Source of the DNA: Thermoproteota archaeon
GTDB taxonomy: Archaea; Korarchaeota; Korarchaeia; B14-G2
Assembly: GCA_003661385.1 (NCBI GenBank)
Contig: QMWA01000002.1
Coordinates: forward strand, 1 to 46,451
Length of the DNA stretch: 46,451 bases
Direction: 5' to 3'
This document shows, one piece after another, positions 1 to 46,451 of the stretch. How positions within the stretch are numbered: position 1 is the stretch's first letter; every line of letters starts with the position of its first letter. A program made the translations under genes and the position numbers. Under the pieces are notes generated by a model. It ran no database searches, was not told the DNA's origin, and saw nothing but the letters and a program-made list of their open reading frames with translations.

Positions 1-50
1 ATTAAGAGGAGAGAAAGGGGTGGGAACGAGAGTTGTAGTGGGGGGTTCTC

Positions 51-377
51 TTGAGAAAAAGAAGTAAGAGGCCTAGTATAGTGGAATATGTAATCTCTGA
101 GGTGTTCTATGGAGTGATGTTAGCTGCTATAGCTTTTGGAGTCTCTTTTGCGATCGGGGAGTATGGTATATGGGTTTCACAGCTCTGGATGCTGAGTAGA
201 GAAAAGACGATGAAAGTGTTCTATCTCCTTGTATGCATCATATCCTCATTCTTTCTAGCCATACCAGTATATAACAGGAGATATGTACAGCTTCTTGGAA
301 GCCTAATTGCTTTAGCAATCTTCTGGATGATAGTGCTTAGAACCCTAGATCCCATAGCGCTGATATTTGGAGGATAG
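51..377 (+). CDS. hypothetical small integral membrane protein (3-4 predicted TM helices)
   Basis: Open frame of 108 codons with a TTG start. It has hydrophobic helices (VFYGVMLAAIAFGVSFAI, VFYLLVCIISSFFLAIPV, LLGSLIALAIFWMIVL). I recognise no family. Confidence 0.4.
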   Translation: MRKRSKRPSIVEYVISEVFYGVMLAAIAFGVSFAIGEYGIWVSQLWMLSREKTMKVFYLLVCIISSFFLAIPVYNRRYVQLLGSLIALAIFWMIVLRTLDPIALIFGG

Positions 378-378
378 T

Positions 379-464
379 GCTCCGGGCGGGATTCGAACCC
401 GCGCTAGCGGCTTTCTCCATGCTCGAGAGGCCGCCGTGCTTGGCCTGGCTACACTACCGGAGCA
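379..464 (-). tRNA. tRNA-Glu(CUC) with an 11-nt intron at 37/38 (414-424)
   Basis: Cloverleaf GCTCCGG/CCGGAGC, T arm GCGGG-TTCGAAT-CCCGC, anticodon stem GCGGC/GCCGC, loop C-U-CUC-G|intron|A. Nucleotides 32-35 (CUCU) pair with intron GGAG, giving a bulge-helix-loop. CCA is not encoded. Confidence 0.8.
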
Positions 465-486
465 CCACCTACTGTTGGGATGGGGG

Positions 487-495
487 TATTTTAAA
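487..495 (-). promoter_or_regulatory. TATA box for tRNA-Glu
   Basis: TTTAAAATA on the minus strand, 23-31 nt upstream of the tRNA 5' end at 464. Confidence 0.45.
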
Positions 496-496
496 C

Positions 497-1084
497 TTGT
501 CGATAGCAATAAAGCGGCTCTGTATAACTGGAACACCGGGAGTTGGTAAGACTACCATCAGCCTCAAAATAGCGAAGATCATGGGAGCTAAATACATAGA
601 TCTTGGTAAGCTTGTCATTAAACAGGGGTGGATAAGTGGATACGACCATGCTAGGAGGAGCTTCATAGTTAGCGATGAGATTGCAGGGAAGCTTAAGCTG
701 TACCTTACAAAATTTGAGAAGTATGTAATAGACACCCACTACTGTGAGCTTGTGCCTTCAGAGTGTATTGATATGGTTGTAGTGCTTAGGCTCAGACCAG
801 ATGTGCTTTTTGAGAGGCTTAGCATGAGAGGCTATAGCAGCAAGAAGGTGTGTGAGAATACGCTAGCTGAGGTACTTGATTCATGCTTAATATCGGCTAT
901 AGAAGCTCATGGCAGAGATAGGGTCATAGAAGTAGATACTACTGGAAAGAGCGTGGATTGCATAGTAGAGGAGGTGCTTAAGCTGGTATCTAAGAGAGAG
1001 AGGCGGATTGGCGTAGTTAACTGGCTTCAGGAGATTGATTATGAATTTTTACTAAAGTTGGAGAGGGGGCTTCAGGGGCCTTAA
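497..1084 (+). CDS. Fap7/adenylate kinase 6-like NTPase (small-subunit ribosome maturation)
   Basis: P-loop ITGTPGVGKTT lies 10 residues after an in-frame TTG at 497, and size and layout match archaeal Fap7. The track ORF start at 377 is antisense translation of tRNA-Glu and is rejected. Confidence 0.65.
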   Translation: MSIAIKRLCITGTPGVGKTTISLKIAKIMGAKYIDLGKLVIKQGWISGYDHARRSFIVSDEIAGKLKLYLTKFEKYVIDTHYCELVPSECIDMVVVLRLRPDVLFERLSMRGYSSKKVCENTLAEVLDSCLISAIEAHGRDRVIEVDTTGKSVDCIVEEVLKLVSKRERRIGVVNWLQEIDYEFLLKLERGLQGP

Positions 1085-2807
1085 TTAGAGCCCATCCAGT
1101 CTCCATGTTTACTAGCATCTTGGATACCGAGGTAGGAGCAGCTAGCACCTTAGATGCTGTTTTAATGTCATCTAGAGATGCTTGACGTAGGATTATCTTA
1201 GTCCCTGTATTCTGTAGTATAGCAGTAGAAAGCCTTGAAATGGACTGTGCGGTCATTATGATGCAGACTCCGAACTTTCTAGCCTCTGATACAAGGTAGT
1301 CTATTATTGAAAGGTCATTGCTGCTGTACTCTGGAGATATCTTCTCTACCTCCTCTAGAAGTACGGCTAGCTGTAAGCCAGACAGCCTACCAGATGCCTT
1401 TATGGCGTCATAGAGGTAGCGTAAAATCACGTAAACAAGAAGCTTTCTTACCTCATTAGAAACTACACTAGACAAGTCTATGACGCAGCATCCTGAAGAA
1501 AGAGCTTTCCAGTTCACCGGGTTTGATGAAAAAATCTCGGAGGCCTGTCCCCTGGTGAGTCTGGTAAGCTTACGGAGGAGAGCCATCTTAGTCTCGTACT
1601 CCGCATAGCTTCTAACCTTAAAGCTTTCCACAGCCTTGACTAGCCCCCTTATAGATGGGTTATCAGACTTTATTACCATCTCAAGAGCTTTAGATAGCAT
1701 GACAGACTGTGGAAGAGTTAGATCCAGGACTTCAGTAAACACATCTATTAAGAAATCTATGTAGTCATCGTTACATTCAGTAAATGGATTAGACAGCAAG
1801 TCTAGCTTGAGGGTGTTATCTCTCACAGACAGCCTTGTAAACCCCGGAATATTGGCATACTCTCCATGGAGATCGAAGACTAGCACGGGTATATTGAGCT
1901 TGGCAAGCTGTGTAATTATGTGTCTAGCGATAGTTGTTTTTCCAGCTCCTGTAGCCCCAGCTATTAGGACATGGGATAATAAGGATGATATAGGTACCAT
2001 ATAGCTCGCAGGAGAAGATATTACAGGAATGCACATGCCCAGGCTTATGGACGGGGAAGTTGGCTTAGGAGGAGGTGCTATCGTCCTAAACTTCCCTATA
2101 TCGGATAGCTTTGGGATAGACGCGTTTAATGGAAGCAGCAGATCTAGGTCTCTAGAGTTTATGAGGCTAGCATCCAATGAGGTACCTGACTGCATCAGAG
2201 GGCAAACCAGCCTCTGTATGTCTTCAGGAGGTATGAGCTCAAACTCAAATTCTGGATAGAATCCAGACATGACAGATAGCATTGAGTCTACAGCAGCTGA
2301 AACCTCCTCAACTGACCTAGGACTGCTGTATTTGGACCACATTATCAGGTATATATCCATACAGGCTACTCTTTCGCCTAATGTCTTCAGAAGACGCTTT
2401 GGAGATATCATAAGCATATATGCTATGTTTAAAGAGGATCTCTCAACAATTCTGATCATAGATGATAAGACTGGAGTCTTATCAGCGTATTTTTGCTGAT
2501 CCCCACTTACTTCACTTTGATTGCTTATAGAAGCAACGCGAATACCAGCTATGACATATTTCTTCCCATGAATGCTCAATACTGCAACATCACCAACCCC
2601 TCTGAGATGAAAGGACAGAAGAGGTACAGTATGGTAGATTTTCACCAAAGTAAAGATGAATAAAGCGCTCAGGGTCAGCAGGATGTATGGCAATGCTTCT
2701 CTAAGTCCAATATGCATGCGGAGCTTTGGAAGATGCACTGCTATAGCTATTATAACAAGCAAAGAAAGCACAGCTAGCTCCATCTTGCCTACTTCCTTTC
2801 GGGTCAA
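1017..2807 (-). CDS. membrane-anchored HerA/VirB4-like (DUF87) P-loop ATPase
   Basis: Two N-terminal TM helices (LAVLSLLVIIAIAV, ILLTLSALFIFTLV). Walker A is IAGATGAGKTT followed by VFDLHGEY; Walker B-like is AVLLEE. The TTG start overlaps the stop of the upstream TFB gene (TTGA); the alternative ATG is at 2783. Confidence 0.7.
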   Translation of the reverse strand: MTRKEVGKMELAVLSLLVIIAIAVHLPKLRMHIGLREALPYILLTLSALFIFTLVKIYHTVPLLSFHLRGVGDVAVLSIHGKKYVIAGIRVASISNQSEVSGDQQKYADKTPVLSSMIRIVERSSLNIAYMLMISPKRLLKTLGERVACMDIYLIMWSKYSSPRSVEEVSAAVDSMLSVMSGFYPEFEFELIPPEDIQRLVCPLMQSGTSLDASLINSRDLDLLLPLNASIPKLSDIGKFRTIAPPPKPTSPSISLGMCIPVISSPASYMVPISSLLSHVLIAGATGAGKTTIARHIITQLAKLNIPVLVFDLHGEYANIPGFTRLSVRDNTLKLDLLSNPFTECNDDYIDFLIDVFTEVLDLTLPQSVMLSKALEMVIKSDNPSIRGLVKAVESFKVRSYAEYETKMALLRKLTRLTRGQASEIFSSNPVNWKALSSGCCVIDLSSVVSNEVRKLLVYVILRYLYDAIKASGRLSGLQLAVLLEEVEKISPEYSSNDLSIIDYLVSEARKFGVCIIMTAQSISRLSTAILQNTGTKIILRQASLDDIKTASKVLAAPTSVSKMLVNMETGWALIKAPEAPSPTLVKIHNQSPEAS

Positions 2808-3637
2808 TGTGGCCCACTGCCTGCTATGATACTTGATATCGCCCTCATGTGGTCATGTAGAGAAGACACATGTAAGTCAGCTAACCTGCATAGCATGGAT
2901 TGTGTTACTATTCCCCGCTTTTTCCCCCTTAATCTCCTTAATACTGCTGAATATGCCAGGTATATCACTGCTGCCGCAACGGCGCTCGGCCTTTTGCCAA
3001 CATAGTATGACTTGGGGATCCTAGCTGCTATCTTGAATGCTTCCTCTCTAACTACAGGTAAAAGCTCGATATCATCATTAGAGCCTCTAGATGATACTAT
3101 GTGCTCAACCCTCAGGAGTAAGCTCTCGAGGTAGGATAGGAGCAGAGGAGGCCTTACTTTAGCAATTGAGCTATAAGTGAGAAGATTCCTCATTAAAGTT
3201 CTGACCTTGACTCTTTTCCCCATCTCTGAGACAAGAGCAACTATATTCGAGATCTTAACTGGATTAGATGGATCTACCTCCTTTACTGCAGCTAGCAGAG
3301 AAACAATAGCTATGTAAGTTGAGTTAGTAAACTTACTTTGGTGGTAAGTAATTAAGTAAGATGCTATCTCCATTGCTCTATCCCGTGCATTCTTAGATAT
3401 AGATAGAGATCTACATACATAGCCTATTATTGTATCAACTCTGTGAATAAGTTTCCTATAGCTGCTTTCTTGCATTCTGATGTTCTCACTCTCCGAAAGC
3501 TTACGATGGTTTATGTTAGAATACGACATGCTCGACATGCTGCACCTTAAGACTTCATCTACGACTAACCCACAGCTTGGACATATGATCTCAAACCCCT
3601 GCACCACACACTCTACGCTACAGTTTGGGCATATCAT
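2804..3637 (-). CDS. tfb: transcription factor B (TFIIB-like) paralog, divergent
   Basis: N-terminal zinc ribbon CPNC...CPSCG. Cyclin-fold signature GKRPSAVAAAVIYLA. The B-reader/linker region is poorly conserved. 277 aa. Confidence 0.8.
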   Translation of the reverse strand: MICPNCSVECVVQGFEIICPSCGLVVDEVLRCSMSSMSYSNINHRKLSESENIRMQESSYRKLIHRVDTIIGYVCRSLSISKNARDRAMEIASYLITYHQSKFTNSTYIAIVSLLAAVKEVDPSNPVKISNIVALVSEMGKRVKVRTLMRNLLTYSSIAKVRPPLLLSYLESLLLRVEHIVSSRGSNDDIELLPVVREEAFKIAARIPKSYYVGKRPSAVAAAVIYLAYSAVLRRLRGKKRGIVTQSMLCRLADLHVSSLHDHMRAISSIIAGSGPH

Positions 3638-3765
3638 TCAGTTATACACCAGCTAGTGCTGCCTAGCAGGCTGCTTTAATTGATTTAGCAGGTTTTCTTC
3701 AGCAAATCTTGGGGTTTTATTCAGAAAAGAGAAATGGAAAGTAATAACGGCAGCATATCCTAGTA

Positions 3766-4155
3766 TTACGAGGATAAAGCTGCTAGAAGCCCTCCCTTTA
3801 AGGTCAGGTATACATATTCTCCTTCATTGAAATCACTAAGATCTAATTCGCCAATGGCTGAAAAGAGCAAGCCGCCTATAGATGCTAGCATGGTAAGCCT
3901 ACCTCCCTCACGTCTAATCTTGTAAATCATACCGCGGACGACTATTCTCTGCTCTGCACTAGGCTCAGGTCTTGTTTTACTCATGACAAGCTCACCTTGT
4001 TCACCTATCCTATAGCTAGCTAGGTTGCGAGGTAGCTCTAGCTTGAAGCTACAGGAGCCGTCCGGTGTTTTAAGGCTTAGAACATCAATATCATAGTCGG
4101 AAAGAGGTTCAATGCCATCCAGCACTACCTTCCATTTCATCATCTGGAACCCCAC
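3766..4155 (-). CDS. rpo8: RNA polymerase subunit Rpo8 (RpoG, Rpb8 homolog), tentative
   Basis: About 125 aa with an Rpb8-like C-terminal motif MLASIGGLLFSAIG. Starts are possible at GTG 4155 or ATG 4143. Confidence 0.5.
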   Translation of the reverse strand: MGFQMMKWKVVLDGIEPLSDYDIDVLSLKTPDGSCSFKLELPRNLASYRIGEQGELVMSKTRPEPSAEQRIVVRGMIYKIRREGGRLTMLASIGGLLFSAIGELDLSDFNEGEYVYLTLKGGLLAALSS

Positions 4156-4197
4156 AAGGTATTAATCTACAATAGCTAGTTACCTACTGGTGGTATC

Positions 4198-4626
4198 TTG
4201 GAAAGCCCAAGAAGAAGCTTCCTTAAAGAGCTTTTGCAACTAATAGGAGAGACTGTAACAGTGTTTACAGATAGTGGAGAGATAGAGGGGGTTCTCCTGG
4301 GAGTAGATACAGATAGCATGAGCGTCTGTCTGGCTAATGCTATGACAGAAAGAGGGAAATTCTACAGGCTCGTAGTGCCGGGAGGTAATATTAGAAGCAT
4401 AGCTAAAGTAGAGGCCTCCCTCAACATGAAGAGGCTATATGACGAGATTAAGAAGACATTTGACCCAGAACTTGTTGAATACGATCAGAGTAAGGGTGAA
4501 ATAAGGGTATTTCAGGGTAGAGTCATAGTCACAAGAAGAGGAGTGATAGCTGAGAAAAAGGATAGAGTGTATGAAATGGTTAAGAAAATATACGATAAAT
4601 TCGTTGAAGAGAGTGAAAGGAGCTGA
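4198..4626 (+). CDS. Sm-like archaeal protein SmAP3 (Sm domain plus C-terminal domain)
   Basis: Sm fold IGETVTVFTDSGEIEGVLLGVD...VCLANA followed by a roughly 70-aa extension, resembling the Pyrobaculum SmAP3 architecture. TTG start. Confidence 0.7.
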   Translation: MESPRRSFLKELLQLIGETVTVFTDSGEIEGVLLGVDTDSMSVCLANAMTERGKFYRLVVPGGNIRSIAKVEASLNMKRLYDEIKKTFDPELVEYDQSKGEIRVFQGRVIVTRRGVIAEKKDRVYEMVKKIYDKFVEESERS

Positions 4627-4632
4627 TTTACG

Positions 4633-4935
4633 TTATAGCCTAGTTTTTCCACTCTTTTTAATAAGATAAAGCTTTAACAGCTTCTCATCGAGTATTATCG
4701 TGTGAGATATCCTCTTAACGAGCTTGAATGGAATAAAGACGCACCCCTCTTTATCCCTCCTGAAGTAGGCAAGAATCTCAGCAGTTTCTGGCTCATCTAG
4801 CTCCGGTTCGCATACTATACTTAATATCTCCCCCGTAAGCTCATTTACAACAAGATCCCTCAGCCTACCTATCAGCCGGCCATCATCAGTTAAGATCTGA
4901 AGATCCTTTAATCGGCCAACAGAGAATCTTGGCAC
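4633..4935 (-). CDS. PRC-barrel domain protein
   Basis: LKDLQILTDDGRLIGRLRDLVVNELTGEILSIV matches the PRC-barrel pattern. 100 aa. Confidence 0.6.
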   Translation of the reverse strand: MPRFSVGRLKDLQILTDDGRLIGRLRDLVVNELTGEILSIVCEPELDEPETAEILAYFRRDKEGCVFIPFKLVKRISHTIILDEKLLKLYLIKKSGKTRL

Positions 4936-4957
4936 CCTCCACTACACCTCCATTGGA

Positions 4958-5043
4958 TGGGCCGGGAGGGACTCGAACCCTCGACCTCCGCCTCGTCAGG
5001 ACGGCCTTATCACAGCGGAGTCATACCCCTAGACCACCGGCCC
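4958..5043 (-). tRNA. tRNA-Val(GAC) with a 14-nt intron at 25/26 (5006-5019)
   Basis: Acceptor GGGCCGG/CCGGCCC. Anticodon arm CCGTC-CTGACGA-GGCGG. Exons are identical to the Val(UAC) gene at 11377-11464 except in the anticodon arm. The intron lies between the D stem and nt 26. Confidence 0.8.
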
Positions 5044-5105
5044 TAAAACTTCCTAGCAAGCATGTTAAAAAGGTTTCAGTTTAGAACTCTTCAGTTAAGA
5101 GTAGA

Positions 5106-5196
5106 TGGTGGACCGGGCGGGATTTGAACCCGCAACCTCCGCGATCACGTCTACATGATGCCAACGCGGCGCGCTACCAGGTTGCGCCACCGGCCC
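5106..5196 (-). tRNA. tRNA-Ala(GGC) with a roughly 14-nt intron near 37/38; CCA encoded
   Basis: G3:U70 pair (GGGCCGG/CCGGTCC). Anticodon stem CCGCG/CGCGG with U-GGC-A in the loop. The 3' ACCA is genomic. Confidence 0.75.
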
Positions 5197-5254
5197 AGCA
5201 GATTACTGCAGAGAGGATTTTAAACTTTTCCCTGGTAGGATTAGGAGCTACAGG

Positions 5255-5446
5255 CTACCATAGCCTCTTTCTCGTCAATGTATCCTTGTTCTGCCACTTG
5301 TACCTCCTTATCCTCTTAAGCCTACCGTACCCACAAGCAGCACAAACCCTCTTTGTGACATGATACGCATGCCTACCACACCTCCTACATCTTATGTGAG
5401 TTCTGCCCTTGGACTTCTTCCCCATAGATGGAGTACCCTTTACCAT
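5255..5446 (-). CDS. rpl37e: 50S ribosomal protein L37e
   Basis: [38 protein letters not shown] zinc-ribbon signature. Confidence 0.92.
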
Positions 5447-5449
5447 GCT

Positions 5450-5707
5450 TCACCCCTCAACAGGCGATACCAACACGACATTATCTCCTCTTATGATGAC
5501 TCTACCTAGAGGCCTAGAAGGATCTAGTGGCACGGGGTCTTCCCCAGGTCTCCCTACAGCTAGCTCTTCTGCCCTATCTAGTACTATGTTCAGGTGGTTA
5601 TCAAAGGACATGAAGAGCCCCCTTACAATACCACCACCTCTGAGCACCACTAGAACCTGTTTACCAGTGTAGGCTTCTAACTGGGTTGTTGGCTCACTCA
5701 AGTGCAC
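5450..5707 (-). CDS. Sm-like archaeal protein SmAP1 (LSm)
   Basis: Sm1/Sm2 motifs VLVVLRGGGIVRGLFMSFDNHLNIVL...RVIIRGDNVVLV. It forms the classic Sm-L37e gene pair. Confidence 0.88.
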   Translation of the reverse strand: MHLSEPTTQLEAYTGKQVLVVLRGGGIVRGLFMSFDNHLNIVLDRAEELAVGRPGEDPVPLDPSRPLGRVIIRGDNVVLVSPVEG

Positions 5708-5795
5708 TACACCAAGATCGGGGTCTTCAAGGATGTTAATAAACTAGAGGGATAGGAATTTAAGTAGCAAAGCACTAGCTGTAACGGCTGGAACA

Positions 5796-6164
5796 ATGGG
5801 GGTGCTTAAGAAGATCTTTTCAAGAAGAGAGGATGAGGCAAGAATTGAGGAGGAAAGAGAGGACAGCGCCATAGATCTTACATATGATGCGGTAGTAGTC
5901 ATTAAGCCAATGAAGCTAAGAGACATAACCGATGTAGATAGCATAGTAGAGGAGGTTAGGAATGGAAACATACTTCTAATAGACATAGCCCCGCTCGCAG
6001 AGAGAAACCCAGAAGAGCTGCAGAGCGCAGTAAAGCAGATTAAAACACTACTATCCACCATGGGAGGAGAACTCGTCGCCCACCAACATAAGTCAGACTA
6101 CCCGATCCTATTGGCCACACCATCCTTTGTCAAAGTATGGAGAAGTGGAAGAACGAGGGGCTAG
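5796..6164 (+). CDS. SepF-like (DUF552) protein
   Basis: Pattern VVVIKPMKLRDITDVDSIVEEVRNGNILLIDIAPL...LLSTMGGELVAH...ILLATPSFVKV follows the SepF C-terminal domain consensus. The antisense ORF 5744-6061 is Ser/Leu-rich and is rejected. Confidence 0.55.
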   Translation: MGVLKKIFSRREDEARIEEEREDSAIDLTYDAVVVIKPMKLRDITDVDSIVEEVRNGNILLIDIAPLAERNPEELQSAVKQIKTLLSTMGGELVAHQHKSDYPILLATPSFVKVWRSGRTRG

Positions 6165-8113
6165 CGTCTATCTAACCTATATGTCTCCAGGTTATATGGA
6201 GCAGTAGCCCATATAACACCTTTAGCTCGCATTAGATGCCATAGGTCTCTCGAAAGCTCCATGGCCTTCTGAGCCTCACCATGAACTACCAGTATCTGCT
6301 GGGGGGTAGGCCTCAGCCCACCAACATAGGATAGCAGCTGTAGCCTATCACAGTGACCAGATAGACCATCTATGGAATAAACTCTCATCTTAATGTCGAC
6401 AAGCTTCTCAGTACCATCTGGTAACCTAATTCTGACGCTTCGTGACCCATCTCTTATAGCTCGGCCAATAGTTCCAGCAACCTGATAGCTGACGAACACA
6501 AGCGTATTTCTAGGATCATCGCTTAAAAGCGAGAAGTAGAGGAGAGATGGGCCTCCAGTAAGCATACCTGAGCTAGCGAGTAGTATGCAAGGGCCCCCGC
6601 CAACAACATCTAGCTTATCTCTCCCTAGTGCAGGCTCAAAGTAGTCACTCAATATGGGAAGCTCGCCAGTCTCTTTGAAGCTCTTCCTAACAGAGGATGA
6701 TAAGAAGTTTATGTAGTTTGCATAGATAAGTGAAGCCTGGTAGGTTAACCCGTCTATGTAGATTGGAACTCTGGATAGCTCGCCCTGAGATATTGCCTTG
6801 TGAAGGATAGACATAACTTCTTGGGCTCTTCCAACCGAAAGAACTGGTATAAGGACTTTACCACCATCCTTAAGGGTCTTGTCTACTATGGAGAGCAGCT
6901 GCTGTTCTGCTGTAGCCTGGTCTCTACGTGCATCTCGTCTACCTCCATATGTAGACTCCATTATTAAAGTCTCTATTTTCTTGAAATGTGTAGGAGACGA
7001 GGACAGCAGCCGAACTTTCCCAAACTTAAAGTCCCCAGTGTATAAGAGGTTGTGTTTTTCTTTACCCAGCTCAGCAGTCAGCAGCACCATCGCTGAACCT
7101 AGTATGTGACCAGCAGGGTAAAGCGTCATCTTAACATCTGGCGCTATGTCTAGAGTTGTATTATAGTCGACAGGTATCGTCTGGATAACAATAGAGTCTA
7201 CCTCTCTCTCTGAGAAAAATGCTGGAGCACCTTCACGCTTACATACACTGAGATAGTCCTTAAACAGGAGAAGCATCAAGTCTCTTGTTGGCTGTGTGCA
7301 GTATATTGGGCCTCTATAGCCATACTTGATTAGCAGAGGAAGGCCGCCACAGTGGTCCAGATGAGCATGAGATATTATCACAGCATCTAGATACTCTGCT
7401 AAAAAGGGAAGCCTAGAGAATAGGGGGAACTTCTCTCTATAGGACCCCACGTTTATCCCACAATCCAACATGATAGTTGATGATGGCGTTTGCACAAGGA
7501 TACAGCTCCTCCCAACCTCTCTCGCTCCTCCAAGGAAAGTAGTGGTAATCCAGCGGTTATCTGACAGCACTGGCCTGTGTACCAGCGTTGCAGCATTAGA
7601 TAAGAAGCTACTTCTATCTGAGTAAGCTGACATGAGGACTTTACAGGAGTATTCTAGAGGGAGAAGAGCCTTTTTGGCTCGAGGTAGAATGTAATATACC
7701 TCAGGGAACCACCCTGTCTCTATTAGTAGTTCCTGGCGGCCATTTTCAGCTAGATATGAGTAAAGTTTAGGGCTCCACGTCAAAATAACAACCGTAGAAT
7801 CAGGAAGCATGTATATTGCCTTGAAAAGCTTCTCCCTCTGCGGGTCTACTTTGGCTGTGGCTGCTTTTAGATACCTTTCAACCTCCTCAGGTTTCTTAAG
7901 GACCGATTGCTCACATCTCACCACTATCTTCTTTCTTATGGACTTTGCAAGCGCAGCTACTTCACTGCGATTCTCAACAAAGTACTTCATATTCTTCGAA
8001 AAAACCTTCACAATAGCTCCTTCTACTATCACCTTAGTTATCTCAGCTTCAGGAGGAAAATGATCAAGAACCCTCCTCTCAATTTCAGGTACGGTAGCTG
8101 TGAGAGCTTCCAT
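6161..8113 (-). CDS. aCPSF1/FttA: KH-domain beta-CASP metallo-beta-lactamase ribonuclease (transcription termination factor)
   Basis: N-terminal KH region, HAHLDHCG motif, beta-CASP region. 650 aa, as is typical for aCPSF1. Confidence 0.9.
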   Translation of the reverse strand: MEALTATVPEIERRVLDHFPPEAEITKVIVEGAIVKVFSKNMKYFVENRSEVAALAKSIRKKIVVRCEQSVLKKPEEVERYLKAATAKVDPQREKLFKAIYMLPDSTVVILTWSPKLYSYLAENGRQELLIETGWFPEVYYILPRAKKALLPLEYSCKVLMSAYSDRSSFLSNAATLVHRPVLSDNRWITTTFLGGAREVGRSCILVQTPSSTIMLDCGINVGSYREKFPLFSRLPFLAEYLDAVIISHAHLDHCGGLPLLIKYGYRGPIYCTQPTRDLMLLLFKDYLSVCKREGAPAFFSEREVDSIVIQTIPVDYNTTLDIAPDVKMTLYPAGHILGSAMVLLTAELGKEKHNLLYTGDFKFGKVRLLSSSPTHFKKIETLIMESTYGGRRDARRDQATAEQQLLSIVDKTLKDGGKVLIPVLSVGRAQEVMSILHKAISQGELSRVPIYIDGLTYQASLIYANYINFLSSSVRKSFKETGELPILSDYFEPALGRDKLDVVGGGPCILLASSGMLTGGPSLLYFSLLSDDPRNTLVFVSYQVAGTIGRAIRDGSRSVRIRLPDGTEKLVDIKMRVYSIDGLSGHCDRLQLLSYVGGLRPTPQQILVVHGEAQKAMELSRDLWHLMRAKGVIWATAPYNLETYRLDRR

Positions 8114-8784
8114 TATGATTCCCTTTCTTCAACAAGCTCTCCTTTAACAGTGAATCTCAAGGTCCTGATACCCTTTCTAGTTATCACTGTGACATCTATG
8201 CCGTCGCCTGTACCTGTATCTCTAGATATCGCAGCTTTAACAGCATCTACAGCTAGCTTAATAGCTTGTTCCTCAGTCAACTCAGGTGTGTAGCCCTTTT
8301 CGAGTATGGAGAATGCCAGAAGAGAACCTGATCCTGTCGACAGGTACTTTTCCTCACTGACCATTCCCAATAAGTCTACATTGAGTAGCTGAGGAGATCC
8401 ATCCTCTGAAAAACCAGCTATGATCAGATGTGTGATGTATAGAAATGGGCGCGCATAGAACAGCCTGTGGGATAAGTACACAGCAACTTCTCTTGGGGAT
8501 AGCCTGTGCTTGTTCTCATAAAGCTCATAGCCTGCTACGGCGGCAGCTAGCTGCGTTAAGAACTGAGCATCAGCTACTAAGCCAGAAATTGTAGCATAAA
8601 CGTCATCAGATATTCTAATAGTCTTTCTAGCAACCTTACTTGATACAAGCATACCTCTGGAAGCCCTTCTATCGGAAGCTAATACTACACCATCAGAGTA
8701 CACGAGCCCTACAGTCGTTGTCTTCGACTCTAGCAGCGTAGAAGCCTTATCTGACCTGAGCTCTAGCATGTTACAGCACCTCAC
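8113..8784 (-). CDS. psmB: proteasome subunit beta
   Basis: Propeptide followed by TTTVGLVYSDGVVLASDRRAS (active-site Thr). The start may be at 8769. Confidence 0.9.
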   Translation of the reverse strand: MRCCNMLELRSDKASTLLESKTTTVGLVYSDGVVLASDRRASRGMLVSSKVARKTIRISDDVYATISGLVADAQFLTQLAAAVAGYELYENKHRLSPREVAVYLSHRLFYARPFLYITHLIIAGFSEDGSPQLLNVDLLGMVSEEKYLSTGSGSLLAFSILEKGYTPELTEEQAIKLAVDAVKAAISRDTGTGDGIDVTVITRKGIRTLRFTVKGELVEERES

Positions 8785-8824
8785 CTGACTTTAAAGAGCA
8801 GCCCCCAAGTGGTGTGGACCCAAC

Positions 8825-9253
8825 ATGGGGAAGGTTACCCTCATAGGCAAGCTACAGGCTAGAGTAGGCTGGGAATTTATATTTCTTGGGGAGGCAACAG
8901 CATGCAAGAGATGCAGACTTAGGGCAGTATGTGTCGAAAGCCTTCAGCCAGAGCGGAGGTACACGATTAAAAACGTGAAGAGGAGGGTATTCAAGTGCCA
9001 GCTGCATGGAGAAGTTGTGGCAGTAGAGGTTGAGCCTTCACCACTTGAGGTAGCGATGGAAAGCAGAAGTGTTCACGAGGGCGCAGTTACCCAGTTCATA
9101 GAGCAGAACTGCGGCATCGCGTGCTGGAATAAGAGCCTGTGTAAGCCTGTTGGACTGCCTTCTGGGACCAAAGTCAAGGTAGAAAGTGACCTAGGAGAAA
9201 TCGACTGCCCTCTTGGAAGAAGTTTGAGAAAATGCCGGGTAATCCCTCTTTAG
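8825..9253 (+). CDS. UPF0179 family protein
   Basis: VTLIGKLQARVGWEFIFLGEATACKRCRLRAVC...RYTIKNV...FKCQLHGEVVAVEV matches the UPF0179 layout. A TATA-like CTTTAAAG sits about 30 nt upstream. Confidence 0.6.
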   Translation: MGKVTLIGKLQARVGWEFIFLGEATACKRCRLRAVCVESLQPERRYTIKNVKRRVFKCQLHGEVVAVEVEPSPLEVAMESRSVHEGAVTQFIEQNCGIACWNKSLCKPVGLPSGTKVKVESDLGEIDCPLGRSLRKCRVIPL

Positions 9254-9973
9254 TTACCTTGCAAGCTCATAAACCTCAGTTAACTCCAGCTTAGATACCT
9301 CCCGGAGGTACCTGCTAACTAAAGCAAGGAAATACGCCTTTCTCGCAGCAAGCTCGCTTATCGTCTCTGGAGAAGCTAGGGTTCTTACCTTAACACAGCC
9401 ATCCTCTACTTTAAGAAGCTCAGGCTTGGAGCCATATGCCTTCTCGAACACTGCACTAGCTTTTTCCTCAGGGCTCTCAAGGATCTTTCTGAGAATTACC
9501 CTGTACTTTAGGGTCTTAGATGCCAGCGGATGATTAAAGTTTACTCTAACTCTACCTCCACTCACCGACTCTATAACACCTCTAACTCCATTTATCTCAA
9601 CTTCCTCTCCTGGCACCAGCCTTGCGCCAGATCTTCTAATTCTACGCTCTGGAAACATCCTCACCTTAGAAGGATCTCTTTTACCATACGCCTTTTCAGG
9701 AGGAACCTCAAAAACTCTCTCCTCGCCCTCATACATCCCCAATATCCCCTCATCAAGGCCCCGAGTAACCCATCTAGCGCCTAAGATCAGTAGTACAGGC
9801 TTATATTCCCGGTTCTCATCGAGCTTACCCTCCCTTTCAGCTGTCTCTCTCATTGTAGTCTCAAGCAGCTCGTCAGTATCCTTAATCCAACAGTCGTAGT
9901 CTACTAGGACAAAGTCCCCTAGCTTAGCAGCCTTACTCTGCTTCTCTACAACCTCAGCTTTAGCAGCAGCCAT
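9254..9973 (-). CDS. FKBP-type peptidyl-prolyl cis-trans isomerase (long archaeal type)
   Basis: GDFVLVDYDCW...LGARWVTRGLDEGILGMYEGEERVFEVPPEKAYGKRDP. Confidence 0.75.
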   Translation of the reverse strand: MAAAKAEVVEKQSKAAKLGDFVLVDYDCWIKDTDELLETTMRETAEREGKLDENREYKPVLLILGARWVTRGLDEGILGMYEGEERVFEVPPEKAYGKRDPSKVRMFPERRIRRSGARLVPGEEVEINGVRGVIESVSGGRVRVNFNHPLASKTLKYRVILRKILESPEEKASAVFEKAYGSKPELLKVEDGCVKVRTLASPETISELAARKAYFLALVSRYLREVSKLELTEVYELAR

Positions 9974-10027
9974 AGGAAGGCAGGGGCTTACGCCTTTAAA
10001 AATAGTGCCTTAAGTCTTAGTAGTAGG

Positions 10028-10855
10028 ATGTACAGCAGAAAAAGGCAGCTACCAGAGATAAAAGACGGCATTAAGCCGATTACCAAGCTCTCTCAGAGGT
10101 TCATGGTAGATAAAGGTGTGCTTGAGTTCATAGCTAGAGCAGCAAATATATCTGAGAGGGATATAGTGCTTGAAATAGGAGGAGGCTTAGGTTCACTTAC
10201 CCAAGTAATCTTGCAACATAACCCTTGTAAACTCATAGTTGTAGAGAAGGATGCAAGGCTCTATGCTATCCTTAGACAAAAGTTTACTGGGCAGAGTAAT
10301 GTTCACGTGATCTTAGGAGATATATTGGAATACACACCCCCATTAAGCCTTACGAAGGTGGTTTCAAACCCACCATACCACATAATCTCAAGCCTACTCA
10401 CTAAGATGTTAGAATGGCCCTTTAAGGTGGCAGTCCTTACAGTACAGAGGGAGATAGGATATAGGCTTGTATCTAAGCCTGGGACGAAGAGCTATGGTAG
10501 ATTATCAGTTTTATATAGGCTGGGACACGACATTGAGCTGCTGCGAGCTGTACCTGCTAGGTGCTTCTATCCAAAGCCGAAGGTAAGCTCGGTAGTAGTG
10601 AGGATAGCAAGAACAAGAGAACTAAACTTGAACTACGGGGAGTTTTCTATGTTTCTCAAGCAACTTTTTGCCCATAGAAGAAAGAAGCTGAAAAATAGCT
10701 TGAGGAGTATCGGGCTAAAGAGACAAGAGCTTGAACACCTATTAAAGGCCATTAAAGGAGACAAGCTATGTGAGAGGGTTGATAAGTTAAGCCCTAATGA
10801 ACTCTTAGAGATATATGAGGAGTATAAGAAAGCAGCTAAAAAGGAGTTAACATAA
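10028..10855 (+). CDS. rsmA: 16S rRNA (adenine1518/1519-N6)-dimethyltransferase KsgA/Dim1
   Basis: SAM motif VLEIGGGLGSLT, NPPY motif VVSNPPYHI. A TATA-like CCTTTAAAAATAG sits 25-35 nt upstream. Confidence 0.9.
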   Translation: MYSRKRQLPEIKDGIKPITKLSQRFMVDKGVLEFIARAANISERDIVLEIGGGLGSLTQVILQHNPCKLIVVEKDARLYAILRQKFTGQSNVHVILGDILEYTPPLSLTKVVSNPPYHIISSLLTKMLEWPFKVAVLTVQREIGYRLVSKPGTKSYGRLSVLYRLGHDIELLRAVPARCFYPKPKVSSVVVRIARTRELNLNYGEFSMFLKQLFAHRRKKLKNSLRSIGLKRQELEHLLKAIKGDKLCERVDKLSPNELLEIYEEYKKAAKKELT

Positions 10856-11036
10856 TTTTTCTAAGCTTCTTAGCTTTATTATAGTGTTCCCTACAAAGCC
10901 ATATAGCCCCTGCTTTGACATCGATAGAAAACCCAAGCTGCTGCAAGAAAGGTATTAATGAGCGGCTAGCTTTCTTAGCAGCAGGCTTTCCACAACCAAC
11001 TACAGCACACTTCTTGGCAGTATCACTCAAGACCAT
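10836..11036 (-). CDS. hypothetical small CCCH zinc-finger protein
   Basis: 66 aa with C-x4-C (CAVVGC) ... C-x2-H (CREH) spacing and a basic tail. It overlaps the ksgA 3' end by 20 nt. Confidence 0.4.
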   Translation of the reverse strand: MVLSDTAKKCAVVGCGKPAAKKASRSLIPFLQQLGFSIDVKAGAIWLCREHYNKAKKLRKIMLTPF

Positions 11037-11047
11037 CCCTTAGTGAG

Positions 11048-11122
11048 TGCGGCCGCCGGGATTCGAACCCGGGTCACCGGCTCGGGAGGCCGATGTCCTA
11101 GACCAGGCTAGACGACGGCCGC
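11048..11122 (-). tRNA. tRNA-Gly(CCC), intronless
   Basis: GCGGCCG/CGGCCGC acceptor, loop CT-CCC-GA, T arm CCGGG-TTCGAAT-CCCGG. 75 nt. Confidence 0.9.
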
Positions 11123-11144
11123 CACACCAAACCTAGTCTACAGG

Positions 11145-11154
11145 TTTAATAAAG
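11145..11154 (-). promoter_or_regulatory. TATA box for tRNA-Gly
   Basis: CTTTATTAAA on the minus strand, 23-32 nt upstream of the 5' end at 11122. Confidence 0.45.
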
Positions 11155-11185
11155 ATTAGCACTGAAACTTAGAGTGTTGTAGGAG

Positions 11186-11288
11186 TGGTGCCGTGGGCCG
11201 GACTCTCACTGCATTTTTGAACCGGCGACAACGCGGTCTTCAGCTACGCGTTACCATCGCGCGCTCTCCCAGGCTGAGCTACCACGGC
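11186..11288 (-). tRNA. tRNA-Phe(GAA) with two 13-nt introns (30/31 at 11245-11257; 59/60 at 11203-11215); CCA encoded
   Basis: Exons rebuild GCCGTGG..CGCGG-CTGAAGA-CCGCG..GCCGG-TTCAAAT-CCGGC..CCACGGC-A-CCA. Both introns satisfy the 4-bp central-helix rule (CGCG/CGCG and UUCA/UGAG). Confidence 0.8.
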
Positions 11289-11314
11289 ACCGAGTATAGG
11301 TCGGTAAAGCCAAC

Positions 11315-11321
11315 TAATAAA
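11315..11321 (-). promoter_or_regulatory. TATA box for tRNA-Phe
   Basis: TTTATTA on the minus strand, 27-33 nt upstream of the 5' end at 11288. Confidence 0.4.
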
Positions 11322-11376
11322 CTCTTCTATTGGTGCATAACCACACTGTAACAAGGAAATGATTAGAGAATGAAGC

Positions 11377-11464
11377 TGGTGGGCCGGGAGGGACTCGAAC
11401 CCTCGACCTCCGCCTCGTAAGGGCGGCCTTATGCTAGTGAGTCATACCCCTAGACCACCGGCCC
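11377..11464 (-). tRNA. tRNA-Val(UAC) with a 13-nt intron at 25/26 (11428-11440); CCA encoded
   Basis: Anticodon arm CCGCC-CTTACGA-GGCGG. The intron central helix UAUG/CAUA is perfect. The 5' end lies 2 nt after the L40e stop codon. Confidence 0.8.
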
Positions 11465-11466
11465 GG

Positions 11467-11631
11467 CTACCTACTCTTGGGCTTCTCATGCTTTGGTCTT
11501 AAGTTTTTAGACTTGCACCTTCTGCACTTAGTTGCACCATAGAAGTTGCGTGCTCCGCATTCTCTGCATATCTTGTATCTCAGCAGAGCTCTCATCGCTA
11601 TCTGCCTTTTAAATGGGTCTTCTATAGGCAT
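11467..11631 (-). CDS. rpl40e: 50S ribosomal protein L40e (54 aa; below the ORF-track cut-off)
   Basis: Hand translation gives MPIEDPFKRQIAMRALLRYKICRECGARNFYGATKCRRCKSKNLRPKHEKPKSR, which carries the typical L40e N-terminus and CxxC..CxxC ribbon. Confidence 0.85.
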   Translation of the reverse strand: MPIEDPFKRQIAMRALLRYKICRECGARNFYGATKCRRCKSKNLRPKHEKPKSR

Positions 11632-11660
11632 ACGAGGTCTACTTCCTCACAGCTACCTAA

Positions 11661-11671
11661 CATATAAAAGG
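11661..11671. promoter_or_regulatory. AT-rich TATA element between divergent L40e and wHTH genes
   Basis: CATATAAAAGG lies 26-35 nt upstream of ATG 11696 on the plus strand and 30-40 nt upstream of ATG 11631 on the minus strand. Confidence 0.4.
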
Positions 11672-11695
11672 GTTCTTACATTGATTGTGGGGAGC

Positions 11696-11941
11696 ATGGA
11701 GAGCAACCAAGATCTGGAAATCAAGATTCTATCGATTGTAGAGAGCAGGGATGGAGTTCATTTAAGAGAGCTGCTTACAGCCATTAGAGTGGGATTTAGT
11801 AGGTTAAGACAAGTGTTAGAGGCACTTGAGGAGAAGGGAGAAATCGTGATCAAGAAGCATGGAGGCTATACGTTTGTTGCCATCACAGATAATGGAAGGA
11901 AAAGGCTGCTGGAAGCTAGAGGCGAGGTGGAGGAGGCCTAA
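11696..11941 (+). CDS. small winged-helix (wHTH) DNA-binding protein
   Basis: ILSIVESRDGVHLRELLTAIRVGFSRLRQVLEALEEKGEIVIKKHGGYTFVAIT. The upstream part of track ORF 11546 overlaps L40e and is rejected. An alternative GTG is at 11687. Confidence 0.55.
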   Translation: MESNQDLEIKILSIVESRDGVHLRELLTAIRVGFSRLRQVLEALEEKGEIVIKKHGGYTFVAITDNGRKRLLEARGEVEEA

Positions 11942-12013
11942 GCTGAAGTGATGCAGCCTCTATGAAAAGTGTTTAATAGTAAAGGAGCTGGCAAGGTGTA
12001 GAGTGCTGTAGCA

Positions 12014-12520
12014 GTGGAAGTGGTACCAATGAAGTTTCCACTTGACGTGTTATGTGTGAGAACAGGGACATTCTGCCCAGTATGTAGAGCGAAGATACAG
12101 GAAGGAAAGGTAACTCAGACAGATATTGATGTTATTAAGGTCTTAATAGACATCCCTGAAGCATCGAAGATGGAAGGAGAGTATGTGAAGAGTATAAAGA
12201 CAGAAAGGGGGATTTGGGTCGTCATAAAGGGAGATATAAGCGAAGCGCAGGCTAGATCTCTTGGCAGATCCATGAGTAGAAGGCTAAAAAGCAGGGTTAG
12301 AGTCATTAGATACAAGGAGGGGGAGATAGAGAAGCTAATTGCAAGCATCCTTGCACCACATCAAATAGTGGGGATGAGTAGGAGGTATATTTTCGAGGAC
12401 CTCGTGATACTAAAGATCTTCGTGAGGTTGAAGGGGAGAAAGAGCAGGAGAAGCTTAGATGAGGAGAGGGAGATCATTAGCCAGCTTATTGGGATGCCTA
12501 TCTTGATAGAGGAGGTTTAA
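12014..12520 (+). CDS. hypothetical protein with N-terminal C..CxxC element, possibly RNA-binding
   Basis: 168 codons of charged, protein-like composition, containing LCVRTGTFCPVCRAKI. I do not recognise the family with confidence. An alternative ATG is at 12029. Confidence 0.45.
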   Translation: MEVVPMKFPLDVLCVRTGTFCPVCRAKIQEGKVTQTDIDVIKVLIDIPEASKMEGEYVKSIKTERGIWVVIKGDISEAQARSLGRSMSRRLKSRVRVIRYKEGEIEKLIASILAPHQIVGMSRRYIFEDLVILKIFVRLKGRKSRRSLDEEREIISQLIGMPILIEEV

Positions 12521-13742
12521 GGCCGCCTTCATAGTCTTCTATGTGGCTGCTTTTCATGAACTCCCTGAGTACGATGCTTGCATATCCTCCTCGCTCTAGA
12601 TAGAAGGATAGAACTACTGAGTTTCTATCCACATCAACTTCTAGGAATTTAGGCCATAAGACTGCAGACCTGATCGCTCCAGCTAGCTGGGAGGGCCAGC
12701 GCTTCACGTCAGCATGGGAGAGCCCTGCTTCCCTTAAAGCCTGGCTTAACGCCTGGGATAATGGACCTCGGTAGAGTTTGAGCGTGCTGTAGCCAGGAAT
12801 CGGTACACAGATAGATGCAATCCCAGATGAGCATAGCTTAGTGAGTTTAGCTGCATCCCATGAAGTCCTTGCTACAACATACCTCTCAAAGATCTTCACT
12901 ATGGTACCAGGCCTTACTCTGGTGAAGTTAAAGCCGTTATCAGCTAGTATAGACAGTACTCTGTTAAATAGGTAGGCTTGATAGCTCTGCAGAATTATGG
13001 AAAGAACTCTTGGCGGTAGTGCGGATATCGCCCTTGAGATGCCTCCCCTCCTGTCTTTGAGCCTCCTAATAACCTTGGCTTCATATGAGAACGGTGTGGC
13101 ATACGGGGACTCTTTTATAGCTTGCTCTAAAAGCTGGAGATCTGCCTGGAGTACAGCTTTGGCAATAAGCAGATTAACTGGGGTGGGTATTCCAAATCTC
13201 TGATAGCCAAAGTAGTTCAGGCACCCCGACTCCCTTAGCTCAGCTGCTAGCTGCTGGATCCGCTTTGAAGAAGCTCCTATGATCCTGATTCTGAATACAT
13301 TCCCCTTCAGCTCTCTGGTAGCTATGTGATGGCTAGAGTAGCCTATGTACCTCACCTTTATGCCCTGAGGCAGGCTCTGAGAGGTTATTCTAGAGGCAGC
13401 TGGAATTGTTACTATCTGATGTGATATAGCTCTCTTGTCCTTAATTCCAGCATATCGGATAGCATCCACACTTATTTTAGCAGCTTTAGCGAGTTGAGCT
13501 GCAGCATACATCGTCGTGTGCCCTATCTTGGAGAGAACATAGCATCTGTATCTTCCAGCCCTCAGATGAGTTGACTGCAGCAAGCTAGCTCTGATAAACG
13601 GGGGATAAACTTCGTCGACAACAAAGTCCCAAGGATACAGCTTAGCTACTCCACCTGCCCCAGGAGGACTTGTTGAATAGAAGTTTAAACCTATTTCTGT
13701 CTCATATGTGGAACTCGTAGGGACTAGCCGCATCACCATCAC
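12498..13742 (-). CDS. truD: tRNA pseudouridine synthase TruD/Pus7 family
   Basis: Catalytic motif YAGIKDKRAISHQ; FGYQRFG motif; size is appropriate. Confidence 0.85.
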   Translation of the reverse strand: MMVMRLVPTSSTYETEIGLNFYSTSPPGAGGVAKLYPWDFVVDEVYPPFIRASLLQSTHLRAGRYRCYVLSKIGHTTMYAAAQLAKAAKISVDAIRYAGIKDKRAISHQIVTIPAASRITSQSLPQGIKVRYIGYSSHHIATRELKGNVFRIRIIGASSKRIQQLAAELRESGCLNYFGYQRFGIPTPVNLLIAKAVLQADLQLLEQAIKESPYATPFSYEAKVIRRLKDRRGGISRAISALPPRVLSIILQSYQAYLFNRVLSILADNGFNFTRVRPGTIVKIFERYVVARTSWDAAKLTKLCSSGIASICVPIPGYSTLKLYRGPLSQALSQALREAGLSHADVKRWPSQLAGAIRSAVLWPKFLEVDVDRNSVVLSFYLERGGYASIVLREFMKSSHIEDYEGGLKPPLSR

Positions 13743-14110
13743 AGCAGCTTAAGGTGGCCAGTTATCTTATCTACCTCCTCTTCTCTAGCTGGACCTATCG
13801 CAGCCGCAGTTATGGTTCCAGGGGGGACTTCCGTGAGACCTGCGTCCCTTATTAGTGATGCTGGTAGGCCAGCTTTCTTAGCTTTATTATAGTACTCGGT
13901 GAGCTCGTTTTCCCCGCTGCACCTGAGAACGACTTTCTTGCCGCCCTCCTTTCTCCACAATCTGTACGCCTCTGGGTATAGCTTACGGGCCTCCTCGGCT
14001 GCCTCAAGTGAAGCATGACAAGCCTGTGCTATTATCTTCCCAATAGACATTTTTAGGTCTACTCTAATCAGTATGCATTGCTTAAACCTGAACTTTCTCA
14101 GATGCATCAC
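13739..14110 (-). CDS. pth: peptidyl-tRNA hydrolase, archaeal type (Pth2)
   Basis: ILIRVDLKMSIGKIIAQACHAS...DAGLTEVPPGTITAAAIGP...ITGHLKLL. Confidence 0.9.
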   Translation of the reverse strand: MMHLRKFRFKQCILIRVDLKMSIGKIIAQACHASLEAAEEARKLYPEAYRLWRKEGGKKVVLRCSGENELTEYYNKAKKAGLPASLIRDAGLTEVPPGTITAAAIGPAREEEVDKITGHLKLL

Positions 14111-15221
14111 CTAGAATGTGTGTGAAAAGCCTTAGATACCTTTTTGCTGTCAGTTCCCAGGTGAACTTTCTCGCGATGCTAATAGCTCTCTTAACGATGT
14201 ACTCAGCTAGGCTAGGGTCTTCTAAAATGGCTTTTATGGCGTTAGCCAGCTCTAAGCAGGAGTGAGGGTTGACTACTATAGCATGACGCCAGTTTACTAA
14301 GACATCAGAGACGCCAGCGAATCTAGAGACAATGACTGGCGTGCCGACAGCCATCGCCTCCAGTACAGTCAACCCCCAAGCTTCTCTAGTTGATGGCACA
14401 ACAAGGACGTCTGCAGACCTCAGCACATACGGGACCTTATCCCTAGAGACCTCAGGAATGAGAGCAACACGGCTCCCTACCTTGAGACCTGAGGCTTCTT
14501 TCAATATTTCCCTAGCCAGCGGCCCTCTTCCGCAGTACACTAGATAAGTGTCCTGCAAGCTCCTAACCAGCTTCTTAAATGCAGGAAGAAGCACTAGAGG
14601 GTTTTTATATGGGATTAGAGGAGCCATAAACAGTATTATCCTCGCGTGCACAGGCAAGCCCACAGCCCTTCTGGCTTCCTCACGAGGGATCTTAGCAATA
14701 GAGGAGAGCCCCTTGAAGTCTACCCCGCCAGGTATCACTGTGATTCTCTCCCTCGGAAAACCAAGAGCAGCAAGCTCGCAAGCTAACCTTCTGCTCACAG
14801 CAACGTAGAATGTGCATGATAAAAGTAATGGAACTAAGGGGCGCATGACTCCCTTTAATAGAGCTACATCAGAGCCGTGGAAGGTAAGAACCTTGGGAGC
14901 GCGGAGTTTCGCTAGAGAGACAGCGACCCCTGATGTCACAGCGTAGTGGGCGTTCACCACATCAACTCCCCTAAGAAGGGATAAGATTGAAGCTGCAGCT
15001 GAAGCTGAAGCCGTAAAAGTTAGCCCTCTTAGTAAGGGGAGAGAGACTGTGGGCATTCTGTATACAGTCTCCATACCAGCTTTCTTGGATTCAAGATAGG
15101 ATATGACCTCCACCCTCACTCCAGTTCTTGCAAGGCGGGTAGCTACCTCTGTAGCATAGACCTCCACACCAGCTGGAGTAGGATTATATGGGGCTACAAG
15201 CAGAACTGAAGAGAGGAGCAT
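14082..15221 (-). CDS. glycosyltransferase, GT4 family (GT-B fold)
   Basis: C-terminal signature PSTREAWGLTVLEAMAVGTPVIVSRFAGVSDVL. Confidence 0.8.
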   Translation of the reverse strand: MLLSSVLLVAPYNPTPAGVEVYATEVATRLARTGVRVEVISYLESKKAGMETVYRMPTVSLPLLRGLTFTASASAAASILSLLRGVDVVNAHYAVTSGVAVSLAKLRAPKVLTFHGSDVALLKGVMRPLVPLLLSCTFYVAVSRRLACELAALGFPRERITVIPGGVDFKGLSSIAKIPREEARRAVGLPVHARIILFMAPLIPYKNPLVLLPAFKKLVRSLQDTYLVYCGRGPLAREILKEASGLKVGSRVALIPEVSRDKVPYVLRSADVLVVPSTREAWGLTVLEAMAVGTPVIVSRFAGVSDVLVNWRHAIVVNPHSCLELANAIKAILEDPSLAEYIVKRAISIARKFTWELTAKRYLRLFTHILGDASEKVQV

Positions 15222-15254
15222 CTACTGATCAGTGGACACACATGTGAAAGACTG

Positions 15255-15263
15255 TTTAATAAG
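15255..15263 (+). promoter_or_regulatory. TATA box for fen
   Basis: TTTAATAAG, 29-37 nt upstream of the TTG start at 15292, consistent with a leaderless transcript. Confidence 0.4.
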
Positions 15264-15291
15264 TTGATGAAGCATATAGCAGGGACCTAAT

Positions 15292-16323
15292 TTGGGGGTG
15301 AAACTTACCCCTCTAGTGAAGGGGGAGACTTGCGAGTTAGAGGAGCTTTCAGGGAGGGTGCTGGCTATAGACGCATACAACTTTTTCTACCAGTTCCTGG
15401 CTTCAATAAGGCAGCCAGATGGAACTCCTCTGATGGATAGTAAGGGGAGAGTAACCTCAGCCCACTCTGGGACATTTTACAGGACTGCTAACATGCTTAA
15501 GATTGGAATAAAGCCTGTGTTCGTGTTTGATGGAGAACCTAGTCCTCTAAAGAAGGCTACATTAGAGGCCAGAAGGAAGACCAGAGAGGAAGCCATGGAA
15601 AAGTGGATGAAGGCATTAAGAGAAGGCAGAATAGAGGAGGCAAGGAAATATGCCCAAGCAGCAATCGCACTAGATGAGGAAATGGTAAAAGACTTGGAGA
15701 AGCTTATAACAGCCTTAGGAGTACCTGTGGTACACGCGCCAAGCGAGGGAGAAGCACAGTCAGCTTACATGTGTAGCAGAGGAGATGTTTGGGCTACCGC
15801 ATCTCAGGACTATGATTCTCTTGTATTCGGAAGCCCTAGGCTAGTAAGAAACCTAGCTATAGTCGGAAGGCGGAAGCTCCCTGGGAAACAGGTGTATGTC
15901 AAGGTTTCACCGGAAGTGTTTGAGCTGGAGAAGATGCTTAAGGAGCTCGGTATAGGCAGAGAGCAGCTAGTTGCACTGGCAATACTCGTTGGGACAGACT
16001 ATAACCCAGGAGGGGTACCTGGCATAGGACCTAAGAGAGCTTTGAGCATAGTCAGAAAGCATAAGGACATAGATAGGGTATTCAGGGAGGTAAAGTGGGA
16101 GTTTGAGGTAGATCCCATGGAGATAGCGAGGATCTTTCTTGAACCTGATGTCACCAGCAATTATACACTTGAGTGGAAGCCCGTAGATAGAGACAGGGTG
16201 CTAAGAATCCTAGTAGACGAGCATGATTTCAGCTTTGAAAGGGTAAGCAAGGCACTTGATGAGATAGAGGCTGCAGTAGAGAGGGCTAAGAAGAGGAGGA
16301 GTCTAGAAGCCTGGTTCAAATGA
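15292..16323 (+). CDS. fen: flap endonuclease 1
   Basis: MGVKLTPLV N-terminus, XPG-N/XPG-I motifs (FVFDGEPS, EGEAQSAYM, SQDYDSLVFG), and a C-terminal PIP-like SLEAWFK. Confidence 0.95.
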   Translation: MGVKLTPLVKGETCELEELSGRVLAIDAYNFFYQFLASIRQPDGTPLMDSKGRVTSAHSGTFYRTANMLKIGIKPVFVFDGEPSPLKKATLEARRKTREEAMEKWMKALREGRIEEARKYAQAAIALDEEMVKDLEKLITALGVPVVHAPSEGEAQSAYMCSRGDVWATASQDYDSLVFGSPRLVRNLAIVGRRKLPGKQVYVKVSPEVFELEKMLKELGIGREQLVALAILVGTDYNPGGVPGIGPKRALSIVRKHKDIDRVFREVKWEFEVDPMEIARIFLEPDVTSNYTLEWKPVDRDRVLRILVDEHDFSFERVSKALDEIEAAVERAKKRRSLEAWFK

Positions 16324-16545
16324 AAGCTCTCCATGCCTTGTGAGTTCAGCAACCAGGGCGTCGTTTCTTCCCCTATACACCACGACCAGATCCATGAGCT
16401 CCAGCTTCAGGAGAACAGCTCTCAGCTCAGTTTGAGTAACCTCCTTTAGGCAGGTCTTGCGTAGTTCCCTCAGTAAGTCAGCTTCACTAGCCCTCTTGAG
16501 CCGAGATAACACGCTGATAACAGCAGACTCTAAAAGCGAAATCAA
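16303..16545 (-). CDS. hypothetical small protein, possibly wHTH
   Basis: 80 codons with a TTG start and a TATA-like GTAATAAAAC 20-29 nt upstream. It overlaps the fen 3' end by 21 nt. Confidence 0.35.
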   Translation of the reverse strand: MISLLESAVISVLSRLKRASEADLLRELRKTCLKEVTQTELRAVLLKLELMDLVVVYRGRNDALVAELTRHGELSFEPGF

Positions 16546-16637
16546 GATCTCAGACCAGTAGGTGTTTTATTACTGAAATTCCAGCTACAGATATGTGCTC
16601 GCAACCTTTTAAAAGGGTAGCGCCCTGCTAACAGGAC

Positions 16638-16811
16638 TTGAAGTGCAGTAGATGTGGCAGGGAGACAGGGTATCTTAGTACATGCATTCTATGCGGTAAG
16701 TCTTACTGTACAAGCTGCTTCATACCGATGATGGGAGTCTGCAAGAACTGTGCACCCAATTACGATAAGCTAGCTAGAGCTAGAGTACGCGAGTCACTCT
16801 CTCGATGTTAA
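16638..16811 (+). CDS. small zinc-finger protein with four CxxC pairs (57 aa; not in the ORF track)
   Basis: Hand translation gives (M)KCSRCGRETGYLSTCILCGKSYCTSCFIPMMGVCKNCAPNYDKLARARVRESLSRC. TTG start, with TATA-like CTTTTAAAAG at 16606-16615. Confidence 0.5.
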   Translation: MKCSRCGRETGYLSTCILCGKSYCTSCFIPMMGVCKNCAPNYDKLARARVRESLSRC

Positions 16812-17043
16812 AGCTGCTTAGCCCTGAGATCTCTCCAAGCGCCCTCTCAACAGGCTCTGTCCCAAGAGACTCATCCACAATAAGCCTTACTGCTATGGCA
16901 CTCAACCCAAATGCTATTGGCCTCTCTGAGACATCAACTATCTCTGCTACCTCAGCAAGCTTTGACTGCAGTGATGACCTCACAGAGTCTAGGACATCTG
17001 CGCTCTCCGGGTAGAGCACCACCTCAAGCAGCACGCGCCCCAA
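16780..17043 (-). CDS. ef1b: translation elongation factor aEF-1 beta
   Basis: EPIAFGL-type motif (ERPIAFGLSAIAV), 87 aa. The TTG start is preceded by GAGGTGAT (SD) 5 nt upstream. Confidence 0.85.
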   Translation of the reverse strand: MGRVLLEVVLYPESADVLDSVRSSLQSKLAEVAEIVDVSERPIAFGLSAIAVRLIVDESLGTEPVERALGEISGLSSFNIERVTRVL

Positions 17044-17052
17044 ACCATCACC

Positions 17053-17229
17053 TCAAGGCCCTACGAAGGAACAAGAAGGGCAGACGTACTCTCTTCCATA
17101 CTGCCTACAGGTGTAGCACCTTATGATTCTAGTGGTACCACAGTTTGGACAGTAGAATGCGACCGCCCTAAGAGTGGGAGAGATTCTTCTGCCACAGGAT
17201 ACACATGTAAGCTGCTCTTTAGCCAACAC
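17053..17229 (-). CDS. COG2888-type zinc-ribbon protein (58 aa; not in the ORF track)
   Basis: Hand translation gives (M)LAKEQLTCVSCGRRISPTLRAVAFYCPNCGTTRIIRCYTCRQYGREYVCPSCSFVGP. It sits in the conserved position upstream of aEF-1 beta. Confidence 0.7.
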   Translation of the reverse strand: MLAKEQLTCVSCGRRISPTLRAVAFYCPNCGTTRIIRCYTCRQYGREYVCPSCSFVGP

Positions 17230-17233
17230 GCAC

Positions 17234-18238
17234 TCACCCTTGAAGGTCGCTTGAGATCCTTAGCATATAGGTTTTTCCCACCTTCTCTCTTACCAGCAGC
17301 CCCCTGTCAACGAGAGAGTTCACAAGCCTAGATACCTTAGGCCTATTAAACCCTGTCATAGCAGGCAAATCTTCTTGTTTAACTCCCCCCGCCTTGGCTA
17401 CAGACTCTAGTATGGCCCTCTCCTCAGGATCTAGGTAGTTAAGGATGAGAGAAAGCTTAGCTGACACACGCTCTCTGGACAAATGTAGTACTAAATATGA
17501 TGCAAGCACACCCATGATAGCCGCTGAAAGGTGGGTTAGTACTGCCTTCCACGACACTCTTAGCCTAGGTCTTGGGAAAGGTGGCATATAAGTCCCTTTC
17601 CTGAGCTCTACTAGCTTGCATTCTACTCCAACAGCCTTCAGCTCCTCAGACACCGTAGCAAAGTGCTCGCTTAAGCCTACAACATAGCATTCGTCTGGCT
17701 GGATCAGCCCGTCCCTTATTGCCTGCAGGAGGACCAGAGGAACAGGTTCTGTTTTAGAGGAGAAAATTATTGGGGCATCAAGCTCTCTTGAGAGAACAAG
17801 ACAGGGCAGGTATACGGAGGAGTCCCAGCCATCAGCTAGTATTATGCGGCTTGCATCAGGCCATAGTCTCCAAGTAAAGTCCACTGAAGTCTCTATTCTG
17901 CGGACTCCTGCTATCCTAACCACATCAAGCCCTAACTCAGAGAGCTCCTCCTCCACGCTGCTGGATATAGCCAGAGTATCTCCTACTATGAGGACCCTGC
18001 CACCACCTAGTCTAGCTAGGCCTCCCAATAGCTCCTTTGTCTCGCTAGTAAGCACAGACCTCTCAACAACTGTAAGAACTGGGATCCCCTGTCTTTGAGC
18101 ATATGCCATAGCAATTACCCAGTCGGGGTATATGTCGCCTCTAACGAGGATTGCCGAAAAAGGCGGCTGAAAGCTTGGGTATACTGCGATCAGAGTGGAT
18201 GTGAGGGTAAAAAGGGAGAAAACAGAGAGAAGTCTCAT
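17234..18238 (-). CDS. single-pass membrane protein: N-terminal signal/anchor, repeat ectodomain (CW_binding_2-like), TM helix, C-terminal wHTH
   Basis: Signal-like MRLLSVFSLFTLTSTLIAV. Three repeats of the type ...D.....A......PVL/PIIF...G..AIS..V...L.....RIAG..R.ETS. TM helix AVLTHLSAAIMGVLASYLVLHL. MarR/TrmB-like wHTH ILESVAKAGGVKQEDLPAMTGFNRPKVSRLVNSLVDRGLLVRE. Confidence 0.6.
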   Translation of the reverse strand: MRLLSVFSLFTLTSTLIAVYPSFQPPFSAILVRGDIYPDWVIAMAYAQRQGIPVLTVVERSVLTSETKELLGGLARLGGGRVLIVGDTLAISSSVEEELSELGLDVVRIAGVRRIETSVDFTWRLWPDASRIILADGWDSSVYLPCLVLSRELDAPIIFSSKTEPVPLVLLQAIRDGLIQPDECYVVGLSEHFATVSEELKAVGVECKLVELRKGTYMPPFPRPRLRVSWKAVLTHLSAAIMGVLASYLVLHLSRERVSAKLSLILNYLDPEERAILESVAKAGGVKQEDLPAMTGFNRPKVSRLVNSLVDRGLLVREKVGKTYMLRISSDLQG

Positions 18239-18278
18239 GACGACCCCAACAAGTAAGTGGTACAGGATAAACTTAATG

Positions 18279-18376
18279 CGGGCCCGGAGGGACTCGAACC
18301 CTCGACCCCCGGGTCTGGGTTTGAAACTCCCCCACTGCTAAGAGCCCGGTGCTCTACCCAACTGAGCTACGGGCCC
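18279..18376 (-). tRNA. tRNA-Lys(CUU) with a 24-nt intron at or near 37/38
   Basis: GGGCCCG/CGGGCCC acceptor. Arm CCGGG-CTCTTA[24 nt]A-CCCGG. The intron does not fit a strict BHB. Confidence 0.72.
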
Positions 18377-18399
18377 TGGCTTGTTCCAAGATAAGGCTG

Positions 18400-18408
18400 C
18401 TTAAAAAG
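18400..18408 (-). promoter_or_regulatory. TATA box for tRNA-Lys
   Basis: CTTTTTAAG on the minus strand, 24-32 nt upstream of the 5' end at 18376. Confidence 0.4.
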
Positions 18409-18415
18409 TTATTGA

Positions 18416-18513
18416 TGGACCGGGCGGGATTTGAACCCGCGACCTCCGCGTCTCTCAGGGTAGATGCGACACCGCTACCAGCGCGGCGATCTACCAGACT
18501 GATCTACCGGCCC
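18416..18513 (-). tRNA. tRNA-Ala(CGC) with two introns in the anticodon loop (32/33 at 18470-18480, 11 nt; 37/38 at 18452-18464, 13 nt)
   Basis: G3:U70, and acceptor, anticodon stem and T arm identical to tRNA-Ala(GGC). An embedded U-CGC-A sits at 18465-18469. Both introns give perfect or near-perfect 4-bp central helices (CCGC/GCGG and CUCG/UGAG). A single-intron reading gives Thr(GGU), which conflicts with G3:U70. Confidence 0.65.
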
Positions 18514-18535
18514 TACCTCTGGACTGCTAGTGGGG

Positions 18536-18545
18536 GTATAAATAG
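18536..18545 (-). promoter_or_regulatory. TATA box for tRNA-Ala(CGC)
   Basis: CTATTTATAC on the minus strand, 23-32 nt upstream of the 5' end at 18513. Confidence 0.4.
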
Positions 18546-18548
18546 TTG

Positions 18549-19751
18549 CTACTCTATAGCGTATCGGAGTATAGCAGCAATCCCACCTAGCTTCTGTAGC
18601 TGTTCTCCCCATTCAGTTTTGTCTGTTACAATGACTAAGGTAGCCTTAGTTTGCGCTGCCTCTTCCTCTATCTTCTCCAGGAACTCTTCTCCTTTAGCCT
18701 CTGCTATGTCTGAGCCGCCACACTGAGGGCATCTTGGGCTTCTGTCTGGTTTAAAGAAGAAGCCGCAGCTGTTACATCGCGCAAGAACCTCGTCTGCAAG
18801 AGACTCCAAGACTACAAGCCTGTCAGCAGCTCTAACTAGGAGCGCCTTCTCTACAGGGACTATCCCGTAGGCAACAAGCCTGCTATCTTTAGATAGCCTC
18901 TCAAATACCTCTTGAACAGCTTCACGCTCCTTGTATATTCTAGCATCTGATAGCAGCGACCTGGACTTATAGATGGCCTCTCTGACACCAGTTTCTCCTG
19001 TGTATGCTGTATCAACGAGACCTATCACCTTCTGCTTTAACATGTAGTTCAAGTAGTCACCGTTAGCGAACTCCTCCTTAGCATCACCTGGGCCAGCTAT
19101 GATAATATGCTTGAGCTCCTTTATCGGAAGTAGCATCTTGTTTGCATGCTCACCAAGCCTGACATAATACCTCTTGACAGCCTCCTCCCTTCCTCTTTCA
19201 AACCTTCTCTGAGACTGGCCTCCAGCTCTGTGCTTACTCGGCACATCTGAGTTTAGCTCGTCAACTATCTTGTATGAAGCCCCCTTTATGACAGCTATTG
19301 CTGCACCACCTCTGTCCATGACTATCACAGCATAAACCTCCTTTTCCTCGAGCTGGGCTTCCAGAGGTTCTAGGTAGAACTCTGAGCTACACCTGTAAAT
19401 GAAAGACGTGATGGGTTCAGGGGGCTCTATCGCAATAAGCTCTATCTTCTCCTCTCCACGGACGTTACCATAGGATACTGCCCCACAGAATATCGCTAGA
19501 CCATTTTCTGGAGTCGATCTATAGAGCTTGAGGTGCTGGAGTATCGACTTAATTGCAGCCTGCACATTCTTCCTGGTATTCTTGTCCTTTATGTTAGCAG
19601 CTTGGCTGTACTCAAATCTCAGGTACCTGGTGACTTCATGTAGGTTCCTTCCAGCAGGTATGTACAGCGATATGAGCTCTGTTCCCCACCCTCTCTTGGA
19701 CTTAAGCTCCTTCAGCAACCTCTTTAGGTGGAGCTTGCTGACCCTGGTCAT
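18549..19751 (-). CDS. prf1: peptide chain release factor aRF1
   Basis: NIKS-type motif ANIKDK, GGQ motif AGGQSQRRFER. The C-terminal domain carries a CxxC..CxxC insert. The start is taken at MTRVSKLHLK; the ORF extends to 19811. Confidence 0.9.
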   Translation of the reverse strand: MTRVSKLHLKRLLKELKSKRGWGTELISLYIPAGRNLHEVTRYLRFEYSQAANIKDKNTRKNVQAAIKSILQHLKLYRSTPENGLAIFCGAVSYGNVRGEEKIELIAIEPPEPITSFIYRCSSEFYLEPLEAQLEEKEVYAVIVMDRGGAAIAVIKGASYKIVDELNSDVPSKHRAGGQSQRRFERGREEAVKRYYVRLGEHANKMLLPIKELKHIIIAGPGDAKEEFANGDYLNYMLKQKVIGLVDTAYTGETGVREAIYKSRSLLSDARIYKEREAVQEVFERLSKDSRLVAYGIVPVEKALLVRAADRLVVLESLADEVLARCNSCGFFFKPDRSPRCPQCGGSDIAEAKGEEFLEKIEEEAAQTKATLVIVTDKTEWGEQLQKLGGIAAILRYAIE

Positions 19752-19797
19752 CTCACCTCTACCTTCTACAGCCCTACTTGGTACCTCTATGTGTACC

Positions 19798-19995
19798 TTA
19801 AAAGCTAGCACTCAGCTTACGAGCCAGCAGAGGAAGAAGGAAGCCGACGAGAATCATCACATCGACTACAAGATAGAGTAGCCTGAGCTCTGGCCGGTGT
19901 CTTAGCATTTCGAGCTGATACTTCAGTAGGAGGACAAACAGTGCAACGAAAGCAATGGATATGAAGACTCTAACATCCTCTACCTTCATACACAC
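19798..19995 (-). CDS. hypothetical small membrane protein (2 TM)
   Basis: 65 codons with two hydrophobic helices and no recognised family. It could be spurious. Confidence 0.3.
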   Translation of the reverse strand: MCMKVEDVRVFISIAFVALFVLLLKYQLEMLRHRPELRLLYLVVDVMILVGFLLPLLARKLSASF

Positions 19996-20059
19996 CCTCG
20001 TGAGGTCTACTCTGAATGTTTATTACCTCTCAGTTAAGCGAAAATATAGGGTGGTGGTA

Positions 20060-20230
20060 ATGGAAACCAGATGCCCATGGTGTGGGGCGTCTATATCGGT
20101 TTCACCATCAGTAACGAAGTTCTGCCCAGTGTGCAGGATGCCGATAATAGTCAAGGTGGTTAAGGGAGCTGGAGGAACCTTCTCGATAGTAGTACAGCAG
20201 GACAGAAGACCCTCTAGGGCAAGGAGGTAG
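20060..20230 (+). CDS. hypothetical small zinc-ribbon protein
   Basis: METRCPWCGASISVSPSVTKFCPVCRMPI... followed by a basic tail. ATG at 20060 inside track ORF 19955. Confidence 0.4.
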   Translation: METRCPWCGASISVSPSVTKFCPVCRMPIIVKVVKGAGGTFSIVVQQDRRPSRARR

Positions 20231-20236
20231 AGCTGG

Positions 20237-21052
20237 GTGAGGATAAGGAAACGAGACATAGCCTACCACATAGGAAAAATAGCATATAGAATAGCGACCA
20301 TAGGAATACCACTCTATGAGAGATATCTGCTCGGCAAGATAGAAAGGAGAGGGGAGCTGCCCAATCACATCGGGATCATTCCAGATGGAAATAGAAGGTA
20401 TGCTAGAGAAGCCGGGATACCTCTGAAGGAAGCCTACGAGAAGGGAGCAGAGAAGCTTAGAGAAGTCCTTGAATGGTGCCTGGAGCTGGGGATAAAATGC
20501 GTGACAGTCTATGCCTTCTCAACAGAAAACTTCCAGAGGCCTAGGGATCAGGTGGAGACGGTAATGGAGCTCTTAACTGAAAAGATAGTCGAGGTTGCAG
20601 ACCACCCACTCGTACACAAGAACAGGGTGAGAATTAAGGTCATTGGGAGGAGAGATATCCTTCCAGAGAAGCTCAGGGAGGCTATAGGATACGCTGAGAA
20701 CAAGACAAGAGACTATAGTGACAGATATCTGAACATAGCAATAGGATATGGTGGGAGAGCTGAGCTGGTTGATGCTGTGAGAAAGATAGCTGAAGATGTG
20801 AAGAGAGGTATGCTCAGCCCCAACCAAATAGACGAGGAAGTGGTCAGCAAGTACCTTTATACGGCAGGGCTTCCGGATCCAGACCTGATAATAAGGACAT
20901 CTGGAGAAGAGAGGCTCTCTGGGTTCCTGCTCTGGCAGTCAGCTTACTCTGAGCTATACTTCTGCGATGTCTACATACCTAAGTTCAGGAAGATCGACTT
21001 TCTGCGAGCAATACGAGTTTATCAGCAGAGGCACAGGAGATTCGGTAGATAG
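20237..21052 (+). CDS. uppS: cis-prenyltransferase (undecaprenyl/di-trans,poly-cis polyprenyl diphosphate synthase)
   Basis: HIGIIPDGNRRYARE, AFSTENFQRP, and IRTSGEERLSGFLLWQSAYSE motifs. Confidence 0.9.
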   Translation: MRIRKRDIAYHIGKIAYRIATIGIPLYERYLLGKIERRGELPNHIGIIPDGNRRYAREAGIPLKEAYEKGAEKLREVLEWCLELGIKCVTVYAFSTENFQRPRDQVETVMELLTEKIVEVADHPLVHKNRVRIKVIGRRDILPEKLREAIGYAENKTRDYSDRYLNIAIGYGGRAELVDAVRKIAEDVKRGMLSPNQIDEEVVSKYLYTAGLPDPDLIIRTSGEERLSGFLLWQSAYSELYFCDVYIPKFRKIDFLRAIRVYQQRHRRFGR

Positions 21053-21084
21053 CTAAAATTACTGGAGCAGTTAGAAGCGGTGGG

Positions 21085-21456
21085 ATGACCATGGCAGCCA
21101 CTTCAGTTCCACACGAACTCCAGGAGAAGTATAAGAAGGTTGAAGATCTGGCCAGGCAACTCAGGAACATGACTGCCACTCTCAGAATGGTGCAGGAAAA
21201 CCTAGAACAGCTTGAGAACACGCTTGCTAGGCTTGAGGAGACACCAGAGGATGCTAGGATCTTCGAGAGCATAGGCAGCTTCCTAGTAGAGACGGAGAAA
21301 AGCAAGGCTGTAGCCAAGCTTAGAGAGCAGATTGAGAAGTATAGAGCGTATATAAAGGGGCTTAAGAAGAGAATTAAGGAAGCTGAAAAGGAGTATAATA
21401 CGCTCGCACAAGAGCTCATAACAAGGGAAACAGCTCCACCAACTACTGCTGGATAA
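21085..21456 (+). CDS. pfdB: prefoldin subunit beta
   Basis: Two coiled-coil arms flanking IFESIGSFLVETEK. 123 aa. Confidence 0.8.
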   Translation: MTMAATSVPHELQEKYKKVEDLARQLRNMTATLRMVQENLEQLENTLARLEETPEDARIFESIGSFLVETEKSKAVAKLREQIEKYRAYIKGLKKRIKEAEKEYNTLAQELITRETAPPTTAG

Positions 21457-22855
21457 GCCTCTCTAGCGCTTCTTCGAACATCTCCATGAACTTCTCAGCT
21501 AGAGCGTGGGGTATTTGGCCGCCAGCAGCCTGAGCATGCCCTCCTCCCTCCCCACCTAGCCTACTGCATACCTCACGCATTATTGCCCCGAGATTTGGAG
21601 CTGTTCTGCTGGGGGTAAGCCGAGCAGATATCTTCACTTTGCCATCGTCTGATCTCGCCAGCCCTACTACAGCAACTGCATAGCTGAATTCTCTGAACCC
21701 GCTCATTATGGTCGTTACTGTGCTTATTATAGTATCTCTTATATCTGAGGCCCCTAGCAGGAACACAGCTTTAGCAGCCTTCACTATCCTGCTCTCCCTA
21801 TTGGACATGAGGAGGGATATGGCTTTCCTGAGATCTTCCCTGTATGATGACATGATCTCTCGGCATCTATCTGCATAGAGGCCTGGAGATATGGATGCTA
21901 GGATAGCTAAAGCCCCATGCCCCATTTTACCACATGCGTTTAATGTCTCACTCATGCTCCTCAAGTCATGAAAGATGTTAAAGCTGGATTTTTCGGTTAT
22001 TGGATAGGTGTATCCGAATATGCTCTTTGCCTCCTCTTCGCTTAGACCTACAGCTATCATGTACTTTACCAACTCTGTTGCAAGCCTCTTCTTCTCAGAG
22101 TCGCTTAAGTCCGACAGCTTTGTCCACCTTTCCTCTCTAAATGGCTGTATCCCGAGGTCGTATAGGAACTTGTAGCACCTGCTTTCGTCTCCAGTTAAGC
22201 CAGGTATGAACGGGTTACTTGTGTTTAGTAGAGCGAAAAGGAGGGGAGTATCGCTTCCTCCAGATAGTCTAAGGTCTAGCTTCTGCCTAACAACGCCTAG
22301 CCTCATGCATTCCTCTAGTATCTCCCTGTTTACACCGAGGAAGCTCCCTTTCTCGCCTTTATCCTGCAAATCTCCCATGGCACCTGCTAAGGCCAGTACA
22401 GCGCTATCGGGATCGCTCTGCAGGCTGGAGAAGATCAGATACGTGAGCCCTGAGCTACTTACCTCTAATCCGCCATTTACACTATACATCCAGGCATTGA
22501 CATGGACCACATTCTCTGGCTGGCTTAAGTTAGGTACCTGATGGTGGTCTATGACTATAACCGGCTTATTCACACTCGACAGAGCATCCACATGTGCAGA
22601 TCCCAAGTCTAAGAGCATGACGACATCATATGCTGACGACTCTACTGAAGCTAGAGACGAGACCATGCTTCTCTCAAGCTGCTTGAGGGGGGTGTAGTGG
22701 AAGAAAACTCCTCTCTTGAACAAGTACCGGCAGGCTATTCCAGCTGAAGATAGGCCATCAGCATCTATGTGAGATAACACTCTGACGCATGCTGCTTCAC
22801 TCAGTATACTCTCGACTTTAGACACAGCGTCTGCTAGCTGGTCTCTTATATCCAT
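21443..22855 (-). CDS. DHH/DHHA1 phosphoesterase, archaeal RecJ/Cdc45-like (GAN-type)
   Basis: Motifs HIDADGLSS, LLDLG, VIDHH, GGGHAQAAG. Confidence 0.8.
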   Translation of the reverse strand: MDIRDQLADAVSKVESILSEAACVRVLSHIDADGLSSAGIACRYLFKRGVFFHYTPLKQLERSMVSSLASVESSAYDVVMLLDLGSAHVDALSSVNKPVIVIDHHQVPNLSQPENVVHVNAWMYSVNGGLEVSSSGLTYLIFSSLQSDPDSAVLALAGAMGDLQDKGEKGSFLGVNREILEECMRLGVVRQKLDLRLSGGSDTPLLFALLNTSNPFIPGLTGDESRCYKFLYDLGIQPFREERWTKLSDLSDSEKKRLATELVKYMIAVGLSEEEAKSIFGYTYPITEKSSFNIFHDLRSMSETLNACGKMGHGALAILASISPGLYADRCREIMSSYREDLRKAISLLMSNRESRIVKAAKAVFLLGASDIRDTIISTVTTIMSGFREFSYAVAVVGLARSDDGKVKISARLTPSRTAPNLGAIMREVCSRLGGEGGGHAQAAGGQIPHALAEKFMEMFEEALERLIQQ

Positions 22856-22870
22856 GTAGGATCCTCGAAG

Positions 22871-23326
22871 CTAGATGGTCAGGTACCGCTTCAGATCCCA
22901 GTCTGGTGGAAGCACACCTTCACGCTTGTAGTACTTGACTAGCCTTCTTATCTTGGCTTCTACTAGCTGGAGGTTCCTCTTATTGTGGATGTCTTTCTTA
23001 TGCTCCTTGAGGTGCCTCATTATTCTCTTTGCCTTGTTTATGAGGTTGGAAAGGTCCTCAGGAATAGGAGGAGCTAAGCCGTGCTTCTCCAGTATTCTGG
23101 TGAGTTTAACCCCGAGTACCCTCTTAACCAGAGGTACACCATAGCTGTCTCTTAGGATAAGGCCTATCTGCGAGGGAGGAACGCCTCTCTTAGCTAGATC
23201 TACGATTATCTCCTCTATCTCTGCAGCTTTTATCCTAGTCCAGTTGGGGACTACTGTTGGAGGCGGCCTGTTGGAGTGAGATTGCCCTTTTCTCCTAGCA
23301 TGCATTCTGCCCATTCTTTCCCTCAC
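22871..23326 (-). CDS. rps15: 30S ribosomal protein S15 (uS15/S13e)
   Basis: MGRMHARRKGQSHSNRPP N-terminus and a C-terminal S15 helix-bundle region. Confidence 0.9.
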   Translation of the reverse strand: MRERMGRMHARRKGQSHSNRPPPTVVPNWTRIKAAEIEEIIVDLAKRGVPPSQIGLILRDSYGVPLVKRVLGVKLTRILEKHGLAPPIPEDLSNLINKAKRIMRHLKEHKKDIHNKRNLQLVEAKIRRLVKYYKREGVLPPDWDLKRYLTI

Positions 23327-23896
23327 CTAGCCTTGTGTCCACGAGGATATATATTCTGCTAGCTTTCTCAGAGCTTTTGCTCTGTGGGATACCCTGTTCT
23401 TTTGAGGCCCCATCTCAGCGTAGGTTTCTCCAGACCCCTCTAGTGGGGCAAATATCGGGTCAAATCCCCATCCCGTGTTCCCACGCTCCTCTAGCGTAAT
23501 GTACCCGCTTACCTCAGCCTCCACTATGTGAACTCTATCAGAGGAATCTACCAGAGCCAGTACAGACCTGAACTTAGCTCGTCTATCCTTTACTCCGCTC
23601 ATAAGCTTTAGGATACCCCTACACCCGAGGGTCTTGTATACATAGGAGGAGTATGGGCCAGGAAACCCCCTTAACACGTGGATCTCTAGCGCAGAGTCCT
23701 CTATGAAAAATGGACGGTAGCTTAACTCTCTTGACAGCATCCTAGCACTCTCTGCTGCAACTTCTCTCACATTGCTCCTCTGAACCTCAGTATACTCTTT
23801 TAGACAGATGTCTACAGGAACTCCTAGAGAAGCTAAGATCTGTTTACACTCACTAGCCTTATTCTTATTTGAGGTGATAAACAAGAGAGGCCTCAA
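23327..23896 (-). CDS. non-canonical purine NTP pyrophosphatase (HAM1/RdgB, ITPase)
   Basis: FITSNKNKASE, FFIEDSAL, GWGFDPIF, SHRAKAL motifs. Confidence 0.85.
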   Translation of the reverse strand: MRPLLFITSNKNKASECKQILASLGVPVDICLKEYTEVQRSNVREVAAESARMLSRELSYRPFFIEDSALEIHVLRGFPGPYSSYVYKTLGCRGILKLMSGVKDRRAKFRSVLALVDSSDRVHIVEAEVSGYITLEERGNTGWGFDPIFAPLEGSGETYAEMGPQKNRVSHRAKALRKLAEYISSWTQG

Positions 23897-24519
23897 GCTC
23901 TATACCTCCCTCTGCTATAGATTTCACCTGCCCTCTTCAAGACAGGGGCTGCAGCAGCCCCTCTAACCTCCGTGTAGCCTTTGTTAAATAGGGACACCCC
24001 ATCATGGTAGATGTTGGGGTGAGTAGAGTCTATGCAACGGTAGAGGAGGTGTATGTCCTCACCTTGGTCCTCAATCCTATTAGAGTAGAAGCTAAGCCCA
24101 AAGTCTATCAGATAGAGCCTTCCTCTGGATAATATGACGTTTGATGTGGTTAGATCGCCGTGAATTATTCCAACAGAGTGGAGCTTACCGATCATCGCCC
24201 CGAGATCTCTTAGAAGGAAGGTATTCTTGCTAGACAGTGTATTCCTTAGGGTTAAGCCTGGAATGTGCTCCATTACTATGGTAGCCTCATCTAAATCGAC
24301 ATAGAGGACAGCTGGACAGAGGACACCAGCTTGCTTTGCGTCACGCATGATCTTAGCTTCTAGCATGGTTCTATGTCTTCTTAGCTGTTCATCTAGCTCC
24401 TTTAACCTGTAGCCCTTAGGCTTTCTCACCTTGAAAACAGATGGAATCCCCAGGAAGACTCCCCTGATAAGTATAGCTTCGGCACCAGCAGCTATAACTT
24501 CATGCCTAGCTATCTCCAA
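23893..24519 (-). CDS. bud32: KEOPS kinase Bud32
   Basis: GAEAIL, VFKVRKPKGYR, HGDLTTSNVIL, LIDFGLS motifs. Confidence 0.85.
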   Translation of the reverse strand: MEIARHEVIAAGAEAILIRGVFLGIPSVFKVRKPKGYRLKELDEQLRRHRTMLEAKIMRDAKQAGVLCPAVLYVDLDEATIVMEHIPGLTLRNTLSSKNTFLLRDLGAMIGKLHSVGIIHGDLTTSNVILSRGRLYLIDFGLSFYSNRIEDQGEDIHLLYRCIDSTHPNIYHDGVSLFNKGYTEVRGAAAAPVLKRAGEIYSRGRYRA

Positions 24520-25213
24520 CCTTCTCTCCCTCTTAGCGGGACAAATGCCACAGCACCAGCCTTCTTGGTCGAAACGGATCCCTTAAGATCCTTCCTGACC
24601 ACGAGCAGCTCTTGGCCCCAGAGGGAGTGAGGAGGGCCTATTGGTATAACCATCAGACCACCAGGTGCCAACTGATCGACCAGAGGAGGAGGAACCCTTG
24701 GTGCAGCAGCAGTAACCAGAATCCTATCGTATGGAGCGTGAGGGGGATACCCAACACTTCCATCACCAACTATCACAACGACTCTATCTGAATATCCCGC
24801 AGATTTGAGGTTCTGGATTGCACGTTGGGCTAATATCTCATCTATCTCTATGGAGTACACCTTACCCCACTTAGATCTATCTACATCGAGGGGGGCTACT
24901 ATCTCAGCTATTGTGGCAGCATGGTATCCACTTCCAGTCCCAACCTCCAGCACCTTCATTCCCACGTCAAGCTCTAGGAGCTCATTCATCAGGCAAACCA
25001 TGTCTCGCCCGGCTTACAGCCGTGTGGCGCACTTATGGTTTGCCCTCTCCCTATGGGGAGCGGAATGTCATCGTAAGCCTGCTCTCTTAGGTCTTCTGGG
25101 ACGAAAAGCTCTCGCCTAACCCTTAGGAATGCCTTCTTGACCCTCTCAGTCTTTATAAAGCCTTCGGCCTGCAGTAGCCTGCATAGCTCAGCTCTCCTCT
25201 TATCAAAGCTCAC
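24510..25213 (-). CDS. pcm: protein-L-isoaspartate O-methyltransferase, interrupted by a 20-nt BHB intron (exon 1 25024-25213, exon 2 24510-25003)
   Basis: Upstream ORF: ...[31 protein letters not shown]. Downstream ORF: [29 protein letters not shown].... Together they make a complete PCMT, and the joined length of about 227 aa is typical. A GTG start at 25213 is assumed. Confidence 0.75.
25004..25023 (-). other. predicted BHB (bulge-helix-bulge) pre-mRNA intron in pcm, 5'-ACGGCUGUAAGCCGGGCGAG-3'
   Basis: Helix I GUG(25032-25030)/CAU(25002-25000). Central 4 bp CGCC(25029-25026)/GGCG(25009-25006). 3-nt bulges AC|A (25025-25023) and AG|A (25005-25003). Helix II CGGC(25022-25019)/GCCG(25013-25010). 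Confidence 0.65.
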
Positions 25214-25259
25214 ATACACCCCCAGAATCTTTATGTGTATGCCTAAAATATTACCTGAG

Positions 25260-25676
25260 ATGCTGAAGGAGGAGATAATAGCCTGGGGACACCCTAACAT
25301 AACAGCAAGACATAGAACAACGTTTCAGGTGACAAAGGACCCTGAAATAACCAAGAGAGCAGACTGTGTGATAGGAGTTAAGGCTAATAAGGCATGTGCA
25401 GACCTTAGTGATGAGATGAAGCAGCACATAAAAGCAGGGAGGCTGCTGAGAATAAGAATACAGGCTGGAGGAGTTACCGATGAGATAATAGCGAGAGGAG
25501 CTAGAGGCGCTTCCCTCGCTAGTGAAAGAGACCTTGTAGTGAGGAAGTCAGCTTACATAGATGACAGGACGCTAGCAATCAAAGCCAATAAAGCTGCCAG
25601 AGAGATCGATAGGAGGATAATCAGACTAGTTAGGAGCCCAAATACAGTGATCAGGATCATAGTAGAGGCTATCTAG
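25260..25676 (+). CDS. DUF371 family protein
   Basis: [35 protein letters not shown] matches the DUF371 N-terminal signature. An alternative ATG is at 25233. Confidence 0.6.
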
Positions 25677-25708
25677 CAGTGAACAAGAGATACATGCTGG
25701 GTGCTAAG

Positions 25709-25717
25709 CTTTAAAAC
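25709..25717 (+). promoter_or_regulatory. TATA box for tRNA-Ile
   Basis: CTTTAAAAC, 23-31 nt upstream of the tRNA 5' end at 25740. Confidence 0.45.
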
Positions 25718-25739
25718 CTACAGGTACTGGTAGCTAAGT

Positions 25740-25860
25740 GGGCCCGTAGCTCAGCCTGGGCGGTGGGGCAGTTAGAGCGCCCGATGTGTGAGGTGTAGCT
25801 GATAACCGGGAGTGTACTATACGTACACCGAGGTCGAGGGTTCAAGTCCCTCCGGGCCCA
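25740..25860 (+). tRNA. tRNA-Ile(GAU) with three introns (D loop 25760-25771, 12 nt; 30/31 25784-25797, 14 nt; 45/46 25813-25832, 20 nt)
   Basis: The exons rebuild GGGCCCG-TA-GCTC-AGCCTGGTTA-GAGC-G-CCCGG-CTGATAA-CCGGG-AGGTC-GAGGG-TTCAAGT-CCCTC-CGGGCCC-A. Central helices are GCCU/GGGC, CGCC/GGUG, and CGG(G)/(A)CCG plus a GUAC/GUAC inner helix. Confidence 0.8.
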
Positions 25861-25863
25861 CTG

Positions 25864-26280
25864 GTGTCGGCATTGAGGTCAGGGAAGTTGCTTATAATAG
25901 ACTCCAGCCTCCTTATGGCCATAGCTGAGAAGAGAGGCTTGAGCTTAGATAGATTGTTCGAAGATACGCTCTACAAGTTTGAGCTCGCAACCACATCCTC
26001 TGTCCTGAATGAGCTGAAGAAGATGGCATCCAGTAAAGGAGGAAAGGCCTTAAAGGCCAGAGCTGCCCTCTCAATTGCTGAGAAACTTAGGATAGTTGAT
26101 AGCGTGACAGAGGATGTTGACACAGATGTCATAGAAGTAGCTGCGAAGTTAAGAGGCATTGTAGCAACATGTGACTTGGAGCTGAGGAGAAAAGCTATGA
26201 GAAGAGGGGTGCCTACACTGTTCCTCAGGAGTAGAAAAAGACTTATGGTCAACAGCCCGGTGGGAGGCTACCTCCCTTAG
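25864..26280 (+). CDS. PIN-domain nuclease, Fcf1/Utp24-like (COG1412)
   Basis: LLIIDSSLLM (catalytic Asp) ... VATCDLELRRKAMRRGVPTLFL. It holds the conserved position upstream of rpo7-spt4-S24e-S27ae. The GTG start is 3 nt after the tRNA-Ile 3' end; in-frame TTG codons at 25873 and 25888 are alternatives. Confidence 0.75.
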   Translation: MSALRSGKLLIIDSSLLMAIAEKRGLSLDRLFEDTLYKFELATTSSVLNELKKMASSKGGKALKARAALSIAEKLRIVDSVTEDVDTDVIEVAAKLRGIVATCDLELRRKAMRRGVPTLFLRSRKRLMVNSPVGGYLP

Positions 26281-26294
26281 ATCGGGTGTAGAAG

Positions 26295-26831
26295 ATGTTT
26301 CACATAGCAACATTCAGAGATACAGTCGAGGTAGAGCCTCACGAGCTCGGGGAAGAACTCGATAAGGTCGTGTTAGAGAGGCTTAGAAAAAGGTATTCAG
26401 ACAAGTTCATTCCAGGAATAGGGTATGTTGTTGAGGTATTAGGTGCAAAGAGGGAGAAGCTTGGGAGAGCTTCTCCTTTCGACGGAAACATATATTTCAG
26501 AGTACTCTTTGAAGCGCTTGTGTTCATGCCTGAGCTCATGGAGATAGTTGAAGGGGAAATCGTCTCAGTAGTAGACTATGGGATATTCGTGAATCTTGGG
26601 GCTGTACGCGCCCTAGTGCACATATCTCAGCTTGCAGACGACTACTTCAGCTACGATGGAAAGAACCTAGTAGGGAAGAAAGTTACCTTTAGCGTCGGGG
26701 ATATTGTGAGGGGGCGCGTCATAGCCATATCTAAATCCCGTGAAAGAGGAGAGAAAGTAAGGCTTAGAGTCAATCTCACATGTAGGCAGCCTGGACTAGG
26801 CAAGGTAAAAGGTGAACAGAGTGAGGCTTAA
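26295..26831 (+). CDS. rpo7: RNA polymerase subunit Rpo7 (RpoE')
   Basis: Rpb7-like N-terminal domain plus S1 domain (GEIVSVVDYGIFVNLG). Confidence 0.9.
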   Translation: MFHIATFRDTVEVEPHELGEELDKVVLERLRKRYSDKFIPGIGYVVEVLGAKREKLGRASPFDGNIYFRVLFEALVFMPELMEIVEGEIVSVVDYGIFVNLGAVRALVHISQLADDYFSYDGKNLVGKKVTFSVGDIVRGRVIAISKSRERGEKVRLRVNLTCRQPGLGKVKGEQSEA

Positions 26832-27009
26832 GGCATGTAAGTCCTGTAGAGCAATAGTAATAGAGGGGGATAAGTGCAGCAGGTGTGGTTCTACACAGCT
26901 CACACATAACTGGGACGTGCTCTTTATATTACTTGACTCAGATAGGTCTGAGCTTGCTAAGAGGCTTGATGTAGACACGGAAGGAGCATACGCCCTGCTG
27001 GTGAAGTAA
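26812..27009 (+). CDS. spt4: transcription elongation factor Spt4 (RpoE'')
   Basis: KACKSCRAIV...CSRCGS...HNWDVLFILLDSDRSELAKRL...GAYALLV. GTG start. Confidence 0.85.
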   Translation: MNRVRLKACKSCRAIVIEGDKCSRCGSTQLTHNWDVLFILLDSDRSELAKRLDVDTEGAYALLVK

Positions 27010-27010
27010 G

Positions 27011-27331
27011 ATGGAGGAAGCCATAGAAGTAGTCAGTAAGGTTAGTAGGAAGTCAATTCCCAGGAGGGAATACGAGATAAAGGTGAAGCATGCAGGTAGA
27101 GGGATTCCGAGCAGAGCTGAGCTGAGGAAGATGCTGATACCGAATTTAAGGGAGAATCCGGACACGACTGTGATAGTCAAGATACTCGGTGAGACAGGGC
27201 TTCAGGAATCTAAAGTTATCGTTCATGCCTATGACGACAGAGGAGTAATGGAGCTCTTTGAGCCGGGTCACGTCCTTAGAAAGAACTTTCAGATAGAAGA
27301 GAAGGAGGGAGAGGAGGGTGACAAAGGGTAA
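27011..27331 (+). CDS. rps24e: 30S ribosomal protein S24e
   Basis: [25 protein letters not shown]...VIVHAYDD. Confidence 0.9.
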
Positions 27332-27488
27332 AAAGACCAGCGCATACAGATACTATAAGATGGAGGGGGGCAAGCTCATTAGGCTGAATAAGAAGTGCCC
27401 TAGATGCGGGAGCTTCCTAGCAGAACACAGAGACAGAAGATCCTGTGGGAAGTGCGGATACACGGAATTCAAGCAGACAGAAGCATAG
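27318..27488 (+). CDS. rps27ae: 30S ribosomal protein S27ae (56 aa; not in the ORF track)
   Basis: Hand translation gives ...[42 protein letters not shown]. The GTG start lies within GGAGGGTG and overlaps the S24e end. Confidence 0.8.
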
Positions 27489-27497
27489 CACCAATAA

Positions 27498-27506
27498 GCT
27501 TAAAAC
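27498..27506 (+). promoter_or_regulatory. TATA box for tRNA-Arg
   Basis: GCTTAAAAC, 23-31 nt upstream of the tRNA 5' end at 27529. Confidence 0.45.
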
Positions 27507-27528
27507 AACAGAAGCAGCTCTCTAAAGT

Positions 27529-27639
27529 GGGCCCGTAGCTCAGCTCGGATAGGCTCCTGAGGAGAGCGCCGAGGTTACGTGCAGGCCTGCGGAGAGAGTA
27601 GCGAGCCGGAGGCCGAGGGTTCAAGTCCCTCCGGGCCCG
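27529..27639 (+). tRNA. tRNA-Arg(GCG) with three introns (D loop 27551-27562, 12 nt; 29/30 27572-27584, 13 nt; 37/38 27593-27603, 11 nt)
   Basis: The exons rebuild GGGCCCG-TA-GCTC-AGCTCGGATA-GAGC-G-CCGGC-CTGCGGA-GCCGG-AGGCC-GAGGG-TTCAAGT-CCCTC-CGGGCCC-G. Central helices are UCGG/CUGA, GCGC/GUGC, and CUGC/GUAG. Confidence 0.8.
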
Positions 27640-27641
27640 TC

Positions 27642-28340
27642 TTATGTTATAGGAGGCACGACTAGAGTCACTTGATCTCCATCCTTAAGGCTAAGAGCGG
27701 CACGTAAGTTCTTTGGGGAGATTACCTCGACTATTCCTCGTGGGTGATGGGTCCTCTCAGGCTTGACTATGTGCACCCGCTCAGACCTGTTGAGAGAGGC
27801 AAGATAGCAGTAAACAGCACCATACCTCCTACCTTCATGTGTAAACCCTGGAATAACTATTGGAGACAGCAGTCGCTCGATGGCTATTAGCTTCGGTAGG
27901 TCTCTCTCATGTAGCCTAATGTTGAGTGTCCCAGGATATGGTGTATAGCCCAGCTTCTCCTTGAAAGATGAGAGGTATCTGGGGAGAGACATGTAATATC
28001 TGCCTTCACCGAGGCCTGAGACTACATTCCCATGTAAAACAGCTGGGATCGACATGTCAAGAAGAGCCTTAGAGAGAGTGGAATATAGCTCCTCTAGTAT
28101 AGCGACTGCCTGTCTACTTAGCTTTAACCTAAGCTCCCCTCTCTCCCTCCTCAGCTCGATGAGCCCATGCTGAGACAGCTCTGATATCCAGCGGTATGCT
28201 GTCTGCCGTGGGATGCCTACTTTAGATGCAACATCCCTCGGAGTAAGGTAGCTGCTGATGCCGCTCTCAGATAGCTTAATCAGAGCATAGAGCAGTCTAG
28301 GTGGTAGATCGCTGTATGACAGCAAACAGGCACCAACCAT
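27642..28340 (-). CDS. ribK: wHTH-fused CTP-dependent riboflavin kinase (RbkR-type)
   Basis: N-terminal wHTH (VASKVGIPRQTAYRWISELSQHGLI) followed by the archaeal RibK signature GNVVSGLGEGRYYMSL...LGYTPYPGTLNIRL. Confidence 0.8.
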   Translation of the reverse strand: MVGACLLSYSDLPPRLLYALIKLSESGISSYLTPRDVASKVGIPRQTAYRWISELSQHGLIELRRERGELRLKLSRQAVAILEELYSTLSKALLDMSIPAVLHGNVVSGLGEGRYYMSLPRYLSSFKEKLGYTPYPGTLNIRLHERDLPKLIAIERLLSPIVIPGFTHEGRRYGAVYCYLASLNRSERVHIVKPERTHHPRGIVEVISPKNLRAALSLKDGDQVTLVVPPIT

Positions 28341-29047
28341 ACAAGTGTAGGGGGGTTAATATAGCTAGAGCAATACAAGCACAGAAACTGCTTGCTAGGA
28401 AAGTCGTAACAAGGGACTTAGGTGGCGAGGTCAGGAGAGTCGCAGGAGTCGATGTAAGCTACCCATGTGAGAAGAAAGCTCTAGCCTGCCTAGTTGTCTA
28501 CGACTTGGAGTTAGGTAGAGCTACTGAGGCAAGCTGTGCACTATGTGAAGTCAGGGTCCCATACATCCCTGGGCTTCTAGCTTTTCGAGAGCTTAAGCCT
28601 ATGCTTATGGCTGTGAGGGAAGCTGGCAGCTTTGATGCTATTATAGTGAATGGCTGTGGTGTAAACCACCCTAGAAGGCTTGGGCTTGCATCTCACCTCG
28701 GCATCGTGGCAGGAGTCAGAAGCATTGGAGTAACTAAAAGAAGCCTCATCAAGGAAGGCATTCTAGAGGAGAGAAGCGGGTACGTAGTCAGAGTAGTTGA
28801 TGGTGAAGCCGTTGAAGCGATATTAAGAGCCAAGACCGGAGGCCGTCTTGTAGTCGGGGTAGGGCATGGCTTCTCGTTGGAGACGGCAGTATCCGTGGTG
28901 AGAGAGCTACTTGGTTGGAGGAGGTTTCCACTCCCACTTGCTGAGGCTCACATGCTCTCGTCTAAGATGGCGCGGTTGCTGAGGGCAGAAGCAAGCTTAG
29001 CAGACAGAAAATCTGACCTACACCTATCTAACAGTCCTCTTATGTAG
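28316..29047 (+). CDS. nfi: endonuclease V
   Basis: VAGVDVSY, YIPGLLAFRE, GCGVNHPRRLGLASHLG motifs. The start is uncertain (GTG 28301 or ATG 28316); both overlap the divergent ribK start. Confidence 0.85.
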   Translation: MTANRHQPYKCRGVNIARAIQAQKLLARKVVTRDLGGEVRRVAGVDVSYPCEKKALACLVVYDLELGRATEASCALCEVRVPYIPGLLAFRELKPMLMAVREAGSFDAIIVNGCGVNHPRRLGLASHLGIVAGVRSIGVTKRSLIKEGILEERSGYVVRVVDGEAVEAILRAKTGGRLVVGVGHGFSLETAVSVVRELLGWRRFPLPLAEAHMLSSKMARLLRAEASLADRKSDLHLSNSPLM

Positions 29048-29565
29048 TCTACCTTGGGCCTTATGGGAATGAGCGCCTCAGGGTAAACCAGCGTTGACAG
29101 AGAGCTGTATATATCGTCTATGAGCTCAATGCATCTTTCAGCGTACTCTAAGTCTCCACTTAGCATCTTGGTTAGCATGATCCTCCTTAGCTCACCTGCT
29201 ACATCAGCTAAGCCGAGAAGGTACTCTCTAGAGGGGATACCGAGGTCGGCATGAGTTGGAATGGGGTCCCCCTTTAGTATAGCGAGTAGGATAGCGGCTT
29301 CAGCCAACTCCTGAGAGACGCTGCTCAGATACCTCTCTACCAGAGCTGTGCTCCTAGAATCCCAGCAGCTTCTCAAAGCTAACCTGTACCTCTCCAGCGA
29401 GCTGGTGATAAGCTGCTGAGCTTCTTCTAAGGCGCCCCTGACTAGCAAGCTTATAGCTCTCTTGATGCTACGCTGAAGGTCTCTAGCTAGCTTAAACACC
29501 TTCTCTCGGATCTCATCATACCTGTCAAGCTCTTTCCTAGCTTCCTCAACAGCAGCAGAGAACAT
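28948..29565 (-). CDS. translin-family protein (COG2178-like)
   Basis: All-helical, with REYLLGLADVAGELRR signature. 205 aa. Confidence 0.6.
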   Translation of the reverse strand: MFSAAVEEARKELDRYDEIREKVFKLARDLQRSIKRAISLLVRGALEEAQQLITSSLERYRLALRSCWDSRSTALVERYLSSVSQELAEAAILLAILKGDPIPTHADLGIPSREYLLGLADVAGELRRIMLTKMLSGDLEYAERCIELIDDIYSSLSTLVYPEALIPIRPKVDYIRGLLDRCRSDFLSAKLASALSNRAILDESM

Positions 29566-29622
29566 GAAGCTCTTAGGAAGTTGGGTTTAAAAACATGGAG
29601 CTGAAGGTACTTTGGGTGTAGG

Positions 29623-30585
29623 ATGGTAGAGATTCCACCTGATGTCAGGAAAATACTCAGAAAGCAAGGGTATCAGATTGTGCTGAGGCATTCTGGAGTG
29701 AAGCTGTGCTATTGGCTTAGAAGAGCGCTCCTTGATGGAAGGACATGCTACAAGCACAAGTTCTATGGTATAAGGTCTTGGAGATGTATACAGATGAGCC
29801 CAGCTGTCATATACTGCCCCAACTCATGTCTTTACTGTTGGAGAGTCCAGCAGGGGGACATAGAGGGCTTGAGTTGGAGCAAGCATACACCAGAGGCTCC
29901 TGAAGCATGGGATGACCCTGAGGAGATAGCCAAAGAGAGCATTAAAGCTCAGAGGACGTGCATAACAGGGTACAGGGGTGTTAATGCGATAATGAAGAGG
30001 GTAGAGGAGGCGATGGACCCCAAGCATGTTGCAATCTCACTTAGTGGAGAGCCTACGCTATACCCTAGGCTGGGAGAGCTCATAGAAGTCTATAAGAAGA
30101 TGGGAATGACAGTCTTCTTAGTTACAAATGGGCTTTACCCTGAGAAGCTGCTGTCACTTGAAAGCGAGCCAACCCAACTCTATGTCACTATACCTGCCCC
30201 AAACAGCGAGGTCTATAGAAAGCTCTGCAGGCCATCCCTAAGAGACTATTGGAGCAGGCTAATGAGGACTGTGGAGGCCCTGAGCTCCTTTAGCTGCCCA
30301 ACAGTTATGAGGCTAACTCTGGTGAGAGGCATTAACATGATAGATCCAGAGAGCTATGCTGGAATAATAGCTGCAGGCAACCCTACTTACGTCGAGCCAA
30401 AAGCCTACATGCATGTAGGGTACTCGAGACTTAGGTTAACATTCGCACACATGCCCACTCACGAGGATATAAGAGAGTTCTCAGAGAAGCTGGCAGCAGC
30501 ATCAGGATATGACATCATAGATGAGTCTGCTGATAGCAGAGTCGTGCTACTCAGCAGGCTAAAGAAGCCAATCAGGTTCACATAG
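29623..30585 (+). CDS. taw1: tRNA 4-demethylwyosine synthase Taw1/TYW1 (radical SAM)
   Basis: CYKHKFYGIRSWRCIQMSP...CPNSCLYCWR cluster motifs. A TATA-like GGTTTAAAAAC sits about 30 nt upstream. Confidence 0.85.
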   Translation: MVEIPPDVRKILRKQGYQIVLRHSGVKLCYWLRRALLDGRTCYKHKFYGIRSWRCIQMSPAVIYCPNSCLYCWRVQQGDIEGLSWSKHTPEAPEAWDDPEEIAKESIKAQRTCITGYRGVNAIMKRVEEAMDPKHVAISLSGEPTLYPRLGELIEVYKKMGMTVFLVTNGLYPEKLLSLESEPTQLYVTIPAPNSEVYRKLCRPSLRDYWSRLMRTVEALSSFSCPTVMRLTLVRGINMIDPESYAGIIAAGNPTYVEPKAYMHVGYSRLRLTFAHMPTHEDIREFSEKLAAASGYDIIDESADSRVVLLSRLKKPIRFT

Positions 30586-31315
30586 AGGCTAGCAGGATGA
30601 CTGCGGCTGACTGAGCAACGGAAGCTGCTAAGAACATCCAGTCAGTCTTAGACATCGGAGGAAGCCCATATGCCATGGTCCTCTTCTTAGTGTACCCGAA
30701 GCACCTAGACTCCAATGCTTCAGCCAGCTGGTAGCTCCTCCTTATAGCACACACAAGTATTGGAACGAGGAGAGGTATGTAGTTCTTTAGCCTCCTCAAC
30801 AGAGACCCCCTCTCCAGCTCCAACCCCCTTGAAGCCTGCGCATCCATTATCTCCTGGGCCTCCATTGCAAGCGTTGGTATGAATCTTATAGCGGTTGTGA
30901 AGGTGAATGTCACATAGAATGGTATCCTGAGCTTGGTCATGAGGTCGCTTAGCTCAGATGTGTGTGTAGACCTAAAGAAGCTAGCGAAGCAGACTACTAA
31001 GATCACAAGACGAAGGCCCATTGCAAGTGAAAAGCTGAGGTCTCTTGTGAAAACGTAGTTGAGACCGAAAACCATAGCAAAGAGCAGCGAGGTCGACTTT
31101 AAGAGCGAAAGTACCACGGAAGCCACTCCTCCGAGAGCTATAACCGGCAGAACCATTATGACAGCTATCAGGAGCTGAGCTTTTAGGCTAGAGTACGCTA
31201 TTGAAAGCACCATGGCAGCTACCAGCCATATGAGCTTAGGCCGAGGATCTACTCTGCTAAGCCTTGACAGCTTACCCTCATACTCAAATGCTGCCAGAAA
31301 CGACAGAGCTACCAC
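30578..31315 (-). CDS. ecfT: ECF transporter transmembrane (T) component, EcfT/CbiQ
   Basis: Polytopic membrane protein with the conserved AxRxR-type coupling-helix region (TTAIRFIPTL...AQASRG). It follows two EcfA genes. Confidence 0.8.
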   Translation of the reverse strand: MVALSFLAAFEYEGKLSRLSRVDPRPKLIWLVAAMVLSIAYSSLKAQLLIAVIMVLPVIALGGVASVVLSLLKSTSLLFAMVFGLNYVFTRDLSFSLAMGLRLVILVVCFASFFRSTHTSELSDLMTKLRIPFYVTFTFTTAIRFIPTLAMEAQEIMDAQASRGLELERGSLLRRLKNYIPLLVPILVCAIRRSYQLAEALESRCFGYTKKRTMAYGLPPMSKTDWMFLAASVAQSAAVILLASM

Positions 31316-32129
31316 CTAGCTTGAGAGCTATGCTCTCGGCAAGCACCCCGTAGTCAAGAGACCTCGGTACAGAGAACCCTCTCTTGGATAGGTGGGCGTA
31401 TAGGTCTACAGATACCGGAGGAACCAAGTTACATGACTTAAGAAGGGTATAGTTGAAGAATATGTCTTCAGGAACACCTTCAGCTATCACTTTACCCTTA
31501 GACAGGAGAACAACCTTATCAGCACCTAGCTCGGATGCCCACTCGACATCGTGTGTTATCACAAGCACAGCTTTCCCCTCAGCCTTCATGCCGAAAATCA
31601 GGTCTATAAGAGCCTTCTTCTGCTTTGCATCTTGGCCTATGGTCGGCTCATCTAAGATCAAGTACTTTGGCTGCATCGCATACACAGAAGCTATCGACAG
31701 ACGCTTCATCTCCCCGCCACTAAGCTGCCACGGCGGTGTTGAAGCATATCTCTCCAAGCCAAACTTCCTTAGGACAGAGAGAGCCTCGTCTAAGGCCTCC
31801 TTATCGCCTAATCCTAGATTCCTCAGGCCAAAGGCAACTTCCTCAGCAGCGTTCTCAGCAAAAAACTGGTGCTCAGGGTTCTGAGGCACATAGCCGACTA
31901 TCCTACAGAGCTCTGCTACGCTATGCTCTCGGGTATCTAGGCCATCTACCACAACACGGCCTGACTTAGGCTTCAGCAACCCATTCAATAACTTAGCTAA
32001 GGTAGTTTTACCAGAGCCATTCTCCCCCATCAGAAGAACCACATCCCCATCGCTTATAGTCAGCGATACATCATCTAACACAGTGGCCCCCCTGCTGTAC
32101 CAGAAACAGACTCTTTCAACGGAGATCAA
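31284..32129 (-). CDS. ecfA: ECF transporter ATPase EcfA (A2)
   Basis: Walker A GENGSGKTT, signature LSGGEMKR, Walker B LILDEPT. Confidence 0.9.
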   Translation of the reverse strand: MISVERVCFWYSRGATVLDDVSLTISDGDVVLLMGENGSGKTTLAKLLNGLLKPKSGRVVVDGLDTREHSVAELCRIVGYVPQNPEHQFFAENAAEEVAFGLRNLGLGDKEALDEALSVLRKFGLERYASTPPWQLSGGEMKRLSIASVYAMQPKYLILDEPTIGQDAKQKKALIDLIFGMKAEGKAVLVITHDVEWASELGADKVVLLSKGKVIAEGVPEDIFFNYTLLKSCNLVPPVSVDLYAHLSKRGFSVPRSLDYGVLAESIALKLGGSSVVSGSI

Positions 32130-32976
32130 GGCTACTCACCGCAGATGAAAGCTGATCCACCAGAGAGGAAACTGTCAGGGCTTTGATCGGCAGCTTAATC
32201 CCAAGCTCCTCAAGCTTCAGCTGAAGCTGCACTACACGCGGCGTCGATACCCCAAGAGAACTCAAGTTCGAATCAAATAGCACTTCCTCTGGTGGCCCGT
32301 CTCGCACAAGCTGACCCTCGCTGAAAACCAGGATCCTGGTAGCTAAAGGAGTGAAGACATCAAGCCTATGCTCTACTATCACAATGGTGGTCTCCATCTC
32401 TCTTAGCTGGCTTAGCATTAGAGCAAGCTGGAGAGCGCTCATTGGATCTAACTCAGCAGTAGGCTCATCTAGGACAAGAAGAAGCGGCCGCATAGCGACC
32501 ACAGCTGCTAGAGCTGTCCTCTGCTTCTCTCCACCAGATAGCTTGTATGGGGGGACATCACGTAGGCGGTCGAGGCCAAAGTACTTCAGTATGAACTCTG
32601 TTCTCTTGATTATCTCCTCCCTTGGAAGGCCTAGGTTCTCAAGGCCAAAAGCTATCTCCCTCTCTACTGAAAGAGAGACCAGCTGGTTATCAGGATTCTG
32701 AAACACCAAGCCCACATCCTTAGAGAGAACATACACGGGAATCGTCCTAGTGTCAACTCCATTAATGAAAACACAACCCGAGAACTCACCTTCATAGAAG
32801 TGAGGGATTAAGCCGTTTAGGAGCCTGCAGAACGTCGACTTCCCTGAGCCGCTTGCACCTGTGACCAGTACCACTTCTCCTCTCTTAATTTGCAAACTCA
32901 CGTCTACTATGGCAGGAGCGCTGCTTCCAGCATACTTGAATGTAACATTCTGGATGTCAACTATAGGCTCTGGCAT
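32116..32976 (-). CDS. ecfA: ECF transporter ATPase EcfA (A1)
   Basis: Walker A GASGSGKST, signature LSGGEKQR, Walker B LVLDEPT. Confidence 0.9.
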   Translation of the reverse strand: MPEPIVDIQNVTFKYAGSSAPAIVDVSLQIKRGEVVLVTGASGSGKSTFCRLLNGLIPHFYEGEFSGCVFINGVDTRTIPVYVLSKDVGLVFQNPDNQLVSLSVEREIAFGLENLGLPREEIIKRTEFILKYFGLDRLRDVPPYKLSGGEKQRTALAAVVAMRPLLLVLDEPTAELDPMSALQLALMLSQLREMETTIVIVEHRLDVFTPLATRILVFSEGQLVRDGPPEEVLFDSNLSSLGVSTPRVVQLQLKLEELGIKLPIKALTVSSLVDQLSSAVSSLDLR

Positions 32977-33047
32977 GCATAGCTCAACACTTAAGTGTCC
33001 ATCATGTACCTATTTTTAACCTAATCCAAGCGCGGTGAGAGGAGAGC

Positions 33048-33638
33048 ATGTCCTCAAGAAAAAGGGGGAAGAGAAGGATACCGAAGCAGTGGATGCCTGT
33101 CATTGCTTTAGATGTGTTTAAGGGTAAGACAATAGGCACAGTCCTTGTAGGGAAGCCAAAGTCCGCTGTGGGCAGGATCCTAGAGGTTACCCTCAGAGAT
33201 TTGACTGGAAGCTTTGAACATGAGAAATACAAGCTTTACTACAGGATAACAGAAGCCAAAGACAGCACAGTTTATGGAAGATTCTGTAAAGCGGCGATAA
33301 GCCGAGATTTTAGGGCATCGATGATAAGGAGGAGAAGCAGCTTGGTAGAGCTGTTCGTCGATTCTAAGACGAGCGATGAGATCCCAGTGAGGCACTTCCA
33401 CACCATAGTAACTAGGTACAGGATCCGAACCAGCATGAAGAAGGCAATAAGGAAGCTTGTCTCAGAGAAGCTGCTAGAGATAATCCCAACACTGACTCTA
33501 GAGGAGTACATAAAGTCAGTGCTCTTCGGCAGCCCAGTCAAGCTAAATGAAGAACTTGCACAGGTCTCCAGGAAGATATGCCCCATAAAGAACGTTGATC
33601 TAAGGAAGCTGCTGAGAACAGACATGATAAGAAGGTAG
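33048..33638 (+). CDS. rps3ae: 30S ribosomal protein S3Ae (eS1)
   Basis: WMPVIALDVFKGKTIGTVLV...GRILEVTLRDLTG. A TATA-like CTATTTTTAAC sits about 30 nt upstream. Confidence 0.85.
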   Translation: MSSRKRGKRRIPKQWMPVIALDVFKGKTIGTVLVGKPKSAVGRILEVTLRDLTGSFEHEKYKLYYRITEAKDSTVYGRFCKAAISRDFRASMIRRRSSLVELFVDSKTSDEIPVRHFHTIVTRYRIRTSMKKAIRKLVSEKLLEIIPTLTLEEYIKSVLFGSPVKLNEELAQVSRKICPIKNVDLRKLLRTDMIRR

Positions 33639-33644
33639 TCCTGT

Positions 33645-34649
33645 GTGGAGGCAGTAGTGCTGGCAGCAGGAATAGGCAAAAGACTGAGGCCTATAACACT
33701 TAGTAGGCCAAAGGTCATGATAGAAATCGCTGGAAAGCCCATACTAGAGCACAACCTGGAGGCTCTCAAATCAATAGGAGTAGATAGAGTGGTTGTTGTA
33801 GTAGGCTATAAGGCAGCAGACATCATCAGATATTTTAGCAGAAAGGAGGAATGGAAAAGAATCGAGTTCATAGTACAGGAGAAACAGCTTGGAACAGGTC
33901 ACGCGCTAGCATGTGCGCAAGAAAAACTGAGAGAAGACGCCACAATAGTCTACTATGGTGATGTCTTGGCAGATATACAGTCATTATGCAAGTTTGCTGA
34001 CAAGGCATCCAGCGGAGAGGCTGCTATAGCAGTCTACGAGGTGGAAAGGCCATGGGAGTATGGTGTATGCATTATAAGAGGGGGGGAGCTGGCAGGAATC
34101 GTAGAAAAACCCAGACCAGGGGAAGCTCCAGGAAAGCATGTTTTCGCTGGAATAGTGGTTGCAGACAAGCAGATCATTAGCAAGCTAAGGGAGCTTAAGC
34201 CATCTAAGAGGGGGGAGATCGAGCTCACAGATGCACTCATCAAGGCAGCATACAGCACTAGAATAGAGGCTATAAAGCTAGACAAATGGGTGGATATTGG
34301 CAGAGCACATAACCTCATAAAGTCCATTGAGATCATAGCTGAGAACACGGAATACAAGGGATTTGATAGAGGTAGAGTAGCATATGTAGACAGCGAAGCA
34401 GATGTCAAGGGAGAGATAGGCCCCCTAGTATCTATATCAGAGGGGGCATACGTCGGAGAGGGCAGCACCATAAGGCGAGCAGTTGTTTTAAAGTACAGCA
34501 GCATAGGCGCCTCGTGCCTAATAGAGAACACCGTCATCGGTGAGAGGGCTCATATATCAGCCAACTGCAAGCTAATAGGGAGAGAAGACAGTGCTCTGAT
34601 AGTTGGAGACGAGAGCAAGCTGGGCAGCAATACCCATATTAGAGTATAA
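33645..34649 (+). CDS. sugar-1-phosphate nucleotidylyltransferase with C-terminal left-handed beta-helix
   Basis: VLAAGIGKRLRPITLSRPKVMIEIAGKPILEH, with hexapeptide-like repeats at the C-terminus. GTG start. Confidence 0.8.
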   Translation: MEAVVLAAGIGKRLRPITLSRPKVMIEIAGKPILEHNLEALKSIGVDRVVVVVGYKAADIIRYFSRKEEWKRIEFIVQEKQLGTGHALACAQEKLREDATIVYYGDVLADIQSLCKFADKASSGEAAIAVYEVERPWEYGVCIIRGGELAGIVEKPRPGEAPGKHVFAGIVVADKQIISKLRELKPSKRGEIELTDALIKAAYSTRIEAIKLDKWVDIGRAHNLIKSIEIIAENTEYKGFDRGRVAYVDSEADVKGEIGPLVSISEGAYVGEGSTIRRAVVLKYSSIGASCLIENTVIGERAHISANCKLIGREDSALIVGDESKLGSNTHIRV

Positions 34650-34670
34650 GGACAGAATACGGGAGCTAAG

Positions 34671-36137
34671 GTGCGAGTAGTAGTATGCTATCCAGCACCC
34701 TATAGGGTTGGGTTCAGTGGAGCAACAGTGCCGCTCTTGTATAGCTTATTTGAAGCACAAGGTGTAGAATGTGAGCTTGCCTTCCTAGATACGATACCAG
34801 TTAGCTTAGAAGGCAAGAGAAACCTAAGGGACTTTGACATCATAGCGTTTACTGTGCAGTATGAGTGGGAGTACGTGAACCTCGTCAAGATGCTGTTAGC
34901 CTCTGGGATAAAGCCCACTAAGCCCAGGAAAGGGCCTATCATAGTTGGTGGAGGGCCCTGCATCACCTCGAATCCCGAGCCTCTAGCAAACATACTCGAT
35001 GTAGCTGTGGTGGGAGACGCTGAGGAAGCCATTCCCAGGCTATGTGAAGCTGCTGCCGAGGGACTAAGCGGAATTGATTCACTCATGGGAGAGGAAGGAT
35101 TCTATTTTTTCAGCGAGAAGTGTAGGAGAGCTGTCTCGAGCGAGATAGCTGAGGCCAAGCTCCCCAGCGTGGCATCTGAGAGGATAGAAGCTACAGTCTA
35201 TGGGAGAGCAGCTAGAGTAGAAGTGGTCCGAGGATGCCCTATGCTCTGCAGATACTGCCTCATCGGGTGGACAGCTAAGCCCTATAGGGAAAAGCCCATA
35301 GAAAAAGCTATATCGGAGATAAGAGAGCAGGCAGAGAGCGTACAGGCCAAAAAGGCTGTGCTAATCGGAGCCGGGCTGACATTCTACAGCAGATTTGAGG
35401 AAATCTGTGAGAGAATAGGGACGCTGGGAGTAGAGGGGAGCATGGCTTCCATTAGACCAGAGCTCATAAACAGAGAGAAGCTGATAGCTATGAGAAGACT
35501 TGGCCAGAAAACTCTCACAATGGGTGTTGAAACAGGGTCAGACAAGCTTAGGGACGCCATTGGAAGAGGAGGTAGCTCCGAGGACGTGCTGGCGGCGGTT
35601 CAAGAAGCTGTAGAAGCTGGCTTCAGCAAGGTGAAGGTGTACCTGCTGGTTGGTTTGCCCGGGGAGAGAGAGGAAGATCTAGCTGAGACAGCCAAGCTTG
35701 TTGAGGAAATTAGAAGGCTAAATGTCAGAGTGCAGGCTTCAATAAACCCGCTTATACCGAAGGCCCATACACCATCTCAGTACTGGGGCTTTATCGGCTA
35801 TAGGGAGGCCAGCGTGAGAGCTAGGAAGCTAGCAGCTATGCTGAGGAAGGTAGGCGTGAAAGCAGCACCTGGCATAAGCCCCTCTGAGGCAACCATACAG
35901 GCAATGCTCTCACTGGGAGGAAGGGAGCTGGGGGACATGATAGTGAAGGCTGCTGAAGCTGGTAGGGGAGCAGGAGGATGGAGGAGGGTTCTAAGAGCAT
36001 ACGGGATCAAGCTTGAAGAAATCAAGCCCAAAGTAGATGTAGGAGAGGAAGCCCCATGGGACAGGATAGATGTCGGAGGCACAGAAAAGCTAGTGCTGAA
36101 GGAGTACTATGAGAGCATGAATGCCCTCAGGACCTAG
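34671..36137 (+). CDS. radical SAM protein with N-terminal B12-binding-like domain
   Basis: VVRGCPMLCRYCLIGW (CxxxCxxC). Confidence 0.75.
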   Translation: MRVVVCYPAPYRVGFSGATVPLLYSLFEAQGVECELAFLDTIPVSLEGKRNLRDFDIIAFTVQYEWEYVNLVKMLLASGIKPTKPRKGPIIVGGGPCITSNPEPLANILDVAVVGDAEEAIPRLCEAAAEGLSGIDSLMGEEGFYFFSEKCRRAVSSEIAEAKLPSVASERIEATVYGRAARVEVVRGCPMLCRYCLIGWTAKPYREKPIEKAISEIREQAESVQAKKAVLIGAGLTFYSRFEEICERIGTLGVEGSMASIRPELINREKLIAMRRLGQKTLTMGVETGSDKLRDAIGRGGSSEDVLAAVQEAVEAGFSKVKVYLLVGLPGEREEDLAETAKLVEEIRRLNVRVQASINPLIPKAHTPSQYWGFIGYREASVRARKLAAMLRKVGVKAAPGISPSEATIQAMLSLGGRELGDMIVKAAEAGRGAGGWRRVLRAYGIKLEEIKPKVDVGEEAPWDRIDVGGTEKLVLKEYYESMNALRT

Positions 36138-37332
36138 CGACTATCTTCACCACAGCACCTGATGGAAGCGGCTCTGTCGACGGGAGCCTAACTTTCCTTA
36201 GCACATCAATCGCGTGCTTAAATGACTCACCTATCTCACTGTGTATGGCGTATGCTAGGTCTATTGGAGTAGCCCCGGGAGGCATGAGATAGACATCAGG
36301 CAGCACCCTTCCCTCCTGGTCGGATAACTTGCCTTCATTCTCCACAGGGAACACAGGCTTATACCCAAGTACATCGAATACAAGAGACTCCAACGCCTGC
36401 TGTACACCTGTGCTCCCGTAGACATCTAACACCATCCTTTTAACAGCCTTAAGCGCAGCCGCTTGAGCTGGAGTAAGCCTCGAGTGGTCCAGTATCTTGA
36501 AGGAGCTAGCACCAGGAAGGTAATCTATCAGCCCTTCTGATGAAGCCTTCTTCAATATGAGCTCAGCTTCGGCTGAAGTCGGGACGACCACATACCTCCC
36601 AGCCATAAGGCTCCTAAGCCGCTCTATGTTCCTCCTAGCAGAGGGCATGTCAGCCTTATTAGCCGCAACGACCATCGGCATGCATAGCCCCCTTAGAGCC
36701 CTGGAGAAGCTTAGTATGCTGTCATCATCCCATGTTGCTACAGCCTTCAAGTCTAGCTTAGCTCTAGCAGCAGCCTCAAGCACGCTAGACTTATCAACAG
36801 ACAAGCCAGACAACTGCGTTGCAAGCACCTGAGCCGCTTCAGCTACCGACTTTGGGGGGATGCGCCTCAGCTTGTGCATTGCCTTCTCCACTATAGAAGC
36901 CACCCAATACACAAGCTCCTCTTCAACAAGCTCCACATCTCCCTCGGGGGGATATGACCCCGGCTGAGCAGGCTCTCCATCAGGGCTGGTGGAGCCAGAG
37001 GCGTCTACCACAAGGATACTGCCAGTAGCTCTCCTGAGGTCGTCTAGGAACCTATTCCCTAGACCTCGACCTTTATGAGCTCCTGGAACTAGGCCAGCTA
37101 TGTCAAGAAGCTTAACTGGGGTAAATCTAGTTCCCCTTATACACATCCCATAGCGTGGATCACACTGAACACCTAAGTGGACACAGGGGCACTTCACCCT
37201 CACATAAGCTACACCCTCATTTGGGTTTATGGTTGTGAAAGGCCTGTTGCTGACCTCAGCTGACGCCATGCAGGCAGCATTGAAGAAGGTAGACTTCCCG
37301 ACGTTGGTCTTCCCACATACGCCGATCAGCAA
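36127..37332 (-). CDS. YchF/OLA1-family P-loop NTPase with C-terminal TGS-like domain
   Basis: GVCGKTNVGKSTFFNA, RPFTTINPNEG, LDIAGLVPGAHKGRGLGN motifs. TTG start. Confidence 0.8.
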   Translation of the reverse strand: MLIGVCGKTNVGKSTFFNAACMASAEVSNRPFTTINPNEGVAYVRVKCPCVHLGVQCDPRYGMCIRGTRFTPVKLLDIAGLVPGAHKGRGLGNRFLDDLRRATGSILVVDASGSTSPDGEPAQPGSYPPEGDVELVEEELVYWVASIVEKAMHKLRRIPPKSVAEAAQVLATQLSGLSVDKSSVLEAAARAKLDLKAVATWDDDSILSFSRALRGLCMPMVVAANKADMPSARRNIERLRSLMAGRYVVVPTSAEAELILKKASSEGLIDYLPGASSFKILDHSRLTPAQAAALKAVKRMVLDVYGSTGVQQALESLVFDVLGYKPVFPVENEGKLSDQEGRVLPDVYLMPPGATPIDLAYAIHSEIGESFKHAIDVLRKVRLPSTEPLPSGAVVKIVARS

Positions 37333-37342
37333 AAGCTCACCC

Positions 37343-37349
37343 TTTTAAA
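37343..37349. promoter_or_regulatory. palindromic TATA element between the divergent YchF-like and L15e genes
   Basis: TTTTAAA within CCTTTTAAAGT, with GGTGA(G)-type SD-like elements on both sides (37337-37342 minus strand, 37378-37382 plus strand). Confidence 0.35.
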
Positions 37350-37389
37350 GTAGAGCATGAGGGTTATATTAGCTAGTGGTGACCAAGCT

Positions 37390-37908
37390 ATGCCAACAGC
37401 GCTAGAAGCTACCTGGCGAAATAGGTTCAAGGATCCAGTGCTTGTGGAGCTATGGAGGAAAAGGCTTGCAGTCTGGAGAAAGCAGCCTGCAGTAGTCAGG
37501 CTGAAGGGGCCAACTAGACCAGATAAGGCTAGGAGGCTAGGATACAAGGCGAAGCAAGGGGTAATAGTAGTGAGAGTTAGAGTCAGGAAGGGAGGAAGAA
37601 GAAAGGGCAGGCCTAGAGCAGGAAGGAAGCCAGCTGGGCTGGGAGTAAGGAAGCTCACACCAGCTAAGAGCATAAGGTGGATTGCAGAAGAGAGAGCAGC
37701 AAGAAAGTACCCGAACCTCGAGGTTCTCAACTCTTACTACATAGCTGAGGATGGTAAGTACAAGTACTATGAGGTCATACTGGTAGACCCACACCACCCA
37801 GCTATAGCATCAGATCCCCAGCTCAACTGGATAACAAGGCCAGCACACAGAGGTAGAGTATTCAGAGGGCTTACAAGCGCGGGAAAAAAGAGCCGAGGAT
37901 TAAGGTAA
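37390..37908 (+). CDS. rpl15e: 50S ribosomal protein L15e
   Basis: [24 protein letters not shown]... The ATG at 37390 is preceded by GGTGA 7 nt upstream. The track ORF begins at 37357. Confidence 0.9.
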
Positions 37909-37909
37909 C

Positions 37910-38386
37910 ATGGCCTTTAAGCGTGCCACAATAGAGACTTATGCTTACCCAACAGAGGATCCAAGCAAGGTAAGGAAGGCCCTGCTATCCCTGATACCAG
38001 AGCACCTCAGAGAGGAAGTAAAGCTGAGACACGAGAAGCTCAGAGGGCAGTTCGGATATAGCATTGAGAAGTACACCATCACAGTGAGAGGAAGGAAAAA
38101 AGCCACTGAGGTAGCTAGAAGAATAATCCAGAGCCTGCCCAAGAAAGACCTAGAGCAGCTTCTCGAGAGAATAGACCTACATATGGATGGAGGAACCCTC
38201 TACATAAGGGTAAGCAAGCAGAAGGCACTTGAGGGAGTAATCGAACTAGAGGAAGGAGGAGACATTATAAGAGTAGTACTAGAAGGCAGCAGCAAAAGAG
38301 CAGTGATTAACGCGATCACGAGGGGAGCTCATAGAGATGAGCAGAATGAAAGGTGCCCTGATAGGATTATACGCCAGAGACTCTAA
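37910..38386 (+). CDS. exosome-superoperon RNA-binding protein (DUF54/COG1325)
   Basis: ETYAYPTEDPSKVRKALLSL N-terminal signature, in the conserved position before Rpp30. Confidence 0.65.
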   Translation: MAFKRATIETYAYPTEDPSKVRKALLSLIPEHLREEVKLRHEKLRGQFGYSIEKYTITVRGRKKATEVARRIIQSLPKKDLEQLLERIDLHMDGGTLYIRVSKQKALEGVIELEEGGDIIRVVLEGSSKRAVINAITRGAHRDEQNERCPDRIIRQRL

Positions 38387-39029
38387 GAGGATAGTAGAGC
38401 TTGCCGGCGAAGCAACAAACCTGGGGTATTCCATAGTGGCAGTGATGGCTAATACTGCAGGCTCGCTTAAAGTACTCAGAGAAGCACTGCCTGAAAGCAA
38501 GCACATAAAGCTTGGAGCCCACATAGCTTGTGTAGAAGACTGGAGGACAGAGATAGGAGAGGCCAGGAGATATGCTGACATAATAGTTGCAGAGCCTAAA
38601 AGCCTCCAAAGCTGTAGAGCTGCAACAAGCCATAGGGGAATCGACCTGATAGCTCTCAGGGTAGCGGAGAGGAAGCTGTACTTTGACGACGTCTCAGCTA
38701 GGCAAGCACAAGAAAGAGGAGCTGCAGTAATAGTGTATGTATCAGATCTATGGGGCAAGGGAACTAGAGAACTCCAATATGGCCTCAGGGTCCTGAAAAC
38801 TGAGCTTAAAATAGCATCAACTAGAAGGGTACCGGTGCTCCTGGGAGCGGAGGTGAGAACTCGCTGGGACCTCCGGAGCCCTAGAGTGCTCATGGCTTTA
38901 GCTACTGTGATGCTTAACTTGGATCCGCCGATGGCAGCCAATGCAATAACAGTATTCCCGAGGGTTATGTTGGAGAGAGGAAGGGAGCTGGCCTTGCTCA
39001 AGGTCAGGGGGGTCAGGGCTGCGGGCTAA
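38337..39029 (+). CDS. rnp3: RNase P protein component Rpp30 (Rnp3)
   Basis: TIM-barrel-like pattern (ATNLGYSIVAV, DIIVAEP, IDLIAL). Superoperon position. Confidence 0.7.
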   Translation: MSRMKGALIGLYARDSKRIVELAGEATNLGYSIVAVMANTAGSLKVLREALPESKHIKLGAHIACVEDWRTEIGEARRYADIIVAEPKSLQSCRAATSHRGIDLIALRVAERKLYFDDVSARQAQERGAAVIVYVSDLWGKGTRELQYGLRVLKTELKIASTRRVPVLLGAEVRTRWDLRSPRVLMALATVMLNLDPPMAANAITVFPRVMLERGRELALLKVRGVRAAG

Positions 39030-39405
39030 GATCCCGATCAAGGCTAGGTGGAGAAGAAGATACATCCTCTTCAGGTACCTCGGAAAGCAGACAATAACCA
39101 CGAGAGAACTCAGCAGCCTCCTTTACAGCACAGCCCTGAGAGTAGGGGGAGTAACTATGCTATCAAGCAGCATACTAGAGCTAATTTACTTCGAGCAGGA
39201 CACTGGACTGGGAGTTCTGATGACAGACCACAAGAGCCTAGACTATGCCCTATGCACAATGGGGCTCATATCAGAGTATAGGGGATCTAGATGCAGACTG
39301 GACATAGCTAAGATAGGAAACACATTGAGATCGCTAGGGCTGAGCATAGAGCAGCTTAAGGCAGCAGCTAAGGCAGCAGCTAGGCTGGCGTTGCAGCTTC
39401 AGTAG
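39019..39405 (+). CDS. rnp2: RNase P protein component Pop5 (Rnp2); start codon unresolved
   Basis: The frame reads ...LRAKIPIKARWRRRYILFRYLG...GLGVLMTDHK...IGNTLRSL. The conserved RYILF strand lies upstream of the first canonical start (ATG 39157). There is no ATG, GTG or TTG in frame between 38950 and 39157. Confidence 0.55.
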   Translation: MRAKIPIKARWRRRYILFRYLGKQTITTRELSSLLYSTALRVGGVTMLSSSILELIYFEQDTGLGVLMTDHKSLDYALCTMGLISEYRGSRCRLDIAKIGNTLRSLGLSIEQLKAAAKAAARLALQLQ

Positions 39406-39459
39406 GCTTTTAAATGGCATAGCATACTACTTCAGCTAGCGGAGTGAGAGGTGAACCAT

Positions 39460-40170
39460 GTGTTCCCAATGGCAGGAGGATACGACAGGGCAATAACCGT
39501 CTTCAACCCAGAGGGTAGGCTTCTACAGGTAGAGTACGCTCTGACTGCAACCAAGCAGTCAGCCATATGCTTCGGGATGAAGTGTATAGATGGGGTCATA
39601 CTTGGCGCAAGAAAGGGTGTTACCTCACCGCTAATGGAGGAAGCTGAGAAAGTCTTCAAGATAGACGAACACATAGGAGCAGTCTTCGCAGGGCTCAGAA
39701 GCGACGGAAGAGTGCTAGTGGCAAGAGGGAGGCTGGAGGCGCAGATAAACAGGCTTACATTCGGTGAGCCAATAACAGTAGAGGCTTTAGCAAACAGGAT
39801 AGCAGAGTATGAGCAAGTACACACCCAGTATGCTGGATCCAGGCCATTTGGGGTTCTAATGATAATAGGGGGAGTGGATACAAAGCCCAGGCTCATGATG
39901 ACACACCTAAGCGGCTTTTACCTCCCATATAAGGCTTATGCTGTTGGTATGGGCAGCCAGACAGCTAGACAAGTCTTCGAGGAGGAATACAGAGACGACA
40001 TGAACATAGACGACGGGATGAAGCTAGCCATAAAAGCGGTGCAGAAAGCAGCTGAGAAGAAGGTCCCACCAGACGACCTTGAGATAGCGGTGATCAGAGT
40101 AGAGGACAAGAAGTTCACGAGATTGACACCGGAGGAGGTGAAGAAGTACTTTAGAGCAGCAGGGTACTGA
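39460..40170 (+). CDS. psmA: proteasome subunit alpha
   Basis: YDRAITVFNPEGRLLQVEYA. Possible starts are GTG 39451, GTG 39460 or ATG 39469; GGTGA at 39448-39452 favours 39460. Confidence 0.9.
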   Translation: MFPMAGGYDRAITVFNPEGRLLQVEYALTATKQSAICFGMKCIDGVILGARKGVTSPLMEEAEKVFKIDEHIGAVFAGLRSDGRVLVARGRLEAQINRLTFGEPITVEALANRIAEYEQVHTQYAGSRPFGVLMIIGGVDTKPRLMMTHLSGFYLPYKAYAVGMGSQTARQVFEEEYRDDMNIDDGMKLAIKAVQKAAEKKVPPDDLEIAVIRVEDKKFTRLTPEEVKKYFRAAGY

Positions 40171-40180
40171 GGGGGCGCTT

Positions 40181-40858
40181 GTGACAGAAGCCATAATCGC
40201 TAGAATCAGGAGAGGAAGACACCGCTTCGAGATACTTGTGAAGCCAAATGAAGCCTACAAGGTGCTAGAGAGGAAGCCAGTGGACATAAAGGAGGCTCTA
40301 GTGGCTGAGATAGTATACAAGGATTCCAAAAAGGGGATCCAAGCCTCCCAAAGCGAGCTCAAAGAAGGCTTCGGCACAGATGACATCTACAAGATAGCAG
40401 AGACCATACTCAAAAAAGGAGAAATACAGATAACAACAGAGTATAGAAGAGAGCTTATCGAAAGAAGAAAGAGGCAGATAATCGACTATCTGTGCACTTA
40501 TAGCGTAGACCCGAGGACAAACAAGCCACACCCAAGAGCGAGGATAGAGAAAGCACTGGAGCAAGCTAAAGTCAGGATAGACCCATTTAAACCAGCAGAA
40601 GAGCAGGTAAAAGACATACTGCCAGCACTATCCCAGGTGATACCCCTTAAGGTAGGCAGGACAGTGATTAAAGCCAGGTTCCCAGCCTCAACAGCAGCCA
40701 AAGCCAGAGGAATCTTAGGCAGGTACGGTGATGTAAGGTTTGAGGAATGGCTAGAAGACGGAAGCCTGCAGCTAGAGGTGGAGATCCCATCAGGGCTCTC
40801 AACCAAGGTAATAGAGCTGGTAAGTAAGATGAACGGTGAGATAATCCATGCCAAGTAG
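40181..40858 (+). CDS. sdo1: SBDS/Sdo1 ribosome maturation protein
   Basis: ARIRRGRHRFEILVKPNEAYK N-terminal FYSH domain. GTG start. Confidence 0.9.
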   Translation: MTEAIIARIRRGRHRFEILVKPNEAYKVLERKPVDIKEALVAEIVYKDSKKGIQASQSELKEGFGTDDIYKIAETILKKGEIQITTEYRRELIERRKRQIIDYLCTYSVDPRTNKPHPRARIEKALEQAKVRIDPFKPAEEQVKDILPALSQVIPLKVGRTVIKARFPASTAAKARGILGRYGDVRFEEWLEDGSLQLEVEIPSGLSTKVIELVSKMNGEIIHAK

Positions 40859-41543
40859 CAGAAAAATCCTCTTCGAGAACAGGAGCATAGTAGTGCCAGG
40901 CGAGGTTGTAGCGATCGGAAACTACAAGCTGAGCACAGGAGTATTCAGAGAAAGAGATGCCGTGAAAGCAAGCAAAGTAGGGCTACTAGACGTCAAAGGA
41001 GATAAGATAGGTGTGATCCCCCTTGAAGGAAGCTATATACCATCAGTAGGCGACGAGGTGATAGGAAAGGTCATAGATGAAGGAGTAAACATGTACCTAG
41101 TAGAGATTAAAGCCCCCTACAATGGAGTCCTACTCAAGAAGATCCAGCCAGATAAGCCTACTAAAGGAGAGCTAAGGATAGGAGAGACAGTAATGGCTAA
41201 AATCATAAGGTTTGATAGGGGAGCCAACCCGCTCCTGAGCATAGACGGGCCAGGGCTAGGTCCACTTAGAAAAGGCATGATACTTGAGGTAGAGCCCAGC
41301 AAGGTCCCAAGGATAATAGGAAAGAAGGGATCAATGATAAAGATGCTCAAGGAGCTAACTGGCTGCGATATAAGAGTAGGAAGAAATGGGCTAGTATGGG
41401 TGTCCTGCAAAGACCCCAGGATCCTAGCGGTCTTAGCTAAGGCCATAAGAAAGATAGAGCTGGAATCACATGTCTCAGGTCTAAGCGACAGAGTTAAAGC
41501 AATGCTCGAAGAGGAGTTAACTAAGGTGAGAGAGGGGAGCTAG
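40848..41543 (+). CDS. rrp4: exosome complex RNA-binding subunit Rrp4 (S1 + KH)
   Basis: VVPGEVVA, S1 domain GDEVIGKVID, KH domain IIGKKGSMIKML. Confidence 0.9.
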   Translation: MPSSRKILFENRSIVVPGEVVAIGNYKLSTGVFRERDAVKASKVGLLDVKGDKIGVIPLEGSYIPSVGDEVIGKVIDEGVNMYLVEIKAPYNGVLLKKIQPDKPTKGELRIGETVMAKIIRFDRGANPLLSIDGPGLGPLRKGMILEVEPSKVPRIIGKKGSMIKMLKELTGCDIRVGRNGLVWVSCKDPRILAVLAKAIRKIELESHVSGLSDRVKAMLEEELTKVREGS

Positions 41544-42305
41544 TTGTCCATTTTTATAGAAAAACCTCCCGAAAAGCTAATCGATGAAGACGGCACGCGA
41601 ATAGACGGCAGGAAACCTGATGAAATGAGGCCGGTAAGGATAGAAGTTGGAATACTCGAGAATGCTGATGGTTCAGCTTACATAGAGTGGGGAGGAAATA
41701 GGATCCTCGCAGCAGTCTACGGGCCAAGAGAACTACACCCAAAGCACCTAGCTCAGCCGGACAAGGCCGTGTTGAGATGCAGATATAACATGGCTCCGTT
41801 CTCGACATCAACCAGGAAGAAGCCTGGGCCAGACAGGAGGAGCATAGAGCTCTCAAAGGTCATCAGAGAAGCCTTAGAGCCAAGCCTGTTCCTCCACGAG
41901 TTCCCAGGAACTACAATAGATGTGTTCGTTGAGGTACTTAGGTCAGATGCAGGAACTAGAGTAGCAGGGACGACAGCAGCATCCGTAGCCCTAGCAGACG
42001 CAGGAATCCCCATGAGAGGGCTCGTCTCAGCATGCACAGTCGGAAGAGTGGGGGATGTACTCGTCCTAGATGTAGGGCATGAGGAAGACCAGTGGGGAGA
42101 CGCTGACCTAGCGCTCTCCATGCTAGTAGACTACAATGAGATAACACTTCTCCAAATGGATGGGACGCTCACACCACAGCAGCTCAAGCAAGCCATAGGC
42201 ATGGCCATGGACGCCTGCAAGAAGATACATGAGCTGCAGAAGCAGGCTATAAGAGAGAAGTACTTGAAAATCGTGAGGGAGATCGCAGGTGAGACCAGCA
42301 CATAG
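41544..42305 (+). CDS. rrp41: exosome complex exonuclease Rrp41 (RNase PH)
   Basis: RIDGRKPDEMRPVRIEVGILENADGSAYIEWGGNRILAAVYGPRE. Confidence 0.9.
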   Translation: MSIFIEKPPEKLIDEDGTRIDGRKPDEMRPVRIEVGILENADGSAYIEWGGNRILAAVYGPRELHPKHLAQPDKAVLRCRYNMAPFSTSTRKKPGPDRRSIELSKVIREALEPSLFLHEFPGTTIDVFVEVLRSDAGTRVAGTTAASVALADAGIPMRGLVSACTVGRVGDVLVLDVGHEEDQWGDADLALSMLVDYNEITLLQMDGTLTPQQLKQAIGMAMDACKKIHELQKQAIREKYLKIVREIAGETST

Positions 42306-43143
42306 GCGTGTAATATCACTCTTAAAGAAGGAGTACATAAAGACCATAATCAAGGAAGACAAGATTAGAGAAGATGGAAGGCACCCACTGGACTACAGGA
42401 AGATCGAAATCAAGGCAAGAGGAGGGTTCACGAAGGGAGAAGGTGAGGCATGGGTCAGGCTAGGAAGGACACAGGTGCTAGCAGGAGTGAAGATAGATGT
42501 AGGAGACCCATACCCAGATTCACCTGACACAGGTGTGCTAATAACCCATGAGGAGCCGCTTCCACTGGCATCACCTACATTCGAGCCAGGGCCACCAGAT
42601 GAGAACGCAATAGAGCTCGCTAGGGTAGTGGATAGAGGAATAAGAAGCGCCGAGGCAGTAGACTTAAAGCAGCTTGTAATACCACACCCCACTGATCCAG
42701 GTAGGAATAAGGTATACCTCATCTTCCTGGATATACATATACTAGACCACGATGGAAACCTACAAGATGCATCAGCACTAGCTGGAATAGCTGCGCTAAT
42801 GACCACAGTGATACCTGAGGTCAAGATGACAGAGGATGGGAAGCTCGAGGCAAACTTAGAGAAGCTTAAGCCCCTGCCAACGAAGGCCATACCAGTCAGC
42901 GTGACCATAGCCAAGATCGGAGACACCTTAATAGTCGACCCCAACCTCACAGAAGAGGAAGTAGCAGATTCCAGAATAACAATAACAGTGGATGACCATA
43001 ATAGAGTCTGTGCCATCCAGATGCTTGGAGGAAGCTTCACGCCAGCAGAGCTAGAGCTTGCTATAGACATAGCAACAGTTAAAAGTAGGGAGCTTATAGA
43101 GAAGGTCAAAGCTGCAGTAAAAGAGGCTGAAGCGAATGCCTAA
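42289..43143 (+). CDS. rrp42: exosome complex subunit Rrp42
   Basis: REDGRHPLDYRKIEI...GEAWVRLGRTQVLAGVK, RNase PH-like fold. It follows rrp41. Confidence 0.9.
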   Translation: MRPAHRRVISLLKKEYIKTIIKEDKIREDGRHPLDYRKIEIKARGGFTKGEGEAWVRLGRTQVLAGVKIDVGDPYPDSPDTGVLITHEEPLPLASPTFEPGPPDENAIELARVVDRGIRSAEAVDLKQLVIPHPTDPGRNKVYLIFLDIHILDHDGNLQDASALAGIAALMTTVIPEVKMTEDGKLEANLEKLKPLPTKAIPVSVTIAKIGDTLIVDPNLTEEEVADSRITITVDDHNRVCAIQMLGGSFTPAELELAIDIATVKSRELIEKVKAAVKEAEANA

Positions 43144-43375
43144 GATAATCAAGGCCCCCAGATATGGTAAGACCGTCAGAGACAGGTACAATGAGGCGGT
43201 TAGGAAAGCTAAGGCAACGTATGAGTGCCCAAGATGCAGAATGAAGAGAGTAAGACAAGTGATGGCAGGAATCTGGAGGTGCAGAAAATGCGGAGCAACA
43301 TTCACAGGAGGAGCATGGACCCCTAGAACAGACATGGGGTCTGAGAGAAGAGTGCTGCCACCAAGCGCAAAATGA
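43136..43375 (+). CDS. rpl37ae: 50S ribosomal protein L37Ae (eL43)
   Basis: RYGKTVRDRY...YECPRCRMKRVRQVMAGIWRCRKCGATFTGGAW. Confidence 0.9.
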   Translation: MPKIIKAPRYGKTVRDRYNEAVRKAKATYECPRCRMKRVRQVMAGIWRCRKCGATFTGGAWTPRTDMGSERRVLPPSAK

Positions 43376-43947
43376 TCCTGATAACAACATCTAGAAGACC
43401 AACCCAAAGGATAAGAAGCTTCATAAAAGACCTAGCCAGATCAATACCGAATGCAGTCAAGAGAAACAGAGGCAAAGCTTCCACTGAAGACCTCTGCATC
43501 GAAGCTGTCGCAAGAGGACTACCCAGAGTGCTTATAGTGGAGAGATGGAAAGGAAACCCAGGAATGCTGAGGTTTATCCTAGCAGCACCAAGACTATGTG
43601 AACAGATAAGAATAGCATTCATACTGAAGGGAATAACCCTATCGAGGGAAATAGGGCTGAAAAGCAGGAGGAAAACAGACAAAAGAGAACTCATCATAGC
43701 AGCCCCATCTAACGCAGGCAAAGAGAGCCAAACCCTATGTGAAGAACTCGCTTTTTGCCTAGGAGAGCACATAGCAGTCGAGCACATAAACATAAGCAGG
43801 AAGCCAGAGGGATATGAGGAGTACTCCGTGCTCGCTCTGACAGCATGGAATCAAGGCTGGAAATTCACCTTCTACGATGGGGAGACCTGGGATGAGACCG
43901 GCCCAAGGTTCACAATCAAAGGGGTTTGGACCTTTGGTAAGGCTTAG
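43372..43947 (+). CDS. Brix-domain ribosome biogenesis protein (Imp4-like)
   Basis: MILITTSRRPTQRIRSFIKDLARSIPNAVKRNRGK. Confidence 0.85.
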   Translation: MILITTSRRPTQRIRSFIKDLARSIPNAVKRNRGKASTEDLCIEAVARGLPRVLIVERWKGNPGMLRFILAAPRLCEQIRIAFILKGITLSREIGLKSRRKTDKRELIIAAPSNAGKESQTLCEELAFCLGEHIAVEHINISRKPEGYEEYSVLALTAWNQGWKFTFYDGETWDETGPRFTIKGVWTFGKA

Positions 43948-44308
43948 AGCCGAGATAAAGCTTGAGGGGAGGCCTCAGGAGGTCAAAGCGATTAAAGCCG
44001 CGCTTAAGCCTGAAGTAAACAGGATGGGTATCCGAGGAGCTGAAATCAAGATGCTAGAGTCGGAAAGAGAGGTTATAATCGTGATAGAGAGCAGTAGCCT
44101 GACGAAAACGAGAGCTGTCTTGGACTCAATCATCAAGTGGAGCATAATAGTTTTAAAGACATATAATGCCCTGACGAAAGCTGCGGTGAGCCCCTTTGGG
44201 CACACTAGAGGAGAAAATATCAGCAGCAATACTAAAGAACCCAAGCTCCCTGAAGATACTCAGGAAGAAGGCAGGAGTAACACAAAGGGAGCTAGCCAGA
44301 GAAGTTAA
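43934..44308 (+). CDS. pcc1: KEOPS subunit Pcc1, with a roughly 40-aa C-terminal extension
   Basis: LRAEIKLEG...AIKAALKPEV...VIIVIESSSLTKTRAVLDSIIKWSIIVLK follows the Pcc1 fold pattern. TTG start at 43934. The frame stays open to 44308 and overlaps the next gene. Confidence 0.55.
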   Translation: MVRLRAEIKLEGRPQEVKAIKAALKPEVNRMGIRGAEIKMLESEREVIIVIESSSLTKTRAVLDSIIKWSIIVLKTYNALTKAAVSPFGHTRGENISSNTKEPKLPEDTQEEGRSNTKGASQRS

Positions 44309-44789
44309 CGTATCACAGAGCTTGATAAGCAAGATAGAGAGAGGAAGGACGACGCCTTCACCAGGTCTTCTATCTGAGATATCCAAGATAATAGCTAGCA
44401 AGCTCCAAAGCATAGAGATAAGAGCAAGCGATATCATGGGAGATCTAACTGAGGTAGATCCATCAGACAGCTTAGATAAGGTATGTGAGCTGCTCCTAAA
44501 GGGGAAGAGAGTAATCCTCGGGAGAAAGTGCATAACGCATAGGTCCTTGATCAAAGCTGCAATAGAAAACCCAGAGACACCACTGACTGCGATACCAGCA
44601 ATAGACGCAGCAGAGGAAGCAGCTCTGGTAGAGGAGGACGAGCCGGTTATGAGGATAGCAGAGCTGCTATTGAAAAACGAGGTAGTAGCAGTGGCTAGAG
44701 GGGAAATTATAGTGGGTATCATAACGAGAGAGGATGTAGTGAAGGCAATAAGGAAGTTTATGGGGATACCAGCTAAGGGTGGAATATGA
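44196..44789 (+). CDS. XRE-type HTH regulator with C-terminal CBS domain pair (COG3620-like)
   Basis: LRKKAGVTQRELAREVNVSQSLISKIERG, followed by CBS-like repeats. TTG 44196 is the only in-frame start ahead of the HTH. Confidence 0.7.
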   Translation: MGTLEEKISAAILKNPSSLKILRKKAGVTQRELAREVNVSQSLISKIERGRTTPSPGLLSEISKIIASKLQSIEIRASDIMGDLTEVDPSDSLDKVCELLLKGKRVILGRKCITHRSLIKAAIENPETPLTAIPAIDAAEEAALVEEDEPVMRIAELLLKNEVVAVARGEIIVGIITREDVVKAIRKFMGIPAKGGI

Positions 44790-45331
44790 AGGCAGCTGGA
44801 ATAGATCTCACTGGATCGGAGAGCAAAGCAACCTCAATTGCAATAGTCTCAGGCGGCAAGATCAGGCTTTACAGGGCTACAGCAGATCATGAAATCATAG
44901 AAGTGGTATCCAGAGAGAAGCCAGACGTAATTGCCATAGACGCCCCCCTAACCAAGCCACACGAAGGGTATCTCAGGAAACTAGAGAGAAAAGCCGCCAA
45001 AGAAGGCATCAAGCTGCTTCCACCGATGCTAAGAGGGATGAGAAAGCTCACAGAGAGAGGAGTAAGGCTTAGAAGAGCCCTAGAAGAGAGGGGATTCAAC
45101 GTAATAGAAGTTCACCCCACATCTAGCAGAAAGATCCTGGGAATCTCAGGCAGCTTAGAAGAGGCTTGGAAGAACGCGCTCGGCATAGCTAAGGTGAGCA
45201 CCTCACCCGATATAAAGCCCAGCAGAGACGACTTAGATGCCCTTCTGGCAGCAATCACTGGAATATACTACCTAAAGGGTAAGTATAGGTCAATTAAGGG
45301 AGAGGGAGAGCTTATACTCCCATCACCATAG
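44786..45331 (+). CDS. DUF429 / RNase H-fold predicted nuclease
   Basis: AAGIDLTGSE...PDVIAIDAPLTKP...DDLDALLAAITG. Confidence 0.55.
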   Translation: MKAAGIDLTGSESKATSIAIVSGGKIRLYRATADHEIIEVVSREKPDVIAIDAPLTKPHEGYLRKLERKAAKEGIKLLPPMLRGMRKLTERGVRLRRALEERGFNVIEVHPTSSRKILGISGSLEEAWKNALGIAKVSTSPDIKPSRDDLDALLAAITGIYYLKGKYRSIKGEGELILPSP

Positions 45332-45332
45332 C

Positions 45333-46451
45333 TTACAGAGATATCCTATACCTATCCCTCAGCTCTCTGAGTTTACCTGAGTTCCAGCCTTCTACATTGC
45401 TATAGTACCCTGTTATCCTACTCCAGTATGTGACAGCCTTACTACCACAATGTGGACAAGACTCGTTTAGCAGAGGAGATACACGGTGGCAGCTCTTACA
45501 TATAGTGAAGTCCTTAGTGTAAGCAAAGTAGCCTATCTGAGACCCCAGGGCTATCTTCTTTGTGAGCCCCCACAGCGCCTCTGGGTCAGGGTGGGCTTCT
45601 CCAAGCCATATGTGGAACATGTTCCCCCCTTCACCGAGTATCGGGAAGAACTTCTGTTCTATCTCTATCTTCCTGGCTAGAGGGATCCTAGCCCCGACGT
45701 ACACGTGTGTACCATTAGAGTAGTACACAGGTAGGTTGCGGCGTTCACCAGCTGCTATGGAAGCTGCAGCAGTCTCAACATCACCTTTAACAACAGACTT
45801 AGCCTTCTCCCTGAACTTCCTGTTCACTAGATCAGCTATAGCAAGCCTCTGTGCAGCAGACTCAGCTGGTGTCCTAGCGAGGACCAAAGGGAGCCCAGTC
45901 TCCTCTCGGAGCTCCTTCACAATCTCTCTAAGCTGCAGAATGGTCTTCACTAGGAAGCGTACAGCCTCCTTGCTCTCATGAAGCTGGTACCCAGTATGGT
46001 ACTGAGCCATCTCATTGCCTCCAAGCACACCTATCGTGTAAACAAGAGAGTCCATGTCAACTAGAGGCGGAAGCTTCTCGCCAGTAACAGGATCTCTAGG
46101 CCTGTATTGAGCGAATGGAATCCCGTAGTTCTCGAGCTGCTTCCTGAGCCACTTCTCCTTGACTTCAAACACCTTCACTATCTTAGAGACAACTTCTCTA
46201 AGCAGCTCAGGCACTAGAGCATCGTTGCCATTCGCTCTATAAGCTATCCTCGGGAGATTGACAGTCACAACCTGCTTTCCACCTAAGCTAAAGTGCTCCC
46301 CACCTTCAAGGTAGAGCTTATCATAGAACTTTGGATCCGACTCTGGACCTGATGTAAAGGTATATGCACAGCACTGGTAGCATGAGACCCCACGGCCATA
46401 CATCCTGTAGGGAGGCACCATGTTGTCTATGTAGCTTCCACCGAACTTAGC
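45333..46451 (-). CDS. nrdD: anaerobic ribonucleoside-triphosphate reductase NrdD (class III), C-terminal part; the 5' end lies beyond the window
   Basis: C-terminal zinc site CKSCH...CPHCG and glycyl-radical motif SRITGYYS. The frame is open to the window edge. Confidence 0.9.
   Translation of the reverse strand, partial: AKFGGSYIDNMVPPYRMYGRGVSCYQCCAYTFTSGPESDPKFYDKLYLEGGEHFSLGGKQVVTVNLPRIAYRANGNDALVPELLREVVSKIVKVFEVKEKWLRKQLENYGIPFAQYRPRDPVTGEKLPPLVDMDSLVYTIGVLGGNEMAQYHTGYQLHESKEAVRFLVKTILQLREIVKELREETGLPLVLARTPAESAAQRLAIADLVNRKFREKAKSVVKGDVETAAASIAAGERRNLPVYYSNGTHVYVGARIPLARKIEIEQKFFPILGEGGNMFHIWLGEAHPDPEALWGLTKKIALGSQIGYFAYTKDFTICKSCHRVSPLLNESCPHCGSKAVTYWSRITGYYSNVEGWNSGKLRELRDRYRISL

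Follow-up and report, generated by a model that had tools for sequence, protein, structure and literature searches.

The 98-nt tRNA gene on the minus strand at positions 18513-18416 of the window (i.e., the whole stretch of 46,451 nt that was analysed; the gene sequence was read directly) very likely encodes a tRNA-Ala with the anticodon CGC, produced by removing two introns. This reading relies on the alanine identity elements of the gene, on the uniqueness and conservation of the proposed split, on the isoacceptor context and on the presence of an endonuclease gene in the genome; the actual cuts, their order and the charging with alanine are predicted from the sequence. The host, an uncultured hot-spring-type archaeon, is represented by a 1.74-Mb assembly of 206 contigs rated 91% complete.

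Compared with the Rfam tRNA model RF00005, the gene scores 59.3 bits (gathering score 29) over model positions 1-71, that is, the whole model, and it displays a standard cloverleaf with the acceptor stem GGGCCGG/CCGGUCC, hence a G3:U70 wobble pair, and A73 as discriminator (at 18416). The two halves of the anticodon stem, CCGCG (18486-18482) and CGCGG (18450-18446), are separated by exactly 31 nt, which read, in order, C, UGGUAGCGGUG, UCGCA, UCUACCCUGAGAG and A. The original prediction had reported this 31-nt interval and had divided it into intron a (18480-18470), UCGCA (18469-18465) and intron b (18464-18452), all at positions that our analysis reproduces. The parts of the gene and its flanks are the following, in the direction of transcription:

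18537 to 18542, minus strand: putative TATA-like box TTTATA, 24-29 nt upstream of tRNA position 1 (read directly).
18481 to 18513, minus strand: exon 1, tRNA nt 1-32, with the acceptor 5' strand GGGCCGG (including G3), the D arm, the anticodon-stem 5' strand CCGCG and C32.
18470 to 18480, minus strand: proposed intron a, 11 nt, UGGUAGCGGUG, site 32/33, with a central helix of 4/4 pairs and an outer helix of 2 bp.
18465 to 18469, minus strand: proposed micro-exon UCGCA, 5 nt, tRNA nt 33-37, with the anticodon CGC; identical in the congeneric genome described below.
18452 to 18464, minus strand: proposed intron b, 13 nt, UCUACCCUGAGAG, canonical site 37/38, with the 5-bp anticodon stem as outer helix.
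18416 to 18451, minus strand: exon 3, tRNA nt 38-73, with A38, CGCGG, the variable loop AGGUC, the T arm, CCGGUCC (including U70) and A73.
18403 to 18407, minus strand: run of five T, 9-13 nt past the 3' end, a likely transcription stop.

No CCA is encoded at the 3' end of exon 3. The spacing of the TATA-like box is compatible with archaeal promoters, and archaeal RNA polymerase terminates at oligo-T; the TTTATA upstream and the five-T run downstream would thus fit a stand-alone archaeal transcription unit.

The enumeration of possible excisions covered every removal of 24 nt, whether as a single piece or as two, after which the loop has 7 nt, U33 and a purine at position 37. Scoring used the geometry that is standard for archaeal tRNA introns, i.e., a central helix of 4 bp and cuts placed 2 nt 3' of its strands; at the canonical site, this helix joins nt 32-35 to intron positions n-5 to n-2. 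The helix of intron b was scored after intron a had been removed. In the host genome, only the combination of 32/33 (11 nt) and 37/38 (13 nt) gave 4/4 pairs in both central helices, with CUCGCAA as the resulting loop. GCGG of intron a (18475-18472) pairs with CCGC at C27-C30 (18486-18483) as CG, CG, GC and CG, and UGAG of intron b (18457-18454) pairs with C32 joined to U33, C34 and G35 as CG, UA, CG and GU, that is, 4/4 once intron a has been removed and 3/4 before. The single canonical 24-nt excision reached 3/4 central-helix pairs, with the G.G mismatch that had been pointed out beforehand. Other two-intron splits (with the anticodons GGG, AGA, CGA and others) were rejected on account of their lower scores and their lack of recurrence in the congeneric genome. 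When the 31-nt insert was shuffled 3000 times, 198 shuffles permitted some split with 4/4 pairs throughout and 18 permitted one that also yields an NGC anticodon; the gene itself acquires an NGC anticodon, within a loop of 7 nt that has U33 and a purine at 37, only once both proposed introns are removed in silico.

Both proposed introns have a 3' bulge (U,G and U at 18471-18469, cut before the last base, for intron a; A,G and A at 18453-18451, likewise, for intron b). They lack an inner helix (h' = 0), and the 5' cuts fall in hairpin loops of 7 nt (a) and 9 nt (b). Judged from these features, introns a and b match the relaxed hBH/BHL (bulge-helix-loop) forms and not the strict hBHBh' form, which has two 3-nt bulges together with an outer and an inner helix. 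The original prediction had also held that a single helix rule governs the introns of the whole window. This rule stands for introns a and b, and in six further intron-bearing tRNA genes of the host (Thr CGU, Glu CUC, Gly GCC, Leu UAG, Leu GAG and Met) the same offset points to the expected anticodon, with 4/4 helices, but the rule does not extend to the introns of Ala(GGC), Lys(CUU) and Lys(UUU), which reach no more than 2-3/4 pairs; helix quality alone is therefore not decisive. The BHB registers are absent from the minimum-free-energy folds computed for the precursor and for the anticodon arm, and in the intermediate that has lost intron a the favoured fold lies 2 nt out of register, in a GAGAG repeat. 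Such folds usually disfavour BHB registers in bulged motifs and are decisive neither way.

The arrangement was then considered in the light of related genomes. The comparison set for the class comprised 40 species-level genomes, of which one other (G001, record 'MAG: Thermoproteota archaeon isolate Kor3') belongs to the same genus, and this genome was the sole match in an exact-pattern scan of genome contigs; the pattern scan of metagenome contigs gave no match to the arrangement. The orthologous insert reads C, UGGUAGCGGUA, UCGCA, UCUCUCCGGGGC and A. The exons of the two genes differ at 2/74 positions and the micro-exon UCGCA is unchanged; intron a shows one change, located in the bulge, and intron b is 1 nt shorter and mostly rewritten. 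The helix strand UGAG of intron b is CGGG in G001 (U to C and A to G) and still gives 4/4 pairs with CUCG, as CG, UG, CG and GC, a covariation that consists of two substitutions in an arrangement known in two genomes. Enumeration in G001 found, independently, the same single solution with 4/4 pairs in both helices, and the G.G mismatch of the canonical excision is present there too. The same mode of change was observed in other tRNA genes of the two genomes, with identical exons, diverged introns and conserved helices (e.g., UGAG to UGGG in the Thr(CGU) intron). As these results indicate, the Ala(CGC) identity put forward in the original prediction is supported by a split that is the unique best one in an unbiased enumeration in both members of the genus.

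The insertions might instead have broken the anticodon loop of a decaying, non-functional tRNA-Ala, with GCG codons read by Ala(UGC) through wobble. The splicing motifs are indeed minimal, and the host possesses an Ala(UGC) gene that is able in principle to read GCG. We nevertheless consider this improbable in view of the perfect cloverleaf and its 59.3 bits, the near identity of the exons with those of G001, an intron b that has diverged yet kept its helix, and the TATA-like box and oligo-T at the expected distances; moreover, many other tRNA genes of the host have equally small introns. Ala(CGC) could also be made by different cuts or in a different order, for example with intron b at 38/39 (loop CUCGCAU), or with excision of intron b from a relaxed motif, either first or independently. 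In the enumeration, the 32/33 and 38/39 pair scores 4/4 and 3/4, intron b already has 3/4 pairs in the unspliced transcript, and the endonucleases of lineages with non-canonical introns tolerate relaxed motifs (PMC4033280). The 38/39 variant, however, has no stacked anticodon stem left (h = 0) and carries a mismatch in both genomes, while retention of intron a places an 11-nt insert between C32 and U33 and so breaks the central helix of intron b, which makes such alternatives very improbable compared with the 32/33 and 37/38 cuts.

Returning to the Ala(CGC) reading, the identity of the tRNA body can be examined within the tRNA set of the host. As originally reported, G3:U70 is present, and no difference from tRNA-Ala(GGC) at 5106-5196 exists in the acceptor stem, the anticodon stem or the T arm. 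Three host tRNA genes carry G3:U70, namely Ala(GGC) (C2:5106-5196), Ala(UGC) (C126:921-1019) and the 18513-18416 gene. AlaRS recognises G3:U70 and not the anticodon. By comparison, the three threonine tRNAs of the host, Thr(GGU), Thr(CGU) and Thr(UGU), all begin with GCC and end with U73 (G1-C72, C2-G71 and C3-G70), whereas the gene studied here has G1, G2, G3:U70 and A73. The Thr(GGU) gene is complete at C25:6477-6564 (+), with a Thr-type acceptor 5' strand GCCGCGG, U73, the loop UUGGUAA and a 13-nt intron in the T loop; Thr(UGU) lies just downstream of it on C25 and Thr(CGU) on C14, and G001 likewise carries Thr(GGU), Thr(CGU) and Thr(UGU). A Thr(GGU) gene thus exists elsewhere in the genome, and no further tRNA with a CGC loop was found in the host genome, whose assembly, being 91% complete, does not prove that a second Ala(CGC) gene is absent from the species; this is the opposite of the gene content that the original prediction had named as evidence against itself. 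Note that the tRNA-Ala(UGC) gene (C126:921-1019, minus strand) has two introns of its own, in the D loop and in the T loop; G001 has the first of them unchanged and the second in diverged form.

Within the class, Ala(CGC) was recovered at 11 loci in four sister genera, all with the acceptor stem GGGCCGG/CCGGUCC, whereas the Ala(UGC) genes of the class use GGGCCCG or GGGCCGA instead of GGGCCGG. The sister-genus loops are UUCGCAA or CUCGCAC, and the genes are either intronless (e.g., L010, L011, L012, L018, L020 and L050) or contain one intron (L005, L008, L009 and L034). They share G3:U70, A73, the T stem GCGGG/CCCGC and the anticodon CGC with the 18513-18416 gene; their single introns are best placed at 38/39, and the 32/33 intron with its micro-exon has been seen only in the two genomes of the host genus. 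Among metagenomes, a search with the neighbouring aRF1 protein returned distant relatives alone (38-44% identity), one of which has an intronless Ala(CGC) gene ~2 kb downstream, an association too weak to be taken as synteny.

The gene finders give a different picture of the locus. With introns disallowed, ARAGORN called the gene Ala(agc), a call that we rejected as an artefact, AGC being located within intron a. With introns allowed, it gave Thr(ggt) with i(39,24), i.e., one 24-nt intron, which is the Thr(GGU) miscall that had been anticipated for a canonical reading, and the Rfam alignment puts the entire insert behind CUGGU. On sequences joined in silico, the same program called Ala(cgc) of 74 nt when both introns were removed, Ala(cgc) with a canonical 13-nt intron when intron a was removed, and Ala(cgc) with an 11-nt intron when intron b was removed. 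A threonine tRNA, or an alanine-charged mistranslating one, formed by excision of a single canonical 24-nt intron at 37/38 (loop CUGGUAA, with GGU on an alanine-type body), agrees with the ARAGORN call, with the Rfam alignment and with 3/4 central-helix pairs that use the anticodon stem as outer helix, but is extremely improbable, since G3:U70 and A73 would lead AlaRS to charge it and to insert alanine at the threonine codons ACC/ACU, the body is unlike that of the host's three threonine tRNAs, a proper Thr(GGU) is present in both the host and G001, the central helix has the G.G mismatch in both genomes, and the host would be left without Ala(CGC) although four sister genera yielded such genes.

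A finder limited to one canonical intron would credit the host with a second Thr(GGU) that is spurious and would leave out Ala(CGC), and the miscall would skew inferences on the tRNA set and the codon capacity of an uncultured lineage. Two other ARAGORN calls with introns allowed are worth recording. In the window, 25739-27641 (+) is given as a 'tRNA-Cys' with a 1806-nt intron, an artefact because the interval spans two separate multi-intron tRNA genes, Ile (25740-25860) and Arg (27529-27639). Elsewhere in the genome, the Thr(GGU) gene at C25:6477-6564 (+) is miscalled as Asn(gtt) with a 213-nt intron, a call in which it is fused with the downstream multi-intron gene for Thr(UGU) (C25:~6680-6790, +).

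Turning to how Ala(CGC) would be produced, the primary transcript may carry two protein-spliced introns of the bulge-helix-bulge family, in the relaxed bulge-helix-loop form, both within the anticodon loop. Cleavage by the splicing endonuclease of the host would take place 2 nt downstream of the two 4-bp central helices, and the three exons would then be sealed by an RNA ligase to give a 74-nt tRNA whose loop is CUCGCAA. The helix of intron a would borrow the 5' strand of the anticodon stem (C27-C30), and that of intron b would require C32 adjoining U33, stacked on a formed anticodon stem. The two motifs would be mutually exclusive because intron a occupies the anticodon-stem 5' strand that intron b needs in the stem, and the strict motif of intron b would arise only after excision of intron a, because C32 must be joined to U33. 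The predicted order is thus removal of intron a, refolding and removal of intron b; from the geometry, this order is plausible, with the chances about evenly balanced. That splicing is obligatorily ordered and coupled to refolding, in a lineage with a single fused two-domain endonuclease, is a more tentative proposal, to which we give somewhat less than an even chance; if true, the gene would offer a compact natural test case for the way in which one enzyme handles minimal, mutually exclusive bulge-helix-loop substrates. Both the splicing order and the substrate limits of the endonuclease are addressable with a transcript of only 98 nt. The sole tRNA-intron endonuclease found in the host genome is encoded outside the window by a 367-aa ORF (C7:17460-18563, minus strand, equal to L032:1477-2580, minus strand) with one N-terminal PF02778 domain and two PF01974 domains, both of the catalytic type.

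It should be noted that closely spaced introns in archaeal tRNA genes, as well as the miscalls that they cause, are already known, and that the 18513-18416 gene adds an instance. Thermoproteales and other archaea, Korarchaeum among them, are well known to have multi-intron tRNA genes with relaxed motifs (PMC4033280, PMC4090602). According to the passages of these two papers that cite Sugahara et al. 2007/2008, Thermoproteales and other Thermoproteota/TACK members, Korarchaeum cryptofilum included, have tRNA genes with as many as three short introns of the BHB type, placed at canonical as well as non-canonical sites, and these genes have in common with the present one such short introns, the relaxed hBH/HBh'/BHL motifs and cutting by EndA (predicted here). 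The tRNAscan-SE 2.0 paper reports that in some genes the introns are so close that the second BHB motif forms only once one intron has been taken out, for which the search iterates, and that many non-canonical introns were formerly mis-annotated as canonical (PMC8450103); closely spaced introns are treated there as a class in general, whereas we describe a single gene of that kind. The present gene differs from the multi-intron genes of the Thermoproteota/TACK archaea in that both introns lie inside one 7-nt anticodon loop and the entire anticodon is on a 5-nt exon; its introns (11 and 13 nt) are near the minimum size and its lineage is an uncultured genus. The gene adds a clean example, conserved across two species, of an anticodon on a 5-nt exon between near-minimal introns with mutually exclusive motifs, and the general knowledge of archaeal tRNA introns is left unchanged by it. 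A phylogenomics preprint on Korarchaeota does not mention tRNAs. With regard to the enzyme, reviews of 2014 linked the single fused two-domain endonuclease with few non-canonical introns, naming Korarchaeum as the exception, and an alpha2-type enzyme together with many non-canonical introns was reported among archaea for Korarchaeum alone (PMC4033280). The host genome is likewise full of non-canonical and multiple introns despite its sole 367-aa two-domain endonuclease.

Some further observations concern neighbouring introns and the insert itself. The adjacent tRNA-Lys(CUU) gene (window 18279-18376, minus strand) also has a 31-nt insert in the anticodon region (29 nt in its G001 orthologue), for which no single 24-nt excision gives 4/4 pairs; its best-scoring split, which is speculative, would place adjacent introns at 37/38 and 38/39 around a one-base exon. 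The 14-nt intron of tRNA-Ala(GGC) (5106-5196, minus strand) has 2/4 central-helix pairs at the usual offset and forms instead a plain 6-bp hairpin spanning both splice sites, and in G001 the 3' part of this intron is different. In the 37 C fold of the whole precursor of the 18513-18416 gene, GGUAGAU of the D arm is paired with AUCUACC of intron b, a pairing that we take as incidental because the complementarity is lost in G001 (UCUCUCC). Finally, the D arm and intron a (window 18495-18489 and 18479-18475) share a CUGGUAG whose GGUAG complements the CUACC that opens intron b (18465-18459); this complementarity, which drives the alternative fold at 37 C and is not retained in G001, is probably incidental, or else records how intron a came about.

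Follow-up and report, generated by a model that had tools for sequence, protein, structure and literature searches.

A candidate bulge-helix-bulge intron interrupting the reading frame of the archaeal protein-repair gene pcm

The pcm locus and its interruption

Here we examined a stretch of 46,451 nucleotides from a Thermoproteota archaeon (assembly GCA_003661385.1, contig QMWA01000002.1; the window from here on), in which the gene pcm, coding for protein-L-isoaspartate O-methyltransferase (PCMT), is interrupted by a short insert with the features of a bulge-helix-bulge (BHB) intron. The genes of the locus and the insert are arranged as follows:

23893..24519, minus strand: Bud32/RIO-type kinase gene, downstream of pcm (ORF list, and Pfam families on the identical contig L004)
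24510..25003, minus strand: pcm exon 2 (ORF 24510-25001), with the last two bases of His64 and Met65 to Arg227
25004..25023, minus strand: putative BHB intron of 20 nt, ACGGCTGTAAGCCGGGCGAG / ACGGCUGUAAGCCGGGCGAG, delimited by a cut after the second nucleotide of each bulge
25024..25213, minus strand: pcm exon 1 (ORF and translation), with residues 1-63 and the first base of His64
25233..25676, plus strand: DUF371 gene, divergent, upstream of pcm (L004 gene calls mapped to the window)

The start codon of pcm is likely the GTG at 25213-25211 and not the ATG at 25300, as judged from the gene calls on the identical contigs L004, L005, L007 and L008 once mapped to the window, and exon 2 is closed by the TAG at 24512-24510. 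Between the DUF371 gene and the pcm start there are 19 nt; DUF371 also adjoins the intron-bearing pcm of a soil Bathyarchaeota lineage (L175). At the other end the start of the kinase gene overlaps the pcm stop, and the pair is therefore probably co-transcribed. A Ham1-like gene comes after the kinase gene, pcm being the first gene of this apparent operon.

The first-pass annotation of the window had read the minus-strand ORFs 25300-24989 and 25001-24510 as the N- and C-terminal parts of PCMT separated by a BHB intron. All the bases and coordinates that it quoted are present in the sequence, and the Pfam PCMT profile (PF01135) agrees with its assignment of the two ORFs, that of exon 1 covering profile positions 3-60 and that of exon 2 positions 61-209, so that the two pieces abut exactly. 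The insert shifts the pcm frame and interrupts the ORF, as protein-coding BHB introns do: unspliced read-through meets a stop 10 codons on (TGA 24991-24989), and the product of the unspliced mRNA would be a 74-aa N-terminal fragment only. Removal of 25023-25004 in silico, following the BHB cut rule, joins ...CCA C|AC ATG GTT..., restores the frame as ...SAPHMVCLMNE... and yields a complete and conserved PCMT of 227 aa. This predicted spliced product is a full-length match to the PCMT/PIMT family by the profile (PF01135, 220.7 bits, E 2.4e-65, profile positions 3-209 of 210) as well as by the solved PIMT structures 2yxe, 1jg1 and 4o29 (E 1e-49 to 1e-55), with which it aligns ungapped across the junction (E 1.5e-55 for PDB 2yxe), in accordance with the annotated recovery of His-Met in frame. 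Excision at the symmetric bulge positions likewise returned SAPHMV and the frame, in silico, at the window and at two related loci, L001 and L023.

Background of the motif and tRNA introns in the window

The window contains 452 loose BHB motifs and Markov-1 random sequence about 485, and because the loose motif is no rarer than chance its frequency was rejected as evidence. The fusion of two ORFs upon excision was also rejected as a specific criterion, since 42 of the 1828 loose motifs would join two open frames; the two best-looking other candidates, at 31317-31338 and 2752-2819, turned out to lie where one complete gene ends and an unrelated complete one begins. With the loose motif at chance level it is therefore not the motif by itself but the exact junction and the comparative data that carry weight. 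From motif counts in random sequence we estimate the chance of a BHB coinciding with an exact frame-restoring junction at about 3e-4.

ARAGORN identified seven credible tRNA genes in the window, five of them with introns of 11-24 nt, together with one mis-joined call (a tRNA-Cys with a 1806-nt intron), an artefact in which a real multi-intron tRNA at about 25740-25860 had been wrongly joined. With at least five intron-containing tRNA genes present here, the host would be expected to have an active splicing endonuclease. Given that ARAGORN boundaries are approximate, the strict register fits only the tRNA-Glu intron, for which the cut after the second bulge nucleotide falls at the canonical 37/38 intron position. 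The first-pass annotation had counted 13 of 15 tRNA introns in the window as following this rule; the one case confirmed here is that of tRNA-Glu.

Predicted RNA structure around the splice sites

Folding of the minus-strand transcript around the insert places the following elements:

24991..25001, minus strand: 3' arm of the exon-exon outer helix, AUGGUUUGCCU, codons Met-Val-Cys-Leu, pairing with 25035-25045
25003..25005, minus strand: 3' splice-site bulge AGA, within a 5x4 internal loop in the minimum-energy fold; predicted cut G25004|A25003
25006..25009, minus strand: 3' strand of the central helix, GGCG, intron bases pairing with 25026-25029
25010..25022, minus strand: inner intron hairpin, CGGCU / AGCCG stem with a GUA loop, minimum-energy fold
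25023..25025, minus strand: 5' splice-site bulge ACA, unpaired in the minimum-energy fold; predicted cut C25024|A25023
25026..25029, minus strand: 5' strand of the central helix, CGCC, exon 1 bases of Ala and Pro codons, pairing with 25006-25009 in the minimum-energy fold
25035..25045, minus strand: 5' arm of the exon-exon outer helix, GGGCAAACCAU, codons Gly-Gln-Thr-Ile, 11 bp in the minimum-energy fold

The 61-nt region folds with -29.7 kcal/mol (z = -5.35), and none of 200 shuffles was as stable. Its foldable pre-mRNA has the last four paired bases of exon 1 (CGCC) joined to the GGCG of the intron, then the 3-nt bulge and then the intron hairpin, so that the 4-bp exon-intron helix and the 3-nt 5' splice-site bulge between central and inner helix that characterise a BHB are both there. 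The first-pass annotation had pointed to these same elements and to a 10-bp exon repeat, all of which are present, the repeat becoming 11 bp if G25045-C24991 is counted. It had also called the whole a textbook hBHBh' motif, and this was overstated: the strict hBHBh' with GUG/CAU can form in the window, but at 37 C it is 4.1 kcal/mol less stable than the minimum-energy fold. The latter uses the long exon helix, which closes the 5x4 internal loop holding the 3' splice site. The exon repeat, presented there as an alternative outer helix, is in this lineage rather the favoured outer stem.

Selection and conservation among close relatives

The identical insert occurs in at least five independent assemblies (ENA, JGI with two samples and Logan with two runs), and in a relative with 85-88% protein identity the insert is 21 nt long and has an in-frame TAG. 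In L001 the insert, of 21 nt and at the same site, keeps the stem unchanged, the sole difference being a loop longer by 1 nt. When the window was compared with L001, dN/dS was 0.04 in exon 1 and 0.05 in exon 2 (dS 1.5-1.7), by which both pcm exons are under strong purifying selection. Synonymous sites are saturated in this comparison, yet every stem and bulge base of the intron is identical. The pairing of the exon helix is also kept in L001, through a compensatory A-U to G-C change (CAA to CAG with GUU to GUC) and a G-C to G-U change.

These data bear directly on whether the locus is a frameshifted pseudogene or the result of a sequencing or assembly error, the outcome that the first-pass annotation had named as fatal to its proposal. 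In an NCBI-type annotation the locus would be marked as disrupted, and gene calls give only fragments. The 20 nt repeated in at least five independent assemblies, the dN/dS of 0.04-0.05, and more than 100 independent pcm genes with structured inserts at the same codon and intact exons (see below) speak against it, and as far as comparative sequence data go this reading, to which we attach almost no probability, is effectively refuted already.

Distribution of the insert across archaea

A protein-homology search found 2 of 16 archaeal pcm loci interrupted, both at His64|Met65 and both with a BHB: L009, with 21 nt and an in-frame TAG, and L023, a Bathyarchaeia MAG with 31 nt at the same codon. 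The pcm genes retrieved from Pyrodictiaceae and Korarchaeum showed no intron. Metagenomes were then scanned with a pattern made of the flanking conserved codons and half of the central helix, and 118 of the 119 matches listed were pcm with inserts of 19-36 nt at the same codon, the total being at least 118. The matches listed contain 116 unique pcm junctions. The flanking codons, three of the four central-helix bases and the G-C pair equivalent to G25030-C25002 were forced by the pattern, and for this reason they give no independent evidence in the scanned set.

Insert length was left free by the pattern, and among the matches listed its remainder after division by three was 1, 2 or 0 in 61, 34 and 21 cases, respectively. 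Thus 95 of the 116 junctions listed are frame-shifted, and the other 21 are in frame and all contain a stop codon. That every in-frame insert has a stop is nevertheless no universal rule, being contradicted by four read-through proteins of the soil lineage (P0121, P0122, P0125 and P0128), in which in-frame, stop-free inserts are annotated as translated. One 90%-identity protein cluster holds 232-aa read-through forms and 154-aa fragments together, which indicates that the length of the insert drifts between frames and speaks against a functional peptide encoded by it.

The intron-less loci L176-L179 equal L105 minus exactly the intron, and intron-less alleles reach up to 93% protein identity to intron-bearing ones. 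On this comparison the putative intron is precisely gained or lost among close relatives. The comparison of related pcm loci, which the first-pass annotation had proposed as a check, shows an insert that is absent or of variable length, with the central helix, the 5' bulge and the inner hairpin kept among the inserts compared. The sequences thus point to a widespread and polymorphic feature, mainly of Bathyarchaeia, and not to a one-off, that is, to a putative intron family sharing one codon junction, with members in many Bathyarchaeia as well as in the 'Thermoproteota Kor3'-like lineage of the window.

Conserved structure and covariation

Among the matches listed the central helix is CGCC/GGCG in 112, CACC/GGUG in 3 and mismatched in 1. 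It is fully paired in 45 of 45 sequences, and its pattern-free position covaries (G-C in 43, A-U in 2). All 116 junctions listed have a 5' bulge of 3 nt (ACA in 85, UCU in 20, ACU in 8 and UCA in 3), and directly behind it a stem that is 2 bp or longer (median 6), whereas 60% of shuffles have 0 bp there. In the set of 31-nt inserts all nine inner pairs change on both sides, and the covariation score was 0.371 versus 0.170 for shuffles (0 of 500 reached it) and at most 0.127 for slid controls.

The outer part of the motif behaves differently. The 3-bp helix I (GUG/CAU) of the first-pass annotation, energetically disfavoured in the window, is not conserved either, its second and third pairs holding in 37% and 27% of sequences and being mostly unpaired in the 31-nt set. 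The 11-bp exon helix is specific to the lineage of the window and not conserved outside it; a general exon-exon outer helix was rejected, only codon-dictated pairs being frequent and the Thr third position being mismatched in 71%. In most relatives the outer helix consists of a single G-C pair, constant but forced by the search pattern, with weak codon-dictated pairing. The pcm element is hence a relaxed BHB, like that described for cbf5 (PMC10485636). With a 3' site that is not a clean 3-nt bulge in the minimum-energy fold, and with an outer helix that in most relatives is one G-C pair plus weak pairing, an endonuclease of broad specificity would be needed.

Splicing and its alternatives

Could the two pieces act without any splicing, an N-terminal one of about 74 aa and a second of 163 aa initiated at the conserved Met forming a non-covalent active PCMT? 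Exon 2 always opens with the ATG of the His-Met motif, which is formally usable as an internal start, and gene callers predict both pieces. The same Met is, however, equally conserved in intron-less PCMTs, and it is therefore no evolved start codon, while the bases directly before it (GGGCGAGAC in the window and CUAGGCGAAAC in Bathyarchaeia) are in our reading not Shine-Dalgarno-like, and the read-through tails past His64 are variable junk. Such a split gene would moreover leave unexplained a covarying spacer hairpin that abuts a 4-bp exon-intron helix, the full conservation of the spacer against L001 at saturated synonymous sites, and intron-less alleles that are exact deletions of the BHB-defined segment. 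We regard it as very unlikely.

It is as improbable that the BHB is cleaved and its exons left unjoined, the element then serving as a processing or decay site that lowers pcm expression or separates the kinase and Ham1 genes. The position of pcm at the head of an apparent operon would suit such a role, and cleavage with no productive joining of exons is known from BHB sites in archaeal rRNA and from mRNA targets of yeast TSEN (PMC10485636). Under cleavage alone no carrier would have a functional PCMT, yet both halves are strongly selected; they are intact in 103 of the 103 loci with complete flanks among the matches listed, all of which give a PCMT of 210-260 aa upon excision in silico, and the cut sites are positioned so that ligation restores the frame together with the conserved motif.

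Translational recoding, in which the ribosome either shifts frame or hops over the insert in the manner of phage T4 gene 60, is more improbable still. The stable hairpin within the gap recalls that of gene 60, but matching take-off and landing codons exist in only 4 of the 116 junctions listed, and simple +1/-1 shifting cannot cross gaps of 19-36 nt with lengths in every frame and frequent stop codons. To our knowledge no ribosome bypassing system has been described in archaea.

Judged on these comparisons, splicing would be the only reading that accounts for all the evidence. We therefore consider, with a probability of roughly 85%, that the 20 nt are a BHB intron in the pcm ORF that is removed by the tRNA-splicing machinery, as the first-pass annotation had proposed, and the arguments for it are the exact junction, the independent assemblies, the purifying selection, the inserts at one codon with lengths in every frame among the junctions listed, and the covariation. 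The archaeal splicing endonuclease (EndA) would cut each bulge behind its second nucleotide, and the exons would be joined as ...CCA C|AC AUG... by an RtcB-type ligase. His-Met would thereby be restored, and the intron of 20 nt would be set free, probably as a circle. Ten exact reconstructed spliced proteins were absent from a collection of 15 billion proteins, and no spliced PCMT form was among the best matches of our protein searches.

As to the meaning of the intron for the cell, our default view is that of a tolerated element, selfish or neutral but structurally constrained. It is unlikely, in our judgement, that it constitutes a conserved post-transcriptional switch for PCMT production through cytoplasmic EndA and RtcB splicing. 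Such a switch might tie PCMT synthesis to stress, to how the BHB folds at different temperatures or to the condition of the tRNA-splicing machinery. The intron is strongly constrained between the window and Kor3 although synonymous sites are saturated, and it is retained at one codon across distant lineages; both observations are compatible with that role, but neither demonstrates it.

Significance and comparison with known systems

Over more than two decades no archaeal gene but cbf5 has been known to have a BHB intron in its coding region, and pcm would be a second, independent case of a BHB interrupting an ORF in archaea. The gene is at present mis-annotated as two fragments, as a pseudogene or with a spurious insertion of 7-8 residues (for example TMI42886.1). 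More than 100 natural variants of 19-36 nt, with clear covariation and a presence that is polymorphic at up to 93% protein identity, make a ready dataset for asking how a relaxed BHB is recognised in mRNA, how introns are gained and lost, and how splicing competes with coupled translation. The search by flanking codons and half of the central helix can be extended to further protein-gene introns in archaeal metagenomes.

The cbf5 intron is reportedly covered also in Watanabe 2002 and Yoshinari 2006. It is a pre-mRNA intron of Crenarchaeota, found in Aeropyrum, Sulfolobus, some Desulfurococcales and Thermofilum (Yokobori 2009, PMC2738675); for other predicted introns that paper cites an article on a Sulfolobus rudivirus and a chapter on a Sulfolobus genome. 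[quoted passage not shown] The statement of the first-pass annotation that cbf5 is the only well-documented case agrees with the literature (PMC7714728, PMC10485636, PMC12397907), provided that the 5'-UTR intron of Haloferax HVO_1309 is added to it. In the openly accessible literature we found no paper on an intron in pcm or an isoaspartate gene, cbf5 and HVO_1309 being the only mRNA cases met there; its presentation as a new case stands within that scope.

The closest likeness is to cbf5. Both introns are short, frame-disrupting and of BHB type within the ORF of a TACK archaeon, both have a relaxed BHB at one splice site and occur patchily, with gains and losses between relatives, and both presumably depend on EndA and an RNA ligase. 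The host genes are nevertheless unrelated, cbf5 being a pseudouridine synthase and pcm (PF01135) a protein-repair methyltransferase, so that the two introns are of the same kind but of different families. The lineages also differ, the pcm intron being found in Bathyarchaeia and the 'Thermoproteota Kor3'-like lineage, and splicing has been shown experimentally for cbf5 whereas for pcm it is predicted from sequence. The HVO_1309 intron of Haloferax volcanii is likewise cut by the endonuclease from an mRNA, and not from tRNA or rRNA (Schwarz 2020, PMC7714728), but it lies in the 5' UTR and leaves the frame uninterrupted, whereas that of pcm is within the ORF; it also belongs to a single species, a euryarchaeon with a homodimeric endonuclease, whereas the pcm introns make up a conserved family.

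With the BHB introns of archaeal tRNA and rRNA the pcm intron shares the 4-bp helix flanked by 3-nt bulges, in a relaxed form at the 3' splice site, and the predicted cut after the second bulge nucleotide, and its size is similar to that of the tRNA introns of the window. It differs from tRNA introns in that no tRNA body aids recognition and ligation must restore a reading frame, and the exon part of its motif is made of codons and is therefore constrained by the protein sequence. By analogy only, the IRE1/RtcB splicing of XBP1 and HAC1 in eukaryotes also removes a very short frame-shifting intron (26 nt in XBP1) from a mature mRNA, with an endonuclease specific for structure doing the cutting together with a tRNA ligase (PMC13149111, PMC8718801). 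The endonuclease there is IRE1, which recognises twin stem-loops, and the splicing of XBP1 and HAC1 is a regulated stress switch. If the doubtful role of the pcm intron as a switch were true, it would be an archaeal counterpart of that system.

Reconstruction of the pcm gene

The gene for protein-L-isoaspartate O-methyltransferase (PCMT) is predicted to comprise:
25213-25024, minus strand, pcm exon 1
25023-25004, minus strand, pcm intron
25003-24510, minus strand, pcm exon 2

The first-pass annotation had read two minus-strand ORFs (25300-24989 and 25001-24510) as PCMT halves, and they do carry them, covering positions 3-60 and 61-209, respectively, of the Pfam profile PF01135, so that the two pieces abut exactly. 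Gene calls on identical contigs place the start at GTG 25213, and across the break the minus strand reads ...GGG CAA ACC ATA AGT GCG CCA C|ACGGCTGTAAGCCGGGCGAG|AC ATG GTT TGC CTG ATG AAT GAG... (insert between bars). In silico removal of 25023-25004 (20 nt) yielded a 227-aa protein that matched PF01135 end to end (220.7 bits) and aligned ungapped across ...TISAPHMV... with the PIMT structures 2yxe, 1jg1 and 4o29 (E 1e-49 to 1e-55), which bears out the proposal that this cut restores His-Met in frame.

Loose bulge-helix-bulge (BHB) motifs (outer stem 2 bp or longer, inner stem 3 bp or longer, intron of 12-70 nt) were not enriched in the window, with 452 against about 485 in Markov-1 random sequences. 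Among even looser motifs 42 of 1828 would join two open stretches, each 60 codons or longer, and the two most convincing ORF-fusing motifs were rejected because they sit at borders of complete, unrelated genes. The BHB motif alone is hence no more than chance, and the case rests mainly on comparison; the improbable part is that the motif coincides with the one excision restoring the conserved protein motif, roughly estimated at 3e-4 (three equivalent cut choices times about 9e-5 per start-end pair).

Fold of the intron region

Positions 25048-24988 (61 nt) folded at -29.7 kcal/mol (z-score -5.35), a stability reached by none of 200 dinucleotide shuffles. The minimum-energy structure contained:
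minus strand, central helix CGCC/GGCG, 4 bp
minus strand, ACA bulge
minus strand, inner stem of 5 bp with a GUA loop
25045-25035 with 24991-25001, minus strand, exon-exon helix of 11 bp

The central helix, ACA bulge and inner stem of the strict hBHBh' motif described earlier were present, but its outer helix I (GUG/CAU) was disfavoured: the 3' splice site fell within a 5x4 internal loop and the strict form was 4.1 kcal/mol costlier than the minimum-energy fold at 37 C, because of which we model the pcm motif as a BHB relaxed at the 3' site. Across 45 homologous junctions with a 31-nt intron the first pair of helix I was kept, but not the others. The introns of cbf5 have likewise been described as relaxed BHB (PMC10485636). 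At high temperature the BHB may gain stability from the long exon helix of the window lineage, an idea that we draw from the origin of most contigs of this lineage in JGI samples with identifiers adjacent to Guaymas-labelled ones.

Comparison with other pcm genes

The same 20 nt occurred in contigs of ENA ERZ27227318, JGI 3300022470, JGI 3300014887, Logan SRR6478753 and Logan SRR7051321. The nearest reference genome, 'MAG: Thermoproteota archaeon isolate Kor3' (JAVCBW010000025; loci L001/L009; 85-88% protein identity), had at the same place a 21-nt insert, ACGGCUGCUAGGCCGGGCGAG, in frame and with TAG. All intron stem and bulge bases were identical between window and Kor3, the sole difference being one additional loop base, and the exon helix remained paired through a compensatory CAA>CAG with GUU>GUC (A-U to G-C) and one G-C to G-U change. 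Between the two genomes dS was 1.5-1.7 (saturated) and dN/dS was 0.04 in exon 1 and 0.05 in exon 2; judging from these ratios, both halves are under strong purifying selection.

Among 16 archaeal pcm loci of reference genomes found by protein similarity, one besides Kor3 was interrupted, that of a Bathyarchaeia MAG (L023; 50-57% identity), again at His64|Met65. Its insert, 31 nt long, gives a clean BHB (CACC/GGUG, two ACA bulges, 10-bp hairpin), and excision of the insert restores ...SAPHMVS..., and relative to the window a central-helix pair changed from G-C to A-U, with both the exon third-codon position and the intron base altered. The alignment of related pcm loci that the first-pass annotation had proposed accordingly gave inserts of 21 nt (Kor3) and 31 nt (L023) at one site, with the BHB retained. 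That the gene is a pseudogene or the insert an artefact is scarcely credible, given the identical 20 nt in independent assemblies, the dN/dS values of both exons, and structured inserts at the same codon of other archaeal pcm genes with intact exons.

A scan of metagenome contigs used a pattern in which nothing was fixed but the pcm codons on either side and a GGNG ahead of the 3' bulge; the junction codons and three of four central-helix pairs are preset by it and are not independent evidence, while the flanks beyond these codons, the insert length, the inner stem and the fourth central-helix position were left free. Among the matches listed, 118 of 119 were pcm with a 19-36 nt insert at the same codon (at least 118 genes), and all 103 loci with complete flanks gave a 210-260 aa protein with intact PCMT on both sides. 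Insert lengths at the 116 unique junctions among these matches fell in all frames (61, 34 and 21 with remainder 1, 2 and 0 modulo 3), and all 21 in-frame inserts contained a stop. Ribosomal hopping or frameshifting across the insert is thus very improbable: take-off and landing codons match in only 4 of the 116 listed junctions, and the gaps lie in all frames, often with stops inside.

In 116/116 of the unique junctions listed the bulge was directly followed by a stem of 2 bp or more (median 6), whereas 60% of shuffles had 0 bp, and the free central-helix position was complementary in 115/116. In a gap-free alignment of the 45 listed junctions with a 31-nt intron, nine of nine inner-helix pairs changed on both sides, the first being U-A in 24, C-G in 21 and never unpaired, and the central helix was paired in 100%. 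The covariation score was 0.371 against 0.170 +/- 0.012 for shuffles (0/500 reached it), and control structures slid by 1-3 columns scored at most 0.127.

Gain or loss of the intron

Clusters of intron-bearing pcm among the matches listed (spliced proteins, 60% identity; taxonomy from NCBI MAG labels)
Large sediment cluster: 75 members; intron 28-35 nt; includes L023; near relatives Bathyarchaeota/Bathyarchaeia (NCBI names)
Soil cluster: 17 members; intron 19-23 nt; Candidatus Bathyarchaeota (TMI42886.1), 'archaeon 13_1_20CM_2_51_12'
Window and Kor3 cluster: 8 members; intron 20-21 nt; 'Thermoproteota archaeon isolate Kor3'
L056 and L090 cluster: 2 members; intron 30-31 nt; no taxonomic anchor
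L073 cluster: 1 member; intron 29 nt; no taxonomic anchor

The window cluster, one of five, was only 57-60% identical to the others and stood no nearer to them than to intron-less PCMTs of Pyrodictiaceae, Korarchaeum or Methanomethylicia. Intron-less genomic alleles reached at most 93% protein identity to intron-bearing ones (L141 vs P0248, 275-kb Bathyarchaeota MAG contig), and their DNA equalled the intron-bearing sequence minus exactly the BHB-defined segment (...GCGCCTC|ACATGGTATCCA...). Rough parsimony on a crude UPGMA tree of 385 sequences with biased sampling required at least 30 presence/absence changes, which shows only that gain or loss of the pcm intron is frequent.

Separate translation of the two fragments is improbable, as it leaves unaccounted for the covarying structure, the conservation of the intron and the precise-deletion alleles, and the would-be start Met is equally conserved in intron-less genes.

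Intron-less Bathyarchaeota alleles (L176-L179) share the junction codons GCG CC[TC] CAC ATG with intron-bearing relatives (compared: L105); more distant archaeal pcm genes that lack the intron vary in these codons (Ala GCT/GCA/GCC, Pro CCC/CCG/CCT, His mostly CAT). The BHB may constrain exon codon choice, or only such codons may allow the intron, a relation confounded by phylogeny.

Some inserts of the soil lineage are in frame, stop-free and annotated as translated (P0121/P0348 = TMI42886.1, P0122, P0125, P0128; locus L175 707-1405), adding 7-8 residues after the conserved His (SAPH-VPKKDGRD-MVAIM in TMI42886.1/P0121). Because 232-aa read-through forms and 154-aa C-terminal fragments coexist in one 90%-identity cluster of this lineage, insert length drifts between frames where the proteins are almost the same, which argues against a functional peptide. 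As public annotation translates these in-frame introns, database PCMT models of these archaea are either truncated or carry a spurious insertion.

Neighbouring genes and tRNAs

The pcm start (GTG 25213, minus) and the divergent DUF371 start (25233, plus) are 19 nt apart, so that either both promoters reach into coding sequence or the transcripts lack leaders; DUF371 also adjoins an intron-bearing pcm in the soil Bathyarchaeota lineage (L175). Downstream,
23893-24519, minus strand, Bud32/RIO-type kinase gene
has its TTG start (24519) overlapping the pcm stop (24512-24510) and is followed by a Ham1-like gene, so that the intron-bearing gene appears to head an operon. An ECF-type transporter operon with overlapping start and stop codons encodes two ABC ATPases and a transmembrane component:
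31284-32976, minus strand
30578-31315, minus strand
The BHB-like motifs at its gene borders were dismissed as chance matches.

Intron-containing tRNA genes also occur in the window (ARAGORN-predicted introns of 11-24 nt, n=5):
377-463, minus strand
4958-5043, minus strand
5106-5196, minus strand
18278-18376, minus strand
18416-18513, minus strand
With ARAGORN boundaries only tRNA-Glu fits the strict BHB register; the other four probably have introns at non-canonical positions or several introns, which ARAGORN does not resolve. The Rfam gathering scan missed a genuine tRNA:
25740-25860, plus strand, about 121 nt, GGGCCCG...GGTTCAAGTCCCTCCGGGCCCA, with about 45 nt of intron sequence
The Kor3 counterpart of this tRNA (L001, 3781-3901) was annotated as tRNA-Ile with an intron of 45 nt, and a spurious 44-aa ORF was predicted over it. 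The 'tRNA-Cys with an 1806-nt intron' of ARAGORN -i was rejected, being the 5' half of the 25740-25860 tRNA mis-joined to 27581-27641.

Proposed splicing and relation to known introns

By extension from archaeal tRNA, rRNA and cbf5 splicing, the tRNA-splicing endonuclease EndA would cleave within both bulges to give 2',3'-cyclic phosphate and 5'-OH ends, and the ligase RtcB would join the exons and circularise the intron. None of ten reconstructed spliced proteins had an exact match in a collection of 15 billion proteins. The same cut rule reproduces the canonical 37/38 intron of the window tRNA-Glu, and the relaxed 3' site as modelled predicts a broad-specificity endonuclease, (alpha-beta)2 or epsilon2. 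Cleavage without ligation is unlikely, for all carriers would then be without PCMT, yet both halves are under purifying selection. Our default view is of the pcm intron as a tolerated, structurally constrained element.

The first-pass annotation took cbf5 as the only well-documented intron of archaeal protein genes. This agrees with Schwarz 2020 (PMC7714728), where cbf5 is the sole BHB intron reported earlier in archaeal mRNA, and with a 2025 NAR paper (PMC12397907) still citing cbf5 work alone, but the former adds the 5'-UTR intron of Haloferax HVO_1309. A 2023 review (PMC10485636) puts the number at no fewer than two archaeal genes, cbf5 and a 5'-UTR case, and anticipates further ones. Yokobori 2009 (PMC2738675) mentions unconfirmed predictions in other genes, citing for these a paper on a Sulfolobus rudivirus and a chapter on Sulfolobus genomes. 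No earlier report of a pcm intron was found in the open-access literature searched, within which it is unreported. Although not homologous to the cbf5 intron, the pcm intron would work in the same manner.
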